A stretch of DNA of 64,000 bases from Promethearchaeota archaeon (GTDB taxonomy: Archaea > Asgardarchaeota > Lokiarchaeia > Sigyniarchaeales > SOKP01), in contig JBHLLT010000001.1 in the NCBI GenBank assembly GCA_048938855.1, positions 224,124 through 288,123 on the forward strand, in the 5' to 3' direction. The notes under the pieces were generated by a model. That model saw only the letters and a program-made list of their open reading frames with translations, made no database searches and was not told the DNA's origin. Below are positions 1 to 64,000 of this stretch, in pieces. A program made the position numbers and the translations under genes. The number at the start of each line of letters is the position of its first letter. Positions within the stretch are counted from its first letter, which is position 1.

Positions 1-410
1 CTCAGGAGCAACTACTTCCTGTTCTATAACTTCTTCATCAACAGGAATTTCCTCAGGAGCAACTACTTCCTGTTCTATAACTTCTTCATCAACAGGAATT
101 TCCTCAGGAGCAACTACTTCCTGTTCTACAACTTCTTCATCAACAGGAATTTCCTCAGGAACAACTACTTCCTGTTCTATAACTTCTTCTTCAACAGGAA
201 TTTCCTCAGGAATAACTACTTCCTGTTCTACAATTTCTTCATCAACAAGAATTTCCTCAGGAATAACTACTTCCTGTTCTATAACTACTTCTTCAACAGG
301 AATTTCCTCAGGAACAACTACTTCCTCTATTATTTCTTCTTCAACAGGTATTTCCTCAGGAGCAACTACTTCCTCTATTATTTTTTCTTCAACAGTTATT
401 TCTTCAGGGA
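1..410 (-). repeat. 51-bp coding tandem repeat (17 aa, EEIPVDEEVIEQEVVAP), about 6 full copies plus 2 shorter 48-bp degenerate copies
   Basis: The unit ctcaggagcaactacttcctgttctataacttcttcatcaacaggaatttc recurs at 51-nt spacing from position 1. Confidence 0.95.
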
Positions 411-1395
411 TAGTAATTTCTTCTTTTTCCTGAAGTGGTATTATCTTTTTAGTGTCTTTAATTAAAACGGATATCTTTTTAACTGCTTTTTTCTTTTTCT
501 TTTTAGATATAAACACAGTAAAAAAAACAAATCCAATAATTAGGAAGAATATTAATATATAATTATTAACTATTTGAGCACGCTCGTTGTACGGTTCAAA
601 GGGAGTAAAGATGAATAACATTATTATTATCATTGCGAATCCAAGACTAAAACCTGTGTGAGACCATTTCAAAGGTTTCGTTTGGACTTTGAACTTTCGA
701 CTTAATAAGGGTAATAAAGGTTTTTCAACAACAGTGTTAAACAAGGGGATAATTGTACTTGGAATAATACTTGTCATTACTGTAGGTGCAAAATTAAAAT
801 AAAACGCATTCATAATAAACCAAAATGGAAATCCTATAATATTAATTAATAAGATTTGCCCCCTAGAGATTTGAGTGACATCATATATTAATAGTTTAGC
901 CAAATACATCATAAAAATTCCAATCACTAAAAATATAATGCTAAGCAAGACACCAATACCAATGTGTAATCCTGCTTGAAAAGCTTCAGTCCAATACCCA
1001 TAAAGTAACCCAGGAAACTGAGAAATGATCATTATACCTTCAACTATAAATACAGCTGGTGCCCACATTAATAAAGGTAATAAATATTGACTTTTTTTAA
1101 CCCAGATAATGAAAAAAACTATTGTTGCACAGGTCATATTCACAAAATTAGATCCGATTAACCACAAATAGGGATCAGTTAAAGGGTTCGGAATATTCGT
1201 ATAAAATTCAAAAGGATTTAAATATATAATATTACCTGTTCGGCCCATAATTAAATGTATTAAAACAAGACCAATTTGACTACAAAGAACTGTTAAAAGA
1301 TAAGCAAAGATCCAAGAACCTAAAATAGTCAATGTAGCTTTAGATACTATATTATTCTCATTATTAGACGATCTCTCACTCATATTATTACTCAT
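1..1395 (-). CDS. Multi-pass membrane protein with C-terminal acidic tandem repeats (3' end runs off the window; absent from the ORF track)
   Basis: Hand translation: open frame from ATG at 1395 (or 1383) to position 1 with no stop; several hydrophobic segments, then a KKKKKK patch, then repeats. Confidence 0.85.
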   Translation of the reverse strand, partial: MSNNMSERSSNNENNIVSKATLTILGSWIFAYLLTVLCSQIGLVLIHLIMGRTGNIIYLNPFEFYTNIPNPLTDPYLWLIGSNFVNMTCATIVFFIIWVKKSQYLLPLLMWAPAVFIVEGIMIISQFPGLLYGYWTEAFQAGLHIGIGVLLSIIFLVIGIFMMYLAKLLIYDVTQISRGQILLINIIGFPFWFIMNAFYFNFAPTVMTSIIPSTIIPLFNTVVEKPLLPLLSRKFKVQTKPLKWSHTGFSLGFAMIIIMLFIFTPFEPYNERAQIVNNYILIFFLIIGFVFFTVFISKKKKKKAVKKISVLIKDTKKIIPLQEKEEITIPEEITVEEKIIEEVVAPEEIPVEEEIIEEVVVPEEIPVEEVVIEQEVVIPEEILVDEEIVEQEVVIPEEIPVEEEVIEQEVVVPEEIPVDEEVVEQEVVAPEEIPVDEEVIEQEVVAPEEIPVDEEVIEQEVVAPE

Positions 1396-1577
1396 ATATC
1401 TCTTAAATTTATAATTTGAATTATGAATTCAATTTATTCGAATCATAATTGTATGTTATATTATTTATAGATATTGCTACTCTTATTAAGCGAATTAGAA
1501 AACTTAGGGGGTAAATTGGATATTTTACTAGTAAAATAGAGAATAGAGTAAAATTAATAATAGTTCATATTGATTTA

Positions 1578-2717
1578 TTAGATTAGAATTGGATCTTTTG
1601 GGTTGTAGGTTACTTGTTCAAATTTTTCTTTCCCAACTATGAGATCATCTTCTAGCCTTATTCCCCATTTTTCAATCCAATAGAGTCCAGGTTCGTTAGT
1701 ATATACCATATTTTCTTTAAGAATACTTGTTTCAGGAGCTTTCGAGCTTACTCGAGGACCAACACCATGAGCTTCGAAATCGAGTGCATGTCCTAATCCA
1801 TGAAAAAATAATTTTTCATGATCATACCCCTTTTCTGCAAGATATTCCCTGCATTTTATTGCCGGTATTCGACTTTGCGTACCGTCAGTATAATATTTGT
1901 TAGCAATTTGTTTTGATTCATAAAGTGCGGTATAAGCATTCATGAAATCTTCAGTAGGTTTACGCCCTACCCAGTAAGTCCATGTAATATCTGAACACAT
2001 CTCATAAATTTGCATTCCGGTATCAATTAATAGAGGTCCAGGCTTTATTTTTTCATCTGAGCTATTATGATGTGGATCAGCTGAATGTTTTCCTGTTGCT
2101 ACTATCGCTGGAAAAGAAGGTCTTCCAACTTTTGCATATTCATATTCTAAGTTAGCCATGAGTTCCCGTTCTGTCATGCCTATTTTTGTCATATCTGGAA
2201 TAGTTTCTAATAGTTCAATAGTAGCTTTACAGACATTTCGTAAATCTTTTAATTCTTCTGATGACTTAATGCTTCTAAGCTCCTTGATTATTGGAGCTGC
2301 TGATATAAAATCTGTATTTGGTGCCATCTTCTCTAACGCCAAATAAGTACCAACAGGGAGATGATCTGCAAACGATGTTGAATCTTCTTCAAAAATGTCT
2401 TCTCCGAAATCAAGAGCAATTTTAGGTTTGCTAAGAATTGGCTTTAAATTCTCAACAAATTCTTTAATAGAATTAAAGTGAATAATTTCAGCATCAACTC
2501 CTTTATTTATTAATGAATTTTTAATCATATTTGCCTCCATCTTGACGGGGAATACTTTATGATTTCCATCTGCTGCAATAAAAATTGCATGCAGAGCATG
2601 AGAACCAACTCCTAATAGATAACGTGAATGAATATCATTATTCTCATTGCAAACGATTAACCAACCATCTGCTTTTATATCTTGGAGTAATTTTTGAGCT
2701 CTTTCGAATTTATTCAT
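1578..2717 (-). CDS. Xaa-Pro peptidase, M24 family
   Basis: LRSIKS, DTG..CSDIT, HGLGH, TNEPGLY and GIRLEDD metal-binding motifs. Confidence 0.9.
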   Translation of the reverse strand: MNKFERAQKLLQDIKADGWLIVCNENNDIHSRYLLGVGSHALHAIFIAADGNHKVFPVKMEANMIKNSLINKGVDAEIIHFNSIKEFVENLKPILSKPKIALDFGEDIFEEDSTSFADHLPVGTYLALEKMAPNTDFISAAPIIKELRSIKSSEELKDLRNVCKATIELLETIPDMTKIGMTERELMANLEYEYAKVGRPSFPAIVATGKHSADPHHNSSDEKIKPGPLLIDTGMQIYEMCSDITWTYWVGRKPTEDFMNAYTALYESKQIANKYYTDGTQSRIPAIKCREYLAEKGYDHEKLFFHGLGHALDFEAHGVGPRVSSKAPETSILKENMVYTNEPGLYWIEKWGIRLEDDLIVGKEKFEQVTYNPKDPILI

Positions 2718-2899
2718 ATGTGAAATTATTGGATGATTTTTAATTAATTTTATTATAACAATTTTTTTGATCTGAATTATTTAATTTTGCATAATTGCAC
2801 AATTTTTTTTTAGAATTTTTAAGATGATACTCAGTATAAAAATATTTATTATATCGTAGTCCATTAATTATTAAGAATAAACAAAAATAATTAACTGAG

Positions 2900-3364
2900 T
2901 TGAGTTTTAATATGGCAGATGTAAAAAAGCTTCAGTTAAGTAACGGTACAGGAGTTGATTTTGATAAAAAAGCTCCGACTACTCTTTTTGAAGTTATAAT
3001 TAGTGAAATTTTAATTCCTAAATATAAAGAGAATGCTGATTGGAACTTAAGCTTAAATATTATACTCGAAGAGATGAATCGGCTGATAAAAAAATATGAT
3101 TTAAACCCTAAGTTAAAAATAGGTTTACTTAATGATGTTGAACAGCATTTAGATAAAGATATTGAAGAGTTAACCGGAGTTGATAAAATCGAGATACTGT
3201 TCTTAAATATGGATGATTATATTGAAGACATTAGAAAAATAATATTAGCCGGGAAGGATAAAGAGGAACTTCGAACGAGTATGGCCCAGGTAATAAGGCC
3301 CTTAACTCTCTTTGAATTATCAGAGCTTTTTATTTATTTAGGCAAACGTACTTTTTTAAAATAA
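2900..3364 (+). CDS. Hypothetical protein
   Basis: 154-aa ORF with protein-like composition; no recognised motif. Confidence 0.65.
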   Translation: MSFNMADVKKLQLSNGTGVDFDKKAPTTLFEVIISEILIPKYKENADWNLSLNIILEEMNRLIKKYDLNPKLKIGLLNDVEQHLDKDIEELTGVDKIEILFLNMDDYIEDIRKIILAGKDKEELRTSMAQVIRPLTLFELSELFIYLGKRTFLK

Positions 3365-3382
3365 TCATTCTTTTATCTTTTT

Positions 3383-3667
3383 TTGAAACCTTATCAATCC
3401 TATATTTGTAATCTCGTCTCAATTTTACTGAGTAATATATACAGATTAGCTTATCTTTTATTGTCCCAATTTGAAAATTTTTATCTTAGAGAATGTGCCA
3501 AGTCTCGTCCATTTTTGAGAGAGAGAGGTTTAAAATTTCTAGAAAAAAACGTAAATGACCCACAGAATCGGAAAATAACACTTATTTGGCCTGAAAAGTG
3601 TTTAAATTATTATAAATGTGTTGAAATATGCCCTGAAAACATAATTTCAATAAGATATCATTTTTAA
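3383..3667 (+). pseudogene. Degenerate 4Fe-4S ferredoxin-like remnant
   Basis: PEKCLNYYKCVEICPENII and ECAKSRP resemble CxxCxxCxxxCP motifs with several Cys lost; start is unclear. Confidence 0.4.
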
Positions 3668-3690
3668 AATAGGTTCAATTCTAATTTAGG

Positions 3691-4491
3691 TTAATCTAAT
3701 TTCGCTTCCTTTGCAGACTTATAAAGATAATCATAATAATATAGTGAAGCAGGCCCAAAAGCTACATGATCAGTCAAAACCCCAAAATATGACATTTTCT
3801 TAGGGAAGAAACTTTCCGATAGCATAATAAACGCATCTTCTCCTTCATCAATTATTATTGCACTTCCAAAGACTTGATCCCTCCATCGTATCTCACATAG
3901 TGAATCATATTTTTTTATTAATGCTCGGAATTTTTTATCCTCTAAAGCTTCAGCTTCTATAAGAAGTCTTAAATCAATTACACCTCTTGCTCTTGCTTTT
4001 TTTATATCATCATAAAAAACTTCCAGAAATTCATAATTAGTAGATACTAGATATATTGAAGTTTTTGCCAAATTTATTAAGGATAAAGATTTGTTGATGC
4101 ATACATCTCTTCCTCGATGAATATATAGCGATATTTTAATTGGAGTATCATGAGATTGATAAATAGGTGTTAAGGTATTAATAATTCTATTTGAGTGTTC
4201 ATTAAAACTGTCACTATATTGTTTCTTCGCGATAACCAATGCCTCATCAGGACTTTTCGCAAAATATCGACTAGGTCTCGATTCTTCTTCCTTAATAATC
4301 CACATCTTCTCTTTTTCTAATTGAGTTAAAATATTATATATTCTCGAATATGGAACACCAGAAGCATCAGAAAGTTCTCTAGCATCCATAGGTCCTTTAC
4401 TTATTAAAGTAAGGTATATCGAAATCTCATAATCGGTAAGTCCTATTGATCTCAATGATTCTTTTACATTATCTGGGATTTCATTTGACAA
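3691..4491 (-). CDS. TrmB-family transcriptional regulator
   Basis: LRSIGLTDYEISIYLTL...ELSDASGVPYSRIYNILTQL winged HTH plus C-terminal effector domain. Confidence 0.9.
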   Translation of the reverse strand: MSNEIPDNVKESLRSIGLTDYEISIYLTLISKGPMDARELSDASGVPYSRIYNILTQLEKEKMWIIKEEESRPSRYFAKSPDEALVIAKKQYSDSFNEHSNRIINTLTPIYQSHDTPIKISLYIHRGRDVCINKSLSLINLAKTSIYLVSTNYEFLEVFYDDIKKARARGVIDLRLLIEAEALEDKKFRALIKKYDSLCEIRWRDQVFGSAIIIDEGEDAFIMLSESFFPKKMSYFGVLTDHVAFGPASLYYYDYLYKSAKEAKLD

Positions 4492-4673
4492 TTTTTTATC
4501 CCTGTAACATTTTTATAATGATTTGAAAGAAGTTCTATATAAAATAATAATATTATAGATAGTATTAATATTATTTCTCTTAAAAATTATAAATAGTCGA
4601 AATTACAGATTAAGAAAAAATAGGTGTAGTTTATTCTGGAATACTTTAAATTGTCAATATATTATTATTTGAA

Positions 4674-5231
4674 TTAGACAAAGACAAATGCGAAGGATGC
4701 AATAATATTGATAATCCCTGTGAAAAAATATAGAAATCTCCAATATACTCCGAATAGTGTAAATAGCATAAACGAGATTAGTGCCCAAATCAACCCACAT
4801 ATAGGAAAAACTAAGTTATATCTGGTGTTTTGATACTTATTCCTCACTATATTAGAAATATATCGACCAAGCATAGGAAGTATAAAAGCAATTACAATGC
4901 TACTAACCATAAAAACAAGCAATATAACTTCCCATGTTATAATAAAACTCGCAAAAATACAACAAAAACCAATTAATAGTATCCCTATAATAATAAATTT
5001 TTCATTAAGTATTTTCTCAATCCATCTCATTGAGGTAATCAAGATAATCGCAAATAGAATAAAACACAGAGACATTAATATCGAAAATGAATTTGTATCA
5101 AAATATATAGACCATTGACTCTCAATAACTTGAACATTTAAGAAATAAAGAAGATTATATACAAGTCCAGAAAAAACACTAGTAATAATTGCGAAGGGTA
5201 TAAAAAATTTAAAAATTGATAGTTTTTGCAT
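4674..5231 (-). CDS. Membrane protein, half-MFS-like (about 6 TM)
   Basis: Hydrophobic helices; WRFLYFFTG resembles the MFS helix 6 motif. Confidence 0.55.
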   Translation of the reverse strand: MQKLSIFKFFIPFAIITSVFSGLVYNLLYFLNVQVIESQWSIYFDTNSFSILMSLCFILFAIILITSMRWIEKILNEKFIIIGILLIGFCCIFASFIITWEVILLVFMVSSIVIAFILPMLGRYISNIVRNKYQNTRYNLVFPICGLIWALISFMLFTLFGVYWRFLYFFTGIINIIASFAFVFV

Positions 5232-5405
5232 AATTAATCATTTTAATATAAACTCCTTAAAAAGTTTTTTTTTAAAAAAAAAATAAATCGTAATAATTAG
5301 TTTAGATTATAAGAAATCATCAAAAACAAACACACTTCAATAAATGAATTTATTGTCTTTTAAGTGGAAATATTTAATAATATTATACAATTCAAAATAT
5401 TTATT

Positions 5406-7472
5406 ATGCTACATAAATCTAAAATAAACTTATCATTAATTCTATTAATCATTGGATTAGGACTTATTCCTACAGGATTTTTCGTTAAAGAATATCTTAG
5501 AGATAATGCTGATTCTCAAGTAGCACCTTTTTTAATTGATTTAGAAGATAAAGTCGATGATTATATTTTAGCTAATTATCTTGGCTTAGGAATTTATAAT
5601 GTTCTTCCAGCAATACATGATCAGCATATTACAGAAATCCGACAAAATTTTGCTTTGGTTTTTGGAATACCTTCAACATTATTATATCTTAAAAATATAA
5701 CTCTTGAAAAGTTACCAGGGTTTATTAACGCATCTAGAGCTGCATCAGCAATTGTTAATACAATTACAACTATTCGAACCGATAATGTAACAACAGTACC
5801 TACATCTGAAATTGCTCGGGACTTATTCTTCAACAATTACACCTTTCAAGATGATTTTCACACTTCTATAGAAGGCGTTTCAGAGCGTATGTTGGGTGGA
5901 ACAGAAAGTCTTAATTATTCTGCTCTTGCTGCGGATTATTTACTTAATGGAAGAGATTATATGGGCACTTCATATCCAGGAATACGAGAAGATCTTACAT
6001 ACGGAACATCTCAATTAGAATGGCTCGAATTTTATTATAGCGCTGAAGCAGATATAGGAACGAATAGATCATTAATGGAAACTGTTTACGATTGCAATTG
6101 GTCATCTGGTCAACTCCAAAACCTTTCAGCTTATATTACAACATATCTATGGGACGTTATCGTAAAAAATGATTACACTCCATCTGATATTGAAACCTAT
6201 TCTGAAGAAGTTTTTTATGATCAATGGGCTAATGGTACTTGGGTATCAACTGGATTCAATCTGATGTATTTTAGTGAATATATTACATCTAGTATAACAG
6301 GTTTAGAAGTAGGAAGGACTACTCCAACAAACATTAATTACACTTCAGCCATTAATCTTTGGGATCCGTCGAATAGTTCATCATTTGTAAATGATAAGGG
6401 AATAATAAAGTGGTTCGCGGCACGTAATGGCAATACCACAATTGCAAATGAACTTAAAACTGCTTTCAAATTAAAGAGCACATCTATGACTAGATTATAT
6501 ACTTGGTTATTTACTGTTGTGAGAGGTAGCCTAGTTGGCCTAATCTATCCCCTCCCTGCTCCAATAGGAATCGGAATGTCAATAGCGGAATATTCAGATA
6601 TTTTATATGCAGAACAATGGGCTAATGGTACATATATACCTCAAGGTATTGATCTAATAGGAACAACTGTCCTAATATTTGAAATTGGAGTTCCTATAAA
6701 ATCAAACATCTCATTAGAATCAGCAGTTGCCCTCCTCGATCCAACAAATACTTCATCCTTTATCGATCGTGATGGAATTATAAAATGGATTGATGCGTAT
6801 GAAGGTGATACCACTGCTCAAACTGAACTAATGACAATCTTTAAACTTGATTTGGATCAACTGACTTTGATAAATAACTGGCTATTTAACACAATTAGAT
6901 ATGCGCTTGTTCCAGCACTTGCTTATCGTTATACAACTGTTAGAATGGTAACATATGCACGATTTGAGTTTTATCGTCAGTGGGCAAATGGAGCACTCTA
7001 CGAAGATGGATTAGATATTGGTGCTTTTGAAGGATTAGCTTCTATTAACGGATGGGAAATAGGAATTCCTACAGCAACCAATATAGATGAATTTACTGGA
7101 TACATGTTATGGGACCAAACTGAAGATTATTCAATAGTTAATTGGAAAGGGTTATCACTTTGGTTTAAGGCAATAAGTGATCAACAGACACGCGATTATT
7201 TACAAGAATACTATGATACTACAACGGATTTAATAAGTGGAGTCTATTATGATATAAACTTAAGTGTTTCTCAAGTTGATGAAATTTTAAACTGGATAGT
7301 TTATATACGAGATAATTTTGTATTATACAACATAGAAAACGTTGCAAATCTTCCAATAGATATTCTTACGCTAGGTAACAATATCTTTTTCATGTTTACA
7401 ATCGCAGGAGGAGTCATTGGGGCAATTGGTGCTCTTGGCATAGTTGTACTATTAATAACGAAACGAAAATGA
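5406..7472 (+). CDS. Large extracellular protein with TM helices at both termini and internal QWANG repeats
   Basis: Likely ATG at 5406 (ORF open from 5364); N- and C-terminal hydrophobic helices; three repeats of 121-131 aa. Confidence 0.8.
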   Translation: MLHKSKINLSLILLIIGLGLIPTGFFVKEYLRDNADSQVAPFLIDLEDKVDDYILANYLGLGIYNVLPAIHDQHITEIRQNFALVFGIPSTLLYLKNITLEKLPGFINASRAASAIVNTITTIRTDNVTTVPTSEIARDLFFNNYTFQDDFHTSIEGVSERMLGGTESLNYSALAADYLLNGRDYMGTSYPGIREDLTYGTSQLEWLEFYYSAEADIGTNRSLMETVYDCNWSSGQLQNLSAYITTYLWDVIVKNDYTPSDIETYSEEVFYDQWANGTWVSTGFNLMYFSEYITSSITGLEVGRTTPTNINYTSAINLWDPSNSSSFVNDKGIIKWFAARNGNTTIANELKTAFKLKSTSMTRLYTWLFTVVRGSLVGLIYPLPAPIGIGMSIAEYSDILYAEQWANGTYIPQGIDLIGTTVLIFEIGVPIKSNISLESAVALLDPTNTSSFIDRDGIIKWIDAYEGDTTAQTELMTIFKLDLDQLTLINNWLFNTIRYALVPALAYRYTTVRMVTYARFEFYRQWANGALYEDGLDIGAFEGLASINGWEIGIPTATNIDEFTGYMLWDQTEDYSIVNWKGLSLWFKAISDQQTRDYLQEYYDTTTDLISGVYYDINLSVSQVDEILNWIVYIRDNFVLYNIENVANLPIDILTLGNNIFFMFTIAGGVIGAIGALGIVVLLITKRK

Positions 7473-7476
7473 TGGA

Positions 7477-7500
7477 ATTTTTTTTTTTGCTTCTTTTTTT
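7477..7500 (+). terminator. Oligo-T archaeal terminator
   Basis: Long T runs immediately after the stop codon at 7472. Confidence 0.5.
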
Positions 7501-7807
7501 ATTTACTTTTAGAACAAATTACAATCTTACATAATTTAAACTATCCAGGAACTCTATTATCATTATTTAAAATAACAATTTTAAATTGGTGAAAAAAGAC
7601 ATATATAGTATAATTATTAATAGATTGATATATCGACTTAAAGTTTTATTGACATAGGATTGTAATTTTATAAACAAAATTTTGCAAAAAAAGAATAAAA
7701 TTGAAGTTTTAAATAAATAAAATTTGATAAATGATTAATCATATTTATTAATTAAAATAAATTATGTATAAAAAAGAATAAAAGATATAATTTGTGATTT
7801 AGGTATT

Positions 7808-8227
7808 ATGGATATTGTAGACCTTAAAATTTTGGAATTACTTAAAGATGACAGTAGGATGTCTTTCAATGATATTTCTCAGAATGTTGGAAAAACTGAA
7901 GCTACTGTAAGAAGAAGAGTTAAAAAATTGAAAGATGAAGGAATTATTAAGAAATTTACCATTGAGTATCGTATTGATAATAAACCCCGTACCAGGGCAA
8001 CTGTCAAAGTAGAACCAGATTTCAAAGAAATTAAAAGAATAGTAAAAGAGTTATTGGAAATTGAAGAAATAACAAATATTTGGAGACTTTCTGGAGATTG
8101 TGGCCTGTTTATGAGAGTAGAAATTGAATCAATTGAAAAATTTAATCCTTTGATTGAAGAAAAGATTTCTCAAATTAAAGGCGTTAAAATTGTGGAGACA
8201 TGTTTTATTACTGATGTTATAAAATAG
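7808..8227 (+). CDS. Lrp/AsnC-family regulator
   Basis: MDIVDLKILELLKDDSRMSFNDISQNVGKTEATVRRRVKKL HTH plus RAM domain. Confidence 0.92.
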   Translation: MDIVDLKILELLKDDSRMSFNDISQNVGKTEATVRRRVKKLKDEGIIKKFTIEYRIDNKPRTRATVKVEPDFKEIKRIVKELLEIEEITNIWRLSGDCGLFMRVEIESIEKFNPLIEEKISQIKGVKIVETCFITDVIK

Positions 8228-8304
8228 GGATTTCAATATTTCTGTTAAAATCATTAGATTAATGGTTATATTACAGTTAACTATAGAGGAATTCGTTAAC
8301 TAAT

Positions 8305-9678
8305 TTACTTTTCTAAAAGTTTATCAATGATTTCAATCCTTTTTTTCGTTTTCTTTAAATCTCCCTGGAGTTTCTTTGATCTTTTTTCATATTCACTATT
8401 ATTAATTTTTCCAGAAGAATGCTTTTTATCAATAAAGTTCATGAGATCTTGAACAGAAGTTAGTTTTGTTTCTAAACCTTGTTTTTCATCTCTTAATTCT
8501 TTTTTTGATTTACCTTTTGTTTTAAGCTTAGGTGCTGGTTCTAAAATTTCTTCTGATTCAAGATCATCTCTTATTAAACTGTCTGGTTTAGGAGGTAATG
8601 CAGTTAATGTAGGATCTTCTTCAGGAAATATTTCATCACTTATCTTTTTATCAATTTTTGGAGATTTTAATTCAATTGGTGTAGGAAGAACAGGAGTTAT
8701 AGAATCCTGCGTAAGTTCTGAGTCTTCAATTTCGAAAATTTCATCTTCAGACTTAATTGCTTTTTCAATTAATTTATTTATAGTAGTTTGAATTGTATTA
8801 ATTTGGTTTTGAAAGATTTTTAATAGTTCAACCAACTCACTTTTTTTCGTGATTTTCATAGAGAAATCAATATTTATTGTCTGCTTTTTTGGAGATTCAT
8901 GAGAACGTGATAATTCAGATTCTTCTGATATTTTTTGCGAAGTAATAGTTGATTGAGGAATTGGCACAGGTACATCTAAATTGGCTCTTATTTCAATTCG
9001 ATAATCAGAAATGAGCCATTTAAAGACATTTAAAGCTAATTGGGGATTATCATTACATTGAAATCCTCCTCCTACTTTATCCCTAAATAACTCATAACTT
9101 CCAATACAACAAACTCTTCCTTTTTCTGGCTCAGAAACACATATAAGTGGACAAGAAAAGGGTTCAGAAGTTTCATTTGAATCTGCTATTGAAAATGCAC
9201 CACTTCCAATAATCGAAAGTGATGATCCTGATCGGTAACATAGGGTACTTATATCACTAGTAACTGGATGAGGTATATTGAATACAGAAATTAAAGGAAT
9301 ATTTTCTAATCCCAAATTAATTCTATTGTCTAAAACTTGATCATTTTCAAATGCAATACCAAATTGTTCTGAAATCTCAGATAAATTACTCCCCCGACCT
9401 TTATCTCCTCCTGCATGTGATAGTAATAACAACCCGCCCCCAGAATTTTTCACCCAATTTACAATTGCTGTAATTTCCATGGATGAAAGTCTAGCAAAAT
9501 CAGGGCAGACAAAAACAAGTATATCATAGGGTGTTAAAGAATCTTCAGTAATGGGTACCTCTAAAAAATTATAACAAATGAAATCATTTGAATTTAGATA
9601 ATCTCGAAGTTCAGTAAGATTTTCATCAATTCTTCCTCTTGGTTTATGAGATATATCAAAAGCTATATGATATGGCAT
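8305..9678 (-). CDS. GIFT (GldG/IFT52-like) domain protein with Pro/acidic linker and C-terminal coiled coil
   Basis: AFDISH...YDILVFVCP...WVKNSGGGLLLLSHAGGD...NLSEISEQFGIAFENDQV...GRVCCIGS..LF..DN..LALNVFKWL. Confidence 0.7.
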   Translation of the reverse strand: MPYHIAFDISHKPRGRIDENLTELRDYLNSNDFICYNFLEVPITEDSLTPYDILVFVCPDFARLSSMEITAIVNWVKNSGGGLLLLSHAGGDKGRGSNLSEISEQFGIAFENDQVLDNRINLGLENIPLISVFNIPHPVTSDISTLCYRSGSSLSIIGSGAFSIADSNETSEPFSCPLICVSEPEKGRVCCIGSYELFRDKVGGGFQCNDNPQLALNVFKWLISDYRIEIRANLDVPVPIPQSTITSQKISEESELSRSHESPKKQTINIDFSMKITKKSELVELLKIFQNQINTIQTTINKLIEKAIKSEDEIFEIEDSELTQDSITPVLPTPIELKSPKIDKKISDEIFPEEDPTLTALPPKPDSLIRDDLESEEILEPAPKLKTKGKSKKELRDEKQGLETKLTSVQDLMNFIDKKHSSGKINNSEYEKRSKKLQGDLKKTKKRIEIIDKLLEK

Positions 9679-9827
9679 TTTTAATCATTATTTTTTTTTT
9701 TATCTTCTCATTTTCTTGTTATTATTATTTAGTATTTTAACCTTTCTAAAATTAATATTTAATTATAATAAATAGAAGTTATCAACCACAATTTCCAAGT
9801 TCTAAGAAATAATATAAGTACAAATTT

Positions 9828-10925
9828 TCAATAAACACTTTTATCACCAATAATTAGATTATCTTTGCTAATATTCTCAACTTTTACATTACTTCCAATA
9901 ATCGAATTCTGAGAGATTATATTATTAAGAAAAGCTCTAGTTTCTATTAGACTATTTTCAATGATACAATTCTCAATATGCGAATCATTTCCGATTGATA
10001 CATAAGGGCCAACCACAGAATTTATAATCTTTGTATTTTTCCCAATGAAATAAGGATTTTTTAAGAAGGTTCTTTCTACAGTAATATTATTTCTCTGAAA
10101 ATCATCATCTCTAGTAAAATTTTGTTCCAATAGATATTTGTTTCCTTTTAAAAGTTCAGTAGGTCGCCCAAAATCTAACATTCCTTGTTTTAATTGAACA
10201 GCTGCAATTTTGAAGCCTTGATCAACAAGATCTTGTAAACTATCTGTCATATAAATTTCCTTTGACTCATCGGTTCTCTGATCCAGATATTTCTTTAGAT
10301 TTTTAAAAAGTGCGCATGTAGCAGTATTTGAAAATGCATATGGTCCCGCTATAGCTAAATTTGATATCAATTCTTTAGGTTTTTCCACCAATTGTGTTAT
10401 TAAGTTATTTTCATCTACAACTACTATACCATAAGAAGCAGCATCCTCATCTGGAACCCTCATTACTGTGATTATTCCATCCACATCAGATTCCCAAAAT
10501 TTATACATCAGATAAGAATATTCATCTAGGGGTAGCATGTCACCTAAAAATATTAAAGATCCCTCTCTCTTATCTTCTTTTGGGTTTTTTAATTCTATTT
10601 TTTTGAACCTAGTATGTGCTAAATAGATTGCTTCACCTAGACCCCAATAATAAGGTATTCCTTCATCATATCCCCGTGGAACTTGTTCGATGAATGTTAA
10701 TTTGAATCTTTCACCATACTGTTTTTTGATATACTCCATTATTTGTCTTTTTTTATAACCTACAATCAAAATTAATTCTGTATCAGCCTCAAAAGTTTTA
10801 CTAATTTTATTAAGGATATGATCTAGTACCATTTTACCTGCGACTGTTAAAAAAGCTTTTGGCTTATTTAACGTAAATGGGCGTAATCTTGAACCGATGC
10901 CGGCTATTGGTCCAATAATTTTCAT
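9828..10925 (-). CDS. Sugar-phosphate nucleotidyltransferase (glucose-1-phosphate thymidylyltransferase-like, long form)
   Basis: AGIGSRLRPFT..PK and VEKP motifs, C-terminal hexapeptide repeats; start reassigned to ATG 10925 (MKIIGPIAG). Confidence 0.88.
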   Translation of the reverse strand: MKIIGPIAGIGSRLRPFTLNKPKAFLTVAGKMVLDHILNKISKTFEADTELILIVGYKKRQIMEYIKKQYGERFKLTFIEQVPRGYDEGIPYYWGLGEAIYLAHTRFKKIELKNPKEDKREGSLIFLGDMLPLDEYSYLMYKFWESDVDGIITVMRVPDEDAASYGIVVVDENNLITQLVEKPKELISNLAIAGPYAFSNTATCALFKNLKKYLDQRTDESKEIYMTDSLQDLVDQGFKIAAVQLKQGMLDFGRPTELLKGNKYLLEQNFTRDDDFQRNNITVERTFLKNPYFIGKNTKIINSVVGPYVSIGNDSHIENCIIENSLIETRAFLNNIISQNSIIGSNVKVENISKDNLIIGDKSVY

Positions 10926-10947
10926 TTTTTTAATTGGTTTGATTATT

Positions 10948-11724
10948 TTAATAAAATTTTGATTTATCTGAATCAAAAATTCTTTGTAAATATCCGAATA
11001 AGAAGTCAAGACCATTTTCTTCATTAGCTGAACACGGAATAAGCTCAGCAGTTGATCCCATTTGTATAAACACTTCTGATAAATTTATTGATAATTCTCT
11101 AATCAATCCACTTTCTCTTTCACTAGTAGATTCTTCTAGAGATTGAAAATCTTGACTCCAATTCACAACCATATCAATTTGGTCATCATCTAATAAATCT
11201 GATTTAGATAATATATTTATTTGAGGGATCTCCCTAAAACGAAATTGTACAGAAGCAGCTAAAAGTAATGTCGAAATAAAACCATTTGGTCTAAGGACAA
11301 AATTTGAATCAAAAAGAAAGCTAACTGCTCGCTGTATTGACCCAAATCCTAAAACACTTGCTATAAGTGGTCCAGTTTCACGAAAAGCAAAGAGCTCTAA
11401 TTGCCCTGCAGTGTCTACCAAAATCCAATCAGGATTAAATTCATCTATCTCATCCTTTAAATCATCTAAATGGTTTACCATCAAATCAGAAGCAAGGATC
11501 ATAGCACCATTAGGACCTAGTTCATATTGTTCCATAACCTCATCAAGAACAATATAATCTCGGATGTCTATATCAGGAACATACGTTAAAGTCTTTACCC
11601 CTGGATCTAAATTTATCGTAATAGCAGATATTTCTGAATCTCGGTTTACAATATAATCTTTCAATGCACCTGTAAGTGTTGATTTTCCACTTCCTGCAGT
11701 TCCAATAAAATAGTTTAATAAAAT
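10948..11724 (-). CDS. GPN-loop GTPase, probable ATT start
   Basis: P-loop GTAGSGKS lies upstream of the track's start; NLDPG, GPNG, DTAGQLELF and SKSD motifs. Confidence 0.88.
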   Translation of the reverse strand: MLLNYFIGTAGSGKSTLTGALKDYIVNRDSEISAITINLDPGVKTLTYVPDIDIRDYIVLDEVMEQYELGPNGAMILASDLMVNHLDDLKDEIDEFNPDWILVDTAGQLELFAFRETGPLIASVLGFGSIQRAVSFLFDSNFVLRPNGFISTLLLAASVQFRFREIPQINILSKSDLLDDDQIDMVVNWSQDFQSLEESTSERESGLIRELSINLSEVFIQMGSTAELIPCSANEENGLDFLFGYLQRIFDSDKSKFY

Positions 11725-11807
11725 TTTTTTAACCTCAATTGAATTAACAAATCCTAATATTAATTTAATATAGGATTAAAGAAAAAGATTAATAATTCAA
11801 AATAAAT

Positions 11808-12779
11808 TTAATCTGGTTTTTTTAAATCCTCCAGCTTGAGTTGTTTTTTTTGCTTATTTTTCAGTCTTTTAATTTGATTTTCTATTGTTTTTTGTTCTCT
11901 TTCCTTTAAAATTTCATCAGGAAGGGTTATTGCTTTAAGTTCAACTTCACTCATTGGTTTTAAAATATCCCTAATATTAAATTCATTGTTATTATCTATT
12001 GAAGTTTGAAAGATTGACTTCATTTCTTTAATAACTAATATCTTTGCTGAAGGCGCTCCAAGTTCAAGTAAATTGGAATTCGAGGGGGATTTATTTATTC
12101 TTTTTATTCCTGAATCATGGGTTCTTTTAACTGGAATTTGCGGGACATACTGCATGTTATTGAAACTCATATTTTTTAGTATAGCAGCTAAATTTTTAAT
12201 TTGTTCTTCAATATTTTTTAAGGTTTTATTACTTTCATTGATCATTGTTAAAATTGAGACATTCTCAGGGATATTTTCAATTTTTCGTTTTTCATATATT
12301 ACAGTTCTTTTTTGTTCACTTTTGTTAAAATCAGTTTTAATTTCTTCATATATTTTCTCTTCGGTAAATGTACTCTTTAGATCTTTGCTTGCATTCAAAT
12401 CTTCAAATTTAAGTCCCAAATAGCAATCTTCATTAAATTCAATATCAGAAGCTTTAATGATCTTTCTGAAAGAATGTTCAATTCTTTGACCTGAATTTAG
12501 GAATATATATAATCGCAGAATTTTAATCTGGATTTCTTCAAGATTATTAATTAAATCTAAATCAATAGTAAATGCGATTGTCTCTCCAGAGTGATATAAC
12601 TTTTTAATGGATATGAGATATGGAGGTTCTTTATAGTATACTTCTTCTTTTGAAATTTCAAATTTTATATTTATTCGCTTTATATTGTGGGGAAGATAAA
12701 TTTGTTTTTCCTTCTCTTCTTTTTTGAATTCTAAAAAAAGTTTCTTCTCATCGTCCCAATAAACCTGGAACAATTCCAT
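11808..12779 (-). CDS. Hypothetical protein
   Basis: 323-aa ORF; no recognised motif. Confidence 0.7.
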   Translation of the reverse strand: MELFQVYWDDEKKLFLEFKKEEKEKQIYLPHNIKRINIKFEISKEEVYYKEPPYLISIKKLYHSGETIAFTIDLDLINNLEEIQIKILRLYIFLNSGQRIEHSFRKIIKASDIEFNEDCYLGLKFEDLNASKDLKSTFTEEKIYEEIKTDFNKSEQKRTVIYEKRKIENIPENVSILTMINESNKTLKNIEEQIKNLAAILKNMSFNNMQYVPQIPVKRTHDSGIKRINKSPSNSNLLELGAPSAKILVIKEMKSIFQTSIDNNNEFNIRDILKPMSEVELKAITLPDEILKEREQKTIENQIKRLKNKQKKQLKLEDLKKPD

Positions 12780-12981
12780 TATAGCTTGAGACCCTCAATC
12801 TTTAACTTAGATTTTATAACTTTGTGAATTTGAGGATAATAAGCTATTTAGTCTTAAAAAAATGTTGAGATGCTTAGATTATTGATTTTTAATATAATAA
12901 ATTAGAATTTCTATCAATTTATAGAAAATGTTTGCAAAAATCATTATTGCATAAATTAGTTTAATAGGGAATAATCATGGG

Positions 12982-13365
12982 TTATTTTTTTCTTAACTTT
13001 GATAAGTAATAAACTGGTTTATTTAAATTATTTTCAAAATATTCTATTTCCTCATTTGTTTGCTCACCGATATAATCATCAACATCAATTACTAAAATAG
13101 CTTCTTGATCATGCAATTTATTTAAAGCTATTTCCTGTAATCTGTCCCATTCTTTATTTGAAAATTCTTCCTTGTTTAATAAACCATCCACCGAACATAT
13201 ATTCACAAGTTTTTTATAAATTATTTGCAATATAGATTCAATTTTGATAAAGTAATCCTTAAAACGAATTGAACCGACTAAGAATAATCTGCTTTCTTGT
13301 ATTTTTGAGAAATCATATTTTTGAAATTCAGCCAAGAAATTCTTATTTAATCGTTCTTTTTCCAT
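12982..13365 (-). CDS. Small Rossmann-like protein (nucleoside deoxyribosyltransferase-like fold)
   Basis: LVGSIRF...AILVIDVDDYIGEQTNEEIEYF..LNKPVYYL pattern. Confidence 0.55.
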   Translation of the reverse strand: MEKERLNKNFLAEFQKYDFSKIQESRLFLVGSIRFKDYFIKIESILQIIYKKLVNICSVDGLLNKEEFSNKEWDRLQEIALNKLHDQEAILVIDVDDYIGEQTNEEIEYFENNLNKPVYYLSKLRKK

Positions 13366-13402
13366 AATATATTAATCTCAATATTTTATTATTAAAGTTT
13401 AC

Positions 13403-14203
13403 ATGAAAATTAACTCCGTCTATTTAGCAGAAAACTTAGAGTTTTTGAAACAAATTGAATCGAAAGTAATTGATTTAATATATATTGATCCACCTTTTTT
13501 TAGTGGAGTGGATTACAAAGAGTTTTCTGATTTATGGAGTGACCTAAATGAATATTTGAGGTTTATGAAGGAGAGAGTTAAAGAAATACATAGAGTTCTT
13601 AAAAATTCTGGAAGTTTTTACTGCCACTGTGATCCGAATGCTGCATTTGAATTAAAGGTTCTATGTGATGATGTATTTGGCAGAAAAAATTTTAGAAGAG
13701 AAATAATATGGAATGTAGGAAGTGTTTCTGGATTTAAGAGTCAAATCAAGGGTTGGGTACGTCAACACGATACATTATTATATTATTCAAAATCTGATTC
13801 TTTCATATTTAACAAATTGTATACACCATACAAAGAAGAATACATTAAGAAAATGTTCCGGTATAAAGACGAAGATGGACGTCTCTATAGAAAAAGGAGA
13901 GGTGGAAAACAATATTTAGATGAAAAACCAGGCAATGCTATTGGTGATGTTTGGAATGATATCTATTCTTTTCAAACTACTACGAGGTCAAGAGAATACC
14001 TTGGTTATCCTACTCAAAAGCCCGAAAAATTATTAGAACGCATTATTTTAGCATCTTCAAATGAAGGAGATCTTGTTGCAGATTTTTTTTGTGGAACAGG
14101 TACAACATTAGTCGTTGCTAAAAATCTAAATAGAAAATGGATTGGAGTAGATAATAATCCAAAAGCGATTGATTTATGTAAAAAAAGATTAAATAATAAT
14201 TAA
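13403..14203 (+). CDS. Site-specific DNA methyltransferase (N6-A/N4-C, beta class), orphan
   Basis: DLIYIDPPF precedes YPTQKPEKLL and DFFCGTGTT. Confidence 0.92.
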   Translation: MKINSVYLAENLEFLKQIESKVIDLIYIDPPFFSGVDYKEFSDLWSDLNEYLRFMKERVKEIHRVLKNSGSFYCHCDPNAAFELKVLCDDVFGRKNFRREIIWNVGSVSGFKSQIKGWVRQHDTLLYYSKSDSFIFNKLYTPYKEEYIKKMFRYKDEDGRLYRKRRGGKQYLDEKPGNAIGDVWNDIYSFQTTTRSREYLGYPTQKPEKLLERIILASSNEGDLVADFFCGTGTTLVVAKNLNRKWIGVDNNPKAIDLCKKRLNNN

Positions 14204-14297
14204 TACTCATAAATAGTTTTGATCGTTATCAGAGAAAAACATAATAATTCAAGAGAACGCTATAAAAACCAGATTGAGAAAATCTAAATTTTATAGA

Positions 14298-14675
14298 TTA
14301 ACCTTTTTCAATTATTATTTTACTAATACCAATCCATTTCTTAGCATCATCAAGATTTTCTACAATCTTTCTTTTTGGAGAATCTGCTCTATCTAATAAA
14401 ATTTGAGCTTCTTTATCCAAGACAGGATTTTGTGCCACTACATAAGCTGATTTAACTAGTCTATTATTATTTTTTTTAAGGAAATTTAGTATAATTTCAA
14501 ATGATTGAAGATTTAACATTATGAAATCTAATCCATCCACAATTACGGATAACTTTTTAAGATGTCTCGTTTTTTCTTCAAATTCATCAATAAATTTGTT
14601 CGCTACTGAAGGTGGAAACGTACCCATTATCTTTACATACAGATAATGTTTTCCTATCTTCTCAATTTTATACAT
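14298..14675 (-). CDS. STAS/SpoIIAA-like small protein
   Basis: Alpha/beta pattern ending NLDDAKKWI. Confidence 0.55.
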   Translation of the reverse strand: MYKIEKIGKHYLYVKIMGTFPPSVANKFIDEFEEKTRHLKKLSVIVDGLDFIMLNLQSFEIILNFLKKNNNRLVKSAYVVAQNPVLDKEAQILLDRADSPKRKIVENLDDAKKWIGISKIIIEKG

Positions 14676-14796
14676 AATCTAAAAATTGAAATTTATTTTT
14701 GTTATTATTTATATTTACCAATTTAATTTATTTGTTTTATTGTGTTAGAAATATTTAATAGATGTGATAATAAAAGTTGAAAAGGCGATTGAGTAA

Positions 14797-16755
14797 GTGA
14801 AAGAGCAGATATTTAATAAAATCGAGTGGCCATATCCTATTAAATGGAATACACAAAGAGAAATTTCATCTGATATTTTAGTTTTGGGGGGAGGAGTAGC
14901 AGGATGTTGGGCTGCAATAGCAGCAGCTAAAAAAGGGGTAAAAGTAACCCTTGTAGAAAAAGGTGCAACTATAAGAAGTGGTGCAAGTGGATCAGGATGT
15001 GATCATTGGGAAGCAGCAACGACTAATCCTTGTTCCAAACTCACCCCCGAAGAACTTGCATTAGCTATGGTTGAAGATCATAATGGTTATAATAATGGGA
15101 TTTCACATTACATCGAATGTAGAGAAGGATATGATCGACTCCTGGACTTGGAACAATTTGGAGGAAAAATTAGAGATACCGAAGATAAATTTAGAGGTGC
15201 TGATTTTAGAGACGAAAAAACTAAATTTCTATTTGCTTATGACTATGAGAATAGATACAATTTAAGAGTATGGGGAACTACCTTTAAACCAGCACTTTAT
15301 AAAGAATGTAAACGTCTAGATATACAAATTTTTGATAGGACTATGGCGACAAATCTATTGACAAAGAGTGTTGAAAAAAGAACAAAAATCATTGGAGCAA
15401 TGGGAATAAATGGAAGAACTGGCGAATTCTATATTTTCAAAGCAAAAGCAACCATTTTATGCATGGCTCGACCAACACGTATTTGGCTCTTTTCTCCAGG
15501 ATTTCCAGGAATTTCTGAATTCCGTCCCCTCCAGTGTATGGGAGATGGTCACGCCATGGGATGGAGAGCTGGTGTTGAATTCACTATGATGGAAAAATCT
15601 TTAAGAGCTTTATGGTCTGGAGAGCGTAGTTTCCCACCCTATGGGACAGGCAACACCCATAATACTTGGTATGCGTGTTCCATGGTCGATGCTAACGGTA
15701 AAGAAATTCCATGGATTGATAGAGATGGCAATCTGCTTACAAATATTTCTCAACGATATAAACCAGCCCCAAGCCAAAAATTCTTTCTGAAAGGAGGAGG
15801 TGAATCTGATTTTCATTTGTACAAATATTTAGGTCCTGATACTCTTCCTGTAGAAGAACTTTTAAAACAAGATTTTAAGTTACCCTTTTATGCCGATTTG
15901 TCTAATATGCCTGAATTTGAGAGAAAGGCAATATGGGGTTTAATGGTTGGAGAAGAAGGAAAGTCAAAAATACCTATTCTTGATACTTATTCAAATGAAG
16001 GGTTTGATCCTAATAGAGATTTACTTCAGAGTTATGGTGATGGATGGACATCTGCTTCATTTTTACCAAGGGAACGGCAGCTTTTTGGAGTGCCTGGTGG
16101 AATTTTCAATGATTGGGAATTAAAAACGAATTTAGAAGGATTGTACGCTGCTGGTGATCAATTATTTGCTTCAGATTGCGTTGGTCATGCGGCAGCAACA
16201 GGACATTATGCTGGAAGACATGCTGCAGAGTATGCAATGAAATGCAATGAGGTACCAGCAGATCAAAATCAAATAGAATCAGAGAATTCTCGTATTTATT
16301 CATTTTTAGATAAAAATGAGGGTGTAAGTTGGAAAGAATTTAATATGCATATTACAAGAATTATGCAAAATTATTGCGGCGAGATAAAAAGCGAAGAACT
16401 TTTGAAAATTGGATTAGAACTCTTAGAAAAAATGGAACATAATGAAGTCCCTATGTTATATGCAAGAAATCCACATGAATTAATGCGTACATTGGAAGTA
16501 ATAAATATCCTAACTAATGCTAAGTTAATAATCCATTCCTGTTTAGCTCGGAAAGCAAGTTCAAAGCAGTTACACTTTAAAAGATCAGATTATCCTGAAA
16601 TAGATCCACCAGATTGGCATAAATTTATTATAGTGAAACTTGAGAATAATCAAATAACGGTAGGTGAGAAACCTATCGACTATTATGGTTCTCTTAAAGA
16701 GAATTATGAATCATATAACGAAAATTACATAGGAGGGGAACAGGATAATGGATGA
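14797..16755 (+). CDS. FAD-dependent oxidoreductase, AprA/SdhA/FrdA family
   Basis: DILVLGGGVAGCWAA, RSGA, GDGHAMGWRAG, TNLEGLYAAGD and RSDYPE motifs. Confidence 0.88.
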   Translation: MKEQIFNKIEWPYPIKWNTQREISSDILVLGGGVAGCWAAIAAAKKGVKVTLVEKGATIRSGASGSGCDHWEAATTNPCSKLTPEELALAMVEDHNGYNNGISHYIECREGYDRLLDLEQFGGKIRDTEDKFRGADFRDEKTKFLFAYDYENRYNLRVWGTTFKPALYKECKRLDIQIFDRTMATNLLTKSVEKRTKIIGAMGINGRTGEFYIFKAKATILCMARPTRIWLFSPGFPGISEFRPLQCMGDGHAMGWRAGVEFTMMEKSLRALWSGERSFPPYGTGNTHNTWYACSMVDANGKEIPWIDRDGNLLTNISQRYKPAPSQKFFLKGGGESDFHLYKYLGPDTLPVEELLKQDFKLPFYADLSNMPEFERKAIWGLMVGEEGKSKIPILDTYSNEGFDPNRDLLQSYGDGWTSASFLPRERQLFGVPGGIFNDWELKTNLEGLYAAGDQLFASDCVGHAAATGHYAGRHAAEYAMKCNEVPADQNQIESENSRIYSFLDKNEGVSWKEFNMHITRIMQNYCGEIKSEELLKIGLELLEKMEHNEVPMLYARNPHELMRTLEVINILTNAKLIIHSCLARKASSKQLHFKRSDYPEIDPPDWHKFIIVKLENNQITVGEKPIDYYGSLKENYESYNENYIGGEQDNG

Positions 16756-17023
16756 GAAAGCTTATGCGATTATAGAACCAGGAATTTCAAATCCTATAAG
16801 TTTTAATTCAGATATTTGTATTGGTTGCAATAGATGTATGGAAGTATGCCAAGTAGATCTCTTTATACCAAATCTAGAGAAAGGTAAACATCCAATCGTA
16901 TTATATCCAGGAGAGTGTTGGTATTGTGGCTGTTGTGTAGTTGAATGTCCTTGTCACGGTGCTATCAAGCTTAACCCCTTATTAATGAATCAAGTTCACT
17001 GGAAACCTAAATCAGAAATATAA
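16748..17023 (+). CDS. 2x[4Fe-4S] ferredoxin, AprB-like
   Basis: CIGCNRCMEVCQ and ECWYCGCCVVECP; overlaps the upstream stop; GGAGG RBS. Confidence 0.88.
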   Translation: MDEKAYAIIEPGISNPISFNSDICIGCNRCMEVCQVDLFIPNLEKGKHPIVLYPGECWYCGCCVVECPCHGAIKLNPLLMNQVHWKPKSEI

Positions 17024-17142
17024 GAATAGAAGACTTCATTCTTTATCGTTTGATAAAAAAATCATAAATTTATATTAAGTAATATTATTATGTAAAAATT
17101 GTAATCATTTTTAAACTGATAATTATATAAAACATTGGTATC

Positions 17143-19047
17143 ATGAGTTTTGAGAATATTAATGAAGAACTGTCAGAAAAAGAAAGGTTAGAACTTGAAA
17201 AACTTGAAAAAGAAAAGTTAGAAAAAGAAAGGTTAGAAAAACAAAGAAATGAAAATAAACTCTTTCCACATGACTCCTTTTTCATGATTCCTAGTTGGAG
17301 TGATCTATTGGGCTATCCAACCTTGGGAACTTATGTTCATCATCCAGTATCAAAAATAATCTCAGATCCAGTTTTATTTGTGACAGGTTATGATTATTCA
17401 ATTGAGACTTCAAAAGGTACTCTTCATTACCTATTTGGTTTAGGTTATTATTACCTAAAATTTGAATTAGAGTCAGGTAAATATATTGTCGATAACCGAA
17501 TATTAACTGGATTAGTGCTTTCTGACTTTGTTTATGACCACATGGCTACTTCAGCAAATATAACATTAGAAGACGATCGAGATGTTATCATCGCAGAAAA
17601 AGTTATTAAAGTCCCAATTAATTTGACTTATAAATCGGAGAACCATCTATCTTTCATAAAGGGGGCATTAATGAGAAATGTGTTCATTCCTAATAAAGAT
17701 ATCTTTCTGGAGATGATAGAAAGAATCCGTCAAGGTGATTCTTATCAAATTGTTAAAGATGGGCATATGTTGCTGAGTTCACATTGGGATTATTACAATC
17801 AAATTCTAGTTTCTGAAAAGATGAGGCAAAAATCCGATAATTCATATCTAACATTAACAGCGGGAGTAGAAGGGATTACTTTTGCAGCTGATCAACTTCT
17901 AAAGGAAACAATCTCTAATGTAAACTTAAGTCTAATTGAGGGTAATATTGAATATTTGAAAAATGTTTATTCTAATGTTGAGTTTGACCCAATGTATTTG
18001 TTTTCTCTCTTAGAAAATGCCTCGACAATGTTAAGTTCAATTATACCACAAGTTTCGTCTATTAAAAGAGAATTATCCAATTCAAAGACATCTAAACATT
18101 CGATTTTTACATCTGCAGAGGATCGTCTGTATGCTTATGTGAGTTGGCCAGTCCAATTTCAAAGAAAAGCAAAAAAAGAACCTCAGGTTCTAACTAGAGA
18201 AGAAACATACACTGCTTACCTTCTTGAAAAAGATACTCAACAACCTAGTATTAGCCCTGTAAAGACCCCGGATTATAAACAAGAAAACTTTGAGCTTGAA
18301 ACATTAAAATCAAAAAAAGTTGAGTTTAAAATATTACCAAATCCTCCTAAACCCGATGTTAAACAAATTTTAGTATATCTCAGACAAGTTATTAATGAAG
18401 ATTATGAAATGAGAGCTATAGGGCAAGCATTTGAAATCGCTAGGGAAAGTATGAGGCAAATAGGGGTTAGTGCGACCACAACTGAACAGAAAAAAATATG
18501 GGAAATGAGTAAATACGCTAATATATATTTAAAAAAGGATCCAAACCTGGGCTTACCATTAAAAGAAAAGCAAGAATTAATTGAGAAAGTTAATTATTGG
18601 ATTTTTGAAATTGAAGAAGATGAGAGAAAAGAAAAAGAAAGATTAGAACAAGCTCGTCTAGAAAAAGAAAGATTGGAAAGAATGGAAAGAGAGAGAAAAA
18701 TAAGAGAAAAGGAAGAAAAGGAAAGACAAGAGAGAGAACGTCTGATAAGGATTCGAAATGAAGAGGAAATGAAAAGGCAAGAACAATTAGAAAGAAAACG
18801 GTTGCAAGAGATAGAAAAAGAAAAACAAGAGCAAATTAGATTAGAACAAGAACGTATAGAGAAGGAGAGGAAAGAATTAGAAGCTATTGAAAAAGAAAAA
18901 CAAGAACTTGAAAGATTAAGGAAAGAAAGAAAACAAAAAGAAAAAGAAGCGAAACTAGAAGCCAAAAAGCGAAAAAAGCTAGAAAAGGAAAAGAAGAAGT
19001 TAGAAAAAAAGAAAAAAAAGGAACAACTGAGATTGGAAAAACTCTAA
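17143..19047 (+). CDS. Hypothetical protein with long C-terminal E/R/K charged helix
   Basis: Last ~150 aa are almost entirely E, K, R, L, Q. Confidence 0.75.
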   Translation: MSFENINEELSEKERLELEKLEKEKLEKERLEKQRNENKLFPHDSFFMIPSWSDLLGYPTLGTYVHHPVSKIISDPVLFVTGYDYSIETSKGTLHYLFGLGYYYLKFELESGKYIVDNRILTGLVLSDFVYDHMATSANITLEDDRDVIIAEKVIKVPINLTYKSENHLSFIKGALMRNVFIPNKDIFLEMIERIRQGDSYQIVKDGHMLLSSHWDYYNQILVSEKMRQKSDNSYLTLTAGVEGITFAADQLLKETISNVNLSLIEGNIEYLKNVYSNVEFDPMYLFSLLENASTMLSSIIPQVSSIKRELSNSKTSKHSIFTSAEDRLYAYVSWPVQFQRKAKKEPQVLTREETYTAYLLEKDTQQPSISPVKTPDYKQENFELETLKSKKVEFKILPNPPKPDVKQILVYLRQVINEDYEMRAIGQAFEIARESMRQIGVSATTTEQKKIWEMSKYANIYLKKDPNLGLPLKEKQELIEKVNYWIFEIEEDERKEKERLEQARLEKERLERMERERKIREKEEKERQERERLIRIRNEEEMKRQEQLERKRLQEIEKEKQEQIRLEQERIEKERKELEAIEKEKQELERLRKERKQKEKEAKLEAKKRKKLEKEKKKLEKKKKKEQLRLEKL

Positions 19048-19240
19048 TTAGATATCCTTTATCATTATCCTTAAAATATTTAGGATTTAGAGAAACTTAA
19101 GATTCAGAGTATCTTATGGAAAATGTAGCTGAATATAGTGCTAGAAATTAAGTCTAGTACTGATTTAATGGTATATATTTCAGCGTTTAATCAAGAACTA
19201 AACTAAAAACTAGTTTAGCAATTAATGAAATTTAATTTTT

Positions 19241-19432
19241 TTATATTGAAGCATTTTTTGTTTCTATAGTTCCAGCTAAATAAACCTTTTTATAATCCTT
19301 TTTAGATGTTCTCCTTGAGCTATTTTTGGCTCCGCATCCTTCACATATAGATTCTTTTTCCCATTGTAAAAATCCACATTTATCACAAATATATGGATAT
19401 GTTATTCTAAATAAATTCCAATCTAATTTTAT
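19241..19432 (-). CDS. Small Zn-ribbon protein, no canonical start (absent from the ORF track)
   Basis: Hand translation IKLDWNLFRITYPYICDKCGFLQWEKESICEGCGAKNSSRRTSKKDY...; candidate ATA/ATT start after GAAGTGA. Confidence 0.55.
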   Translation of the reverse strand: MKLDWNLFRITYPYICDKCGFLQWEKESICEGCGAKNSSRRTSKKDYKKVYLAGTIETKNASI

Positions 19433-19629
19433 AATAAATCACTTCTGATATTAGAAATCTCAAAATATAAAATACCTTTAGCCTAATTAATTGATTCACT
19501 CAGATTTATAAAGACAACTAATAGTTTAATTACAAAAAGTAAAGATTAATTGGATCTAGCTTAAAAATTGAAAGTTACACAAGCAGAATGAATTATTACT
19601 TTGATCGTGAAATCGAGCTTTCACGAAGA

Positions 19630-19851
19630 TCATCTATATTCGTCCCTCTGTTTAGCAACATAACATATAGTAAACCCAATAAACAACCCTATAAGACCTG
19701 CAATTAAAGTAATAGAAATACTTGATACATCTTGAAATTCTGCTAAATATTCTGGATCCAATACAAATGTTATCACAATCCATCCGATTATAAGACCTCC
19801 AATAAGCCCTATACAAGCACCATAGCAAGACTTTATCATATACGATTTCAA
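19630..19851 (-). CDS. Small two-TM protein
   Basis: Two Gly-rich hydrophobic helices. Confidence 0.6.
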   Translation of the reverse strand: MKSYMIKSCYGACIGLIGGLIIGWIVITFVLDPEYLAEFQDVSSISITLIAGLIGLFIGFTICYVAKQRDEYR

Positions 19852-20047
19852 TCCATTATTAATATAGTTTAAACTAAGAACTATCTATCTTTATTTATTA
19901 TTTACGTAATTTCTTCAAGATATACCAGATATTTGGAATCATTGATAATTATTAGATATAAAATAATTATTAATGTGAAACATGACTTAGGGACTAATCA
20001 CCTTATATTGTTCAAATGACCGTTTAATCGTTGAGAGGATTGAAAAG

Positions 20048-20212
20048 TGGGGACTGAGGGATTTTCCTGAAAACTTAGAGGGTAAGCTTCAATTTGAACC
20101 CTCGACCGACAGGTGTCCGCAATACAGCTTTTGCTAGTAGGATCTGGAGCCTGCTGTGTTCGGTATTGGAGCATCGATCGCTTCACAATCTACCGTGCTA
20201 CACCAAGTCCCC
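20048..20212 (-). tRNA. trnW: tRNA-Trp(CCA) with three introns (20189-20159, 20143-20115, 20092-20062); mature length 74 nt, CCA tail not encoded
   Basis: Acceptor GGGGACT/AGTCCCC-A, D stem GTGT/GCAC, anticodon stem GCAGG/CCTGT with loop CTCCAGA, T stem GAGGG/CCCTC with TTCAAAT; BHB-like junctions. Confidence 0.92.
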
Positions 20213-20245
20213 TTGAAAAGGTTAATTTATTAAAGATTGTATGAA

Positions 20246-20260
20246 ATTTATATCTTTTTC
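20246..20260 (-). promoter_or_regulatory. BRE/TATA-like promoter of tRNA-Trp
   Basis: GAAAAAGATATAAAT about 35-48 nt upstream of the mature 5' end. Confidence 0.45.
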
Positions 20261-20383
20261 TAAATCTGAGTAATGTAAAAACTATTGGAATGAAAATGTA
20301 CAGAAAATAGGTATAAACTTAGAAAATTGGATCTAGGTTATACGAAACTTTCACTGCTGAATTTCAACCTTTAATATCAGTTT

Positions 20384-21031
20384 CTAATCTATGAAATAGT
20401 AATAGTTAATAAAAATTAGTACAATATCCAAGTTCTTGTCTAACAAAAGATATTGATTGCATGAGTACTCCTCATAGCATACCCAACAACCTACATGCAC
20501 ATATTCTACATTTATCTCTACAAAAATTAATTCACTCAATCCTAATGTAGAATTATCACCGTACACATAGGGAATTTGTGTAAAATTCAAATACCAGCTA
20601 GACTGCCACCACCCATCTTTCTTTAAGATAAGTGACTGATTATCTTGATCCTTTAAGCTGAATATCGTATTGTTGTTATAAGTTAAAGATAATTTAGAAT
20701 GGTTTTCTGCCAAAAAAGAATAGTAGAGATGATGGGAATGGAATCCAGTATAATTTTCAATACGTTCCATTAAAAAATTTATTAAATCCCTATCAGCATA
20801 AGCTTTAAAATATGGATATAGATCTGGATTATAAGATTGATGCAAATATACTGTATAGTTTAAGTTTTCGACTTTATCAATGATTTTTTCTCAGTTTGAC
20901 AAATCTATATTGTATTCTAATATATAATAGACTTTAGAATTGCGTACTGCATTGTACAAAACTGGAAATATAACAATCCCCACTATAATCATACTAACAA
21001 TAAAAAGAAAAATTGGTTTCTTGTGCTTCAT
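20384..21031 (-). pseudogene. Paralog 3 of the Tyr-rich membrane-anchored family, interrupted by in-frame TGA at codon 47 (20891-20893)
   Basis: ATG 21031 MKHKKPIFLFIVSMIIVGIV... aligns with both paralogs; TGA replaces their CGA (Arg); the frame continues to 20384. Confidence 0.8.
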
Positions 21032-21057
21032 TAGTACAATTCCTTCAATATTGATAT

Positions 21058-21684
21058 TTAATCCTCGAAAATGTAATAGTTGATATAAATTAGGGTAATA
21101 TCTAAGTTCTTGGTTAATAAAAGATATTGCTCATACCAGGAGTAATTCCACTGCCACTTATAATCCAAATTTATCTCTATAAAAATTGATTCATTCAATT
21201 CCAATGTTGAATTACCATCAGATACGTAGGGGATTTGCGTGTAATTTAAATACGAGTCATGATACCCCTCATATGTTATCAAAAAAAGTGATTGATTATT
21301 TTGATCCTTTAAGCTCAATATCGTGTCGCCATCATAAGTTAAATATAGTTTTGAATGATTTTCACCCAAAAAAGAATAACGTAAATAATGCGTCCAATAC
21401 AAATATCCAGTATCATTTTCAATTAAACTCTTCATTGAGTCTATTAAAACCCTATCAACATAAGGTTGTCCATATTCATATGGATAAGAATAATAAATAT
21501 ATGCTGAATAGTTTAAAGTTTCGACCTTATCTATGATTTCCTCTCGATTCGACAAATCTATATTATATTCTATTATATAATAAATTCTAGACCTAATATA
21601 TGCATTATATAGAACTGGAATCGTAACAATCCCTACTATAATCATACTGACAATAAAAAGCTTAATTGGTTTTCTGTGTTTCAT
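21058..21684 (-). CDS. Paralog 2, N-terminally anchored Tyr-rich protein
   Basis: N-terminal TM; clear similarity to both neighbours. Confidence 0.85.
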   Translation of the reverse strand: MKHRKPIKLFIVSMIIVGIVTIPVLYNAYIRSRIYYIIEYNIDLSNREEIIDKVETLNYSAYIYYSYPYEYGQPYVDRVLIDSMKSLIENDTGYLYWTHYLRYSFLGENHSKLYLTYDGDTILSLKDQNNQSLFLITYEGYHDSYLNYTQIPYVSDGNSTLELNESIFIEINLDYKWQWNYSWYEQYLLLTKNLDITLIYINYYIFED

Positions 21685-21765
21685 TAGTTCCTTTTCATTT
21701 TTGATTTATTGTTAATTTTATTGCTTTATTAAATTTGAATATTCTTTTAACCTTCATTATTGTTT

Positions 21766-22404
21766 CTAATCTATGAAAATATCATAGTAAATATAAATTA
21801 GGATAATATCTAAGTTCATGTTTAACACAAGATATTGTTGATATCTGGAGTAACTTCCCATCCCCCACCTATACTCCAAATTTATCTCTACAAAAATTGA
21901 TTCATTCAATTCAAATGTGGAAATACCATCAGGTATGTAGGGGATTTGTGAGAAATTTAAATAATCGGTTGTATAATAATAATCTCCTATATAATCTCCC
22001 AAAAGAAGTGGGTGATTATTCTGATCTTTTAAGCTTAATATCGTATTGTCGTCATAAGTTAAATATAATTTAGAACAATTTTCACCAAAAAAATAATAGC
22101 GTAAATAATGCGACCAATACCAATATCCAGGATCATTTTCAATTGAGTTCTTCATTGAGACTATCAAAACCCTATCAACAAAAGGTTGTTCATATAAATA
22201 TGTACTAGAATAATACAGACATGCTGAATAGTTAAAAGTTTCGACCTTATCTATGATTTCCTCTCGATTCGGCAAATTTATATTATAATCTATTATGTAA
22301 TAAATTCTAGAACTAATATATGCATTATATAGAATTGGAATCGTAACAATCCCCACTATAATCATACTAACAAAAAAAAGAAAAATTGGTTTCTTGTGCC
22401 TCAT
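21766..22404 (-). CDS. Paralog 1, N-terminally anchored Tyr-rich protein
   Basis: N-terminal TM; clear similarity to both neighbours. Confidence 0.85.
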   Translation of the reverse strand: MRHKKPIFLFFVSMIIVGIVTIPILYNAYISSRIYYIIDYNINLPNREEIIDKVETFNYSACLYYSSTYLYEQPFVDRVLIVSMKNSIENDPGYWYWSHYLRYYFFGENCSKLYLTYDDNTILSLKDQNNHPLLLGDYIGDYYYTTDYLNFSQIPYIPDGISTFELNESIFVEINLEYRWGMGSYSRYQQYLVLNMNLDIILIYIYYDIFID

Positions 22405-22564
22405 TAACTTAAATGATTTTTTAACTTATTACTAATCAAGTTATTTTTTCAAAATTGAATATTTCTTTTTGGCTCATTTACAATAATAGTTACAACACCT
22501 CAAAAAACTTTGGTTGAATAACCTAACTTTTGTAAAAATTCTGATGTATATTATGTTTAAAATC

Positions 22565-23299
22565 TCAACTATAAAAGGGAAGTGTACTGAATTTCTTTTG
22601 GATTTCATTAAATGGGTGTAAAAACATTTTTTTGGTAAGCTCATTAACATCTTCTGTTCCTGAATAGAAATTGTACCATTTTACAGCCTTTCCAAAAACA
22701 ATCTTTAAAGTTGCCTTTTTGTTCAGGAGGACATCCTTTGCAACATTCTTTGGCATATTTGTCAGTGCTTCTTTAAAAGTTTTCTCTAAAGCCGTTTTTA
22801 CATTCGTTTTGGGCTTATCTTGTAGTTTTTTAACTACATTATCCATAAAATCTTTATATTCACTTAAATAATCAAAAGTCTTCTCAGTATATTCAATTAC
22901 CCTTTGAGCCTCAATTTTACTTAGATCAAAACTTTGAATTGTTTCTTCAATCCTTTCATTCGCTTTCTCTACAAGGCCATCCCTAATTTCCTTTATTAAA
23001 ACATCTATTGAGCTGCCACTAGATAAGATATCTTCAGCTCTCTGTGCTAAATTTAAGAGTAGATTTTTTTCTATTTCTAGTGGTGAGGATTGAGTAGTTT
23101 CAATGGCATTTTTCATTGGCAGGGGGGATCCCGTACGATATATATCATTTAAGGGTTTCTGTTCTTGCTGTGTTTGTTGTTCTTGTGATTCTTTCTCAAT
23201 GCATGAAGAACAAGAACCATTATACGTATGAACTTCACCTATCCAGTTTTCAGTATTATATACTTTCTTACACTTCTCACAATGATAATATTTTACCAT
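22565..23299 (-). CDS. Hypothetical protein with N-terminal Zn ribbon and helical body
   Basis: CEKC...CSSC. Confidence 0.7.
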   Translation of the reverse strand: MVKYYHCEKCKKVYNTENWIGEVHTYNGSCSSCIEKESQEQQTQQEQKPLNDIYRTGSPLPMKNAIETTQSSPLEIEKNLLLNLAQRAEDILSSGSSIDVLIKEIRDGLVEKANERIEETIQSFDLSKIEAQRVIEYTEKTFDYLSEYKDFMDNVVKKLQDKPKTNVKTALEKTFKEALTNMPKNVAKDVLLNKKATLKIVFGKAVKWYNFYSGTEDVNELTKKMFLHPFNEIQKKFSTLPFYS

Positions 23300-23439
23300 A
23301 AATAACTCATACTTTATTTTTAAATGAATAGAATTATTATTTTTAATCTAACAACATTGAATTTACAGTTATTTAATAAATAGGTTAATTTTCTATTTAT
23401 ACATTTATTAATATAATAAAATCTTGTGAAAATATTCAA

Positions 23440-24021
23440 ATGAATTGCATCAGGTTTAAAGAATTAAAATTGCGCCCTATCACAGTTTTACAGATATCTC
23501 TGGCTTTATTTATTTCATTAATATTTCAGTTTATAATTCCTTATTCATGGCAACCCTTAGGCACTTTCCTTTATGGTGTTCAGCATCATGGAGATCCTGG
23601 AACAAACCTCGTCATTTTCACATTAAGCCAGTGGTATTTTTCACTTTCGTTAGCTTGGTTTATCTACAGAGATAACCTATATATAAATAATTTCCTAATT
23701 TACTCAATTGTACCTCTTGGAATAATTATATTCTATGAATTTTTTTTCTTATTCCTATATTATGATTATGTCCATATAATTCCCTTTTTAGTGAGTTTAT
23801 ATTTGATTTGGAAAAAGAGAGAGACTTTATCACAAAAATATGCATTATTTATCATACCATTTAATATATGTTGGTTATTATTTGTATATTTCTTGAAATT
23901 GGCATATTATAATGAGGATTTAATAGTTTATATAAGAAATATTATCATATATTTAGTACTATGGATTTTTTTGTCCTTTCTTTTCAGATTAAAAAAAGAG
24001 AATGGAAAAAATGTTACTTAA
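23440..24021 (+). CDS. Multi-pass membrane protein
   Basis: About 6 hydrophobic helices. Confidence 0.7.
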   Translation: MNCIRFKELKLRPITVLQISLALFISLIFQFIIPYSWQPLGTFLYGVQHHGDPGTNLVIFTLSQWYFSLSLAWFIYRDNLYINNFLIYSIVPLGIIIFYEFFFLFLYYDYVHIIPFLVSLYLIWKKRETLSQKYALFIIPFNICWLLFVYFLKLAYYNEDLIVYIRNIIIYLVLWIFLSFLFRLKKENGKNVT

Positions 24022-24172
24022 TTTTGGTTTGGCAATATGGGCAGATATCGGTATTACTTTCAATTTCTTCTCCACATGCGAAACACACTGTTTTATTATT
24101 ACCATATAATATTTTTTCCTCGTCTATATCATGATCTTTGGTCTTTGATGTAAAAAATTTTTTATTAGACAT
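24014..24172 (-). CDS. 52-aa Zn-ribbon protein (absent from the ORF track)
   Basis: MSNKKFFTSKTKDHDIDEEKILYGNNKTVCFACGEEIESNTDICPYCQTKIK. Confidence 0.7.
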   Translation of the reverse strand: MSNKKFFTSKTKDHDIDEEKILYGNNKTVCFACGEEIESNTDICPYCQTKIK

Positions 24173-24417
24173 GATTAAAACATGAATTAGATTTGTATTT
24201 ATTTAAATAGATACTGATTAAATTTAATAAAAAAATGGAGTCCGATATTTAAGATTAATAACTTAGAATTAAATATCAAATCGTTTACAATAAATTTAAA
24301 AAAATTTTTTAGCAATTGTTCCTTCTAGTTAATAATTATGAATGAATTTAGAGTTTTGGGCTATCAAACCTGTTTAATAGAGGAAATGGCTCCAAAAACG
24401 CAGTGGGGTGATTAGGG

Positions 24418-24626
24418 ATGCCAGGTTCCCACGGGGAAGCTTAACTAAAGCAGGAAAAGTCAAAATGCAGACTCCGAAGATTGAGAAAACAGGAGTGAAT
24501 TCTCAAAAGAAAAAACCTCCAAGAATGAGATTCCGAGAACTGTATGTAGAAAGAATTGTTAAAAGTCGGTTTGGGGGGCAGCAGGACAGTTTAGGGGCTA
24601 AAAGATCTCAATTTTCACGAAGATAA
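24418..24626 (+). CDS. rps30e: Ribosomal protein eS30, with an apparent frameshift in the G run at 24433-24436
   Basis: ATG 24418 gives MPGSHG; the -1 frame gives GSLTKAGKVKMQTPKIEK...PRMR; GGGGTGA RBS upstream of the ATG. Confidence 0.85.
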
Positions 24627-24641
24627 GGAAATTAAATTATT

Positions 24642-26531
24642 TTAACCCTCTATTCCAATAGTTTGAAGTTGATTTTTTATCTTTTGGCCTTGTTTTAAAT
24701 AAAACTGAGATTTTTCCCGATTCAGTTCAAAAGTTAGATAATAATCGCTCATAAGTAAATTCCAGCGGACGGCTCTTTTCATATTACCAATCTCTTTTAA
24801 TCTAATTTGACTCTCAAGATTCGTTAACAGAGTGTAAGCTTTTTTTCCATCTCTTTTATAATGAATATAAAATTCAGAAAGCTCAAGGATTAGATCAGTC
24901 AAAGGTTTAATAATCTCATCATTTTCAAAATCTATATCAATATTATCTAATGCCCCCTTGAGAAATTTTTGAGTGAGGGACAAGTTCCCATGGTTTTTAT
25001 AAAATGTTCCACGAAGGAGAAAATATTTTAATTTTACTTTCAACTGGTCATTTCCAATAAGATAAGCACTCTTAAAATATGCTTTGGATTCTTCAATATT
25101 ATTTTGTTCTAAGAGAATTAACCCAATATAAATATTAGCTAAACCTAATAGTATTTCTTTATTAACAGAGATTTCTTCTCGTTCCAAAAAATTAATTATT
25201 ATATTAAAATGGGTAGAAGCTTTTTCAAAATGTTTTCTTTTATAATAGATAACACCTAGTTTATAATGGATTTTTATGATCAAATCTACAGGGATTTCTC
25301 CAGACTTAGCAACACCTAATGCATTTTGTAAATAGTTAAGTGCTGTATCATCATGGTTTAGGAGTGATGCAATTTTTGCTAATTTCAATAGTATTGATAT
25401 AACTACCTTCCGTTGCTGATTTTTATTGAATACAATTAAAAGTTCATTTAGTAATTTAGCAACTTCTTCAAATCTGTAATTTTTAATAAGTTCTCCAGTT
25501 TCCTTATACTGATCCATTGCCTCTATTACTTCAAAATTTGTAGGGGGATTATTAAATAGATCTTGATCAATAGGATACAGTTCTTTTGTTATTGAACTTT
25601 CATAATTTAAAGCAGAAAAAGGAAAATTGTTTTGTTCTTCTACGAAATTATGAAGATTATATAAAAGTTCCTTTTCTGGGCGAAATTGAATAAACTCAGT
25701 TAAGTTGAGTTCTATTTTATTTATAATTTTTACTAAAGAATTTAGTATTTGACGCGAGAATTTAACCCAATTTTCCACAAGTTCCTCTAATTTAAATCCT
25801 GGATTATCACTAAATAATTCAGAGAGGATATAAGGGGTATAACTATCGAAAAAACTTCTAAGATAAAATTTATTATACTCTAAATCTTTAAAATAAGTGA
25901 AATACCCTTTCTCCAAAATAAAAAATTCATCATAGTTTCCATCATTTGAAAACAGAAGGGTCTCAGAAGTTCTGAGTTTTGGGATTCCATATTTTAAATC
26001 CCAAGGAGTATTAAAACTTGGTTTTAATCCAAGATTTTTTAGAGTGTCTAATAATCGTTTTAAAAGTTCATCAGAATAATCTTTTAACTTCTCTTTTTTA
26101 TTCATCAACGAAATTCTTATACGATTTAGCCAAGTACTCTCATTTTCATTTTTTATAAGTTCTGGAATTATTAAATTCAATAATTCTTCAAGTTGTAGCT
26201 TTTTTTCATCTACCGGGAAGCTATGTTCTAGGGTTAAAGATAAAGCTAAATTCCTAAGAGCCTTCATTAGATAAAGTATTAAGACAAATTTATCTTGATT
26301 TAAATTCCAAAACTGGAAAGCTACTGAAAGCCGGAAACTAACCACTTCAAATGGAATATTAATTCTTAAAGGTAAAGTGATTGGAAATTTAATTGTGAAA
26401 AGTATAATTTTTTTCTTTTTAATACTATAACGAAAATAGTTTTCAATTGTACCCTCTATTCTCCATCCATTCTTTTCTATAAATTCTCTTAAGTTAGTTA
26501 TCTCGTTTGCGGAAAAAGGATTGATTGACAT
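24642..26531 (-). CDS. Protein with C-terminal TPR repeats
   Basis: IHYKLGVIYYKRKHFEKASTHF and ANIYIGLILLEQNNIEESKAYF. Confidence 0.75.
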   Translation of the reverse strand: MSINPFSANEITNLREFIEKNGWRIEGTIENYFRYSIKKKKIILFTIKFPITLPLRINIPFEVVSFRLSVAFQFWNLNQDKFVLILYLMKALRNLALSLTLEHSFPVDEKKLQLEELLNLIIPELIKNENESTWLNRIRISLMNKKEKLKDYSDELLKRLLDTLKNLGLKPSFNTPWDLKYGIPKLRTSETLLFSNDGNYDEFFILEKGYFTYFKDLEYNKFYLRSFFDSYTPYILSELFSDNPGFKLEELVENWVKFSRQILNSLVKIINKIELNLTEFIQFRPEKELLYNLHNFVEEQNNFPFSALNYESSITKELYPIDQDLFNNPPTNFEVIEAMDQYKETGELIKNYRFEEVAKLLNELLIVFNKNQQRKVVISILLKLAKIASLLNHDDTALNYLQNALGVAKSGEIPVDLIIKIHYKLGVIYYKRKHFEKASTHFNIIINFLEREEISVNKEILLGLANIYIGLILLEQNNIEESKAYFKSAYLIGNDQLKVKLKYFLLRGTFYKNHGNLSLTQKFLKGALDNIDIDFENDEIIKPLTDLILELSEFYIHYKRDGKKAYTLLTNLESQIRLKEIGNMKRAVRWNLLMSDYYLTFELNREKSQFYLKQGQKIKNQLQTIGIEG

Positions 26532-26696
26532 AAACTAATCGCAATTAAGTTGTTAGTGTTATCAGAGTCATATTAAATTCTTATATAACTAATAGTGATT
26601 GTAAATATTAAATTTTGTATCGACATTCAAATAAAGATTTTATAGTAGAATTTATTTGTAAAGATTGTATTTAAAAGAAGAAAAAAAGATTCTATA

Positions 26697-27374
26697 ATGG
26701 ACATTACACAATTTAATAAAGAATTAGCCAATAGGATAACAACAGCTAAGAGATATGAGAATAGTGGAGATATAAAACTAGCTATAAAACTATGGTTAGA
26801 AATTTCCGAGATGACAATAAGCTTATCGAAGAATCCGAAACTAGATGCATCGTTCAGGAACATGCTAATGAATCGTACAAAAGGAATTTTTGAACATGTA
26901 AGGAATTTAAAATCTGAGCAATTAAAAGAAGAATTATATTATGAAGGTAGTGAACCTTCAGAACTAGAAGAATCAATTGAACCAATTCAAAGTGAAAGTG
27001 AAGATCAATATATAGAAGAAACCGATCAAGAAACGATTTCAAGCTCAAATTCAGGGAGAACTATGAAAGTTATAGAAAATTCTGATCTTAAAAATCTTCC
27101 CAAAGGATTTAAAGAAATTGAAACCTCAGGAGATTTTGAAATTATTACGCCTCATGATAAAGATTTTGTAAAAAAACAACTTGATAAAGCTTTAAATAGC
27201 AAATTTTATAAGAAGCATGTACAAGGCGATTCAGAAGAAGACTCAATCCCACAGAAAAGAGTTGATTTTGAGCAACCTAAAGATGGAAATTATAAAATAT
27301 GTTTTGCTTGCGGTTATGATAAGCTCTCAGCCAAGGATAAGGTTTGTAAAAATTGTGGAACAAATCTGGAGTAA
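26697..27374 (+). CDS. MIT-like three-helix domain, acidic linker and C-terminal Zn ribbon
   Basis: AKRYENSGDIKLAIKLWLEISE...FRNMLMNRTKGIFEHVRNLK; CFACG...CKNCG. Confidence 0.65.
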   Translation: MDITQFNKELANRITTAKRYENSGDIKLAIKLWLEISEMTISLSKNPKLDASFRNMLMNRTKGIFEHVRNLKSEQLKEELYYEGSEPSELEESIEPIQSESEDQYIEETDQETISSSNSGRTMKVIENSDLKNLPKGFKEIETSGDFEIITPHDKDFVKKQLDKALNSKFYKKHVQGDSEEDSIPQKRVDFEQPKDGNYKICFACGYDKLSAKDKVCKNCGTNLE

Positions 27375-27423
27375 GACTATAATTAGGAAAAATATTTACA
27401 GTAATATAATAATTATATAGTTC

Positions 27424-27990
27424 TTATTGAGGATAATAGGTTTTCTTTTTTTTTGATTTCTTTATTTTATTGTATTTTTCAATAGCACGATCTCGCCAAA
27501 CTGTATTCCATTTCTTAAAACCAGATTTGACAAATTTTTCTCGTTGAAAAACGTCGTAACATACCCAGTTAAATAATACAAAAAAACGTTTGGCACCACT
27601 TTTACGAGTTAATTTTCTAGATCTTATACCGATATCATTTCGAAGATGCTCAACTAATTTTCCTTCGACCGCATCCTGTAGTTTCCCCTCAACTATAGCG
27701 TCTTCATAGTTAATGCCTTCTTCAATAAAATAATTCCTTACTTCATCAAAAATGTTGCCCCGACAGAGTTCAACTTTTTCAGAATGATTATCAAAATTTA
27801 GTTCATTTAATCCTTCTCTTACAAGTTTTACAGTTTCTTTCAATGGCTCCTTGTTTTTCCAATTTTCACCTTGAAAAAGAGTAACTCGTAGTGTCTTAAA
27901 AACTAATTTTCCGGTTTCCTTTCTTAAGAGTCCAATGAAAGCATTTCCTACAAGATCTCCTGTGCCAGCGTCATCAATTTCAATCGTCAT
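27424..27990 (-). CDS. Conserved hypothetical protein with RNase HII-like N-terminus
   Basis: IEIDDAGTGDLVG resembles the GIDEAGRG motif; LCRGNIFD. Confidence 0.6.
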   Translation of the reverse strand: MTIEIDDAGTGDLVGNAFIGLLRKETGKLVFKTLRVTLFQGENWKNKEPLKETVKLVREGLNELNFDNHSEKVELCRGNIFDEVRNYFIEEGINYEDAIVEGKLQDAVEGKLVEHLRNDIGIRSRKLTRKSGAKRFFVLFNWVCYDVFQREKFVKSGFKKWNTVWRDRAIEKYNKIKKSKKKKTYYPQ

Positions 27991-28097
27991 TCTTTTTAAG
28001 AAGATATAAATTAATGTTCTAATAATTGAGTAAATTAATTAAAAAATATCAAGTTTTATACTATTAAATAAAAAACGAATTTTTTGATTGTGGTTTA

Positions 28098-28886
28098 ATG
28101 ATAATTGAACTTTTAATGATTGGCAATGAGATTCTTATCGGAAAAACTCAAGATACAAATTCAAATTGGATGGCAAAAAGAATCACTAAACATGGACACC
28201 AAGTGAAAAGAATAACAACAATTGGCGATGATTTAGATACCATCTCCACCACCTTTAAAGCGATATTGCATCGAAAACCTGACTTAATAATAACTTCAGG
28301 TGGAATTGGTCCTACTTTTGATGATATGACATTAGCAGGGATTGCAAAAGGCTTAGGAAGAGAACTTGAGTTAAATGAAAAAGCACATAAATCAATTAAA
28401 AAAGTTTATGAACGTGCGTTTCATAAGGGTCTTTTAAAGCTTGAAGGTATGACAAAAGAAAGAGAAAAAATGGCTTATTTACCTAATGGGTCAATTCCTT
28501 TACCTAATACTGTTGGTACAGCACCTGGAGTCAAGATTAGGGAAGGAATAACAACTATTTTTATATTGCCTGGTGTCCCAGCTGAACTTAAATCGATGTT
28601 CAGGAATATTATTATCCCTATTTTGAAAAAAGAAGAAGGTAATTTTGTAGAAAAGGGATTCACATTTATGGGAATAGGAGAATCCCAAATTGCTCCTTAC
28701 GTAACAGAACTGGAGAATAAATATCCCCAATTGTGGATTAAGACTCATCCTAGAATTGGTTTGTCAGTAGAGGTGGAAGTTTCAATAACAGCATTTAATG
28801 TCGAAAATGGAGAAGAGTTAGCAGAGAAAGTGTTAGATGAAATTAGAGAGATTATCCTTAAATTGAAGGGTAAAATTAAAGATTAG
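28098..28886 (+). CDS. CinA-like molybdopterin-binding (MoCF biosynthesis) domain protein
   Basis: IGNEILIGKTQDTNS, TSGGIGPTFDDMT, NTVGTAPG and LPGVPAEL motifs. Confidence 0.9.
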   Translation: MIIELLMIGNEILIGKTQDTNSNWMAKRITKHGHQVKRITTIGDDLDTISTTFKAILHRKPDLIITSGGIGPTFDDMTLAGIAKGLGRELELNEKAHKSIKKVYERAFHKGLLKLEGMTKEREKMAYLPNGSIPLPNTVGTAPGVKIREGITTIFILPGVPAELKSMFRNIIIPILKKEEGNFVEKGFTFMGIGESQIAPYVTELENKYPQLWIKTHPRIGLSVEVEVSITAFNVENGEELAEKVLDEIREIILKLKGKIKD

Positions 28887-28918
28887 AAATATATTTCAAG
28901 GAATCTAATTATTATTTT

Positions 28919-29266
28919 GTGTTTGATAAATTTGGAATTATTATTAAAGATAAAAAAGCACCCACAGTCAGTTCAGATGAAATAAAATCAATTTTAACAT
29001 ATTTTAACACTAATTCACTTGATACAATAGTCTGTGAAAATATTATTGAAGCCAAGGATGTTATAAAAGAAAAGTATGAGGAAATTTCTTTTATCTACTT
29101 AACGAATCCAATCCCTACTTTAGAGGATAACGTTCATGATTTCGTAGAATTCATTAATAACAATGAGAATTATAAATACATTGAATTTTTTGCACGTATG
29201 CCAAACAAACAAAAAGAAAGTAAGTACAGATGGGATGATGATTTTATTGATTTTATAAAATTTTAA
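28919..29266 (+). CDS. Hypothetical protein
   Basis: 115-aa ORF. Confidence 0.55.
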   Translation: MFDKFGIIIKDKKAPTVSSDEIKSILTYFNTNSLDTIVCENIIEAKDVIKEKYEEISFIYLTNPIPTLEDNVHDFVEFINNNENYKYIEFFARMPNKQKESKYRWDDDFIDFIKF

Positions 29267-29294
29267 CTCCTTTATACATGAAATATTTCTAAAT

Positions 29295-29367
29295 AGATGC
29301 CACCTTGCGAGTGGAATTCTCAATAAGCTCCCACTATGAAGTGTTTTGGCTTACCTCATAGACATCT
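29295..29367 (-). promoter_or_regulatory. Eukaryote-type SECIS element of selD-1 (3' UTR)
   Basis: AGAUGUC U AUGA GGUAAGC CAAAA CAC UUCAUA GUG GGA GCUUAUU GA GAAUUC CACUCGCAAGGU GGCAUCU directly after the stop. Confidence 0.88.
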
Positions 29368-30396
29368 TTATATTTGTGTAATTTCAATGTTTTGAACATT
29401 CTCAGAAATTCTAACTAAACCCGGTTTAACTTTATCAATGGTTCCTACGATCCAATTAGAAATTTTGTTGCTTGTAAGAGCGTTTGTGAAATCTTCTACT
29501 ATTAAAGGATCAACAGCGATGAGCATACCTCCCGCAGTTTCATGGCATAAGCATTCATCAAAAGCATAGCCTAACTCATGGGATAATTCTCCAGAGTGTT
29601 TTATGGAAGGAACTTTTTCGATCACTGCCGAAAGATCAGAATTTTGCAGCATTTCAGCAGTATGACCTGCTAAACCAAATCCCGTTATATCACTTAGTGC
29701 ATGAATGAATGAAAAATCTTCATAGCTATGTATTGTTTTAACTACCTCCTGATTAGGAGTAGTCATAATTTTTACCGCTAAGTCGATGGATTTTTGAAGT
29801 TCGTCAGTTGTATAATTTTCCAGCATTTCTGGGAAATCTTTAAGAATTCTATATGATGCCATAATTGCTTGCAATCCTATTGGTTTAGTTAAAACCAATT
29901 TATCTCCTTTCTTTACACCTTGTTTTTGAATAATTGCATCTTTATGTACATATCCAGAAGCTTCACCCCCAATTAATGGCCATTCACTATATATAGTGTG
30001 TCCACCAACCACTTTGGAGTTTATTTTTTTCTCTAAGAAGTTTTTTATTCCCCGTAGAATTCCTTCAGCAACTTCCATGGGAGTCCTAGTACTTATTGCT
30101 AGAAATACAAGCATTCCAGATATCTCAGGTACGTTCATAGCAAAAATATCATTAGTAACATTACAAGCTGCTATTTCACCGGCAATTTCAGGTTCATCAA
30201 TAATAGGTGTGAATACGTCGATACTTTTGACAAGAACTAATTCGCTGTTGGGAATGGGAATAATTGCAGCATCTTCAATATCTCCCGCTAATCCCGTTTT
30301 AGTTAATAAATCATTTAAATCGTTCTGTCCGAGTTTACAGCTTCAACCGTGTATCTTTACATCTTTGGTTAATCGATATGGTATTTCTTTGTCCAT
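29368..30396 (-). CDS. selD: Selenophosphate synthetase, selenoprotein (Sec18, UGA at 30343-30345), 342 aa
   Basis: MDKEIPYRLTKDVKIHG-U-SCKLG; DVFTPI, NDIFAM, GGHT, LTKPIG, DITGFGLAGH, ETAGGML; GAGGTG RBS. Confidence 0.95.
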
Positions 30397-30546
30397 ACAC
30401 CTCAACTTTTAATGACTTCTATTAACTTTTGATTTATAGTCTGTTAATTAATCAAATTCAATTTTTCTATAAAAATTTTCGATATTATTTATCTAAATTA
30501 TCGATAAATAATAACAATTAAAAAAATAAAAATAACAATTTTCAGC

Positions 30547-30618
30547 CGATGCTGTTGTGCAACAGGGTTCTCAATAAGCTGTCACTAAAGTGCGTTTTTG
30601 CTTATTTCATAGACATCG
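30547..30618 (-). promoter_or_regulatory. Eukaryote-type SECIS element of selD-2 (3' UTR)
   Basis: CGAUG UCU AUGA AAUAAGC AAAAACG CAC UUUA GUG ACA GCUUAUU GA GAACC CUGUU GCAC AACAG CAUCG. Confidence 0.9.
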
Positions 30619-31653
30619 TTAAATTTTTTCAATTTCAATATGTTCAACATTATTAGAAACACGAACATATTTCGGTTTACTTATATCATCGATTTTACCG
30701 ATTATCCAATTGTTTATATTATATTTATCGTGAAGTCGATTTGAAAATTCATCAGCATATCTGTGATCAACAGAAAGAAGCATTCCCCCTGCAGTCTCTG
30801 GCATTGTGCATTCATCATATTTATATCCAAATTCATAAGCTAAATCCCGTGTAAGTCTGATGCTAGGAATCTTTTCAATTATTGCCGAAAGATGGGAATT
30901 CTGAAGCATTTCTTTTAAGTGTCCTGCGAGTCCAAAACCACTAACATCGGTCATTGAATGGATAAAGGATACGTCTTCATAACTATGTATTGTTTTTACG
31001 ACATTCTGGAGGGGCATTGTCATTAGATCTACTGCAATATCAATAGATTTATCAATTTCAGATTCACTAAAGCTCTCTAGAAGATCGGGATTATTCTTCT
31101 GGAGTCGATAAGCCGCCATAATAGCTTGATTTCCCAATGGTTTAGTAAGTATTAATTTGTCGCCCTCTTTCAAATAGTCTTTTTTAATTATCTTATCTTT
31201 TTCAACAAACCCAGAGGCTTCACCTCCAATTAACGGCCATTCCGAGTAGATGGTATGACCTCCAAGGATTCTGGAATTTATTTTTTTTTCCATGAAGTGT
31301 TTAATTCCGTTTAGTATTCCTTCAGCCACATACATGGGCATATTTTTCTTTAGTCCGAGAAAAACAAGCATTCCAGATATCTCTAGTACATTTAGCGCAA
31401 AGACATCATTGGTAACATTAGCAGCTGCGATCTCCCCCATAATTTCAGGTTCATCAATTATCGGTGTGAAAATATCTATGTTTTTAGCCATAACTAGATT
31501 ACTGTTTGGAACAGGAATAAGAGCAGAATCTTCAATATCGCTTTTTAGTCCTACATTGGTCAAAAGTTTCTCAAGTTTATTAGCAGATAGTTTACAATTT
31601 CACCCAAATAACTTAGTCTGTAGAGTTAATCGATAACTCTCAAGTTCTTGCAT
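30619..31653 (-). CDS. selD: Selenophosphate synthetase, selenoprotein (Sec18, UGA at 31600-31602), 344 aa
   Basis: MQELESYRLTLQTKLFG-U-NCKLS; DIFTPI, NDVFAL, GGHT, LTKPLG, DVSGFGLAGHL; GAGGTGA RBS. Confidence 0.95.
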
Positions 31654-31852
31654 TTTTCACCTCAAATTATCATTTTAATATGTTTATATTAGTAGTGTAA
31701 AATAGAAACGAAGTATATATTAATTTTTTCCATATATTTTATTTAAAATCGTAATAAATGGTTTGGTTTTATAAACATTTTTGAGAATTCATTTACAATT
31801 TGAATCTCAAGTTGACTTATAAAATTTAAAATTTAACAAAAGTTAGAGAGAT

Positions 31853-34800
31853 TTACCGAATAAACAAATCTATGTGCTTTGTCGTTTTCCGTGCTATATC
31901 AAATTGGTCTTTATAATTTAAATCAAGTTTAATTTCATCTGCTGATGGATCAAACAGATTTTTCTTTAATTCCTTTTGTTTATCAACTTTTAGTACATAA
32001 TTGAATTTAAAAACCTTACCAGGTTTTAAATCGTTAATTTGAAGGTATTTTGGAAAGCTCTCTTTTCTCTGAAAATTGAGATAAGATGGAGTTTTTAAAG
32101 ATATTTGTAAATCCTTAAAATCATAATTCGAAGGATTAGTTAATTTGAAGTTTAAATAAATTTCATTACCAATAGTTTTGATATTTTTAAAGAAAAGAAG
32201 ATCTCTTGAATCAGGTATTTCAGATTCAATTTTCTGGAAATATAATTTTTCATTTATTATTTTAGCATCTAATTTATTTTTACTAATGAATTTAAGAACT
32301 ATCTCTTTCAACCTTTCGATATCTATTTTAATGTAATTAGAGAGTAGATCAAGTCTGATAGGGTTAATCATTTTAAGATAATACTTTATCTGGTTAAGAT
32401 ACACCTTATTATTAGATCTTCTCACAAAATTTTTTGACTTATTTATCAATAATTCTTTCGAGGCATTAATTTTATTGAGATAAGGTCTTACATACAAGTT
32501 AAAAACATTATTGTCTTCAAAGATATTTTCTCTTCCTAAAACTGCTTCAATTTGTTTTTCGGTATCTTCAATATAATTCTGAATTTGGGTTGTATTCATT
32601 TCTATTAATCGCTTTGCATCTGTGAATTCATTTTTTTTTATTAGAATTTCAAGTTTATTAGTAAGTTTATCGAAATCCTCATTGAATGCTTTCATACCTT
32701 CAATCCTTTCTGTAATAATTGATTGTATATGACCTTGAAGTAGTTGGAAATTTAATTCATCATTAATTCCATTTATTTCTGTACTTCTTTCATTTTCAGT
32801 TTTCACTCCTGGTTGAGTTAAGAAATTGATAAGCTTATCTTTCATTGATTTTATTTTAAGATCAAGATCATTTAGATATTCTTGGATATCAATTTTTGTT
32901 GCAACCCATTTTTGTAGAAGACTCTTGAAAATTTCATTAAATTCAACATTATGTATTAGTAATTCTCTAATGTCTCCATCAAGTTTAAAAAGTTTATTTC
33001 TAATTTGCGTAATTAAACCAAGTTTATCGTCTTGGCTATGGATACTTTGACCATTGTAAATTTCTTCATTGAATTCGATTTCAAATTTCTTTTCTTTTAT
33101 ATAATCAAATTCTGCTTTCAAAACATCAATTCGATTAAGAAAAATTTTTATCTTTTCTTTCAGATCATTCTCAAATTCAGATTTTTTCTCTTCACATATA
33201 TCTGATATGAATCCTTTAATAATGCTTAATTCCTCAATAATTTGGACCCTCGTTTCTTCCCATTCTTCAATTAATTCGAAAGCTAACCTTCTATAATCAA
33301 ACTTTTTTATTAGACTATCAAACTTCTTAATTTTTTTGAGAATTTTACGGTATTTTCGGTTTACTTGAATTTCTGTATCGTTAAACTTGAAGTTTTGAAT
33401 ATAAGAATTTAATTTTTCTCTAAATTGAGCTGGGATTTTTTGGAATTCAGCAATTTGTTTTTCAAATATGGATAATTCATTATTAATTCTATCAATTGTT
33501 TCATCGATATTAGGGAATTTTGACTTAATATTTTTTAAAGTGTAAATTATTTCATCTTTAACTTCTGGATCCTTTTCAATGCTTAAAGCATTATTCAATT
33601 CTATAGTTATCCACACTGCTATCTTTTTACTCTCTAAAATAAAGCATAAATTTTGAAGTAAGATTATTGTTTTCTTTCTTTCTCGCCAAAATCGTGATTC
33701 CAACTGATATATAATTTTGGTAATCTCATTTTCTATTTCGATTTGATATTCTTCAAATAACCGTTTAAATACTAATACAATACCTTCTCGAATATTTTCA
33801 GATGGATTTTCTAATTCCTCAAATAAATAAGGAAAAATTTCATTGACATTATCTCGGCATAAATGAAAAATTGCATTTATCAAAGAATTACGATAATTAG
33901 AATCACTAGCATCTAAAAGGGAATGTAATAAATTTGCCCAAATTTGATCAAAATTATTTTCAGCAATATTCACAAGGGCTTCAATAATTTTAGATTGAAT
34001 TCTATAATCTTGTTCCTTTAAGATGGTTATTAATTTAGGAATTATTGATATTATCTCTGATGATTTTTCTTTACCTATCTCTCCAAAAAGCCAAATTATG
34101 AGCTCTTTTACCCTATTCTCCTCATTGTAGAGAAGGTTTAATAAAATATAAAATAGTTTCTCTTTTGTTAAGAAGTAAGTCCCATGAATTTTCAAAAGTT
34201 CTGCTGCTGCTCTAGCAACATCATCGTCTTCATCTCGTAGATTAATTATGACCATTGATAATAGAGGTTCTAAATTTCGAATTTTTGTATAATCCTGATT
34301 TAATACTTTTTGTATTGTTTTGATTACATTTAATTTTACTTTCCAGTCATTATCCAGAAGTTTTTCTGTATATTCTTCAATGATTTCCTGTAATTCCTGT
34401 TTTTCGATATATAAAGATAAAATTAGATTTCCAATAATTTTTACAGTTAATCTCCTTACAGAAGAATCTTGATCATATAAGCGTTTTCTGATTTTTTCAA
34501 GTAGCTCAATCAAAAGATTGGGTCTAAATAAACTTATTTGATATGAAATTTCTAATGAAACTAATCTAATCCAGGAATCAACATCATTAATAAACTGATT
34601 TATAGTTTTAATCGTTCTCATTGAAATTGAAGGTGATTTGTCACAAATTAAATTTAATAAGCTAAGAGCACGATAAATCAATTCCTTATCAGATTGATTT
34701 TCGTAATTTTCTATAATTCCAAATAACTCTTCAGCTGCTTTTTCATTATATCCATTAACAATTAGACTTTCTATTCTTTCAGTATCTAAAGATTCTTCAG

Positions 34801-34879
34801 AGTCTAAGGGTTCTTGAGTTGTCAATGCGGTAGATAAAAATTTTATTTTAAAATTTACTTCAAATATCTCTTCTATCAA
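31853..34879 (-). CDS. HEAT-repeat / coiled-coil / PCI-like winged helix / Ig-like domain protein
   Basis: HEAT motifs (LYDQDSSVRR, LLDNDWKVK, LRDEDDDVAR); PIRLDLLSNYIKIDIERLKEIVLKFISKNKLDAKI; C-terminal beta-sandwich pattern. Confidence 0.8.
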   Translation of the reverse strand: MIEEIFEVNFKIKFLSTALTTQEPLDSEESLDTERIESLIVNGYNEKAAEELFGIIENYENQSDKELIYRALSLLNLICDKSPSISMRTIKTINQFINDVDSWIRLVSLEISYQISLFRPNLLIELLEKIRKRLYDQDSSVRRLTVKIIGNLILSLYIEKQELQEIIEEYTEKLLDNDWKVKLNVIKTIQKVLNQDYTKIRNLEPLLSMVIINLRDEDDDVARAAAELLKIHGTYFLTKEKLFYILLNLLYNEENRVKELIIWLFGEIGKEKSSEIISIIPKLITILKEQDYRIQSKIIEALVNIAENNFDQIWANLLHSLLDASDSNYRNSLINAIFHLCRDNVNEIFPYLFEELENPSENIREGIVLVFKRLFEEYQIEIENEITKIIYQLESRFWRERKKTIILLQNLCFILESKKIAVWITIELNNALSIEKDPEVKDEIIYTLKNIKSKFPNIDETIDRINNELSIFEKQIAEFQKIPAQFREKLNSYIQNFKFNDTEIQVNRKYRKILKKIKKFDSLIKKFDYRRLAFELIEEWEETRVQIIEELSIIKGFISDICEEKKSEFENDLKEKIKIFLNRIDVLKAEFDYIKEKKFEIEFNEEIYNGQSIHSQDDKLGLITQIRNKLFKLDGDIRELLIHNVEFNEIFKSLLQKWVATKIDIQEYLNDLDLKIKSMKDKLINFLTQPGVKTENERSTEINGINDELNFQLLQGHIQSIITERIEGMKAFNEDFDKLTNKLEILIKKNEFTDAKRLIEMNTTQIQNYIEDTEKQIEAVLGRENIFEDNNVFNLYVRPYLNKINASKELLINKSKNFVRRSNNKVYLNQIKYYLKMINPIRLDLLSNYIKIDIERLKEIVLKFISKNKLDAKIINEKLYFQKIESEIPDSRDLLFFKNIKTIGNEIYLNFKLTNPSNYDFKDLQISLKTPSYLNFQRKESFPKYLQINDLKPGKVFKFNYVLKVDKQKELKKNLFDPSADEIKLDLNYKDQFDIARKTTKHIDLFIR

Positions 34880-35035
34880 AGTAGTATAAATATGTATATT
34901 TATATTAGATACTTCAATAGAACTATATACTCCTACCGTAGTTCAATGGATAAATCTATAAATTAATTTTTTGACTAAATCTCACAATTAACACAATTTC
35001 ATTATTAATATCAAAGTTGAGTAAATTTTCTAAAC

Positions 35036-36004
35036 GTGAGAAATATGCTTGAAAACCTATTTACAGAATTTTGTGATAATGTTTATAAAATCTCTGAAGT
35101 TTATCGTTTCGAAGGAAGATTTAATGAGGCAATGTTATTCTTCGAATCTATAAAGCCAATATTAGACTTTGATAATTTAAGAAATGAGGATAAAGCTCGA
35201 ATTCTAATACAATTTGCTAAAATTAGAATGGATCATAAGTTTCTAAAGGATTTTGATTATAGTGAGGAAATGAAGATGCTTCAAGATGCTCAGAAATTAG
35301 CTGAGTCATCAAATGCAAAAAGTGTCCAGGCAGATGCTCTTGATCTTTATGGAAATTGTATTTATCGTACAAGAATTCTAGAAGGAGATTTTGAGGAAGC
35401 ATTGAAATATTACGATGAAGCTCTATCTATACGGACTCAGATACAGGATAAATTGGGAATTACTTGGTCTTATTTTCATTTAGGTATTTATCATGAAAAC
35501 AAAAAAGATCCCGATGAAAAAGATCATCAAACTTCATTTGAATATTTTGAAAAAGGTTTAAAAATTGCATTGGAGGAAGATTTTAAACTTGAACAATCAT
35601 ATCTTTATCGACATCTAGCAGGTCACTATGCATATAACAGGGATGACCTAAATAAAGGTCTCGAATATTTTAAAAAATCAGCAGAACTAAGAGAAGAAAT
35701 CGGCTTTATTTTTTCATTACAATTTGCTTATTTTGCTATAGGTTTTATTTATTTCATGAAAAAAGATTTAGTAAATGCTTTAGAGTATTTTAAGCAAACT
35801 TTTGTTGCCGCTGAAAAGGTGGAACGCATAAAACCCTTAATGGTTCTCATACATAGACGTGGTAATGAAATTGTAGAAGAGATAGGCGTAGATGCAGCTA
35901 TTAATTACTATAGACTTATGATTAATGCTGCTAAACCAATTACCCAAGTAGACGGAATTGAAGAACTTGAAATTAAAATAAAAAGATTATCAAAAAAAGA
36001 ATAA
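35036..36004 (+). CDS. TPR-repeat protein
   Basis: GDFEEALKYYDEALSIR and SYFHLGIYH-type repeats. Confidence 0.85.
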   Translation: MRNMLENLFTEFCDNVYKISEVYRFEGRFNEAMLFFESIKPILDFDNLRNEDKARILIQFAKIRMDHKFLKDFDYSEEMKMLQDAQKLAESSNAKSVQADALDLYGNCIYRTRILEGDFEEALKYYDEALSIRTQIQDKLGITWSYFHLGIYHENKKDPDEKDHQTSFEYFEKGLKIALEEDFKLEQSYLYRHLAGHYAYNRDDLNKGLEYFKKSAELREEIGFIFSLQFAYFAIGFIYFMKKDLVNALEYFKQTFVAAEKVERIKPLMVLIHRRGNEIVEEIGVDAAINYYRLMINAAKPITQVDGIEELEIKIKRLSKKE

Positions 36005-36026
36005 GAAATTAAAAATTGTTTATTAT

Positions 36027-36575
36027 TTATTCAAATAGCTCAATAATAGCTTCCCCAGGGGTTGCTATTCTTTCTCTGTACGTGAGAATTCCTTCTGGAA
36101 CTTCTTTAGTCTTTACTAAACCACGTTTAATATCTTGCTCAGAGATGTACCCTCTTTCACCAGCCTCAAATTGCTTCACAATATTACCATCCTTATCTTT
36201 TATATCAACATTAGTTATGGTTGTTTGTACTACATCAAAATAAACTCTATTGCCTTCTATTTTATTAACTTTTGCTTCAGTAAGTAGAAGGTCTCCGCAT
36301 CTTACCATTCCACGCATCTGGACACCAATATCGATAAGGTTTCCATATTTTCCATGTTCGAGAAAATCTTCAAACAGTTTTGAGATAAAACCAAAACTAA
36401 GTAATCCATGCCCAATAACACCTTTAAGTCCTGCTCTTTCAGCTACGATATCATTAGTATGAATAGGGTTAGTATCTCCCGAAGCTTTGGCGTATTGTTT
36501 TAATAAATCTCTTGTGATTCCATCAAATTCAGTTTTCAAAACTTGTCCAACTTTTAAATCTGAAATTTTGACCAT
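36027..36575 (-). CDS. MaoC-like (R)-hydratase, catalytic subunit
   Basis: YAKASGDTNPIH...GVIGHGLL; start reassigned to ATG 36575 after GGAGGT. Confidence 0.88.
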   Translation of the reverse strand: MVKISDLKVGQVLKTEFDGITRDLLKQYAKASGDTNPIHTNDIVAERAGLKGVIGHGLLSFGFISKLFEDFLEHGKYGNLIDIGVQMRGMVRCGDLLLTEAKVNKIEGNRVYFDVVQTTITNVDIKDKDGNIVKQFEAGERGYISEQDIKRGLVKTKEVPEGILTYRERIATPGEAIIELFE

Positions 36576-36576
36576 T

Positions 36577-37077
36577 TTAATAACCTCCTTTACGAAAACC
36601 AGCGGAAATTGTGATATTACAAACTGGTTCGTTATTTTGATTTTTAACATTTACTAAAAAGTCAGTAATGAACAGCATGTTTTTTTCTATTAATCTAGCA
36701 TCAATACATTTTCCCGTTACTGTTAATTTATCTCCTGGTTTTACATCAACACACCCTTCCCAATTATATCGATTTCCTGCATGTATTAATTTTCCTAAAT
36801 CAATTGCAAGCCCTCGTTCTTTTCCATCTTGATTTAATTTAAACCCTAAAAGTAGCTTATAGATAGCTTTTATTGTATAGAAATTGGCAAATGCATGACA
36901 AGCAACGACACCCTCTTCCTCTGAGCCTATATATTTTGGGTCGGTTATACCGTAAACTTTAGCAAAATTAACCATGTTTTTATATCTAATATTTACAGTC
37001 GTAGAGCCAGGAATATCCATCCCTTTTATATTATCAATTAAAAATTGAGCATTTTTTTTCATTTTTTCAATATCCAT
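36577..37077 (-). CDS. MaoC/FAS1-like hot-dog dehydratase partner subunit
   Basis: FAKVYGITDPKY, LIHAGNRYNW, VKPGDKL and VKNQNNEPV motifs. Confidence 0.75.
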   Translation of the reverse strand: MDIEKMKKNAQFLIDNIKGMDIPGSTTVNIRYKNMVNFAKVYGITDPKYIGSEEEGVVACHAFANFYTIKAIYKLLLGFKLNQDGKERGLAIDLGKLIHAGNRYNWEGCVDVKPGDKLTVTGKCIDARLIEKNMLFITDFLVNVKNQNNEPVCNITISAGFRKGGY

Positions 37078-37217
37078 GTTGATTTCACTCTTGATTTTAT
37101 TGACTTTAATTATGATATTAATTATAATTTAAGTTCAATTTAATTAAAACTTTAATTTTAGTCGTAAAATTTAACAAAAATATCATTAAGGAGTAGTTAA
37201 TTTGCTTGAATTATCTA

Positions 37218-37940
37218 CTATATAATTTTAGTGTAAATTTTATCTTCTGGTTTAGTTGATTTAAAGTAATTTGAGATTCTTAAGGTGTTTTTAGTTCCGT
37301 TTAAAATAATACAAGATATCTTATTTTTATCTATTAGAGTTGTGGTATAAAGATCAATTGGAGTGGTTTTTTCTTTTAATAACTCACTTTCAGATATTGG
37401 CTCAGTACTTTTCTGTAATTTTACAATATCTTTTAATTTTGAAATAGGAATCTCTTGTATAACCTTATTTTCGTTATTTAAAATCCCATCGACATCCTTA
37501 ATTAAGAAACATTCATTTAATTCAAGTTCTTTTGCGATAAATAATGATATAGAATCAGAGCTAACATTCCAACTGTGGGGTAACTTATCATTTTCTTTTA
37601 AAAATTCATATGGCAAAAATATACAAAATATTTTTTTTATTTCTTTTAATTCTTTAAAATCTTCAATAACTGACAAGTTGGGAAATTTTTTATTTAACTC
37701 TAATCCATTATAATTCATAGAAATAATCCCCATCCAATGAGCAATTTCTTCAGTAAACTTCAATTCACTATATATTTTGCGAATGAAGTTTGCAAATGAG
37801 CCACCCCCAGGAATTAAGATTATTTTATCAAATACATTATCATCATACAATTGATTCAATTGAGAAATTGTAGAGTTTAAATCTTCAAAATTGTCTAAGA
37901 TTTTCCCTCCAACTTTAAAAACAGCTATTTTTTTATTCAT
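37218..37940 (-). CDS. mfnE: Amino-acid-kinase family protein, MfnE-like (methanofuran biosynthesis)
   Basis: KVGG, IPGGGSFANFIR, AHWMGI, LPHSWNVSSDSI and KDVDG; adjacent to mfnF. Confidence 0.75.
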   Translation of the reverse strand: MNKKIAVFKVGGKILDNFEDLNSTISQLNQLYDDNVFDKIILIPGGGSFANFIRKIYSELKFTEEIAHWMGIISMNYNGLELNKKFPNLSVIEDFKELKEIKKIFCIFLPYEFLKENDKLPHSWNVSSDSISLFIAKELELNECFLIKDVDGILNNENKVIQEIPISKLKDIVKLQKSTEPISESELLKEKTTPIDLYTTTLIDKNKISCIILNGTKNTLRISNYFKSTKPEDKIYTKII

Positions 37941-39031
37941 TTTCCTATATTTAAATTATTTAATTCATTATATAATGCCCCTGCAACAGCAAAAGCAGAT
38001 GAGCTAATCTTGTCTGGTATATTAGTTAATTCTTCAAATTTAATAATATTAGTATATCCTAAATCTATTAATGGTTTTTTTACTAGAAAATCAGCTGATA
38101 AGCCAGTTACTACAAATTGGGGGTTATCAACAAATACCTTAAATCTTATTGTTAAATCATCCATAAATGCTCTAATTTCTTGTATAACTATACTCACTTG
38201 TTTCAGGTAAATGAATTTGGCGATAGTGTCTAAATCTTCTTTTAAAACAGTTTCAACATCAGTGCAAATTATTCTTGAAAGTCGAGCATAACAGTTTTCT
38301 ATGGATTTAGAACGTTTATCAGCAGTATCATTAATATATTCTGCCTTTGTAATATTGTTCAAGATCCTATGCACATCAGAAATTAATGCAAATTTTTCAA
38401 ACGAAATACGTACTTTCTTTCCTTTATACGGAACATGATGAGTAATAGAAGGAATCGTTGCTCTCAAGCCACCAGTATAAATTAGTTCATGATTAATTAA
38501 ACGAGAAATATCATCCTTTCCTTGTGGTACTGGAACTGAGTTTAAAATAGGAATAATATCTATTGTAGTTGATCCAGCATCAATTAAAATGCAATTTGAT
38601 ATAAATACTCCCAAAAACAAGGCAGTTGAAGCCCAGTTAGCTCCAGCAATTAATTGGTAATTAGATTTAGCCTTTTCGTAATTAAAGAATTGACAAGTAT
38701 TTGTAATGAATCTTAATTTCTTTTTATTAAGAATCTTTTGGATTGCTTCTAAAATTAATAATATGCCCTCTCTTTTAGTTTCGAATGCATCAGAAAGTTC
38801 TGCTGTAATGGTAACAGCGACATTATCAACCATTTCAAGGTTAAAATTAGTTGATTCGAACAACTTATCAATAACTCTTAACAGCATCACTGGGATATCT
38901 TTTATAGTCTTTTCCCAGAAAGGAAAATGTTCAATATAAGAATAAGATTCTTCAATTTTGTCCTCTTTATAATACAATAGAGCCGCTTTTGTATTTGCCC
39001 CTCCTATATCTAAGCCCAATATGATTGTCAT
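37937..39031 (-). CDS. mfnF: Hydantoinase/oxoprolinase-fold MfnF-like synthase
   Basis: GLDIGGANTK, TAELSDAF..KREG, ANWAS, DAGSTTIDIIPI and ELIYTG motifs. Confidence 0.8.
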   Translation of the reverse strand: MTIILGLDIGGANTKAALLYYKEDKIEESYSYIEHFPFWEKTIKDIPVMLLRVIDKLFESTNFNLEMVDNVAVTITAELSDAFETKREGILLILEAIQKILNKKKLRFITNTCQFFNYEKAKSNYQLIAGANWASTALFLGVFISNCILIDAGSTTIDIIPILNSVPVPQGKDDISRLINHELIYTGGLRATIPSITHHVPYKGKKVRISFEKFALISDVHRILNNITKAEYINDTADKRSKSIENCYARLSRIICTDVETVLKEDLDTIAKFIYLKQVSIVIQEIRAFMDDLTIRFKVFVDNPQFVVTGLSADFLVKKPLIDLGYTNIIKFEELTNIPDKISSSAFAVAGALYNELNNLNIGK

Positions 39032-40071
39032 TCATTACCTCTGAATTTTTCTTTTAGTACCCTTATTATCGTATCAAGATTCTCTCCTGTAAGAGCGTTA
39101 GTTAAGTAGACATCTTTTTGATCAAGGTTTAGTTGATTTATTAAATTCTGGATTTCTGAATCTTTTGCTAAATCCATTTTATTAAATATAACTATAATTT
39201 CTATCTGCCGTTCTTTTGAAAAATTAAGTCTGATTTCGTTGTATAAATCAATTTGAGATTCAATATCATAACCACAAGCAGGGGTTGGGTCAAAAATAAA
39301 TAGAATTAAATCAGAAATTAATCTCAAAGCCAAAATTGCCTGCAATTCAATCTGATTTCTTTTCACCATTGGACGATCCAAAATCCCAGGAGTATCTAAA
39401 CATTGAATTTTGATTTTATCAAATCTTCTCTCGATTTCTAAATGCCCCATAATTAATTTTTTCGTAGTAAAGGGATATTCTTTAACTTCTATTTTTTTAT
39501 TTGTAGAAATGTTTTTCACTATACTGCTTTTACCTACATTTGGATATCCCGCAACCACAACGCAAGGCATGGTATAATCAATAGAGGGTATTTCTCTCAA
39601 ACGACCTCTTATTTTATTTAAATATTCAAGGTTTTCATTTTGCTTGTTTATGATTGACGAGATCCTTCCAAAAGCTGCTCTTCTTAGTTGATCACCCTCT
39701 TTTGGTGCTTCAATTCTATCCAATTTTTTAATATACTCATGCTCTATCTTTCTAAGAACTGGTAAAATTCCATTAATTTTTCCGAGAGTAAGTTTTAACT
39801 CATCAATATCAACCAATATAGATGCTAGCTCTCTGTAAAAATCAGGGAGATCATCAATAATTGGGACCATTCGTATTACTGTTTGAATTCTCTCTATAAG
39901 TTCTTCAATAGCAACTTTAATCCTTTTAGATTCTTTCTTTTTTGCCTTAATTAATATTGGCGCATTTTGAGATACTTGAGCTGAACTCTTCATACCTCTT
40001 TTGAAAGCTATATCTAAAAATTCTTTTGAATTTGGAACATGATAGAATTCATTAAAAGGATTTTTCATCAA
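39028..40071 (-). CDS. nog1: NOG1-family GTPase
   Basis: AGYPNVGKSS, YPFTTK, DTPGILDRP and NKMD motifs. Confidence 0.9.
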   Translation of the reverse strand: MMKNPFNEFYHVPNSKEFLDIAFKRGMKSSAQVSQNAPILIKAKKKESKRIKVAIEELIERIQTVIRMVPIIDDLPDFYRELASILVDIDELKLTLGKINGILPVLRKIEHEYIKKLDRIEAPKEGDQLRRAAFGRISSIINKQNENLEYLNKIRGRLREIPSIDYTMPCVVVAGYPNVGKSSIVKNISTNKKIEVKEYPFTTKKLIMGHLEIERRFDKIKIQCLDTPGILDRPMVKRNQIELQAILALRLISDLILFIFDPTPACGYDIESQIDLYNEIRLNFSKERQIEIIVIFNKMDLAKDSEIQNLINQLNLDQKDVYLTNALTGENLDTIIRVLKEKFRGNE

Positions 40072-40107
40072 AACTCATTTTTTTTACTGTTATTAGGAAA
40101 GAATAAA

Positions 40108-40650
40108 CTATATTTTATCTCGAATTGTTGTTATTTTCTTCTCAAGTTCAGATATTTCTTTTGAATGATTTACAATCTCTTTAGGTATTGATTTATATAA
40201 TTCTAAAAGATATTCATATCTTCCTAAAACTCTTAAATATTTTCCTAATTTTTCTTCTTTTTCAGCTTTAAATAGAAGTAGATTAATCTTTTCAATTTTT
40301 TGTTTCATATCTGGAGAAAGAAATTTTTGTTCTGCTATTTTCAAATCATTGGATGGTTTCTTTTCTTGTATAACCATTTCACTTCTCTTCTGGAAATTTT
40401 TTTCTGATTTAGTCTTTTCAAATGTATCTTGTTTTTCATATTTTACTAGATTTCTCAATTGGGTTATGCGTTTATCAAGCATTCCAATTTTACCATGATA
40501 TCCTAATTTTACATATATTTCTTTTGCTTTTTCTAATAAAGAAACTGCTACAACGTAATTTTTTGTATTAAACTCTTCTTTTGATCGACGTTCTAATGAT
40601 TCTGCATTTTTTTCAAGCTCGTCAAAAGGTCCAGGCATTTCAACTATCAC
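40108..40650 (-). CDS. Helical protein with two MIT/TPR-like units
   Basis: EEFNTKNYVVAVSLLEKAKEIY and AEKEEKLGKYLRVLGRYEYLLELY. Confidence 0.6.
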   Translation of the reverse strand: MIVEMPGPFDELEKNAESLERRSKEEFNTKNYVVAVSLLEKAKEIYVKLGYHGKIGMLDKRITQLRNLVKYEKQDTFEKTKSEKNFQKRSEMVIQEKKPSNDLKIAEQKFLSPDMKQKIEKINLLLFKAEKEEKLGKYLRVLGRYEYLLELYKSIPKEIVNHSKEISELEKKITTIRDKI

Positions 40651-40843
40651 AAATTAATTTTTATATTAATAATATTGCTTATCAAATAAGTTCATGATTT
40701 CTACTTTTTTAAAGATATTAAGAAATAAAAATTTAACAAAATTAGTATTTTAGTTTAGTAAAAAATTTAAAACGATATTGATTATGATCTAAATTTAACA
40801 GATTCCAAAGATCGCATTAAGATTAGTATATATGGTTTAAATT

Positions 40844-41932
40844 ATGAAAAAGTATAATGTAAGCATTTTGGGTGCTACAGGAATGGTTGGGCAAAATTAT
40901 ATTAAATTATTACATAACCATCCATGGTTTAATATTGTAGATGTTGCAGCTTCTCCTAGATCTGCTGGAAAGCCTTACAAAGAAGCTGTAAACGCTAAAT
41001 GGCAAATGTCTATTTCAATTCCAGACAGTATTAAAAACCTAGTCATAAGAGATGTTCAAGACTTTAAAGATATTCCCAAAAATCTTGATATAATCTTCTC
41101 TGCTGTTAGTATGCCCCAAAAAGAGCAAATCAAAGAATTAGAGCTTAAATATGCAAACAGAGGTTTTCCAGTAATTAGCAATAATTCAGCTCATCGTTGG
41201 ACTCCTGATGTCCCAATGATAATTGCCGAAATTAACCATGAACATGTAAATATTATACCATTACAACAAAAAACTAGAGGGTTTACAAATGGTTTCATTG
41301 TCGTAAAACCTAATTGTTCACTACAAAGTTATCTTACTCCTATTTATGCTTTAGAGGAAGCAGGATTTAAAGTAGATAAATTAGTCATCACTACCTTGCA
41401 AGCAGTTTCAGGAGCGGGTTATACTGGTGTACCCTCTTTAGATATTATAGATAATATAGTTCCATATATAGAAGGAGAAGAAGAAAAAACAGAACAAGAA
41501 CCTCTAAAAATTCTGGGTAAAATTGGGAAAACGGGTATTGAAATTAGAAATGATATAAAAATTAGTGCAACTTGTACAAGAGTTCCAGTATCCGATGGTC
41601 ATACTGCAAGTGTAAATATGAAATTTAAAGAGGATGTGCCCACACGGAAAGAAATTATACAAATTTGGACCTCATTTAAATCAGTACCCCAAGAATTAGA
41701 ATTACCATTTGCTCCTAAAAAGCCAATATTATATTTAGAGAATATTGATAGGCCTCAACCTAAGAAAGATAGAGATAATGATAAAGGAATGACTGTAACT
41801 GTTGGAAGATTAAGAGAAGATAGTGTTTTTGATTACAAATTCGTTTCTTTAAGTCATAATACGGTAAGAGGAGCTGCTGGTGGAGCGATTTTAAATGCAG
41901 AATTATTAATCTCTAAAGGATTCGTAAAATAA
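40844..41932 (+). CDS. asd: Aspartate-semialdehyde dehydrogenase (archaeal/fungal type)
   Basis: ILGATGMVGQ, PNCS, QAVSGAG, RVPVSDGH and HNTVRGAAG motifs. Confidence 0.95.
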   Translation: MKKYNVSILGATGMVGQNYIKLLHNHPWFNIVDVAASPRSAGKPYKEAVNAKWQMSISIPDSIKNLVIRDVQDFKDIPKNLDIIFSAVSMPQKEQIKELELKYANRGFPVISNNSAHRWTPDVPMIIAEINHEHVNIIPLQQKTRGFTNGFIVVKPNCSLQSYLTPIYALEEAGFKVDKLVITTLQAVSGAGYTGVPSLDIIDNIVPYIEGEEEKTEQEPLKILGKIGKTGIEIRNDIKISATCTRVPVSDGHTASVNMKFKEDVPTRKEIIQIWTSFKSVPQELELPFAPKKPILYLENIDRPQPKKDRDNDKGMTVTVGRLREDSVFDYKFVSLSHNTVRGAAGGAILNAELLISKGFVK

Positions 41933-41940
41933 CCATTAGA

Positions 41941-43521
41941 TTAAAATTCATGTTTATCGATGATTATTGGTAATAGTAATTTTGCTAAAGCTATTGGACT
42001 CTTCTTTTTAATTAATAAATAAAATGGAAATTCTGGAAAGACTTTGAAATACTTCTCATTCTTCAACATTTTTATTATTTTAAACTTAGGGAAAAGAGGA
42101 ACCTTTGATTGGCTGAGTATAAAATATTTTAAAATATTATGAAGCAGTAATTTATCCAAAACAAATACTCCAGCGATAAAACCAAATTTTGAAGCGAATT
42201 TTTCTTGAATTGAAGATAATGAGTTATTGTTTCTTGTTAAAAGTTCATCTTTATCGATAATTCTTATATTGGATAGAGTACTTTCTTCAAAGCTTAATAG
42301 AAGAATATATTTAATTATTCCTTTAGACAACATGTTTTGATTTTTCCCTGTATTCTTGATATATTCCTGATCTGTTATAATACAGAGTATTTGAAAATTT
42401 AGTCCAAAAGAAATGTCAATGTAATTGAATAGAAATTCGGGAATTGCCCAGTGAGAGAGTTTCTTAAGATTTAGATTAAATCCAAATAATCGAATTATAA
42501 ATCTAATAAATGTATTGTAAATTCTGGGACGAGGAACCATATCCCAATGATTATCAAAACTTCGATACCAAAATAAAGCTTTTTGGAGTAAAAATGATAT
42601 ATTATCTTTTTTTAATGGAATAAATAGTTCAAAAAAATCTAAAAGAAAGGAGATCACATCATCCTGTTTTATGAAATATGAATTATTTGTCTTTAATTGT
42701 TGTTGAATTAGATCTAGATTGTATGACATATCTGAATCGCTTAACTTAATATCTAACTCTTCTGGAGTTAAGATGTTTAGCGTTAAATTAGATTTCCCCA
42801 ATTTAGATACTTCTTTCTGCAAATGGAGTATTACTTTTATACCACTTCCTTTCATGAATATGGAAATATTAAATTCTGGGATAGATTCTTCCATAAATTT
42901 AAATAAATTTAGTAATCTAATTTGATCTAATAATTTTAAACTGGCTTTGAAAAATTTAATAATTATAGGTTCGGGATATATCATGATCAAATTTTGATTA
43001 ATGATATCTTGGAGTAAGTCCATGGAACGTTCTAAAAATTCATAAAATGAGATTTGTTCTAAGTCATCACAATGTTTGTTAATCAAATCTATTGCTTCTT
43101 CATTAAATAAACGAATTGATGATATTCTAACCTTTTTTGTTTTTAATATGGCTTTTTGCACTTTATCAAACAAGTCATCTAGATTCTCAATATCTCCACT
43201 TTTAATCCGAATTAAATCATTAGAGAGCGATTCAACAGTTTCATGTATACCTGCTTTCTTTGTTTTATATAGGTAAAGCCCTTGAAGTTTATTTTTTTTA
43301 TCAGCATTGGTAGTAATAATATCAAGGATATTCTGTTGGTCATTAATAAATCTTGGATACAAAATTTCAAAGAATTGGTACAATAGATTCGCATTTATTG
43401 AAATTGGGGTAAATGGTATTCTAAGATGTTCCTTTACATTCTCGGGTTCCTGTAGAATATATCTATTTAAATTGAATTTTAGTATTTTTATCCAATTTTC
43501 CTTGAAATTTTTATTGATCAA
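41941..43521 (-). CDS. Hypothetical protein
   Basis: 526-aa ORF; no recognised motif. Confidence 0.7.
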   Translation of the reverse strand: MINKNFKENWIKILKFNLNRYILQEPENVKEHLRIPFTPISINANLLYQFFEILYPRFINDQQNILDIITTNADKKNKLQGLYLYKTKKAGIHETVESLSNDLIRIKSGDIENLDDLFDKVQKAILKTKKVRISSIRLFNEEAIDLINKHCDDLEQISFYEFLERSMDLLQDIINQNLIMIYPEPIIIKFFKASLKLLDQIRLLNLFKFMEESIPEFNISIFMKGSGIKVILHLQKEVSKLGKSNLTLNILTPEELDIKLSDSDMSYNLDLIQQQLKTNNSYFIKQDDVISFLLDFFELFIPLKKDNISFLLQKALFWYRSFDNHWDMVPRPRIYNTFIRFIIRLFGFNLNLKKLSHWAIPEFLFNYIDISFGLNFQILCIITDQEYIKNTGKNQNMLSKGIIKYILLLSFEESTLSNIRIIDKDELLTRNNNSLSSIQEKFASKFGFIAGVFVLDKLLLHNILKYFILSQSKVPLFPKFKIIKMLKNEKYFKVFPEFPFYLLIKKKSPIALAKLLLPIIIDKHEF

Positions 43522-43525
43522 TTAA

Positions 43526-45013
43526 TCAGAGCGCCTCCCATAGTTTTAATTTATTATTTAAGTCTCCATTATACCAATACCCGTTAATTTTTGTATATAG
43601 ATTCAGATTTGGTAACTGCTTTTTACCAAAATATTTTAATATTAATTCTAAGCACTCAAAAAAACTAGGATAACAACCAGGGAATTCCAGAATATTTTTA
43701 TTTTGCTTTACTTTAACTTTTGATTTCTTTTTCGATATTTTTTCTTTGAAAATCTTGTTTTTTGCCTCTCCAATAATATTTTTTTTGGATTCAATAATTA
43801 ATTTTCGAAAATTATAATTTTTTGTTGTAGATATGGCGCAGTCTCCAAAAATAAAATAATTATTAGTTTGATTTGGTTCTGTTGGATTTTTTCCAATTAA
43901 AAATGAATTCTTACCATTGTATTTCAAATCTTTTCCCATATATGTTTTCATAAAATTTAATAGATGATAAGCCTGATTATAGCATCCTGAGCAATAGTTG
44001 CCAGAGCTAATGGTCATATTCCTTACTCTAATATCTGTAAGTTCTGAGACACATTGTACGATATCAGTTTGGACCGCTTCAATTTTTTCACCCAAAATCT
44101 TGATACCAGATAATGTAGGAACTTCAATATTCTTATTATTGGCAGCTACCATCATTTCGTTGCTACTACTATCAAGATTTAATATATTTAATGTAACTAC
44201 ATCAACAGAAATTAGATCAACTCCAATAACCATTAATTTAGTTTTCTTTAATTTAGAATCTTCATATATATATGGTCCAGCACCTTCTAAAGTGAAAAAT
44301 AAATCATTTATAATTAAATTGGGCTGCCTAATAGAATATGCATCCAAAATAGTGGAAATTAAATCTTGCTTATATTGATCATGAACTAAATTTTCTCTCA
44401 AATTATTTCCTATTACTCGATATTTCGGAGGAATAATTGAATACAAGTTAAATAAAGATAAATTTAGCGTGAATAAAGGATTTACATTAATCTGGTTAAG
44501 AGATATAAATTTATCTGAATTAAGAATTATATTTGGAATAAAATACTCATTACCATTTATTTCTACAAGAGAGAGTGATTTCTGTTTAATTTTCTTTAAA
44601 TCATCCTGACTTAACTCCTTATTCCCATAAATATCACTATTATCAAGAAATACTAAATCTGCCCCAAGAGCTTCAAAAAATTCTTTTAAATTTAATAAAT
44701 CAGAAATAATTTTAATAGGAATCCCTTCCACTGGATAACTACCCAAATATATCCTAGCTGCTCCAGCTTCTTTACAAGAGATAATAAGTGCTTTTAATAC
44801 GTCAAAATTAGTATTAGTTGGAAAACCTCCTGGTAGATTTAGATTAAATTTAATAAAAATTTGATCATCTTTATTAATAAAATTGGAAATCCCTCCAAGT
44901 TGTTCGATTCCTTTTAATAAACATTCCTTTGGAGTATTAGCTTTACTTATTACAACTTCTGGTTTCTTTGATCTTGATGCAGTTAACATAAAGAATGTAG
45001 TTTCGCAATTCAT
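43526..45013 (-). CDS. DUF362-domain protein with C-terminal Cys motifs
   Basis: LGGISNFI..IFIKFNL, EGAGP and DLISVD; CSGC, GDCA, PGCYP. Confidence 0.75.
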   Translation of the reverse strand: MNCETTFFMLTASRSKKPEVVISKANTPKECLLKGIEQLGGISNFINKDDQIFIKFNLNLPGGFPTNTNFDVLKALIISCKEAGAARIYLGSYPVEGIPIKIISDLLNLKEFFEALGADLVFLDNSDIYGNKELSQDDLKKIKQKSLSLVEINGNEYFIPNIILNSDKFISLNQINVNPLFTLNLSLFNLYSIIPPKYRVIGNNLRENLVHDQYKQDLISTILDAYSIRQPNLIINDLFFTLEGAGPYIYEDSKLKKTKLMVIGVDLISVDVVTLNILNLDSSSNEMMVAANNKNIEVPTLSGIKILGEKIEAVQTDIVQCVSELTDIRVRNMTISSGNYCSGCYNQAYHLLNFMKTYMGKDLKYNGKNSFLIGKNPTEPNQTNNYFIFGDCAISTTKNYNFRKLIIESKKNIIGEAKNKIFKEKISKKKSKVKVKQNKNILEFPGCYPSFFECLELILKYFGKKQLPNLNLYTKINGYWYNGDLNNKLKLWEAL

Positions 45014-45065
45014 ATATTAAATTAATAATATAAAATAATGAAAGAAATAAATTTTAAGTTAAGTA

Positions 45066-45944
45066 ATGTGTAAAATGTCAAAAATAGATCTTGGTGATTA
45101 TATAAATCAAATTCCTTCGAATAACTTAGGAATAGATATGGGACAGACCCTCTCGAAATTAGCATATATAGAAGGAAATGAATTGACACTGCATACTTTT
45201 CCAACGCAGGAAGAAATTTCCTTGATTGAAAAGGATCTGAAATCTAAAGAGGGACAATTTTCTGAATATAATTTTACAGGGGGGAGGAGTTATAATTTAT
45301 TTAGTGAATTTTCTAAAAAATTTAAGACAAATCTTATAAACGAATTTGAAGCAAATGCTTTAGGAATTAAATTTTTATATAATCTGGAAAAAAAGAAAGA
45401 CCTTCCACGTTCTTTGATAGTAAGTATAGGGACAGGGACTTCAATTGTGTTATTAGATGAAAATTTTAAACATTTAGGGGGATCAGCCCTAGGTGGTGGA
45501 TTTTTTATGGGCATAATAAAGGCATTATTTAACATAAATGATTTCAATGAAGCAATAGATTTAGCAAAAAAAGGTAATCGATATAAGGTCGATTTAAAAG
45601 TGTCAGATATTTATTCCGCCGAAGATAATAGGATTGATTCAATTTTTAGAGAATTTACAGCAGCATCATTAGGAAAGATTAATTATGATTTTAATATGAA
45701 TTCATTGGCTAAAGAGGATTTTATTAATTCTATAATCAGTATGATCGGTGAGAATATTGGTACGATTGCTATTAATATGTCAGATATAAATATTGTAAAA
45801 AATATTGTCTTTTGTGGAGGAGTTTTAATAGAAAACAGGATTTTGAAGCAAATATTATCTCTGCTATGTAAATTCAATGGTAAAAAAGCGATATTCTTAA
45901 AGAACTCAGAATATTGTGCTGCTATTGGAGCACTTTTATTCTAG
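45066..45944 (+). CDS. Type II pantothenate kinase (fumble/CoaW-like)
   Basis: GIDMGQTLSKL, TGGRS, NEFEA, VSIGTGTS, GGSALGGG, DLKVSDIY, ASLGK and AIGAL motifs. Confidence 0.85.
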   Translation: MCKMSKIDLGDYINQIPSNNLGIDMGQTLSKLAYIEGNELTLHTFPTQEEISLIEKDLKSKEGQFSEYNFTGGRSYNLFSEFSKKFKTNLINEFEANALGIKFLYNLEKKKDLPRSLIVSIGTGTSIVLLDENFKHLGGSALGGGFFMGIIKALFNINDFNEAIDLAKKGNRYKVDLKVSDIYSAEDNRIDSIFREFTAASLGKINYDFNMNSLAKEDFINSIISMIGENIGTIAINMSDINIVKNIVFCGGVLIENRILKQILSLLCKFNGKKAIFLKNSEYCAAIGALLF

Positions 45945-45977
45945 ATCATATGATTTAAAGACATATACTATATTATG

Positions 45978-46047
45978 TGTGCCCATTTGGAGATCAATAA
46001 TCATTGAATTCATAAATAACCTCATAAAGACACTATAAATGGGCACA
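45978..46047. repeat. Perfect 11-bp inverted repeat with 48-nt spacer
   Basis: TGTGCCCATTT (45978-45988) and AAATGGGCACA (46037-46047). Confidence 0.8.
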
Positions 46048-46211
46048 ATTAATATTATTTAATAGGATATATAATTCTTTCATTCCAAACAAATATTATC
46101 TTTATCAATTAGCCCCTTAATACAAGGTATTTTAATACCTCAAGTGTGAATAATATTGATCAAAATATATTTTTTGGATCTTTCCTTATATAAAATATTG
46201 GTCTAAAAACA

Positions 46212-46880
46212 TTGAGAATAATAATGGTTGATAAAACTAACACAGAACAAAACCAGATTAAAGTAAATGGTCGGGCAAAAGAAATTCTTTTTCGTGCAAT
46301 GGACATAATTTTGAAAAACTTGGAAGAAAATGTTCAGCATCTTAAAAAAGACAAATATTTTACATATACCCAAAAATTCATTGAGTTAGTTCATAATGGG
46401 ATAGTCAATAAGCGAAAGTTTTTTTTATTAGCCTCAGGAAGGAGTGCTTTTGTACTTCAAACTTTTTCTACTCGTTTAGTCCATCTTGGCACGGAAGTTT
46501 ATATGGTGACCAATTTAGCGTCAATACCGGCATTAACAGAAGATGATATTTTAATTGTACTCTCGGGATCAGGAACGACTAAAATAGTGGTCTCATTATT
46601 GGAGAATTATGTTAATAATGTAAAACCTTACGCAATAGTCTCCATTACTTCTCATACAGAATCAATCATCGGAAGAATTGCTGATATTACAATTAAATTA
46701 AAGGGTCGAACAAAGAAGGATATGACTGATCCTCAAGATGATCAAGCCATCTTAACAACTGAAGGTACCCAATTTGAAATTGCAGCATTCGTATATCTTG
46801 ATTCAATTATAGCTGAGTTAGCAGTAAGAATGGGTAAAACAAATGCTGATATGCTAAAGAGACACTCAGAATCGATCTAA
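46212..46880 (+). CDS. hxlB: SIS-domain 6-phospho-3-hexuloisomerase-like protein
   Basis: SGRSAFV..FSTRLVHLG, SGSGTT, GTQFE and MLKRH motifs. Confidence 0.75.
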   Translation: MRIIMVDKTNTEQNQIKVNGRAKEILFRAMDIILKNLEENVQHLKKDKYFTYTQKFIELVHNGIVNKRKFFLLASGRSAFVLQTFSTRLVHLGTEVYMVTNLASIPALTEDDILIVLSGSGTTKIVVSLLENYVNNVKPYAIVSITSHTESIIGRIADITIKLKGRTKKDMTDPQDDQAILTTEGTQFEIAAFVYLDSIIAELAVRMGKTNADMLKRHSESI

Positions 46881-46932
46881 TCTTAATTCTTTTTATTTGA
46901 ATTCTCTTTTAAAAAGGAGATTTATTTTCCAT

Positions 46933-47325
46933 TTATTCAAAACTAAATTCTTGAATTAAGTTAGCAATATGCTCCTTAAATTCTTCTTTTATTAATGTGT
47001 AATATGTATATTTTCCTTTTTTCCATCCTCGAATTAATCCCACTTTTTCTAATTCTCTCAGATGATGTGAAATTGAAGGTTGAGATTTGTCTAAAATTGC
47101 TTCTAATTCACATACACACCTTTCTTTATTCATCAAGGCGGTCAAAATAACTAAACGTTCTTTATTACTTAATGCATTAAAAAATTCTAATAAAGAGTTT
47201 AACATATCATTAAATTTTAAATCTTTTCCAATTTTTTGTAGATTTTTGAAGTAAGCATCACCATCAGTACAATCATCGCATCCGCATAATGTATCTTTTA
47301 TTTTCGCTTTTCGATCGACTTTCAA
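46933..47325 (-). CDS. ArsR/SmtB metalloregulator, divergent from the hgcA-like gene
   Basis: FNALSNKERL..CVCELEAILDKSQPSISHHLREL...KKGKYTYY; extra N-terminal CGCDDC. Confidence 0.92.
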   Translation of the reverse strand: MKVDRKAKIKDTLCGCDDCTDGDAYFKNLQKIGKDLKFNDMLNSLLEFFNALSNKERLVILTALMNKERCVCELEAILDKSQPSISHHLRELEKVGLIRGWKKGKYTYYTLIKEEFKEHIANLIQEFSFE

Positions 47326-47409
47326 TTGAGTATCACATTATATTTATATTCTTACTATTATATAACGCATGAAATTATAAAAATTTTATCTATATTTATA
47401 ATTCTAGAT

Positions 47410-47433
47410 TCACATCGAAATATTTTTATATGA
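47410..47433. promoter_or_regulatory. Putative ArsR operator (imperfect 11-2-11 inverted repeat)
   Basis: TCACATCGAAA-TA-TTTTTATATGA, 8/11 symmetric, in the divergent intergenic region. Confidence 0.5.
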
Positions 47434-47514
47434 TACATTCTATTAATATTTCAAGTGCTGTAAAATCAAAATTAAGTTGTTATTAGGGGATGGTTACTCA
47501 TAGCAGTAGTATAC

Positions 47515-49161
47515 ATGCGAAAACTAGAAGAAGAACCAGAAACTTATGATTCTAAATTTACTGTATTAACAAAAGGAGTGAATCTTGAGGTACAAGACTG
47601 GATTTTAGATCGAATTAATGGCTCTGAATCAATATTAGAAATTGGATGTGGCACAGGTACTCTAGCAACAAAAATGGCGCAAAAAGGAAATAACGTAATT
47701 GCAATTGATAAAAACTTTCAAATGATTAATTATGCGATGAAAAATTTTCCCTCAGATTTATCTGGCGGAAAACTATTATATCAGACGGGTTCGTTTACAG
47801 ATTTAGCCACACCCCCTCGCTCTCAAGATTTAATCGTAAGTAAATTTATGTTATCTGAATTACGCCCTTTAGAACAGCAAATTTTTCTTAGAAATGTATG
47901 GAAAATGCTGAAACCCAAAGGGCGTTTAATTGTAGCTGCCGAATTTGTACCTACTGGCTTTTGGAAGATTTCATTTAAATTGAAAAGATGGCGATATAAG
48001 AAAAAATTAAGACGTTTACGAATTCAAAGCACGCATCTAGTTAAATGGTTTTATAAGTATCTAGAACCAATAGGTTATAAAATCAGTACTCTTGTAAAAT
48101 GGAAACATGGGTCAATTCAAGCCATAGAACTACAAAAGATTAATGACAATGGAACCAATGAACCTGGATATTATAGACCTAAAATTAAAAGATTTTCTGG
48201 ATTCCGATCTCAATTAAGAATTTATCGTTGTATTTTCACAGGACAAGTTGATAGGGTACCTATAGAACCCGGCATTTATAAATCTGGAAATCCTGATGAA
48301 AAATCACCGATAATTGTCACTGCAAATTATGAATTTACGTATATTAAAGTTATGCGTGATCTTAAAGGTCTAGACGCATGGGTATTATGTGTTGATTCAA
48401 ACGGTATAAATGTATGGTGTGCTGCTCGTGGTAACGATTTTGGAAACAATCAACTTATTGAAGCAGTAGAAGCTACAGGGATCAGAAATATTACTCAAAA
48501 GAAAACATTAATATTACCCCAACTTTCAGCAGGGGGTATTGCAATACCTCAACTTCCCAAAAATTCAGAGGAATTTCCTTTTAGAGTTAGATATGGACCA
48601 GTTTGGTCTAAATCAATTCCTCAATTCCTTGAAGAAAATCCTGCTAAAAAGCCTGATAGAATGAAACTAGCTCGATTTACACCTTACTATAGAATTCGTG
48701 CTGGAGTTACTCATATCTCATTTTTATTCCGAAAAATCTTCATCCTACCTTTAATTGCATTAGTTCTTCTGTTCTTAATCCTGACTTGGTTTAATAAATT
48801 ATGGTGGGTTGGTGAATTATCACTCTGGATAATTATCGCAAATTTAATTTTTGTATTATTTTTTCCAATCTCAGGTTTTACGAGGAGATTTATTATAAAG
48901 GGTATTTTTTTCGGGATAATTAATGTAATTCTCTTGGGAGGATTGGCTTATTTGATCCATAACAATATATATTACGTTCTCTGGCAGTTAGGTTTTTATT
49001 TTTGGGTGACTTATTTCTCAGTAATGTCATTTAGTGGGTACACAATGGCCACAAGCCCTAGAGAAATCCAAGAAGAATATCCCATTTTTAATTTAACGAA
49101 TAAAATTTTAATTATCCTAAGTATAGTCCTTCTGACTTTAGGATTTTTTTTTACAACATAA
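47515..49161 (+). CDS. hgcA: Class I SAM methyltransferase fused to an HgcA-like corrinoid protein with C-terminal TM domain
   Basis: ILEIGCGTG motif I; IEPGIYKSGNPDEKSPIIVTANYEFT, DSNGINVWCAA (Cys302), LILPQLSAGG, YGPV; about 5 TM helices; FSGYT..TSP. Confidence 0.8.
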   Translation: MRKLEEEPETYDSKFTVLTKGVNLEVQDWILDRINGSESILEIGCGTGTLATKMAQKGNNVIAIDKNFQMINYAMKNFPSDLSGGKLLYQTGSFTDLATPPRSQDLIVSKFMLSELRPLEQQIFLRNVWKMLKPKGRLIVAAEFVPTGFWKISFKLKRWRYKKKLRRLRIQSTHLVKWFYKYLEPIGYKISTLVKWKHGSIQAIELQKINDNGTNEPGYYRPKIKRFSGFRSQLRIYRCIFTGQVDRVPIEPGIYKSGNPDEKSPIIVTANYEFTYIKVMRDLKGLDAWVLCVDSNGINVWCAARGNDFGNNQLIEAVEATGIRNITQKKTLILPQLSAGGIAIPQLPKNSEEFPFRVRYGPVWSKSIPQFLEENPAKKPDRMKLARFTPYYRIRAGVTHISFLFRKIFILPLIALVLLFLILTWFNKLWWVGELSLWIIIANLIFVLFFPISGFTRRFIIKGIFFGIINVILLGGLAYLIHNNIYYVLWQLGFYFWVTYFSVMSFSGYTMATSPREIQEEYPIFNLTNKILIILSIVLLTLGFFFTT

Positions 49162-49205
49162 ATTTAAAAAAAATGAAAGATGTATAAAAATAGGAGGTAA
49201 GTAAA

Positions 49206-49568
49206 ATGACAGAAACTAATCTTGAATCATTAAATTTTTCTGAATTTATTAAAGATGTCTTAATTTTTATTGATAAAGACGTATGTAATGGTTGTGGGCT
49301 TTGTGCAGAATTATGTCCGTTCGGACTTCCACAAGCTAATAGTTCAGGAAAATATGAGATAAGTAGACCGGAATTATGTACAGAATGTAGTGCCTGTAAG
49401 AGAAATTGTCCAGTTCAAGCAATTATCTTGAATGAACGTAAAGGATGTGGATGTCTTTGGAACGCCCGAGGAGTAGCAAAGAATAAGAAAAAGGGCATCA
49501 CAGTTGAAAATTCATGTGGATGCGGACCAACTAACGAGAACAGCGTAAATAACAGTTGTTGTGGATAA
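49206..49568 (+). CDS. hgcB: HgcB-like 2x[4Fe-4S] ferredoxin with Cys-rich tail
   Basis: CNGCGLCAELCP, CTECSACKRNCP, GCGC and terminal SCCG; GGAGGT RBS. Confidence 0.8.
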   Translation: MTETNLESLNFSEFIKDVLIFIDKDVCNGCGLCAELCPFGLPQANSSGKYEISRPELCTECSACKRNCPVQAIILNERKGCGCLWNARGVAKNKKKGITVENSCGCGPTNENSVNNSCCG

Positions 49569-50523
49569 GTTGGATATAAATTCTAAAAAAGGCTTATTTT
49601 TTGGAACCATAACAGTTTTCTTAGTGGGACTGCAACCTGTAATTGCGAATTCAAGGCCCGAAATTATAGATGCATTTATTTTTGCTGCAATTACAGCTTT
49701 AATCGAAGCCGTAGTTTTCCTTCCATTATATTATCTTGAAAGAAGAAAATTAAGTTCAAATCAAGAAATTGACACAAATAAGTCTTTATTGAATGGCTGG
49801 AAAAAAAAAGATAATATAAAATTGCTTGTGTTGATTGGATTATCTTTTGCAATTATTCCAATTTTATTATATATTGGTTATGAAATTACAGGGTCAACAA
49901 ATAGTACCATAATCTTAAAATCTGAAATCATTTTTGGTTTATTATTTGGTTTTTTAATATTAAATGAAAAAGTCACTAAAATTCAAGTTATTTTTTGCTT
50001 AATTTTATTTATTGGATTGTTTTTCACAGTTACTAAAGGATTTACTAACATAAATGAATTGAATATAGGAGTGTTGGTTTTAATCATAAGTGTGGCTTCA
50101 TTTACTTTTATTCATTCTTTAACTAAAGTCAAATTTGATAAAAATGAATTATTTCCTACTCAAATTGTATTTATTAGAAATTTACTAAGTGGATTATTGC
50201 TATTAGTGCTCTATATTATCTTTTTCCCTATAAAGAACCTTCAAATAGTCTTTAATCCTAATTATTTTTTGTATTTTTTATTTATGGGTTTGGATTATGG
50301 ATTTAGTCTATACTTTTGGTATAAAACATTAACCTTCATCCAGATTGGCACTGCTACGATAATTAATTCTCTAACTCCATTCTCCACAGCATTCTTCGCT
50401 TTTATTATTCGCGGCGATCCTTTCACTTTATTTCATCTTATTGGTGTAATTATCATAATAATTTCTATTATTGTAATTGTAAGAGAAAAAGAGAATAAAA
50501 AAGAATTGGAGGTTCAAAATTAG
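49561..50523 (+). CDS. DMT/EamA-family transporter
   Basis: About 10 TM; LFGFLILNEKVT and FAFIIRGDPFT; abuts or overlaps the hgcB stop. Confidence 0.85.
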   Translation: MDKLDINSKKGLFFGTITVFLVGLQPVIANSRPEIIDAFIFAAITALIEAVVFLPLYYLERRKLSSNQEIDTNKSLLNGWKKKDNIKLLVLIGLSFAIIPILLYIGYEITGSTNSTIILKSEIIFGLLFGFLILNEKVTKIQVIFCLILFIGLFFTVTKGFTNINELNIGVLVLIISVASFTFIHSLTKVKFDKNELFPTQIVFIRNLLSGLLLLVLYIIFFPIKNLQIVFNPNYFLYFLFMGLDYGFSLYFWYKTLTFIQIGTATIINSLTPFSTAFFAFIIRGDPFTLFHLIGVIIIIISIIVIVREKENKKELEVQN

Positions 50524-50620
50524 GATTCGAGTTCGAAGTTCGTTCTAAGTTCAACATTATCATCTATTTATAGTATAAATTCTTATTAAATATAATAAAA
50601 TCTATTAAAAGTGAAATTTA

Positions 50621-51199
50621 ATGAAAAAAAGTAAAATTATTCCAAAAGCATATTTATTTCCAATGCCAGTTGCCCTTATTGGGGCAAATGTAAATGGGAA
50701 GCCAAACTTTGAGACACTTGCGTATGTTGGTATTGTAGAAGCTAATCCTCCAATGATTTCAATAGCTTCTTGGGAAACTCATTATACTAACATCGGGATC
50801 AATCAAAATCGAACTTTTAGTGTTAATACACCAACCGAAACTATAGCAGAATTAGTGGATTATTGTGGTATTGTTTCAGGAAAAGAAGAAGATAAGTCAG
50901 AAGTATTTGAAGTTTTTTATGGGGATCTCAAAACCGCTCCCATGGTAAGCCGTTCACCGTTAAATCTTGAATGTGAGGTTATAAAGACTTTTAAGATCAC
51001 AGAATTAGTAGATATCGAGAAAGGGCATGAAATCTTTATCGGAAAAATAGTAAATGTCTATGCAGATGAGGATATTTTAACAGAAGGGATACCTGATATT
51101 GCTAAGTTGAAAACTTACTTGTATTCAATAAACAACTATTGGAAAATTGGCAAAAAATTAGCATCAGCTTTCGAAATAGGTAAAAATTATAAAAAATGA
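50621..51199 (+). CDS. Flavin reductase-like FMN-binding protein
   Basis: FPMPVALIG, FSVNTP, CGIVSG, PLNLEC and HEIFIGKI motifs. Confidence 0.88.
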   Translation: MKKSKIIPKAYLFPMPVALIGANVNGKPNFETLAYVGIVEANPPMISIASWETHYTNIGINQNRTFSVNTPTETIAELVDYCGIVSGKEEDKSEVFEVFYGDLKTAPMVSRSPLNLECEVIKTFKITELVDIEKGHEIFIGKIVNVYADEDILTEGIPDIAKLKTYLYSINNYWKIGKKLASAFEIGKNYKK

Positions 51200-51227
51200 A
51201 GTAAAAACCAAATTGCTTTTGATTAAA

Positions 51228-51794
51228 ATGAGTATTAAAAAATTAAATAAACATGTTATTGAAGGGAATCTACTCAGTCCACTCTCCGTGATTTTGGTGG
51301 GCGCAAATGTTAATAAAAAACCGAATTATCTGGTAATTGGATATAGTTGCCCATTTGATTTTGGTAAATATATTTTCTTCAGCTTATATCCAAAACGTTA
51401 TACTGCAATCGGTATTCATGAGAATATGACATTCAGTGTAAATATTCCTTCGGAAGATCTCGTGGAAAAAGCTAATATTTGTGGAAGTAAATCTGGACGA
51501 GATATTGATAAAAGTGCTCTCTTTGATAATTTTTACGGAGAATTAAAAACAGCGCCTATGATTCGTGAATGTCCAGTAAATATAGAATGTAAAGTACATG
51601 AAATCCTCGACTATGGTGATGGTGAAGGAATTATCGGTAAAGTAATTAAATCTTATGTAGATCAACAATACACTGTGGAAGAAGCAGGAAAAGTGAAACT
51701 TGATTGGAGAAAGATCCACCCGATTATTTGGACCACTGGAGGAGATTTTAATTATTATAAATTAGGAGAACGAATTCTTGTTAAAGAAAATTAA
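51228..51794 (+). CDS. Flavin reductase-like FMN-binding protein (tandem paralog)
   Basis: FSVNIP, CGSKSGRDIDK and APMIRECPVNIECKV; likely ATG 51228. Confidence 0.88.
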   Translation: MSIKKLNKHVIEGNLLSPLSVILVGANVNKKPNYLVIGYSCPFDFGKYIFFSLYPKRYTAIGIHENMTFSVNIPSEDLVEKANICGSKSGRDIDKSALFDNFYGELKTAPMIRECPVNIECKVHEILDYGDGEGIIGKVIKSYVDQQYTVEEAGKVKLDWRKIHPIIWTTGGDFNYYKLGERILVKEN

Positions 51795-51814
51795 ATATAA
51801 ATAGGCGAATTAAA

Positions 51815-52150
51815 ATGTCAGAAATTTTTCCTGAACCTGTATTAAAATTGCCAAGGGCAGATATACCAATAGATGGACTTAAAGCATTTATTGCCCAAGG
51901 GGACTACTTTCAAATTTTATACATGGAATTTGAAAAAGATGTAATTATTGAGGAACACTCTCATGAGAGTCAATGGGGGGTCATTCTTGAGGGTCAAATT
52001 GATTTAAAAATAGATGGTAAAGAGTTTGTATTTACAAAAGGCGATCGGTATTTCATTCCAAAAGGAGTAAAACATTCAGCTAAAATCTATAAAGGGTATG
52101 CCGATATAACCTATTTCAACCAAAAAGATAGATATAAAGTTAGAACATAA
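51815..52150 (+). CDS. Cupin-domain protein
   Basis: HSHESQWGVILEG...GDRYFIPKGVKHSA. Confidence 0.88.
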   Translation: MSEIFPEPVLKLPRADIPIDGLKAFIAQGDYFQILYMEFEKDVIIEEHSHESQWGVILEGQIDLKIDGKEFVFTKGDRYFIPKGVKHSAKIYKGYADITYFNQKDRYKVRT

Positions 52151-52265
52151 ACTTATAATTTTAAAGTTTTTTCTTTCTCGTTTCTTGAATTTAATACAAG
52201 ATCCATAATTTCAGCACGCAATTGTTCATTCTGCCAGTTTCTCTGAATATCTATACTTTATTATC

Positions 52266-53684
52266 TCATCTTTTCTTAATAGATCTTTTCCAAAATATAA
52301 AGCCAATTGATAACACTGTAGCACCAATTATAATGCCGGCTGATATGAGAATAAATAATTCAATCGGGAATGGATTAATCTCTATACCATCATCCCATAT
52401 TGGAAATCTATCTTGAGCACCCCCTGTTCCTCCAATTCCATTATATGGGATATCTCCTATCCCGTCATCATTTTCATCCTTACCATCATAATCATACCAT
52501 AGATTTCCTATTATTCCATTATCCCAACGATTATTAGAGCAATTATCTAGAGCATTTACCCCAAGGGGATTATTAAAAATATTTCTGTAAAAGAAATTAT
52601 AATTGCATTCAACAGTATAGTTTTCTATAACAACTCCAAATTGTGAATTATTTATGATCCTATTATTGAAGAAGGTATTATTGTTGCATCCAGTCTCTAG
52701 CATTACACCTATTTTATTATCTTGTAGTTCACTATGAGATATATTGTTGTAATCACACCAATCTTCAATATATATACCATATCGACTATTATTGTTAGCT
52801 GTATTGCCGATAAGAATATTGTTATCACATTCCCCTTCAAAACTTATCCCGTACCAATAATTATTACTGGCTGTGTTATTCAGAATTAAATTTTTATCAC
52901 AAGACATGTACAAATAAATTCCAAAATTTTGATTTGTCGTGAGATCATTACCAACCGTATTATTAGAAATTATATTATTGTTACAATCATTCTCTAAATA
53001 AATGCCCCCAATATCTCCATTATCTTTAGCTATGTTGCTAAAAATTGTGTTATTATTGCAATTATCTTCTAAAACAATACCCACATAGCCATTCTCCCTA
53101 ATAAAGTTAAATTCAAATGTATTATTATTACAATGATTAACACAATCAATACCGACAGCATTATTGTTATCTATTACATTCCATGAGAGGGTGTTATTTT
53201 TACATCCGTTATTTAAAATAATTCCTCCAAAATTGTTATTTGAACAATCATTATTTATTAAAGTTCCATTGCATGTATTTTCTAACTTAATCCCTGCATC
53301 AAGAGAATTAGAGCCAGCATTATAAATACTACAATTTTGAATTATGAATTTCACAGATTTGGAATTTTCAATTAAAATTCCACTTCCAGTATTAGAAAGT
53401 GAAGCATCAATAGAACAATTTTCAATGTAATAAATTCCATCTTTTTCATTGCACCAATCAAAAGTACTAACTGTATTCGACCAATTATCATTATCACTGG
53501 CATCTATATGGACATAATTTGGAAAATAACCATAAGCCATTTTTATTTTGAATCCATTATTAATTTCATTAATTTTTTCCGAATTAATATTGTAAGATTG
53601 TATTATTCTACCGCTAATGGCATAAGTCATAAATAGGATAAATATAACGCTAATTATAATAACCTTTTTGTTAAATTTAATCAT
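52266..53684 (-). CDS. Surface protein with right-handed beta-helix (NosD/CASH-like) repeats and TM anchors
   Basis: Repeated GIxLxxxCxNNxIxxN; GNLWYDY, D.NDDGIGDIPY and QDRFP motifs. Confidence 0.88.
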   Translation of the reverse strand: MIKFNKKVIIISVIFILFMTYAISGRIIQSYNINSEKINEINNGFKIKMAYGYFPNYVHIDASDNDNWSNTVSTFDWCNEKDGIYYIENCSIDASLSNTGSGILIENSKSVKFIIQNCSIYNAGSNSLDAGIKLENTCNGTLINNDCSNNNFGGIILNNGCKNNTLSWNVIDNNNAVGIDCVNHCNNNTFEFNFIRENGYVGIVLEDNCNNNTIFSNIAKDNGDIGGIYLENDCNNNIISNNTVGNDLTTNQNFGIYLYMSCDKNLILNNTASNNYWYGISFEGECDNNILIGNTANNNSRYGIYIEDWCDYNNISHSELQDNKIGVMLETGCNNNTFFNNRIINNSQFGVVIENYTVECNYNFFYRNIFNNPLGVNALDNCSNNRWDNGIIGNLWYDYDGKDENDDGIGDIPYNGIGGTGGAQDRFPIWDDGIEINPFPIELFILISAGIIIGATVLSIGFIFWKRSIKKR

Positions 53685-53980
53685 TTTGTCATTATCCCCT
53701 CTTTTATTCTTTAAAGCAAAAAATTGATTTTTCCTACTTTAATTAAAGTTAACATTTTTTAATTTTTTCCATTTATATTTAGATTTCATCCATTTTGCCT
53801 ATTTAAAGGCCAACGATGGAAATGTATACCACTTTATTGAAAAAAATATTTAAAATTATTTAAACTTCTGGAGTTTAAATTACATAAGCAGGAAAAAGTG
53901 AATAAGTAATTAGAAAAAACAAATAAGAAAAAAGAAAAAAAATTTAAATTAATTTATAATTTCCAGCCCAATAAATTGTT

Positions 53981-54199
53981 TTACTTGTATTTAATTGACA
54001 GGAGAAGGTCGTTCTTTGTTATTTTCTTCCTATTTGCATGCATTGTAAAGGTTCTTGCTTGTTCAGTTAAAGCACTTGCAGTTTTTTCTAAATGATCAAT
54101 TAATAAGTCAACTGCATTTCGAGCTACAATGCTAGCGCCCTGTTGCTTCATCAATCGGCGAATTGGGCTCCATGCGAAAGAATGTTTCTTTTTAGCCAT
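53981..54199 (-). CDS. Archaeal histone (HMf-type fold)
   Basis: SPIRRLMKQQGA..VARNAV...HANRKKITKNDL; GGAGG RBS. Confidence 0.92.
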   Translation of the reverse strand: MAKKKHSFAWSPIRRLMKQQGASIVARNAVDLLIDHLEKTASALTEQARTFTMHANRKKITKNDLLLSIKYK

Positions 54200-55001
54200 T
54201 TTTTATTCCTCCAACTTTTTAACTAAAATTTTATAAAATTTGAGTTTTTAATTTTTTTTGAAGTTATTAGTAAAGTTTCTTAGATAATATAATATCTGAA
54301 GAGTTATTTAAATGTTATGGCAATTCAGAAGAGTGTCATGAGTTAAATGAAAAAAAATTTACGACAAAAAATTTAGGTTATCAAAAAAGAGTCACCATCT
54401 ATGATCATTCAACTGTTGATCATAGTGAAGATATGAAATGTTTTTGTTATTATAAAAATTATTCAAAGTTGAAAATTGATAAAATAGCTTTTAATATAAG
54501 TTTCGCTATGATTTAGTGGAGAATTAATAATTATAAAATTGATAAAAGTGATCCGCAACAAATGTTAATGTCATCATTTATGTGATCATATGACGGTCAA
54601 TCATTCGAAAAAGTTGAATTAATTTTTATAGAATCAAAATTATTCTCATCTTGAAATTGCTTAAATCTTCTATAATATAGGGCTTTTTGACTTGTAATGA
54701 CGAATTATAAAATTTTATATGAAAAAAAATAATCCCCATGCAATAACTTGATATCAATTATCTGATCTCATCGAATTAGTCATAGATGAATTAAAAAAGA
54801 AATTTTAATCTCAATCTAGGGATCATGGAAGGAATCGAAATATTGAAAGTCATAATTTTATCATGAGAATAAACATCAGTAATTTTTAGAGTTTAATAGC
54901 AAAATTTTATAATTTAAAAGAAAAATTTTAATTAAATCTGATTATTTATATTATCAAAATATAACTAAATTATTCTTTAAAGAGATTCTAAGAGGATTTT
55001 T

Positions 55002-55622
55002 ATGAGCGAACAGCAAATTATGGTTCCTGGGGCTGTAGGAGTTGCAATTAAGTGTAAAGATGGGGTTGTGCTTGGAAATGACCGCCGCGCGACGTGGGGT
55101 TATACTGTTACAAATAAATCAACCCAAAAAGTTTTTAAGATAACTGACTATATTGGTTTAACGTGTTATGGGCTTATAGGCGATTTTCAGATACTTGTTA
55201 GGATTCTCCGGGCACAGGCTAACTTGTATGAGTTAGAGACAGGTGACCGAATCTCCACCAAAAGTATGGGAAAATTAGTGTCTAACTACTTATATTCACG
55301 AAAAATGGCGCCCTTATACACAAATCTAGTCATAGCAGGAATGGATGAGGACGGACCAAAATTATATACCCTTGATGCTATTGGTTCTCTTATGGAAGAT
55401 GATTATGGAACTGCTGGAACAGGAATGCTACTTTCAATTGGAATATTAGAAGCGGAATACAAGAAAGATATGACAGTTGCTACAGGTGAAAAGTTAGTAG
55501 AAAAAGCAATCAGAAACTCGATATCTCGAGATGCAATGACTGGCAATGGAATCGATATTTTAACATTTACTAAGGATGGTGCTAAAGAGAAATATTTTGA
55601 GATTAAAGAGCTGGGAGAATAA
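55002..55622 (+). CDS. psmB: 20S proteasome beta subunit lacking the catalytic Thr
   Basis: VAIKCKDGVVLGNDRRAT, KVFKITD, LDAIGS and RDAMTGNGID; PGAVG in place of GTTT. Confidence 0.9.
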   Translation: MSEQQIMVPGAVGVAIKCKDGVVLGNDRRATWGYTVTNKSTQKVFKITDYIGLTCYGLIGDFQILVRILRAQANLYELETGDRISTKSMGKLVSNYLYSRKMAPLYTNLVIAGMDEDGPKLYTLDAIGSLMEDDYGTAGTGMLLSIGILEAEYKKDMTVATGEKLVEKAIRNSISRDAMTGNGIDILTFTKDGAKEKYFEIKELGE

Positions 55623-55740
55623 ATTCTAATCCCCTCTATTTTTATATTTAAAATGTTCTGCTTTTTTACCATTAAGATTTTATTAAATGAAAGCATACTA
55701 ATTATTAGATTCTCATGTATTCCTAACGGGTAAAATCAAG

Positions 55741-57801
55741 TTGAATTTTTCTAATAATAAATTTAATGATATAAAGGAGATTCATGGTTTCGCGAAAACT
55801 GAGATTCTTGATATTAAAAATACTGTTTTAAAACTCAAATCTGAAGATCCTAATGGAAGTCAACTCAATGATTATCTAAAATCAAAACTTCATCTTTCTA
55901 CTGAAATTTATGATAATTACTCGAATTATATCCAGGATCTGAAAAGTTTTGCAGATAGGTATTTATTAACTACTGAATCATCTGATTATTTTTATTTAAA
56001 AAATGGACTATTAGAAGAATTACAACAATTTTCGGATAATTTACAAAATCTTAGTTCTAATATAAGGAACGTTAAAAGGATAATAAAAAAGAGTACAGTT
56101 TTAGACGATTCTTTAGAGAAGATTGAAGAATTGCTTAAAGATAGTACCCATCTAGGATCTGAAATCCAACAATCAATTAAAGATTTTCAATCTATTCATG
56201 AAGATTCATTAAGTATTTGGACTGAAATTAACAGAATTAAAAATTTAAATTATAAGTTAAATGAAGTTCCTCCTTTAATAGAAGAATGGAGTGAAATTAA
56301 AGAATTAATTACATTCATTATAAGTCTTAATGATGTATTTCTAAATAAAAGTAAGAAAGATAAAAAAGAACGAATCTTAACATTTCATTTTGAAGAAATT
56401 TATCAATTTTTCTATTCAAAAGATGAAAATAAGATAAAATTCTATTCTGATTTGATTTATCTTTTATATTCAAATAGCGTATACGAAACTTATCAGGGAG
56501 AAGAATTTATTAATATCCTTGAGAGAAAAGAGGTTATTCAAAATCTTAAGGATTATATCAATCCATTGCTTATTCAGCTAATTGAAGAAAAATTACAAGA
56601 AATCTTGACTGAGATCGAAGAATTCGATTTAAAAGAGAAAGATGATATTGTAGATTTCAAAAATCTCAAACAACAAAAAATAAGCATATTTTTACCCAAA
56701 ATAGTTGATTATTATATTTTGGGATTGGAAAGAAGTTTCCAAGAAAAAATCCATGATGTAATTGAAGCAGATAAATTTGAGGAAATTACTAGTTTTTATT
56801 ACAAAAAGATTGAAGATTTTTCTGGAAAAATTAATGAAATCGAAGATTGGATATTAAATATAGAAACATTTCTAACTCCTTATGAAAATATTACAATTTC
56901 GTTAAGAAAAATATTTTCAAATGTTTCTTCTGAAATTTTTCGAAGAAAAAATGAATATTTGAGTTTTATAAAGACAGTTAAGGATGAAGAAACAAGAGTT
57001 GAAATTAGAAAGTTCGTATCAGATAAAATCTCTGAAGTGAATGATTTAATTAGAATTTATGAAGATGAAGCATCGATTATAATAAAGGAGGAGTTTCCTC
57101 AACTTAAAAGGATTAGAGAAATCCTAAAAGATTACAGTGAAAGAATCTCAAAAGTAAAAGAATCTGTATATAAAAGGTTGGATTCTGTTAAAACTGATGA
57201 TGTAGATATGTACCAAGTAATAAAATATTGGGAAGACAGTTTAAATAGAAAAAGACAACAACTGACATTTCTAATTTCCTTACTTCTTAATAAGATATTT
57301 AAAAGTTTTAAAGATTTAATTGAAAAGGAAGGAATATTGTTCGCAACTATTACTGAAATCACTGAACAGACGGAAAATTTTGAGGGATTACCTTTAAATT
57401 TTGCCTTATCATCATTTTTAGCTGAGAAATTATCAGAAGATGAGTTAAAAGAAAGAATTACTGAGATTAAATCAAAAGTAAATCAATTAAATAATTCTTT
57501 GGGGCTATATCAAGTAGAACTAGCAAAACTGGAGACAATTTTAGCAAATCGAGTTAAAATAAGAAAAGGTATCTCCGCTTCAAATGTACAATGTACCGTT
57601 TGCCATAAATTTATTAATTTTGCTAGTGATAAAGTAATAACTTGTCCTTTCTGTGGCAGTACATATCATTATTTATGTGTCGCTTTTTGGCTTTCAAAAT
57701 ATAATTCTTGTCCTATGTGTCAAAACCATTTTCTTGAACCTCATTCAGGTTTATTTGAAGATGATGATGAGCCAGAATTACAAAAATATGAAGAGCTTTA
57801 A
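55741..57801 (+). CDS. Long helical/coiled-coil protein with C-terminal RING-variant finger
   Basis: CTVC-x13-CPFC-x4-HYLC...WL..CPMC. Confidence 0.8.
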   Translation: MNFSNNKFNDIKEIHGFAKTEILDIKNTVLKLKSEDPNGSQLNDYLKSKLHLSTEIYDNYSNYIQDLKSFADRYLLTTESSDYFYLKNGLLEELQQFSDNLQNLSSNIRNVKRIIKKSTVLDDSLEKIEELLKDSTHLGSEIQQSIKDFQSIHEDSLSIWTEINRIKNLNYKLNEVPPLIEEWSEIKELITFIISLNDVFLNKSKKDKKERILTFHFEEIYQFFYSKDENKIKFYSDLIYLLYSNSVYETYQGEEFINILERKEVIQNLKDYINPLLIQLIEEKLQEILTEIEEFDLKEKDDIVDFKNLKQQKISIFLPKIVDYYILGLERSFQEKIHDVIEADKFEEITSFYYKKIEDFSGKINEIEDWILNIETFLTPYENITISLRKIFSNVSSEIFRRKNEYLSFIKTVKDEETRVEIRKFVSDKISEVNDLIRIYEDEASIIIKEEFPQLKRIREILKDYSERISKVKESVYKRLDSVKTDDVDMYQVIKYWEDSLNRKRQQLTFLISLLLNKIFKSFKDLIEKEGILFATITEITEQTENFEGLPLNFALSSFLAEKLSEDELKERITEIKSKVNQLNNSLGLYQVELAKLETILANRVKIRKGISASNVQCTVCHKFINFASDKVITCPFCGSTYHYLCVAFWLSKYNSCPMCQNHFLEPHSGLFEDDDEPELQKYEEL

Positions 57802-57817
57802 CTGATTTTAAATAAAT

Positions 57818-58474
57818 TTATAGCTGTGGTGGAAACAAGATTATATTAAAAATCAGATAGAGTCCAAAAATTATCATAAACCCTCCGCAAATAATCAAAA
57901 CATATTTATAAACCTTGACATTCAAGGATTTCCCTCCAAGATAAACAAAGAGAGAAATAGGAACGTACCAAACGAAATCTCCTAATTCATGACCTAGAAA
58001 GAATAAAACGATACCAAAAGGATTTTGAAATGTAATATTTAGACTGATCATTAAGGCTACGCCCATTGCGCTCCACCAAAATAACCAGTATGGATTAGTG
58101 ATTGAATAAAAGATTCCCCCTAGAAAACTATTTCCTTTAAATACACATTTATTTTCCTCTTCTATATTGAATTTTATTTCATAGCGCTTTTTAAAAACTT
58201 CTCGTATTGTTAGAGTCCCAAATGTTATTAAACAAGTACCGCCGATTATTCCGATAAGGATTAAGAAAATATAATTTTGGATTAAAAAAGAAGCTCCTAA
58301 TAGTAATAGTAGGATTAAAGAAAGTTCTAGCACAGCATGGCCTAAAACAATAAAAATTCCGGTAAATGGATTTCTGCTTTTAAACGTTTTGTAAATGGTG
58401 AATGTTAATACTGGTCCAGGAGATAAAGCACCTGTAAGAGCAACTAAAAAGGAGATAATAAAGATTTCAATCAT
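57818..58474 (-). CDS. LysE-family translocator
   Basis: ALSPGP, GHAVLE and NPYWLFWW motifs. Confidence 0.88.
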   Translation of the reverse strand: MIEIFIISFLVALTGALSPGPVLTFTIYKTFKSRNPFTGIFIVLGHAVLELSLILLLLLGASFLIQNYIFLILIGIIGGTCLITFGTLTIREVFKKRYEIKFNIEEENKCVFKGNSFLGGIFYSITNPYWLFWWSAMGVALMISLNITFQNPFGIVLFFLGHELGDFVWYVPISLFVYLGGKSLNVKVYKYVLIICGGFMIIFGLYLIFNIILFPPQL

Positions 58475-58936
58475 TTAAATACCTATCAACCGAATAACTA
58501 CAACTAGAATAACTATTATAGGAATTATCAACAGTAACAGCCATAAGTAAGCTCGTAAAAAACCCCTCCCGACTGATTTAAGTCCATCTTCCCATTTTTC
58601 TTGTGTTTTTTCCTGCCAGTTTTTGAAATCTTCACTGAATTTTTTCGTTTGGGCATCCCATTGCTCTTTTGTCTCTAATCTACGCTGTTCCATATCTTGA
58701 GTCCATTTTTGCAGTTTTTTATCCCAATCTTGCTTTACACCAGCAAAGAATTTATTGACTTTTTCCTTGTTTTGTTCCCATATTTCTGTATTTTTCTTAG
58801 TTTCTTCCTCTAGGGAAGTTTTAAATTTTTCAAAACCATCTTTCATCACATCGATGAAGTTTTGCCAGCCTTTTTGAAAGGGTTTTTCATTTAATTTTTT
58901 ATTATCAGAATTATCTGAAGTATTTTCATTATTCAT
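58475..58936 (-). CDS. Amphipathic helical protein with C-terminal membrane anchor
   Basis: Periodic W/F residues in charged helices; terminal TM. Confidence 0.7.
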   Translation of the reverse strand: MNNENTSDNSDNKKLNEKPFQKGWQNFIDVMKDGFEKFKTSLEEETKKNTEIWEQNKEKVNKFFAGVKQDWDKKLQKWTQDMEQRRLETKEQWDAQTKKFSEDFKNWQEKTQEKWEDGLKSVGRGFLRAYLWLLLLIIPIIVILVVVIRLIGI

Positions 58937-59032
58937 AATTTCTTGTTAATTAATTTTAATATTTAAATTCATTAATTACATTTCAATTATTTACCATAAT
59001 TATTTATTCATAGATAAGATTCTTTATAATTT

Positions 59033-60433
59033 TTGAAAATAGAAGTTTTTATTATGGACTTTAGCATTATACAAAAAACCCCTTTATACGATTCCTTATC
59101 AGATGTGGGAAAAAGAATGTTCCTTCCAGATGGGATTTTTTATTGGGCAAAACGAGCAAAAGAAGAAGCAGAATTAATAGGAACTCTTGGAGCAGCTTAT
59201 GGATTTGAGAAAGATTTTATTCATGGTGGAAAAAGTGATTGGTTACCATGTTATTTGAAAGAGATTACAGATTATTCAAAACTTACGGTTAAAGATATTG
59301 TTCCATATACATCAATTGGAGGTTTATTTGAAACAAGGGAATTTTGGAAGAATTGGATAATTCGTAAATCCTTATATGGCAATGATGAAGTATCTTTATT
59401 ATCTCGTCTAAAAAAATATATTACCACCCCAGTAATAACGGGAGGGATAACTAATGGCATTTTTCAAGCTTGTTCACTTTTTTTAAATCCAAGAGATTCT
59501 ATTATCGTGCCGAATAAAAGATGGGGAAATTATGATAATATCGTAAATAAATTCATTGGAGCAAAATGTAAATCCTTTGAATTTTTTAAAAATGATAAGA
59601 TAAATATTGAAGGAATAAGAGAGGCGATTGATGTTGTAGCTCAAAGCCAAGAAAAAATCATATTACTCTTGAATTTTCCCAATAATCCAACAGGTTATGT
59701 GCCTACAAAAGAAGAAGGTTCTAATATTGTTGCCTTGTTAAAAGAGAGTCAGTTAATACATCGTAAACCTATTATTGTGCTAGTCGATGACGCATACGAG
59801 CCATATATGTTTAGAGACAATGTATTACAAAGATCAATTTTCTATGATCTGCATCAATTGAATGAAAATATTATTCCAATAAAGCTAGATGGGATAACGA
59901 AAGAACTTCTAGTTTATGGCGGGCGTATTGGATTTATCACATTGGGATTAAAGCCAAGCTGGATAGAAAATGAGGAGGAATTACAAAAATTAAAATCTGA
60001 AATACATAATAAATTTGAAGGCTTTATTCGTGCAACTATATCAAACTCTAATAGTTTTTACCAAGTACTTACCTATAAATTATTCCAAGAAAAGGGAATG
60101 GAACAAATTATAAAATCAAGAAATGAAGTACAAAATTTACTTAAAAAAAGACATGATTGCATTAATTCTGAGCTAAAAAAAATAGAAAATCCAAGTATTA
60201 CGATTGATCCAAATTCAGGAGGATTTTTTGTCTTTTTAAACTTAGATAAAAATAAAATAAAAGCAACAGAATTTGCAGATCACTTATTACAACAATATAA
60301 AGTAGGGATTATACCTATTGAGAAGTTAAATGAAAATGTTAATGGAATTAGAATTGCTTATTGCTCTATAGATTTAAATGAGATACCAGAATTAATAAAA
60401 AGAATCAAATTAGCTTTAAATGATTTTTCTTAG
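59033..60433 (+). CDS. PLP-dependent aminotransferase class I/II
   Basis: NFPNNPTGY, DDAY and DGITKELLVYGGRIGF motifs. Confidence 0.9.
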   Translation: MKIEVFIMDFSIIQKTPLYDSLSDVGKRMFLPDGIFYWAKRAKEEAELIGTLGAAYGFEKDFIHGGKSDWLPCYLKEITDYSKLTVKDIVPYTSIGGLFETREFWKNWIIRKSLYGNDEVSLLSRLKKYITTPVITGGITNGIFQACSLFLNPRDSIIVPNKRWGNYDNIVNKFIGAKCKSFEFFKNDKINIEGIREAIDVVAQSQEKIILLLNFPNNPTGYVPTKEEGSNIVALLKESQLIHRKPIIVLVDDAYEPYMFRDNVLQRSIFYDLHQLNENIIPIKLDGITKELLVYGGRIGFITLGLKPSWIENEEELQKLKSEIHNKFEGFIRATISNSNSFYQVLTYKLFQEKGMEQIIKSRNEVQNLLKKRHDCINSELKKIENPSITIDPNSGGFFVFLNLDKNKIKATEFADHLLQQYKVGIIPIEKLNENVNGIRIAYCSIDLNEIPELIKRIKLALNDFS

Positions 60434-60586
60434 TTGAAATTTGCTTTTTCTTAAGAAAATAATATAATAATATTATCTTAGTTTTTATCAAAATTTTTAT
60501 AAACTGATTTTTATAATGTTATTAAAAAATTAATTTAATTTAAACAAAAATAATTGTTAATTAACTCAATATAAGCAAATTATAAT

Positions 60587-61612
60587 ATGAGCAATATTAA
60601 AATGAGTAAATTATTTTTAATCGATCAAGGAAATTTAAAAGAAATCAATAAACCAATCTTTTCCAGTGGAGATGTTTATCTATTAGACATTGAGAATACA
60701 ATTTTCGTCTGGATAGGTAATAAATGCTCAGTAGATGAGAAAACTGCAGGAGCTGCTCACGCGCGAACACTAGATCAACAACGTGGCGGTGCAGCTAAAA
60801 TTATTACAGTAGATCAAGGCCAAGAATCAAATGAATTTATGAAAGCAATTAGTCCTATGGGGGCGATGAAGATTGTTGAAAAGAATTTTGCTAAAACCCT
60901 ACTTAAAGATGTGACTACTGGTGACTGGGCAGGTTTTACAGAATGGAAAAATGTTCTCTACCGAGTTTCTTCAGAAGAATTCGAAGATATTAATGCTATG
61001 AAAATGATTCAAGTTCCCTTTAAAAAAGATTCATTAGATACAGAAGATTGTTTTGTCGCAGATTTGGGGAATAAAGTCTACATTTGGCAAGGAAAAGCCT
61101 GTACTGTAACTGAAAGAGTTAGAGCAGGACAATGGGCACGAGCTATAGATGTTGACAGAGCGGGATTGCAGCAAGAAACTATCTTTGAAGAGGGGGATGA
61201 TGCTAAGTTTATGGCTGCTTTAGACAGAGGTGAGGATTATAAAGAATCCGATGCTGTCCAACTAAAAGCAGAATCAGTACTAGAAGGTATAGATGAAGAT
61301 GACAAGATTGCTGCAGCAATTCAACCTGAGTTTAAGTCTGAAGTTAGAGATGTGTCACCAAAGGAATTACAAGCGGATATTTCTGAAATAAAGGCTTCTG
61401 GAGCCGCTCCAGGGATTCCTGGTAAAACAGATACCTCTATTTTAACGGTTGAGAAAATGGAAGGTCGCCGTAAATGTCCTGAATGTGGGACAGATGATCC
61501 CCACATGATTCACGAAAGTATTGATAAATCCAATATAGTTTTAGATTATCCACGAATTTATGGCAAAAAATATCTCTGCGGTCAATGTGGCTGCAATTGG
61601 CGCGAGAAATAA
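60587..61612 (+). CDS. Two-domain gelsolin with C-terminal Zn ribbon
   Basis: FSSGDVYLLD..IFVWIG..CSVDEK..QGQESNEF; LDTEDCFVADLGNKVYIWQGKAC; CPEC...CGQC. Confidence 0.88.
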   Translation: MSNIKMSKLFLIDQGNLKEINKPIFSSGDVYLLDIENTIFVWIGNKCSVDEKTAGAAHARTLDQQRGGAAKIITVDQGQESNEFMKAISPMGAMKIVEKNFAKTLLKDVTTGDWAGFTEWKNVLYRVSSEEFEDINAMKMIQVPFKKDSLDTEDCFVADLGNKVYIWQGKACTVTERVRAGQWARAIDVDRAGLQQETIFEEGDDAKFMAALDRGEDYKESDAVQLKAESVLEGIDEDDKIAAAIQPEFKSEVRDVSPKELQADISEIKASGAAPGIPGKTDTSILTVEKMEGRRKCPECGTDDPHMIHESIDKSNIVLDYPRIYGKKYLCGQCGCNWREK

Positions 61613-61709
61613 CCCAAAAAATAAAATAAATGTTTTTTCTTTCCTTTTTTTAAAAAAACTTAGTGTAGATTGAAGTAAAGTAATTCTTTTAAATTAAAAT
61701 CATTCTAAT

Positions 61710-62798
61710 TTAGGGTTTTTGAAGATCTCTGCGCATTAGTTTGATTCTTTTTTTAAGTTCGATTATTTCTTTTTCTTTTTCTTCGAGATCTGATTCTAAT
61801 TTCGATTTTTCATCTTTAATTTTCTGAAGTTCTTCTTTTTGTTTTGTATCACTAGGTTGTTTCAACTGTTCTCTCAATCCTTTTACTTCTTGTGTTTTAT
61901 CATCAAGCATACTTCGCATATTAGCGAGTTCTAATTCGAACTTTCCAGTTATGTTTCCGGCCTTTTTATGCGCTTCTTCCAATTTTTCCTCGTAACGTTC
62001 AAGTAATTCTTGGATAGATATGTTCTTTTGTTTTAATTCTTCGATTTCCATTGCCAAGGTTTTGTTTCTTTCTACTTTCTTTTCGAGATCTTTCTTAACT
62101 AGATTGAATGTTTCTAACTGTTGTTGGAGATCATGAATTTTTTGGTCAGAGTTCTTTAAATCATTTTCAATCTTAAAAATCTCTTTCTCTTTTTCGGTAA
62201 TGATTTCATCCTTTTTTTCTAGAAGAACCTCAACTTTTTCAAATTTAGATTTTTGGATTGTATCATTTTCAAGATACTGTAATTGCTCCTTTAATTCTTT
62301 TACGAGAACTTCTTTATCATCCAATTTTTTTTGCAAATCTTCACTTTTAACTTGATCTGCTTGTAATTCCTCTAATTGAGAGGTTAAATCTTTTATCTTT
62401 TCTTCTTGTTCGCTTGCAGATGTATTGAATTTTGAGGTTTGTTCTTCAAGTGTAGAGGTTAAATTTTCAATTACATCATTTTTATTCTCTATAGTTTCAT
62501 ATAATTTTTGAACAGCTTGATTTTGGGAATCGGAATCTTCTGCTTTTTGAGACAATTCTTGAACTGTCTGTTCTAAATTTTCTATCGTTTCATTTTTTTC
62601 AGTAATTTCGCCAATTAATCTTTTATTTTCTTCCATAAAGAAGTTCAATTGTTCTTTAAGGTTATCATCAGGTTCTGCACTAGGTGGTACTTCATCTTTT
62701 TCTTCTACCCAACCGAGTTGACCTAAAGCCTCTACAATAGATTTATCGTTATCTTCTTCACGATCTTCCTCTGCCATATATTTAAAATCACCTCTCAA
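61710..62798 (-). CDS. Continuous coiled-coil protein
   Basis: About 310 aa of heptad-rich E/K/Q/L sequence with no motor or ATPase head. Confidence 0.8.
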   Translation of the reverse strand: MRGDFKYMAEEDREEDNDKSIVEALGQLGWVEEKDEVPPSAEPDDNLKEQLNFFMEENKRLIGEITEKNETIENLEQTVQELSQKAEDSDSQNQAVQKLYETIENKNDVIENLTSTLEEQTSKFNTSASEQEEKIKDLTSQLEELQADQVKSEDLQKKLDDKEVLVKELKEQLQYLENDTIQKSKFEKVEVLLEKKDEIITEKEKEIFKIENDLKNSDQKIHDLQQQLETFNLVKKDLEKKVERNKTLAMEIEELKQKNISIQELLERYEEKLEEAHKKAGNITGKFELELANMRSMLDDKTQEVKGLREQLKQPSDTKQKEELQKIKDEKSKLESDLEEKEKEIIELKKRIKLMRRDLQKP

Positions 62799-62802
62799 TC
62801 TA

Positions 62803-63312
62803 TTAAATTTTATTATTTTCTATATCTATATAACTTTTCCTACCTTTGCCAAAAACGTATTTTTTATCGAGAAAAAATTTCGTGAGATATCCTATACAAA
62901 GTGCTACAAAAACACTTATCTCAAATGGTGTTTTTAGAAAGTTTCTCAACAAAAATTGAATTCCGACATTTTCTATTGTAGTAAGAATTGCGAAACCGAA
63001 GTATTTTGTGAATTCAATTGAAGTTTGTTTCGATCCAGTACCACTTCTTTTAAATACTATATGTTTATCTAAGAAGAACTTTATAATATATGTAATTCCA
63101 ACTGCTACAATAGAGCCAATTAATTCTGGCATATTATATGGATTAGTGGAACAATAAAATACTTGAAAGAATTCTATTGAGCCTAAACTAGCACATATAA
63201 AAGGGGCGAGAATTTCATTTAATTTTTGAATTAAATAATTAAGACCAATCATAACTGCCGCAAATGTAAAGTAAAGCAGCATTTGTCTTTTTATATCGTT
63301 TTGTTTATCCAT
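62803..63312 (-). CDS. GtrA-family membrane protein
   Basis: KFFLDKHIVF and KFFLDKKYVF duplicated motif; 4 TM. Confidence 0.75.
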   Translation of the reverse strand: MDKQNDIKRQMLLYFTFAAVMIGLNYLIQKLNEILAPFICASLGSIEFFQVFYCSTNPYNMPELIGSIVAVGITYIIKFFLDKHIVFKRSGTGSKQTSIEFTKYFGFAILTTIENVGIQFLLRNFLKTPFEISVFVALCIGYLTKFFLDKKYVFGKGRKSYIDIENNKI

Positions 63313-63325
63313 ATTTTACCACATA

Positions 63326-63619
63326 TTATTTAATATTTAATTTTTCTCCACAATGGTAGCAAAACTGCGCTTTAGGCTCTGTTATTTCTCCTCCACATTT
63401 CTGGCAGTATCTTACTACCCCATGTTTATTGTGGTTATATGATGAAGTTTGAGGAATTTCCTTTTCATAAACTTTATCCTTATTTCTTATAGTGCTAAAA
63501 GAGAATGGTAAAAGACAAATAATTGGAATAAAGAAAAAGTAGTCTATTAATAATGATAAAACTAAGAAAACAATAAAAAGCGCAATGAAAACTAAGTTTA
63601 AAACAATATTTCGATTCAT
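63326..63619 (-). CDS. Small TM protein with C-terminal Zn ribbon
   Basis: YCQKCG...FCYHCGEKL. Confidence 0.75.
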   Translation of the reverse strand: MNRNIVLNLVFIALFIVFLVLSLLIDYFFFIPIICLLPFSFSTIRNKDKVYEKEIPQTSSYNHNKHGVVRYCQKCGGEITEPKAQFCYHCGEKLNIK

Positions 63620-63668
63620 TATTAGCTTAAACTAATTTTATAATAAAAAGGTAATCATAATAGAACCC

Positions 63669-64000
63669 TTATTCTTCAAGACGTTCTTTCCAAGAATCTT
63701 TTCTTGGCTCCTCTGGCGCATTTGAAGAAACATACGATGAGAGTCCTACACCTTGTTGGGGTGAGACAATCCCCATTATTTCTCTCACTTTACTTTGTGT
63801 TTTTCCTCCCATCCCTGTTAGCCGTTTTACTAACCAAATAAAGAAAGAAAAGAAGACCGAGAAGATTAAATAAATTGCGACCCATCCACTCCCGAAGATC
63901 AAGATAGGGAAGGGCAATAATCCACTTGTATAATCAGCATAAATTAGTCCTAACACCATAAAAATTCCAATAAATACGATACATCTCAGACATAAAGGAA
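63669..64000 (-). CDS. Membrane protein, 5'-truncated by the window edge
   Basis: Hydrophobic open frame continuing to the window end. Confidence 0.6.
   Translation of the reverse strand, partial: PLCLRCIVFIGIFMVLGLIYADYTSGLLPFPILIFGSGWVAIYLIFSVFFSFFIWLVKRLTGMGGKTQSKVREIMGIVSPQQGVGLSSYVSSNAPEEPRKDSWKERLEE

Follow-up and report, generated by a model that had tools for sequence, protein, structure and literature searches.

The 64,000-nucleotide stretch of Promethearchaeota DNA analysed here (the window) carries an operon that we read, with a probability of about one half, as a cobalamin methyltransferase module of Asgard archaea, anchored in the membrane and under ArsR repression, in which a CpaM-type methyltransferase fused to an HgcA-like corrinoid protein, together with an HgcB-like ferredoxin, would belong to an arsenic (metalloid) stress regulon and act on a thiol-bound metal(loid). 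Most likely the fusion acts on arsenic or another toxic metal(loid) of that kind rather than as a standard mercury methylase, because its regulator site is apparently the same as that of the arsenite pump; As or Sb is the more likely substrate when set against Hg. The four open reading frames of the initial annotation (an ArsR gene transcribed divergently from a fusion gene, a ferredoxin gene and a DMT transporter gene) were all confirmed from the ORF calls and the sequence, and the locus comprises the following features:

46933-47325, minus strand: ArsR, 130 aa, TTG start
47410-47433, plus strand: putative ArsR operator, a 24-bp imperfect palindrome, TCAnAT-N12-ATnTGA (PWM, shuffles)
47515-49161, plus strand: fusion (methyltransferase + HgcA-like), 548 aa, without internal stop
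47515-48135, plus strand: divergent CpaM-type class I SAM methyltransferase domain of the fusion, aa 1-207 (NF043040; motif I intact, aa 42-48)
48217-48699, plus strand: HgcA-like corrinoid-binding domain, about aa 235-395 (PF03599)
48409-48432, plus strand: variant cap helix NVWCAARG (sequence)
48700-49161, plus strand: C-terminal membrane domain, about five helices (hydropathy, AlphaFold, fold match)
49206-49568, plus strand: ferredoxin, 120 aa (Fer4)
49561-50523, plus strand: EamA/DMT transporter, 320 aa (EamA twice, PF00892, E 8.8e-32)
50621-51794, plus strand: two flavin-reductase-like genes (PF01613)

A domain search placed Methyltransf_25 (aa 40-136, E 4.6e-15) and CdhD (aa 235-339, E 1.7e-15) on the single 548-aa chain, as the proposal of one ORF joining a SAM methyltransferase, a corrinoid domain and a transmembrane region had implied. 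The fusion stops at 49159-49161 and the ferredoxin is a separate ORF, while the DMT frame either overlaps the ferredoxin stop by 8 nt or starts 1 nt past it. Scans for sigma-70 promoters and terminators returned hits at chance level only.

By far the best NCBIfam match of the N-terminal domain was NF043040 (CpaM; 137 bits, E 6e-40, model positions 5-215 of 216). Homology thus spans the whole model and the domain is associated with a corrinoid protein, but its score falls below the CpaM cut-off of 180 bits; some other fused Asgard members lie above that cut-off, at 192-276 bits. The domain can be aligned with split CpaM proteins, residues G46, G48 and D65 are invariant, and it otherwise most resembles small-molecule and quinone methyltransferases, the next-best scores being those of MenG/UbiE and phospholipid methyltransferase models. 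An ArsM identity was rejected, as the ArsM model NF008823 gave 25 bits against a cut-off of 263 and the only cysteine of the domain lies within motif I, the catalytic cysteines of ArsM being absent. Split forms exist, among them a bona fide CpaM and HgcAB-like fusion pair on contig C46 of the window's own genome (256 and 363 bits), and a class I methyltransferase was either fused or directly upstream at every examined non-canonical HgcA-like locus with upstream DNA, in four architectures and of CpaM type wherever scanned; these observations agree with the Rosetta-stone arrangement suggested initially. No methyltransferase was found beside canonical hgcA (three loci with upstream DNA) or beside the one true Asgard hgcAB. 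The SAM motif is present. The idea that SAM loads the corrinoid in cis was weakened, in that the fusion does not solve SAM loading in canonical HgcA: purified HgcAB accepts a methyl group from SAM although it has no methyltransferase domain (PMC11588087). A complex prediction with the CpaM domain, the corrinoid domain and SAM scored 0.22, against a mark of 0.32, and carries no weight for or against in-cis loading.

In the corrinoid domain, the cobalt-ligating cysteine (Cys93 of ND132) has its counterpart in Cys302, a predicted cobalt ligand encoded by TGT at 48418-48420, and both Cys302 and Arg305 were invariant in 93 of 93 homologs. The earlier description of this domain as complete and HgcA-type is true of its architecture alone and not of family membership, because the cap helix NVWCAARG ends in RG rather than in the GK of the high-stringency motif N[VI]WC[AS][AGS]GK, and R305 is invariant. 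Scores were below the cut-off for each of three families, namely 172-174 bits against 275 for NF040863 (HgcA), 181 against 285 for NF043039 (HgcAB-like fusion) and 72 against 306 for NF003195 (CdhE/AcsC). The membrane anchor was corroborated as an HgcA-type C-terminal domain by hydrophobic segments at about aa 397-548, by five long helices (aa 390-547) in the AlphaFold model (pLDDT 82, pTM 0.77) and by a best PDB match to the HgcAB model 9a0b; the cap helix (aa 298-307) is of low confidence in the AlphaFold model, which is without cofactors.

The ferredoxin is HgcB-like, with two [4Fe-4S] motifs of the CxxCxxCxxxCP form, and it adjoins the 3' side of the fusion gene wherever the contig reaches. 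Its GCGC (C81/C83) aligns with GVGC/Cys73 of true HgcB and its Cys-rich tail ends in the vicinal pair C118 and C119, GCGC being kept in 46 of 47 ferredoxin homologs and the terminal CC in 34 of 47. Residues needed for Hg methylation by the mutagenesis described in PMC7305189 are those kept in this ferredoxin, and the HgcB-type metal-binding cysteines that the separate protein retains are missing from fused HgcAB-like tails. The HgcB-type assignment therefore stands for the metal-binding cysteines but not for the NF040864 model (49 bits against a cut-off of 99), and the second cluster motif starts CTECSA where true HgcBs read C[MI]ECGA. As an HgcA/HgcB pair in the family sense, the two proteins failed on HMM cut-offs, strict motif and tree placement alike.

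Both Pfam domains of the fusion were present in all of the at least 120 homologs listed (64-100% identity, nearly all full-length). Fifty-two GTDB loci carry the fusion; since this set was retrieved by means of words taken from the window's protein and over-represents acr3-adjacent lineages, genus-wide counts were added, and the fusion occurs in 46 of the 54 genomes of the host's genus. It is present across Asgard lineages, including the cultured P. syntrophicum MK-D1 and Ca. L. ossiferum (accessions of the cultured Lokiarchaeia: QEE17992-QEE17995 for MK-D1 and UYP44053-UYP44056 for B35), and both cultured Lokiarchaeia have the order arsR<->acr3-fusion-ferredoxin. An HgcA above the curated cut-off was found in only 1 of 301 Asgard genomes, many of which hold sub-threshold proteins of the fusion type. 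A methyltransferase-HgcA-like fusion was not found described in the literature searched, which was largely open-access, and the name CpaM did not occur in the papers that one search listed.

The ArsR/SmtB protein (PF01022, HTH_5, E 6.6e-16; NF033788, 77.9 bits, above the cut-off of 55) has conserved cysteine motifs, CxCxxC clustered near the N-terminus and CVC within helix 3, and it is probably the repressor of the fusion operon; a divergent ArsR occurs at 37 of 53 related loci. The palindrome has a weaker copy at about 47370-47393, and it may in part be promoter sequence; it occurs in perfect form in 23 of the 38 arsR intergenic regions (0.065 expected from shuffles). Genome-wide, the two highest PWM scores belonged to the site before the fusion, at 30.6, and to the acr3 promoter of the window's genome, at 26.7, followed by 21.2; the matrix was trained on orthologous promoters, and the sharing with acr3 denotes common descent and retention rather than independent origin. 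At the level of sequence, then, the locus combines an ArsR with a cysteine site and an operator common with acr3, as expected of a member of an ars regulon, and the metal(loid)-sensing control postulated earlier appears sound. In the window's genome acr3 lies on another contig, and the fusion has kept its own ArsR and palindrome.

Among the 53 loci, Acr3 was encoded at 32, ArsC at five and ArsM at one, and Acr3 adjacency within the genus was 5 of 46. The window's seven-member sub-clade is nested among acr3-adjacent lineages, ArsR having been kept after parting from acr3, and arsR<->acr3-fusion-ferredoxin is the ancestral arrangement. In a second clade, 16 loci carry a gene for a Cys-rich MarR upstream and two have ArsR with the operator; neither ars genes nor a recognised regulator were found at 7 loci of one clade or at most non-Loki Asgard loci. 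Elsewhere the window's genome encodes a bona fide ArsM (341 bits), and a MerB search of the genome gave no match, but its controls gave none either. The ars context is no proof of an arsenic substrate, because arsR, acr3, arsC and arsM also border canonical hgcAB (PMC7438021), a gene pair that As induces, and even so methylarsenicals could not be detected from wild-type ND132 (10.1101/2022.10.17.512643).

The coupled DMT gene had been cast as the exporter of the product. It is present and coupled at the window's locus, but it adjoins the fusion in only 2 of 53 loci and 2 of 46 genus genomes, so the exporter part of the proposal is not supported and a conserved exporter role was rejected; the conserved transporter is Acr3, which the window's locus lacks. 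The DMT gene (26% GC, versus 33% for the fusion) is a lineage-specific neighbour outside the conserved module. In the closest relatives without it (synteny L010-L014, L019) the flavin-reductase-like genes lie directly 3' of the ferredoxin gene, and they possibly extend the operon in the window's sub-lineage only.

Phylogenetic analysis placed the corrinoid domain of the fusion in a lineage of its own, outside the canonical HgcA clade (100/97* and 100/96*) and outside the fused HgcAB-like clade (99-100/97*). A 100/100* branch separates it from CdhE/AcsC, which bears out the expectation that it would not group with CdhD/E; identity as a CdhE paralog was rejected on this separation and on the 72 bits against 306, and the genome's real CdhE lies on contig C49 (477 bits). 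The grouping with non-methylating paralogs that had been named as a possible refutation was borne out by half: the domain is separate from canonical HgcA, but the fused HgcAB clade does not include it either. A sister position to canonical HgcA was not rejected (p-AU 0.54). Monophyly of all non-canonical HgcA-like proteins was dropped as a firm result, its support being model-dependent (94/91 under LG+G4 versus 32/85 under LG+C20). It is a tentative suggestion, and one we consider improbable as a whole, that the fusion represents a third HgcA superfamily branch, centred on Asgard archaea and possibly sister of canonical HgcAB, which preserves an arrangement where CpaM as a dedicated SAM domain loads a thiolate-ligated corrinoid that methylates As or Sb.

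In the mechanism that we propose, a soft metal(loid) would bind the Cys-rich ArsR and free the operator, as its family, synteny and the common palindrome suggest, and the two [4Fe-4S] clusters of the ferredoxin would reduce the corrinoid to Co(I), by analogy with HgcAB. The fused CpaM would then bind SAM and methylate Co(I) in cis, with Cys302 as the lower ligand, and the GCGC and terminal CC thiols of the ferredoxin would hold out a thiol-bound metal(loid), which is most likely As(III)/methyl-As(III) or Sb(III), as the methyl acceptor. Export, if any, would proceed through Acr3 or another route and not through the DMT transporter. Hg methylation would be a side activity at most. On the side of this explanation are the full-length conserved fusion with its invariant SAM motif and Co-ligand cysteine, the methyltransferase pairing, the cysteine set of the ferredoxin, the ars synteny, the retention of ArsR after parting from acr3 and the operator common with acr3. 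On the other side are the ArsM that the genome already has, the low Acr3 adjacency in the genus (5 of 46), the loci without ars genes, the ars flanks of canonical hgcAB, the likeness of the CpaM domain to small-molecule and quinone methyltransferases, and culture results in which fused HgcAB-like relatives that likewise have CpaM showed no Hg methylation (PMC10087281, PMC4646819).

The same regulatory and synteny evidence would also accommodate an As- or metal-regulated system in which Co(I) and the ferredoxin reduce or demethylate an organo-metalloid (e.g., methyl-As), with CpaM methylating a product directly or only reactivating oxidised cobalt, a reading we think rather unlikely. A separate ArsM already covers As(III) methylation, and methionine synthase offers a precedent for reactivating cobalamin with SAM. 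Reduction of halomethanes by HgcAB is possible (preprint 10.64898/2026.04.26.720869), but thiolate-ligated methyl-Co has been shown for HgcAB (PMC11588087), and the retention of a CpaM partner in every non-canonical lineage examined would suit a stoichiometric role better than occasional repair. We are similarly doubtful that the substrate is organic and probably membrane-associated (a quinone, lipid or halomethane), as for the CpaM + HgcAB-like paralog, with the ars context reflecting general thiol/redox stress control or inheritance. The membrane anchor, the next-best matches of CpaM to MenG/UbiE and phospholipid methyltransferase models, the many Asgard loci without ars genes and the fused HgcAB-like paralogs without metal-binding tails would all fit such a substrate; the fusion lineage, however, specifically keeps the Cys73 equivalent and the terminal CC, retains ArsR and the operator away from acr3, and has Cys-rich regulators upstream in two clades.

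A dedicated mercury-methylation operon, that is, a true hgcAB with in-cis SAM loading and a DMT transporter exporting the product, is very improbable. Cys302, the membrane domain and the HgcB-type cysteines are all present, the sister relation to canonical HgcA was not rejected, and cap-helix substitutions do not always abolish activity (PMC10087281); yet the proteins score too low for NF040863 and NF040864, do not match the high-stringency motif list, fall outside the canonical clade, have the DMT gene adjacent in only 2 of 46 genomes and have acr3 as regulon partner, and Hg methylation is not known from any isolate without the motif. Mis-assembly or chance read-through uniting two genes can be dismissed, although the host is a MAG with 7% contamination, on the strength of independent fused homologs (at least 120, in JGI, ENA, NCBI and Logan data), an intact fusion in two closed genomes of cultured strains and a GC content that is even on both sides of the junction.

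Two questions about HgcAB stand open, its native role and, because the purified protein is without a SAM-binding domain (PMC11588087), the place at which SAM binds. The fusion family provides an HgcA relative with a built-in SAM module, HgcB-type thiols and an arsenic-type regulator, and because it occurs in two cultured Lokiarchaeia the idea of an arsenic origin is directly testable. If the tentative suggestion of a third HgcA branch is true, the fusion would be a cobalamin-dependent, ArsM-independent metalloid methyltransferase, and would point to metalloid detoxification as the original role, with mercury methylation arising out of it once CpaM had been lost. For surveys, strict screens drop these sub-threshold proteins and loose screens (bit score at least 100) would call them mercury methylators, a choice that alters estimates of mercury methylators in anoxic sediments.

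Compared with known systems, the fusion has in common with CdhE/AcsC (NF003195) a homologous cobalamin-binding Rossmann domain (PF03599; PDB 2h9a, 4djd), but differs in its score (72 bits versus 306) and in the 100/100* branch between them. With ArsM (NF008823) and ars operons it has in common a class I SAM fold and an operon or regulon with arsR, acr3 and sometimes arsC and arsM; in contrast to ArsM, the fused methyltransferase has one cysteine (motif I), reaches 25 bits versus 263 and would need the corrinoid for As. The CpaM + HgcAB-like fusion (NF043040/NF043039; of the Podar 2015 kind, PMC4646819) consists of the same modules, namely CpaM, a corrinoid protein with a membrane domain, and a ferredoxin. 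In our system, however, CpaM is joined to the corrinoid protein and the ferredoxin is free, the domains are under the cut-off (137/180 and 181/285) and outside the fused HgcAB clade (99/97*), and the ferredoxin, in an ArsR regulon setting, has the metal-binding cysteines that the fused tails lack. Relative to canonical HgcA/HgcB (NF040863/NF040864; P. mercurii ND132; PMC11588087, PMC7305189), the system has an extra N-terminal SAM methyltransferase, RG in the cap helix and CTECSA in the ferredoxin, misses both HMM cut-offs and lies outside the canonical clade; like canonical HgcAB, it has a corrinoid domain with a Cys cap helix and a membrane domain, a separate downstream 2x[4Fe-4S] ferredoxin with a terminal Cys pair and a further cysteine 13-15 residues past its second cluster motif, a neighbourhood with ArsR and ars genes, and SAM as methyl donor, shown for HgcAB and presumed for the fusion.

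The four open reading frames called by the initial annotation were borne out by an ORF and sequence check, and are given here with the associated features:

46933-47325, minus strand: ArsR
47410-47433: 24-bp palindrome, putative operator
47515-49161, plus strand: fusion of a CpaM-type SAM methyltransferase, an HgcA-like corrinoid domain and a membrane domain
49206-49568, plus strand: HgcB-like ferredoxin
49561-50523, plus strand: EamA/DMT transporter
50621-52150, plus strand: two tandem flavin-reductase-like genes and a cupin, in the window sub-lineage only

The proposed joining of a methyltransferase to an HgcA-type domain in one ORF proved real: a single 548-aa chain carries a class I methyltransferase, a PF03599 corrinoid domain and then the membrane domain. 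Judged by these homologs, the host is a Lokiarchaeia (Promethearchaeota) MAG. Both domains were present in all of at least 120 homologs (64-100% identity), and the fusion was found in 46 of the 54 genomes of the genus. Two closed genomes, from Promethearchaeum syntrophicum MK-D1 (QEE17993) and from Ca. Lokiarchaeum ossiferum (UYP44054), also carry it unbroken, a distribution that leaves an artefact a negligible prospect. At 47500-47517, the homologs' usual start ATG reads ATA (47500) in the window; the start is either this rare ATA or an ATG five codons on, which drops five conserved residues (548 versus 553 aa). One Loki-type locus with Loki flanking genes is titled Nanopelagicaceae bacterium (L038), probably a mislabelled or mis-binned contig.

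The top NCBIfam match of the methyltransferase domain was NF043040, 'corrinoid protein-associated methyltransferase CpaM', which it matched along almost its full length at 137 bits, below the cut-off of 180 bits; the ArsM model scored 25 bits. The domain could be aligned with stand-alone CpaM proteins; motif I is kept, as is the acidic residue that follows strand 2, and no ArsM-type cysteines were seen. Split versions were found, including one in the same genome, where the gene for a true CpaM (256 bits) is followed by that for a true HgcAB-like fusion (363 bits) as a second corrinoid system lacking ars genes; MK-D1 also carries such a pair (L114, QEE16896).

Four arrangements of the three modules in Asgard genomes (L-numbers, homologous loci)
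CpaM and HgcAB-like fusion: L008:6341-8121 (window's genome, contig C46)
CpaM::HgcA-like fusion and ferredoxin: window type
CpaM::HgcA-like::ferredoxin triple fusion, ~600 aa: L072:5682-7472 and L073:5860-7665, another Asgard family
Three separate genes: L068:5550-7488 and L078:5867-7767

The L072 triple fusion exceeded the cut-offs of both NF043039 (HgcAB-like) and NF043040. The three-gene loci encode a CpaM-like protein, an HgcA-like protein without a standard cap motif match and a short ferredoxin without tail cysteines, and their genomes carry a fusion as well; CpaM is also joined to the corrinoid domain in an Anaerolineae-type protein placed within the fused-HgcAB clade. The Rosetta-stone inference drawn from the fusion holds for the non-canonical proteins, because a methyltransferase was fused or adjacent at every non-canonical HgcA-like locus examined with upstream DNA (CpaM-type wherever scanned) and CpaM was not found at the four canonical hgcAB loci with flanks. 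It is less telling for canonical HgcAB, since the purified two-protein complex is methylated by SAM (PMC11588087).

The description of the corrinoid domain as complete HgcA-type stood only in part. Cys302 was invariant in fusion homologs, but the window motif NVWCAARG is absent from the high-stringency list of Capo et al. (PMC10087281), and the domain scored 174 bits on the HgcA model (cut-off 275), 181 on the HgcAB-like model (285) and 72 on the CdhE model (306). In trees of the corrinoid domain under LG+G4 and LG+C20, canonical HgcA formed one clade (100/97 and 100/96, respectively) and fused HgcAB-like proteins a separate one (100/97 and 99/97), while the window protein fell outside both, grouping with Loki and Thor fusions as a third lineage (99/95 and 95/92); all three were distant from CdhE. 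The trees did not fix the branching order of these lineages, and a sister relationship of the window lineage to canonical HgcA was not rejected (p-AU 0.54). Lin et al. (PMC10083202) put Loki and Thor sequences in the 'fused HgcAB' subtree; no mention of a methyltransferase fusion was found in the passages searched. The HgcA cut-off was exceeded in just 1 of 301 Asgard genomes. The sole canonical hgcA-hgcB pair among them (L062:732-3716, genome G025, contig C110), is preceded by a gene for an ArsM-like protein that scores below cut-off, and may reflect either real transfer or mis-binning (genome contamination 9%).

The ferredoxin gene followed the fusion wherever the contig extended far enough. 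Its HgcB-type label was upheld by cysteines but not by score (49 bits versus a cut-off of 99): the protein retains both features critical in HgcB mutagenesis, a Cys ~13 residues past the second cluster motif and a terminal Cys pair (PMC7305189). Among homologs, GCGC, which lines up with HgcB GVGC, occurred in 46/47 and terminal CC in 34/47; fused HgcAB tails and three-gene-type ferredoxins have neither, whereas the window lineage has both. These thiols are the best sequence evidence of thiophilic metal(loid) handling in the window lineage.

Across 53 related loci, a set over-representing acr3-adjacent lineages, the neighbours counted were ArsR (37 loci), Acr3 (32), a thioredoxin-like gene (28), a second small gene (28), DUF166 (14), ArsC (5) and ArsM (1); genus-wide, acr3 adjoins the fusion in only 5 of 46 genomes. 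The order arsR<->acr3-fusion-ferredoxin occurs in both MK-D1 and B35 (Ca. Lokiarchaeum ossiferum). The window genome has this cluster divided: arsR<->acr3 and the two small genes are on contig C49 (L090:3575-6160: ArsR paralog, acr3, small ORF, thioredoxin-like protein with a CACEW motif, second unknown small protein), arsM is on C50, and the fusion is in the window. There the fusion has a second ArsR, 56% identical to the C49 paralog, which has fewer N-terminal cysteines. The window's sub-clade (seven members) is nested among acr3-adjacent lineages and therefore left acr3 and kept the regulator. Of 38 arsR intergenic regions, 23 carry the palindrome in perfect form, against 0.065 expected, and the two top-ranking matches in the whole genome were the fusion and acr3 promoters. 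The divergent ArsR and this putative shared operator suggest the proposed metal-sensing control, although the link is not universal across loci. In a second clade, the gene upstream of the fusion encodes a Cys-rich MarR at 16 loci (L101:3526-3990 and 15 related) and ArsR, with the operator, at two; at seven more no regulator was recognised. The MarR has vicinal Cys pairs C-terminally and usually also N-terminally, which makes it a candidate sensor of thiols or metals. ArsR is present at two Thor-type loci, and no ars genes were seen at most other Asgard loci. Between regulator and fusion, L097:2130-3943 encodes an FMN-reductase-family protein and a 4Fe-4S double-cluster protein, presumably resembling epoxyqueuosine reductase, and in another Asgard family a ChrB chromate-resistance domain protein lies ~2 kb from the fusion (L064:4285-4800).

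The claim of a self-contained system with an exporter was not supported: the DMT is a genuine EamA protein with homologs in 52 of 54 genus genomes, yet it adjoins the fusion in just 2/53 loci and 2/46 genomes. It looks like a recent insertion, because flavin-reductase-like genes directly follow the ferredoxin in five close relatives. Right behind its stop, GTTC-containing units are repeated over a short stretch (50524-50560), possibly a scar of that insertion.

The locus combines its domain anatomy with a conserved SAM motif, a Co-ligand Cys, ferredoxin thiols, a palindrome shared with acr3 and an ancestral ars context. By analogy with HgcAB (PMC11588087, PMC7305189), the CpaM domain would supply SAM, the ferredoxin would reduce cobalt and methyl-cobalt would hand its methyl to a thiol-bound metal(loid). 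We put the probability of metal(loid) methylation at about one half, with arsenic or antimony species the favoured candidate substrate because of the regulon. Set against that substrate, the window genome already encodes ArsM, the same neighbours also flank canonical hgcAB (PMC7438021), and wild-type ND132 gave no detectable methylarsenicals (10.1101/2022.10.17.512643). Metal-regulated chemistry other than metal(loid) methylation is unlikely, an organic substrate is given the same low weight, and a dedicated Hg system is very improbable.

The component parts of this metal(loid) methylation candidate are already known, CpaM and the HgcAB-like fusion having been named by NCBI curators; we found no tested function for either, and no paper in the literature that describes either the CpaM::HgcA-like fusion or the ars regulon around it. 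What the window contributes is a module split from acr3 with its ArsR and operator retained, and the rejection of the DMT as part of the system.
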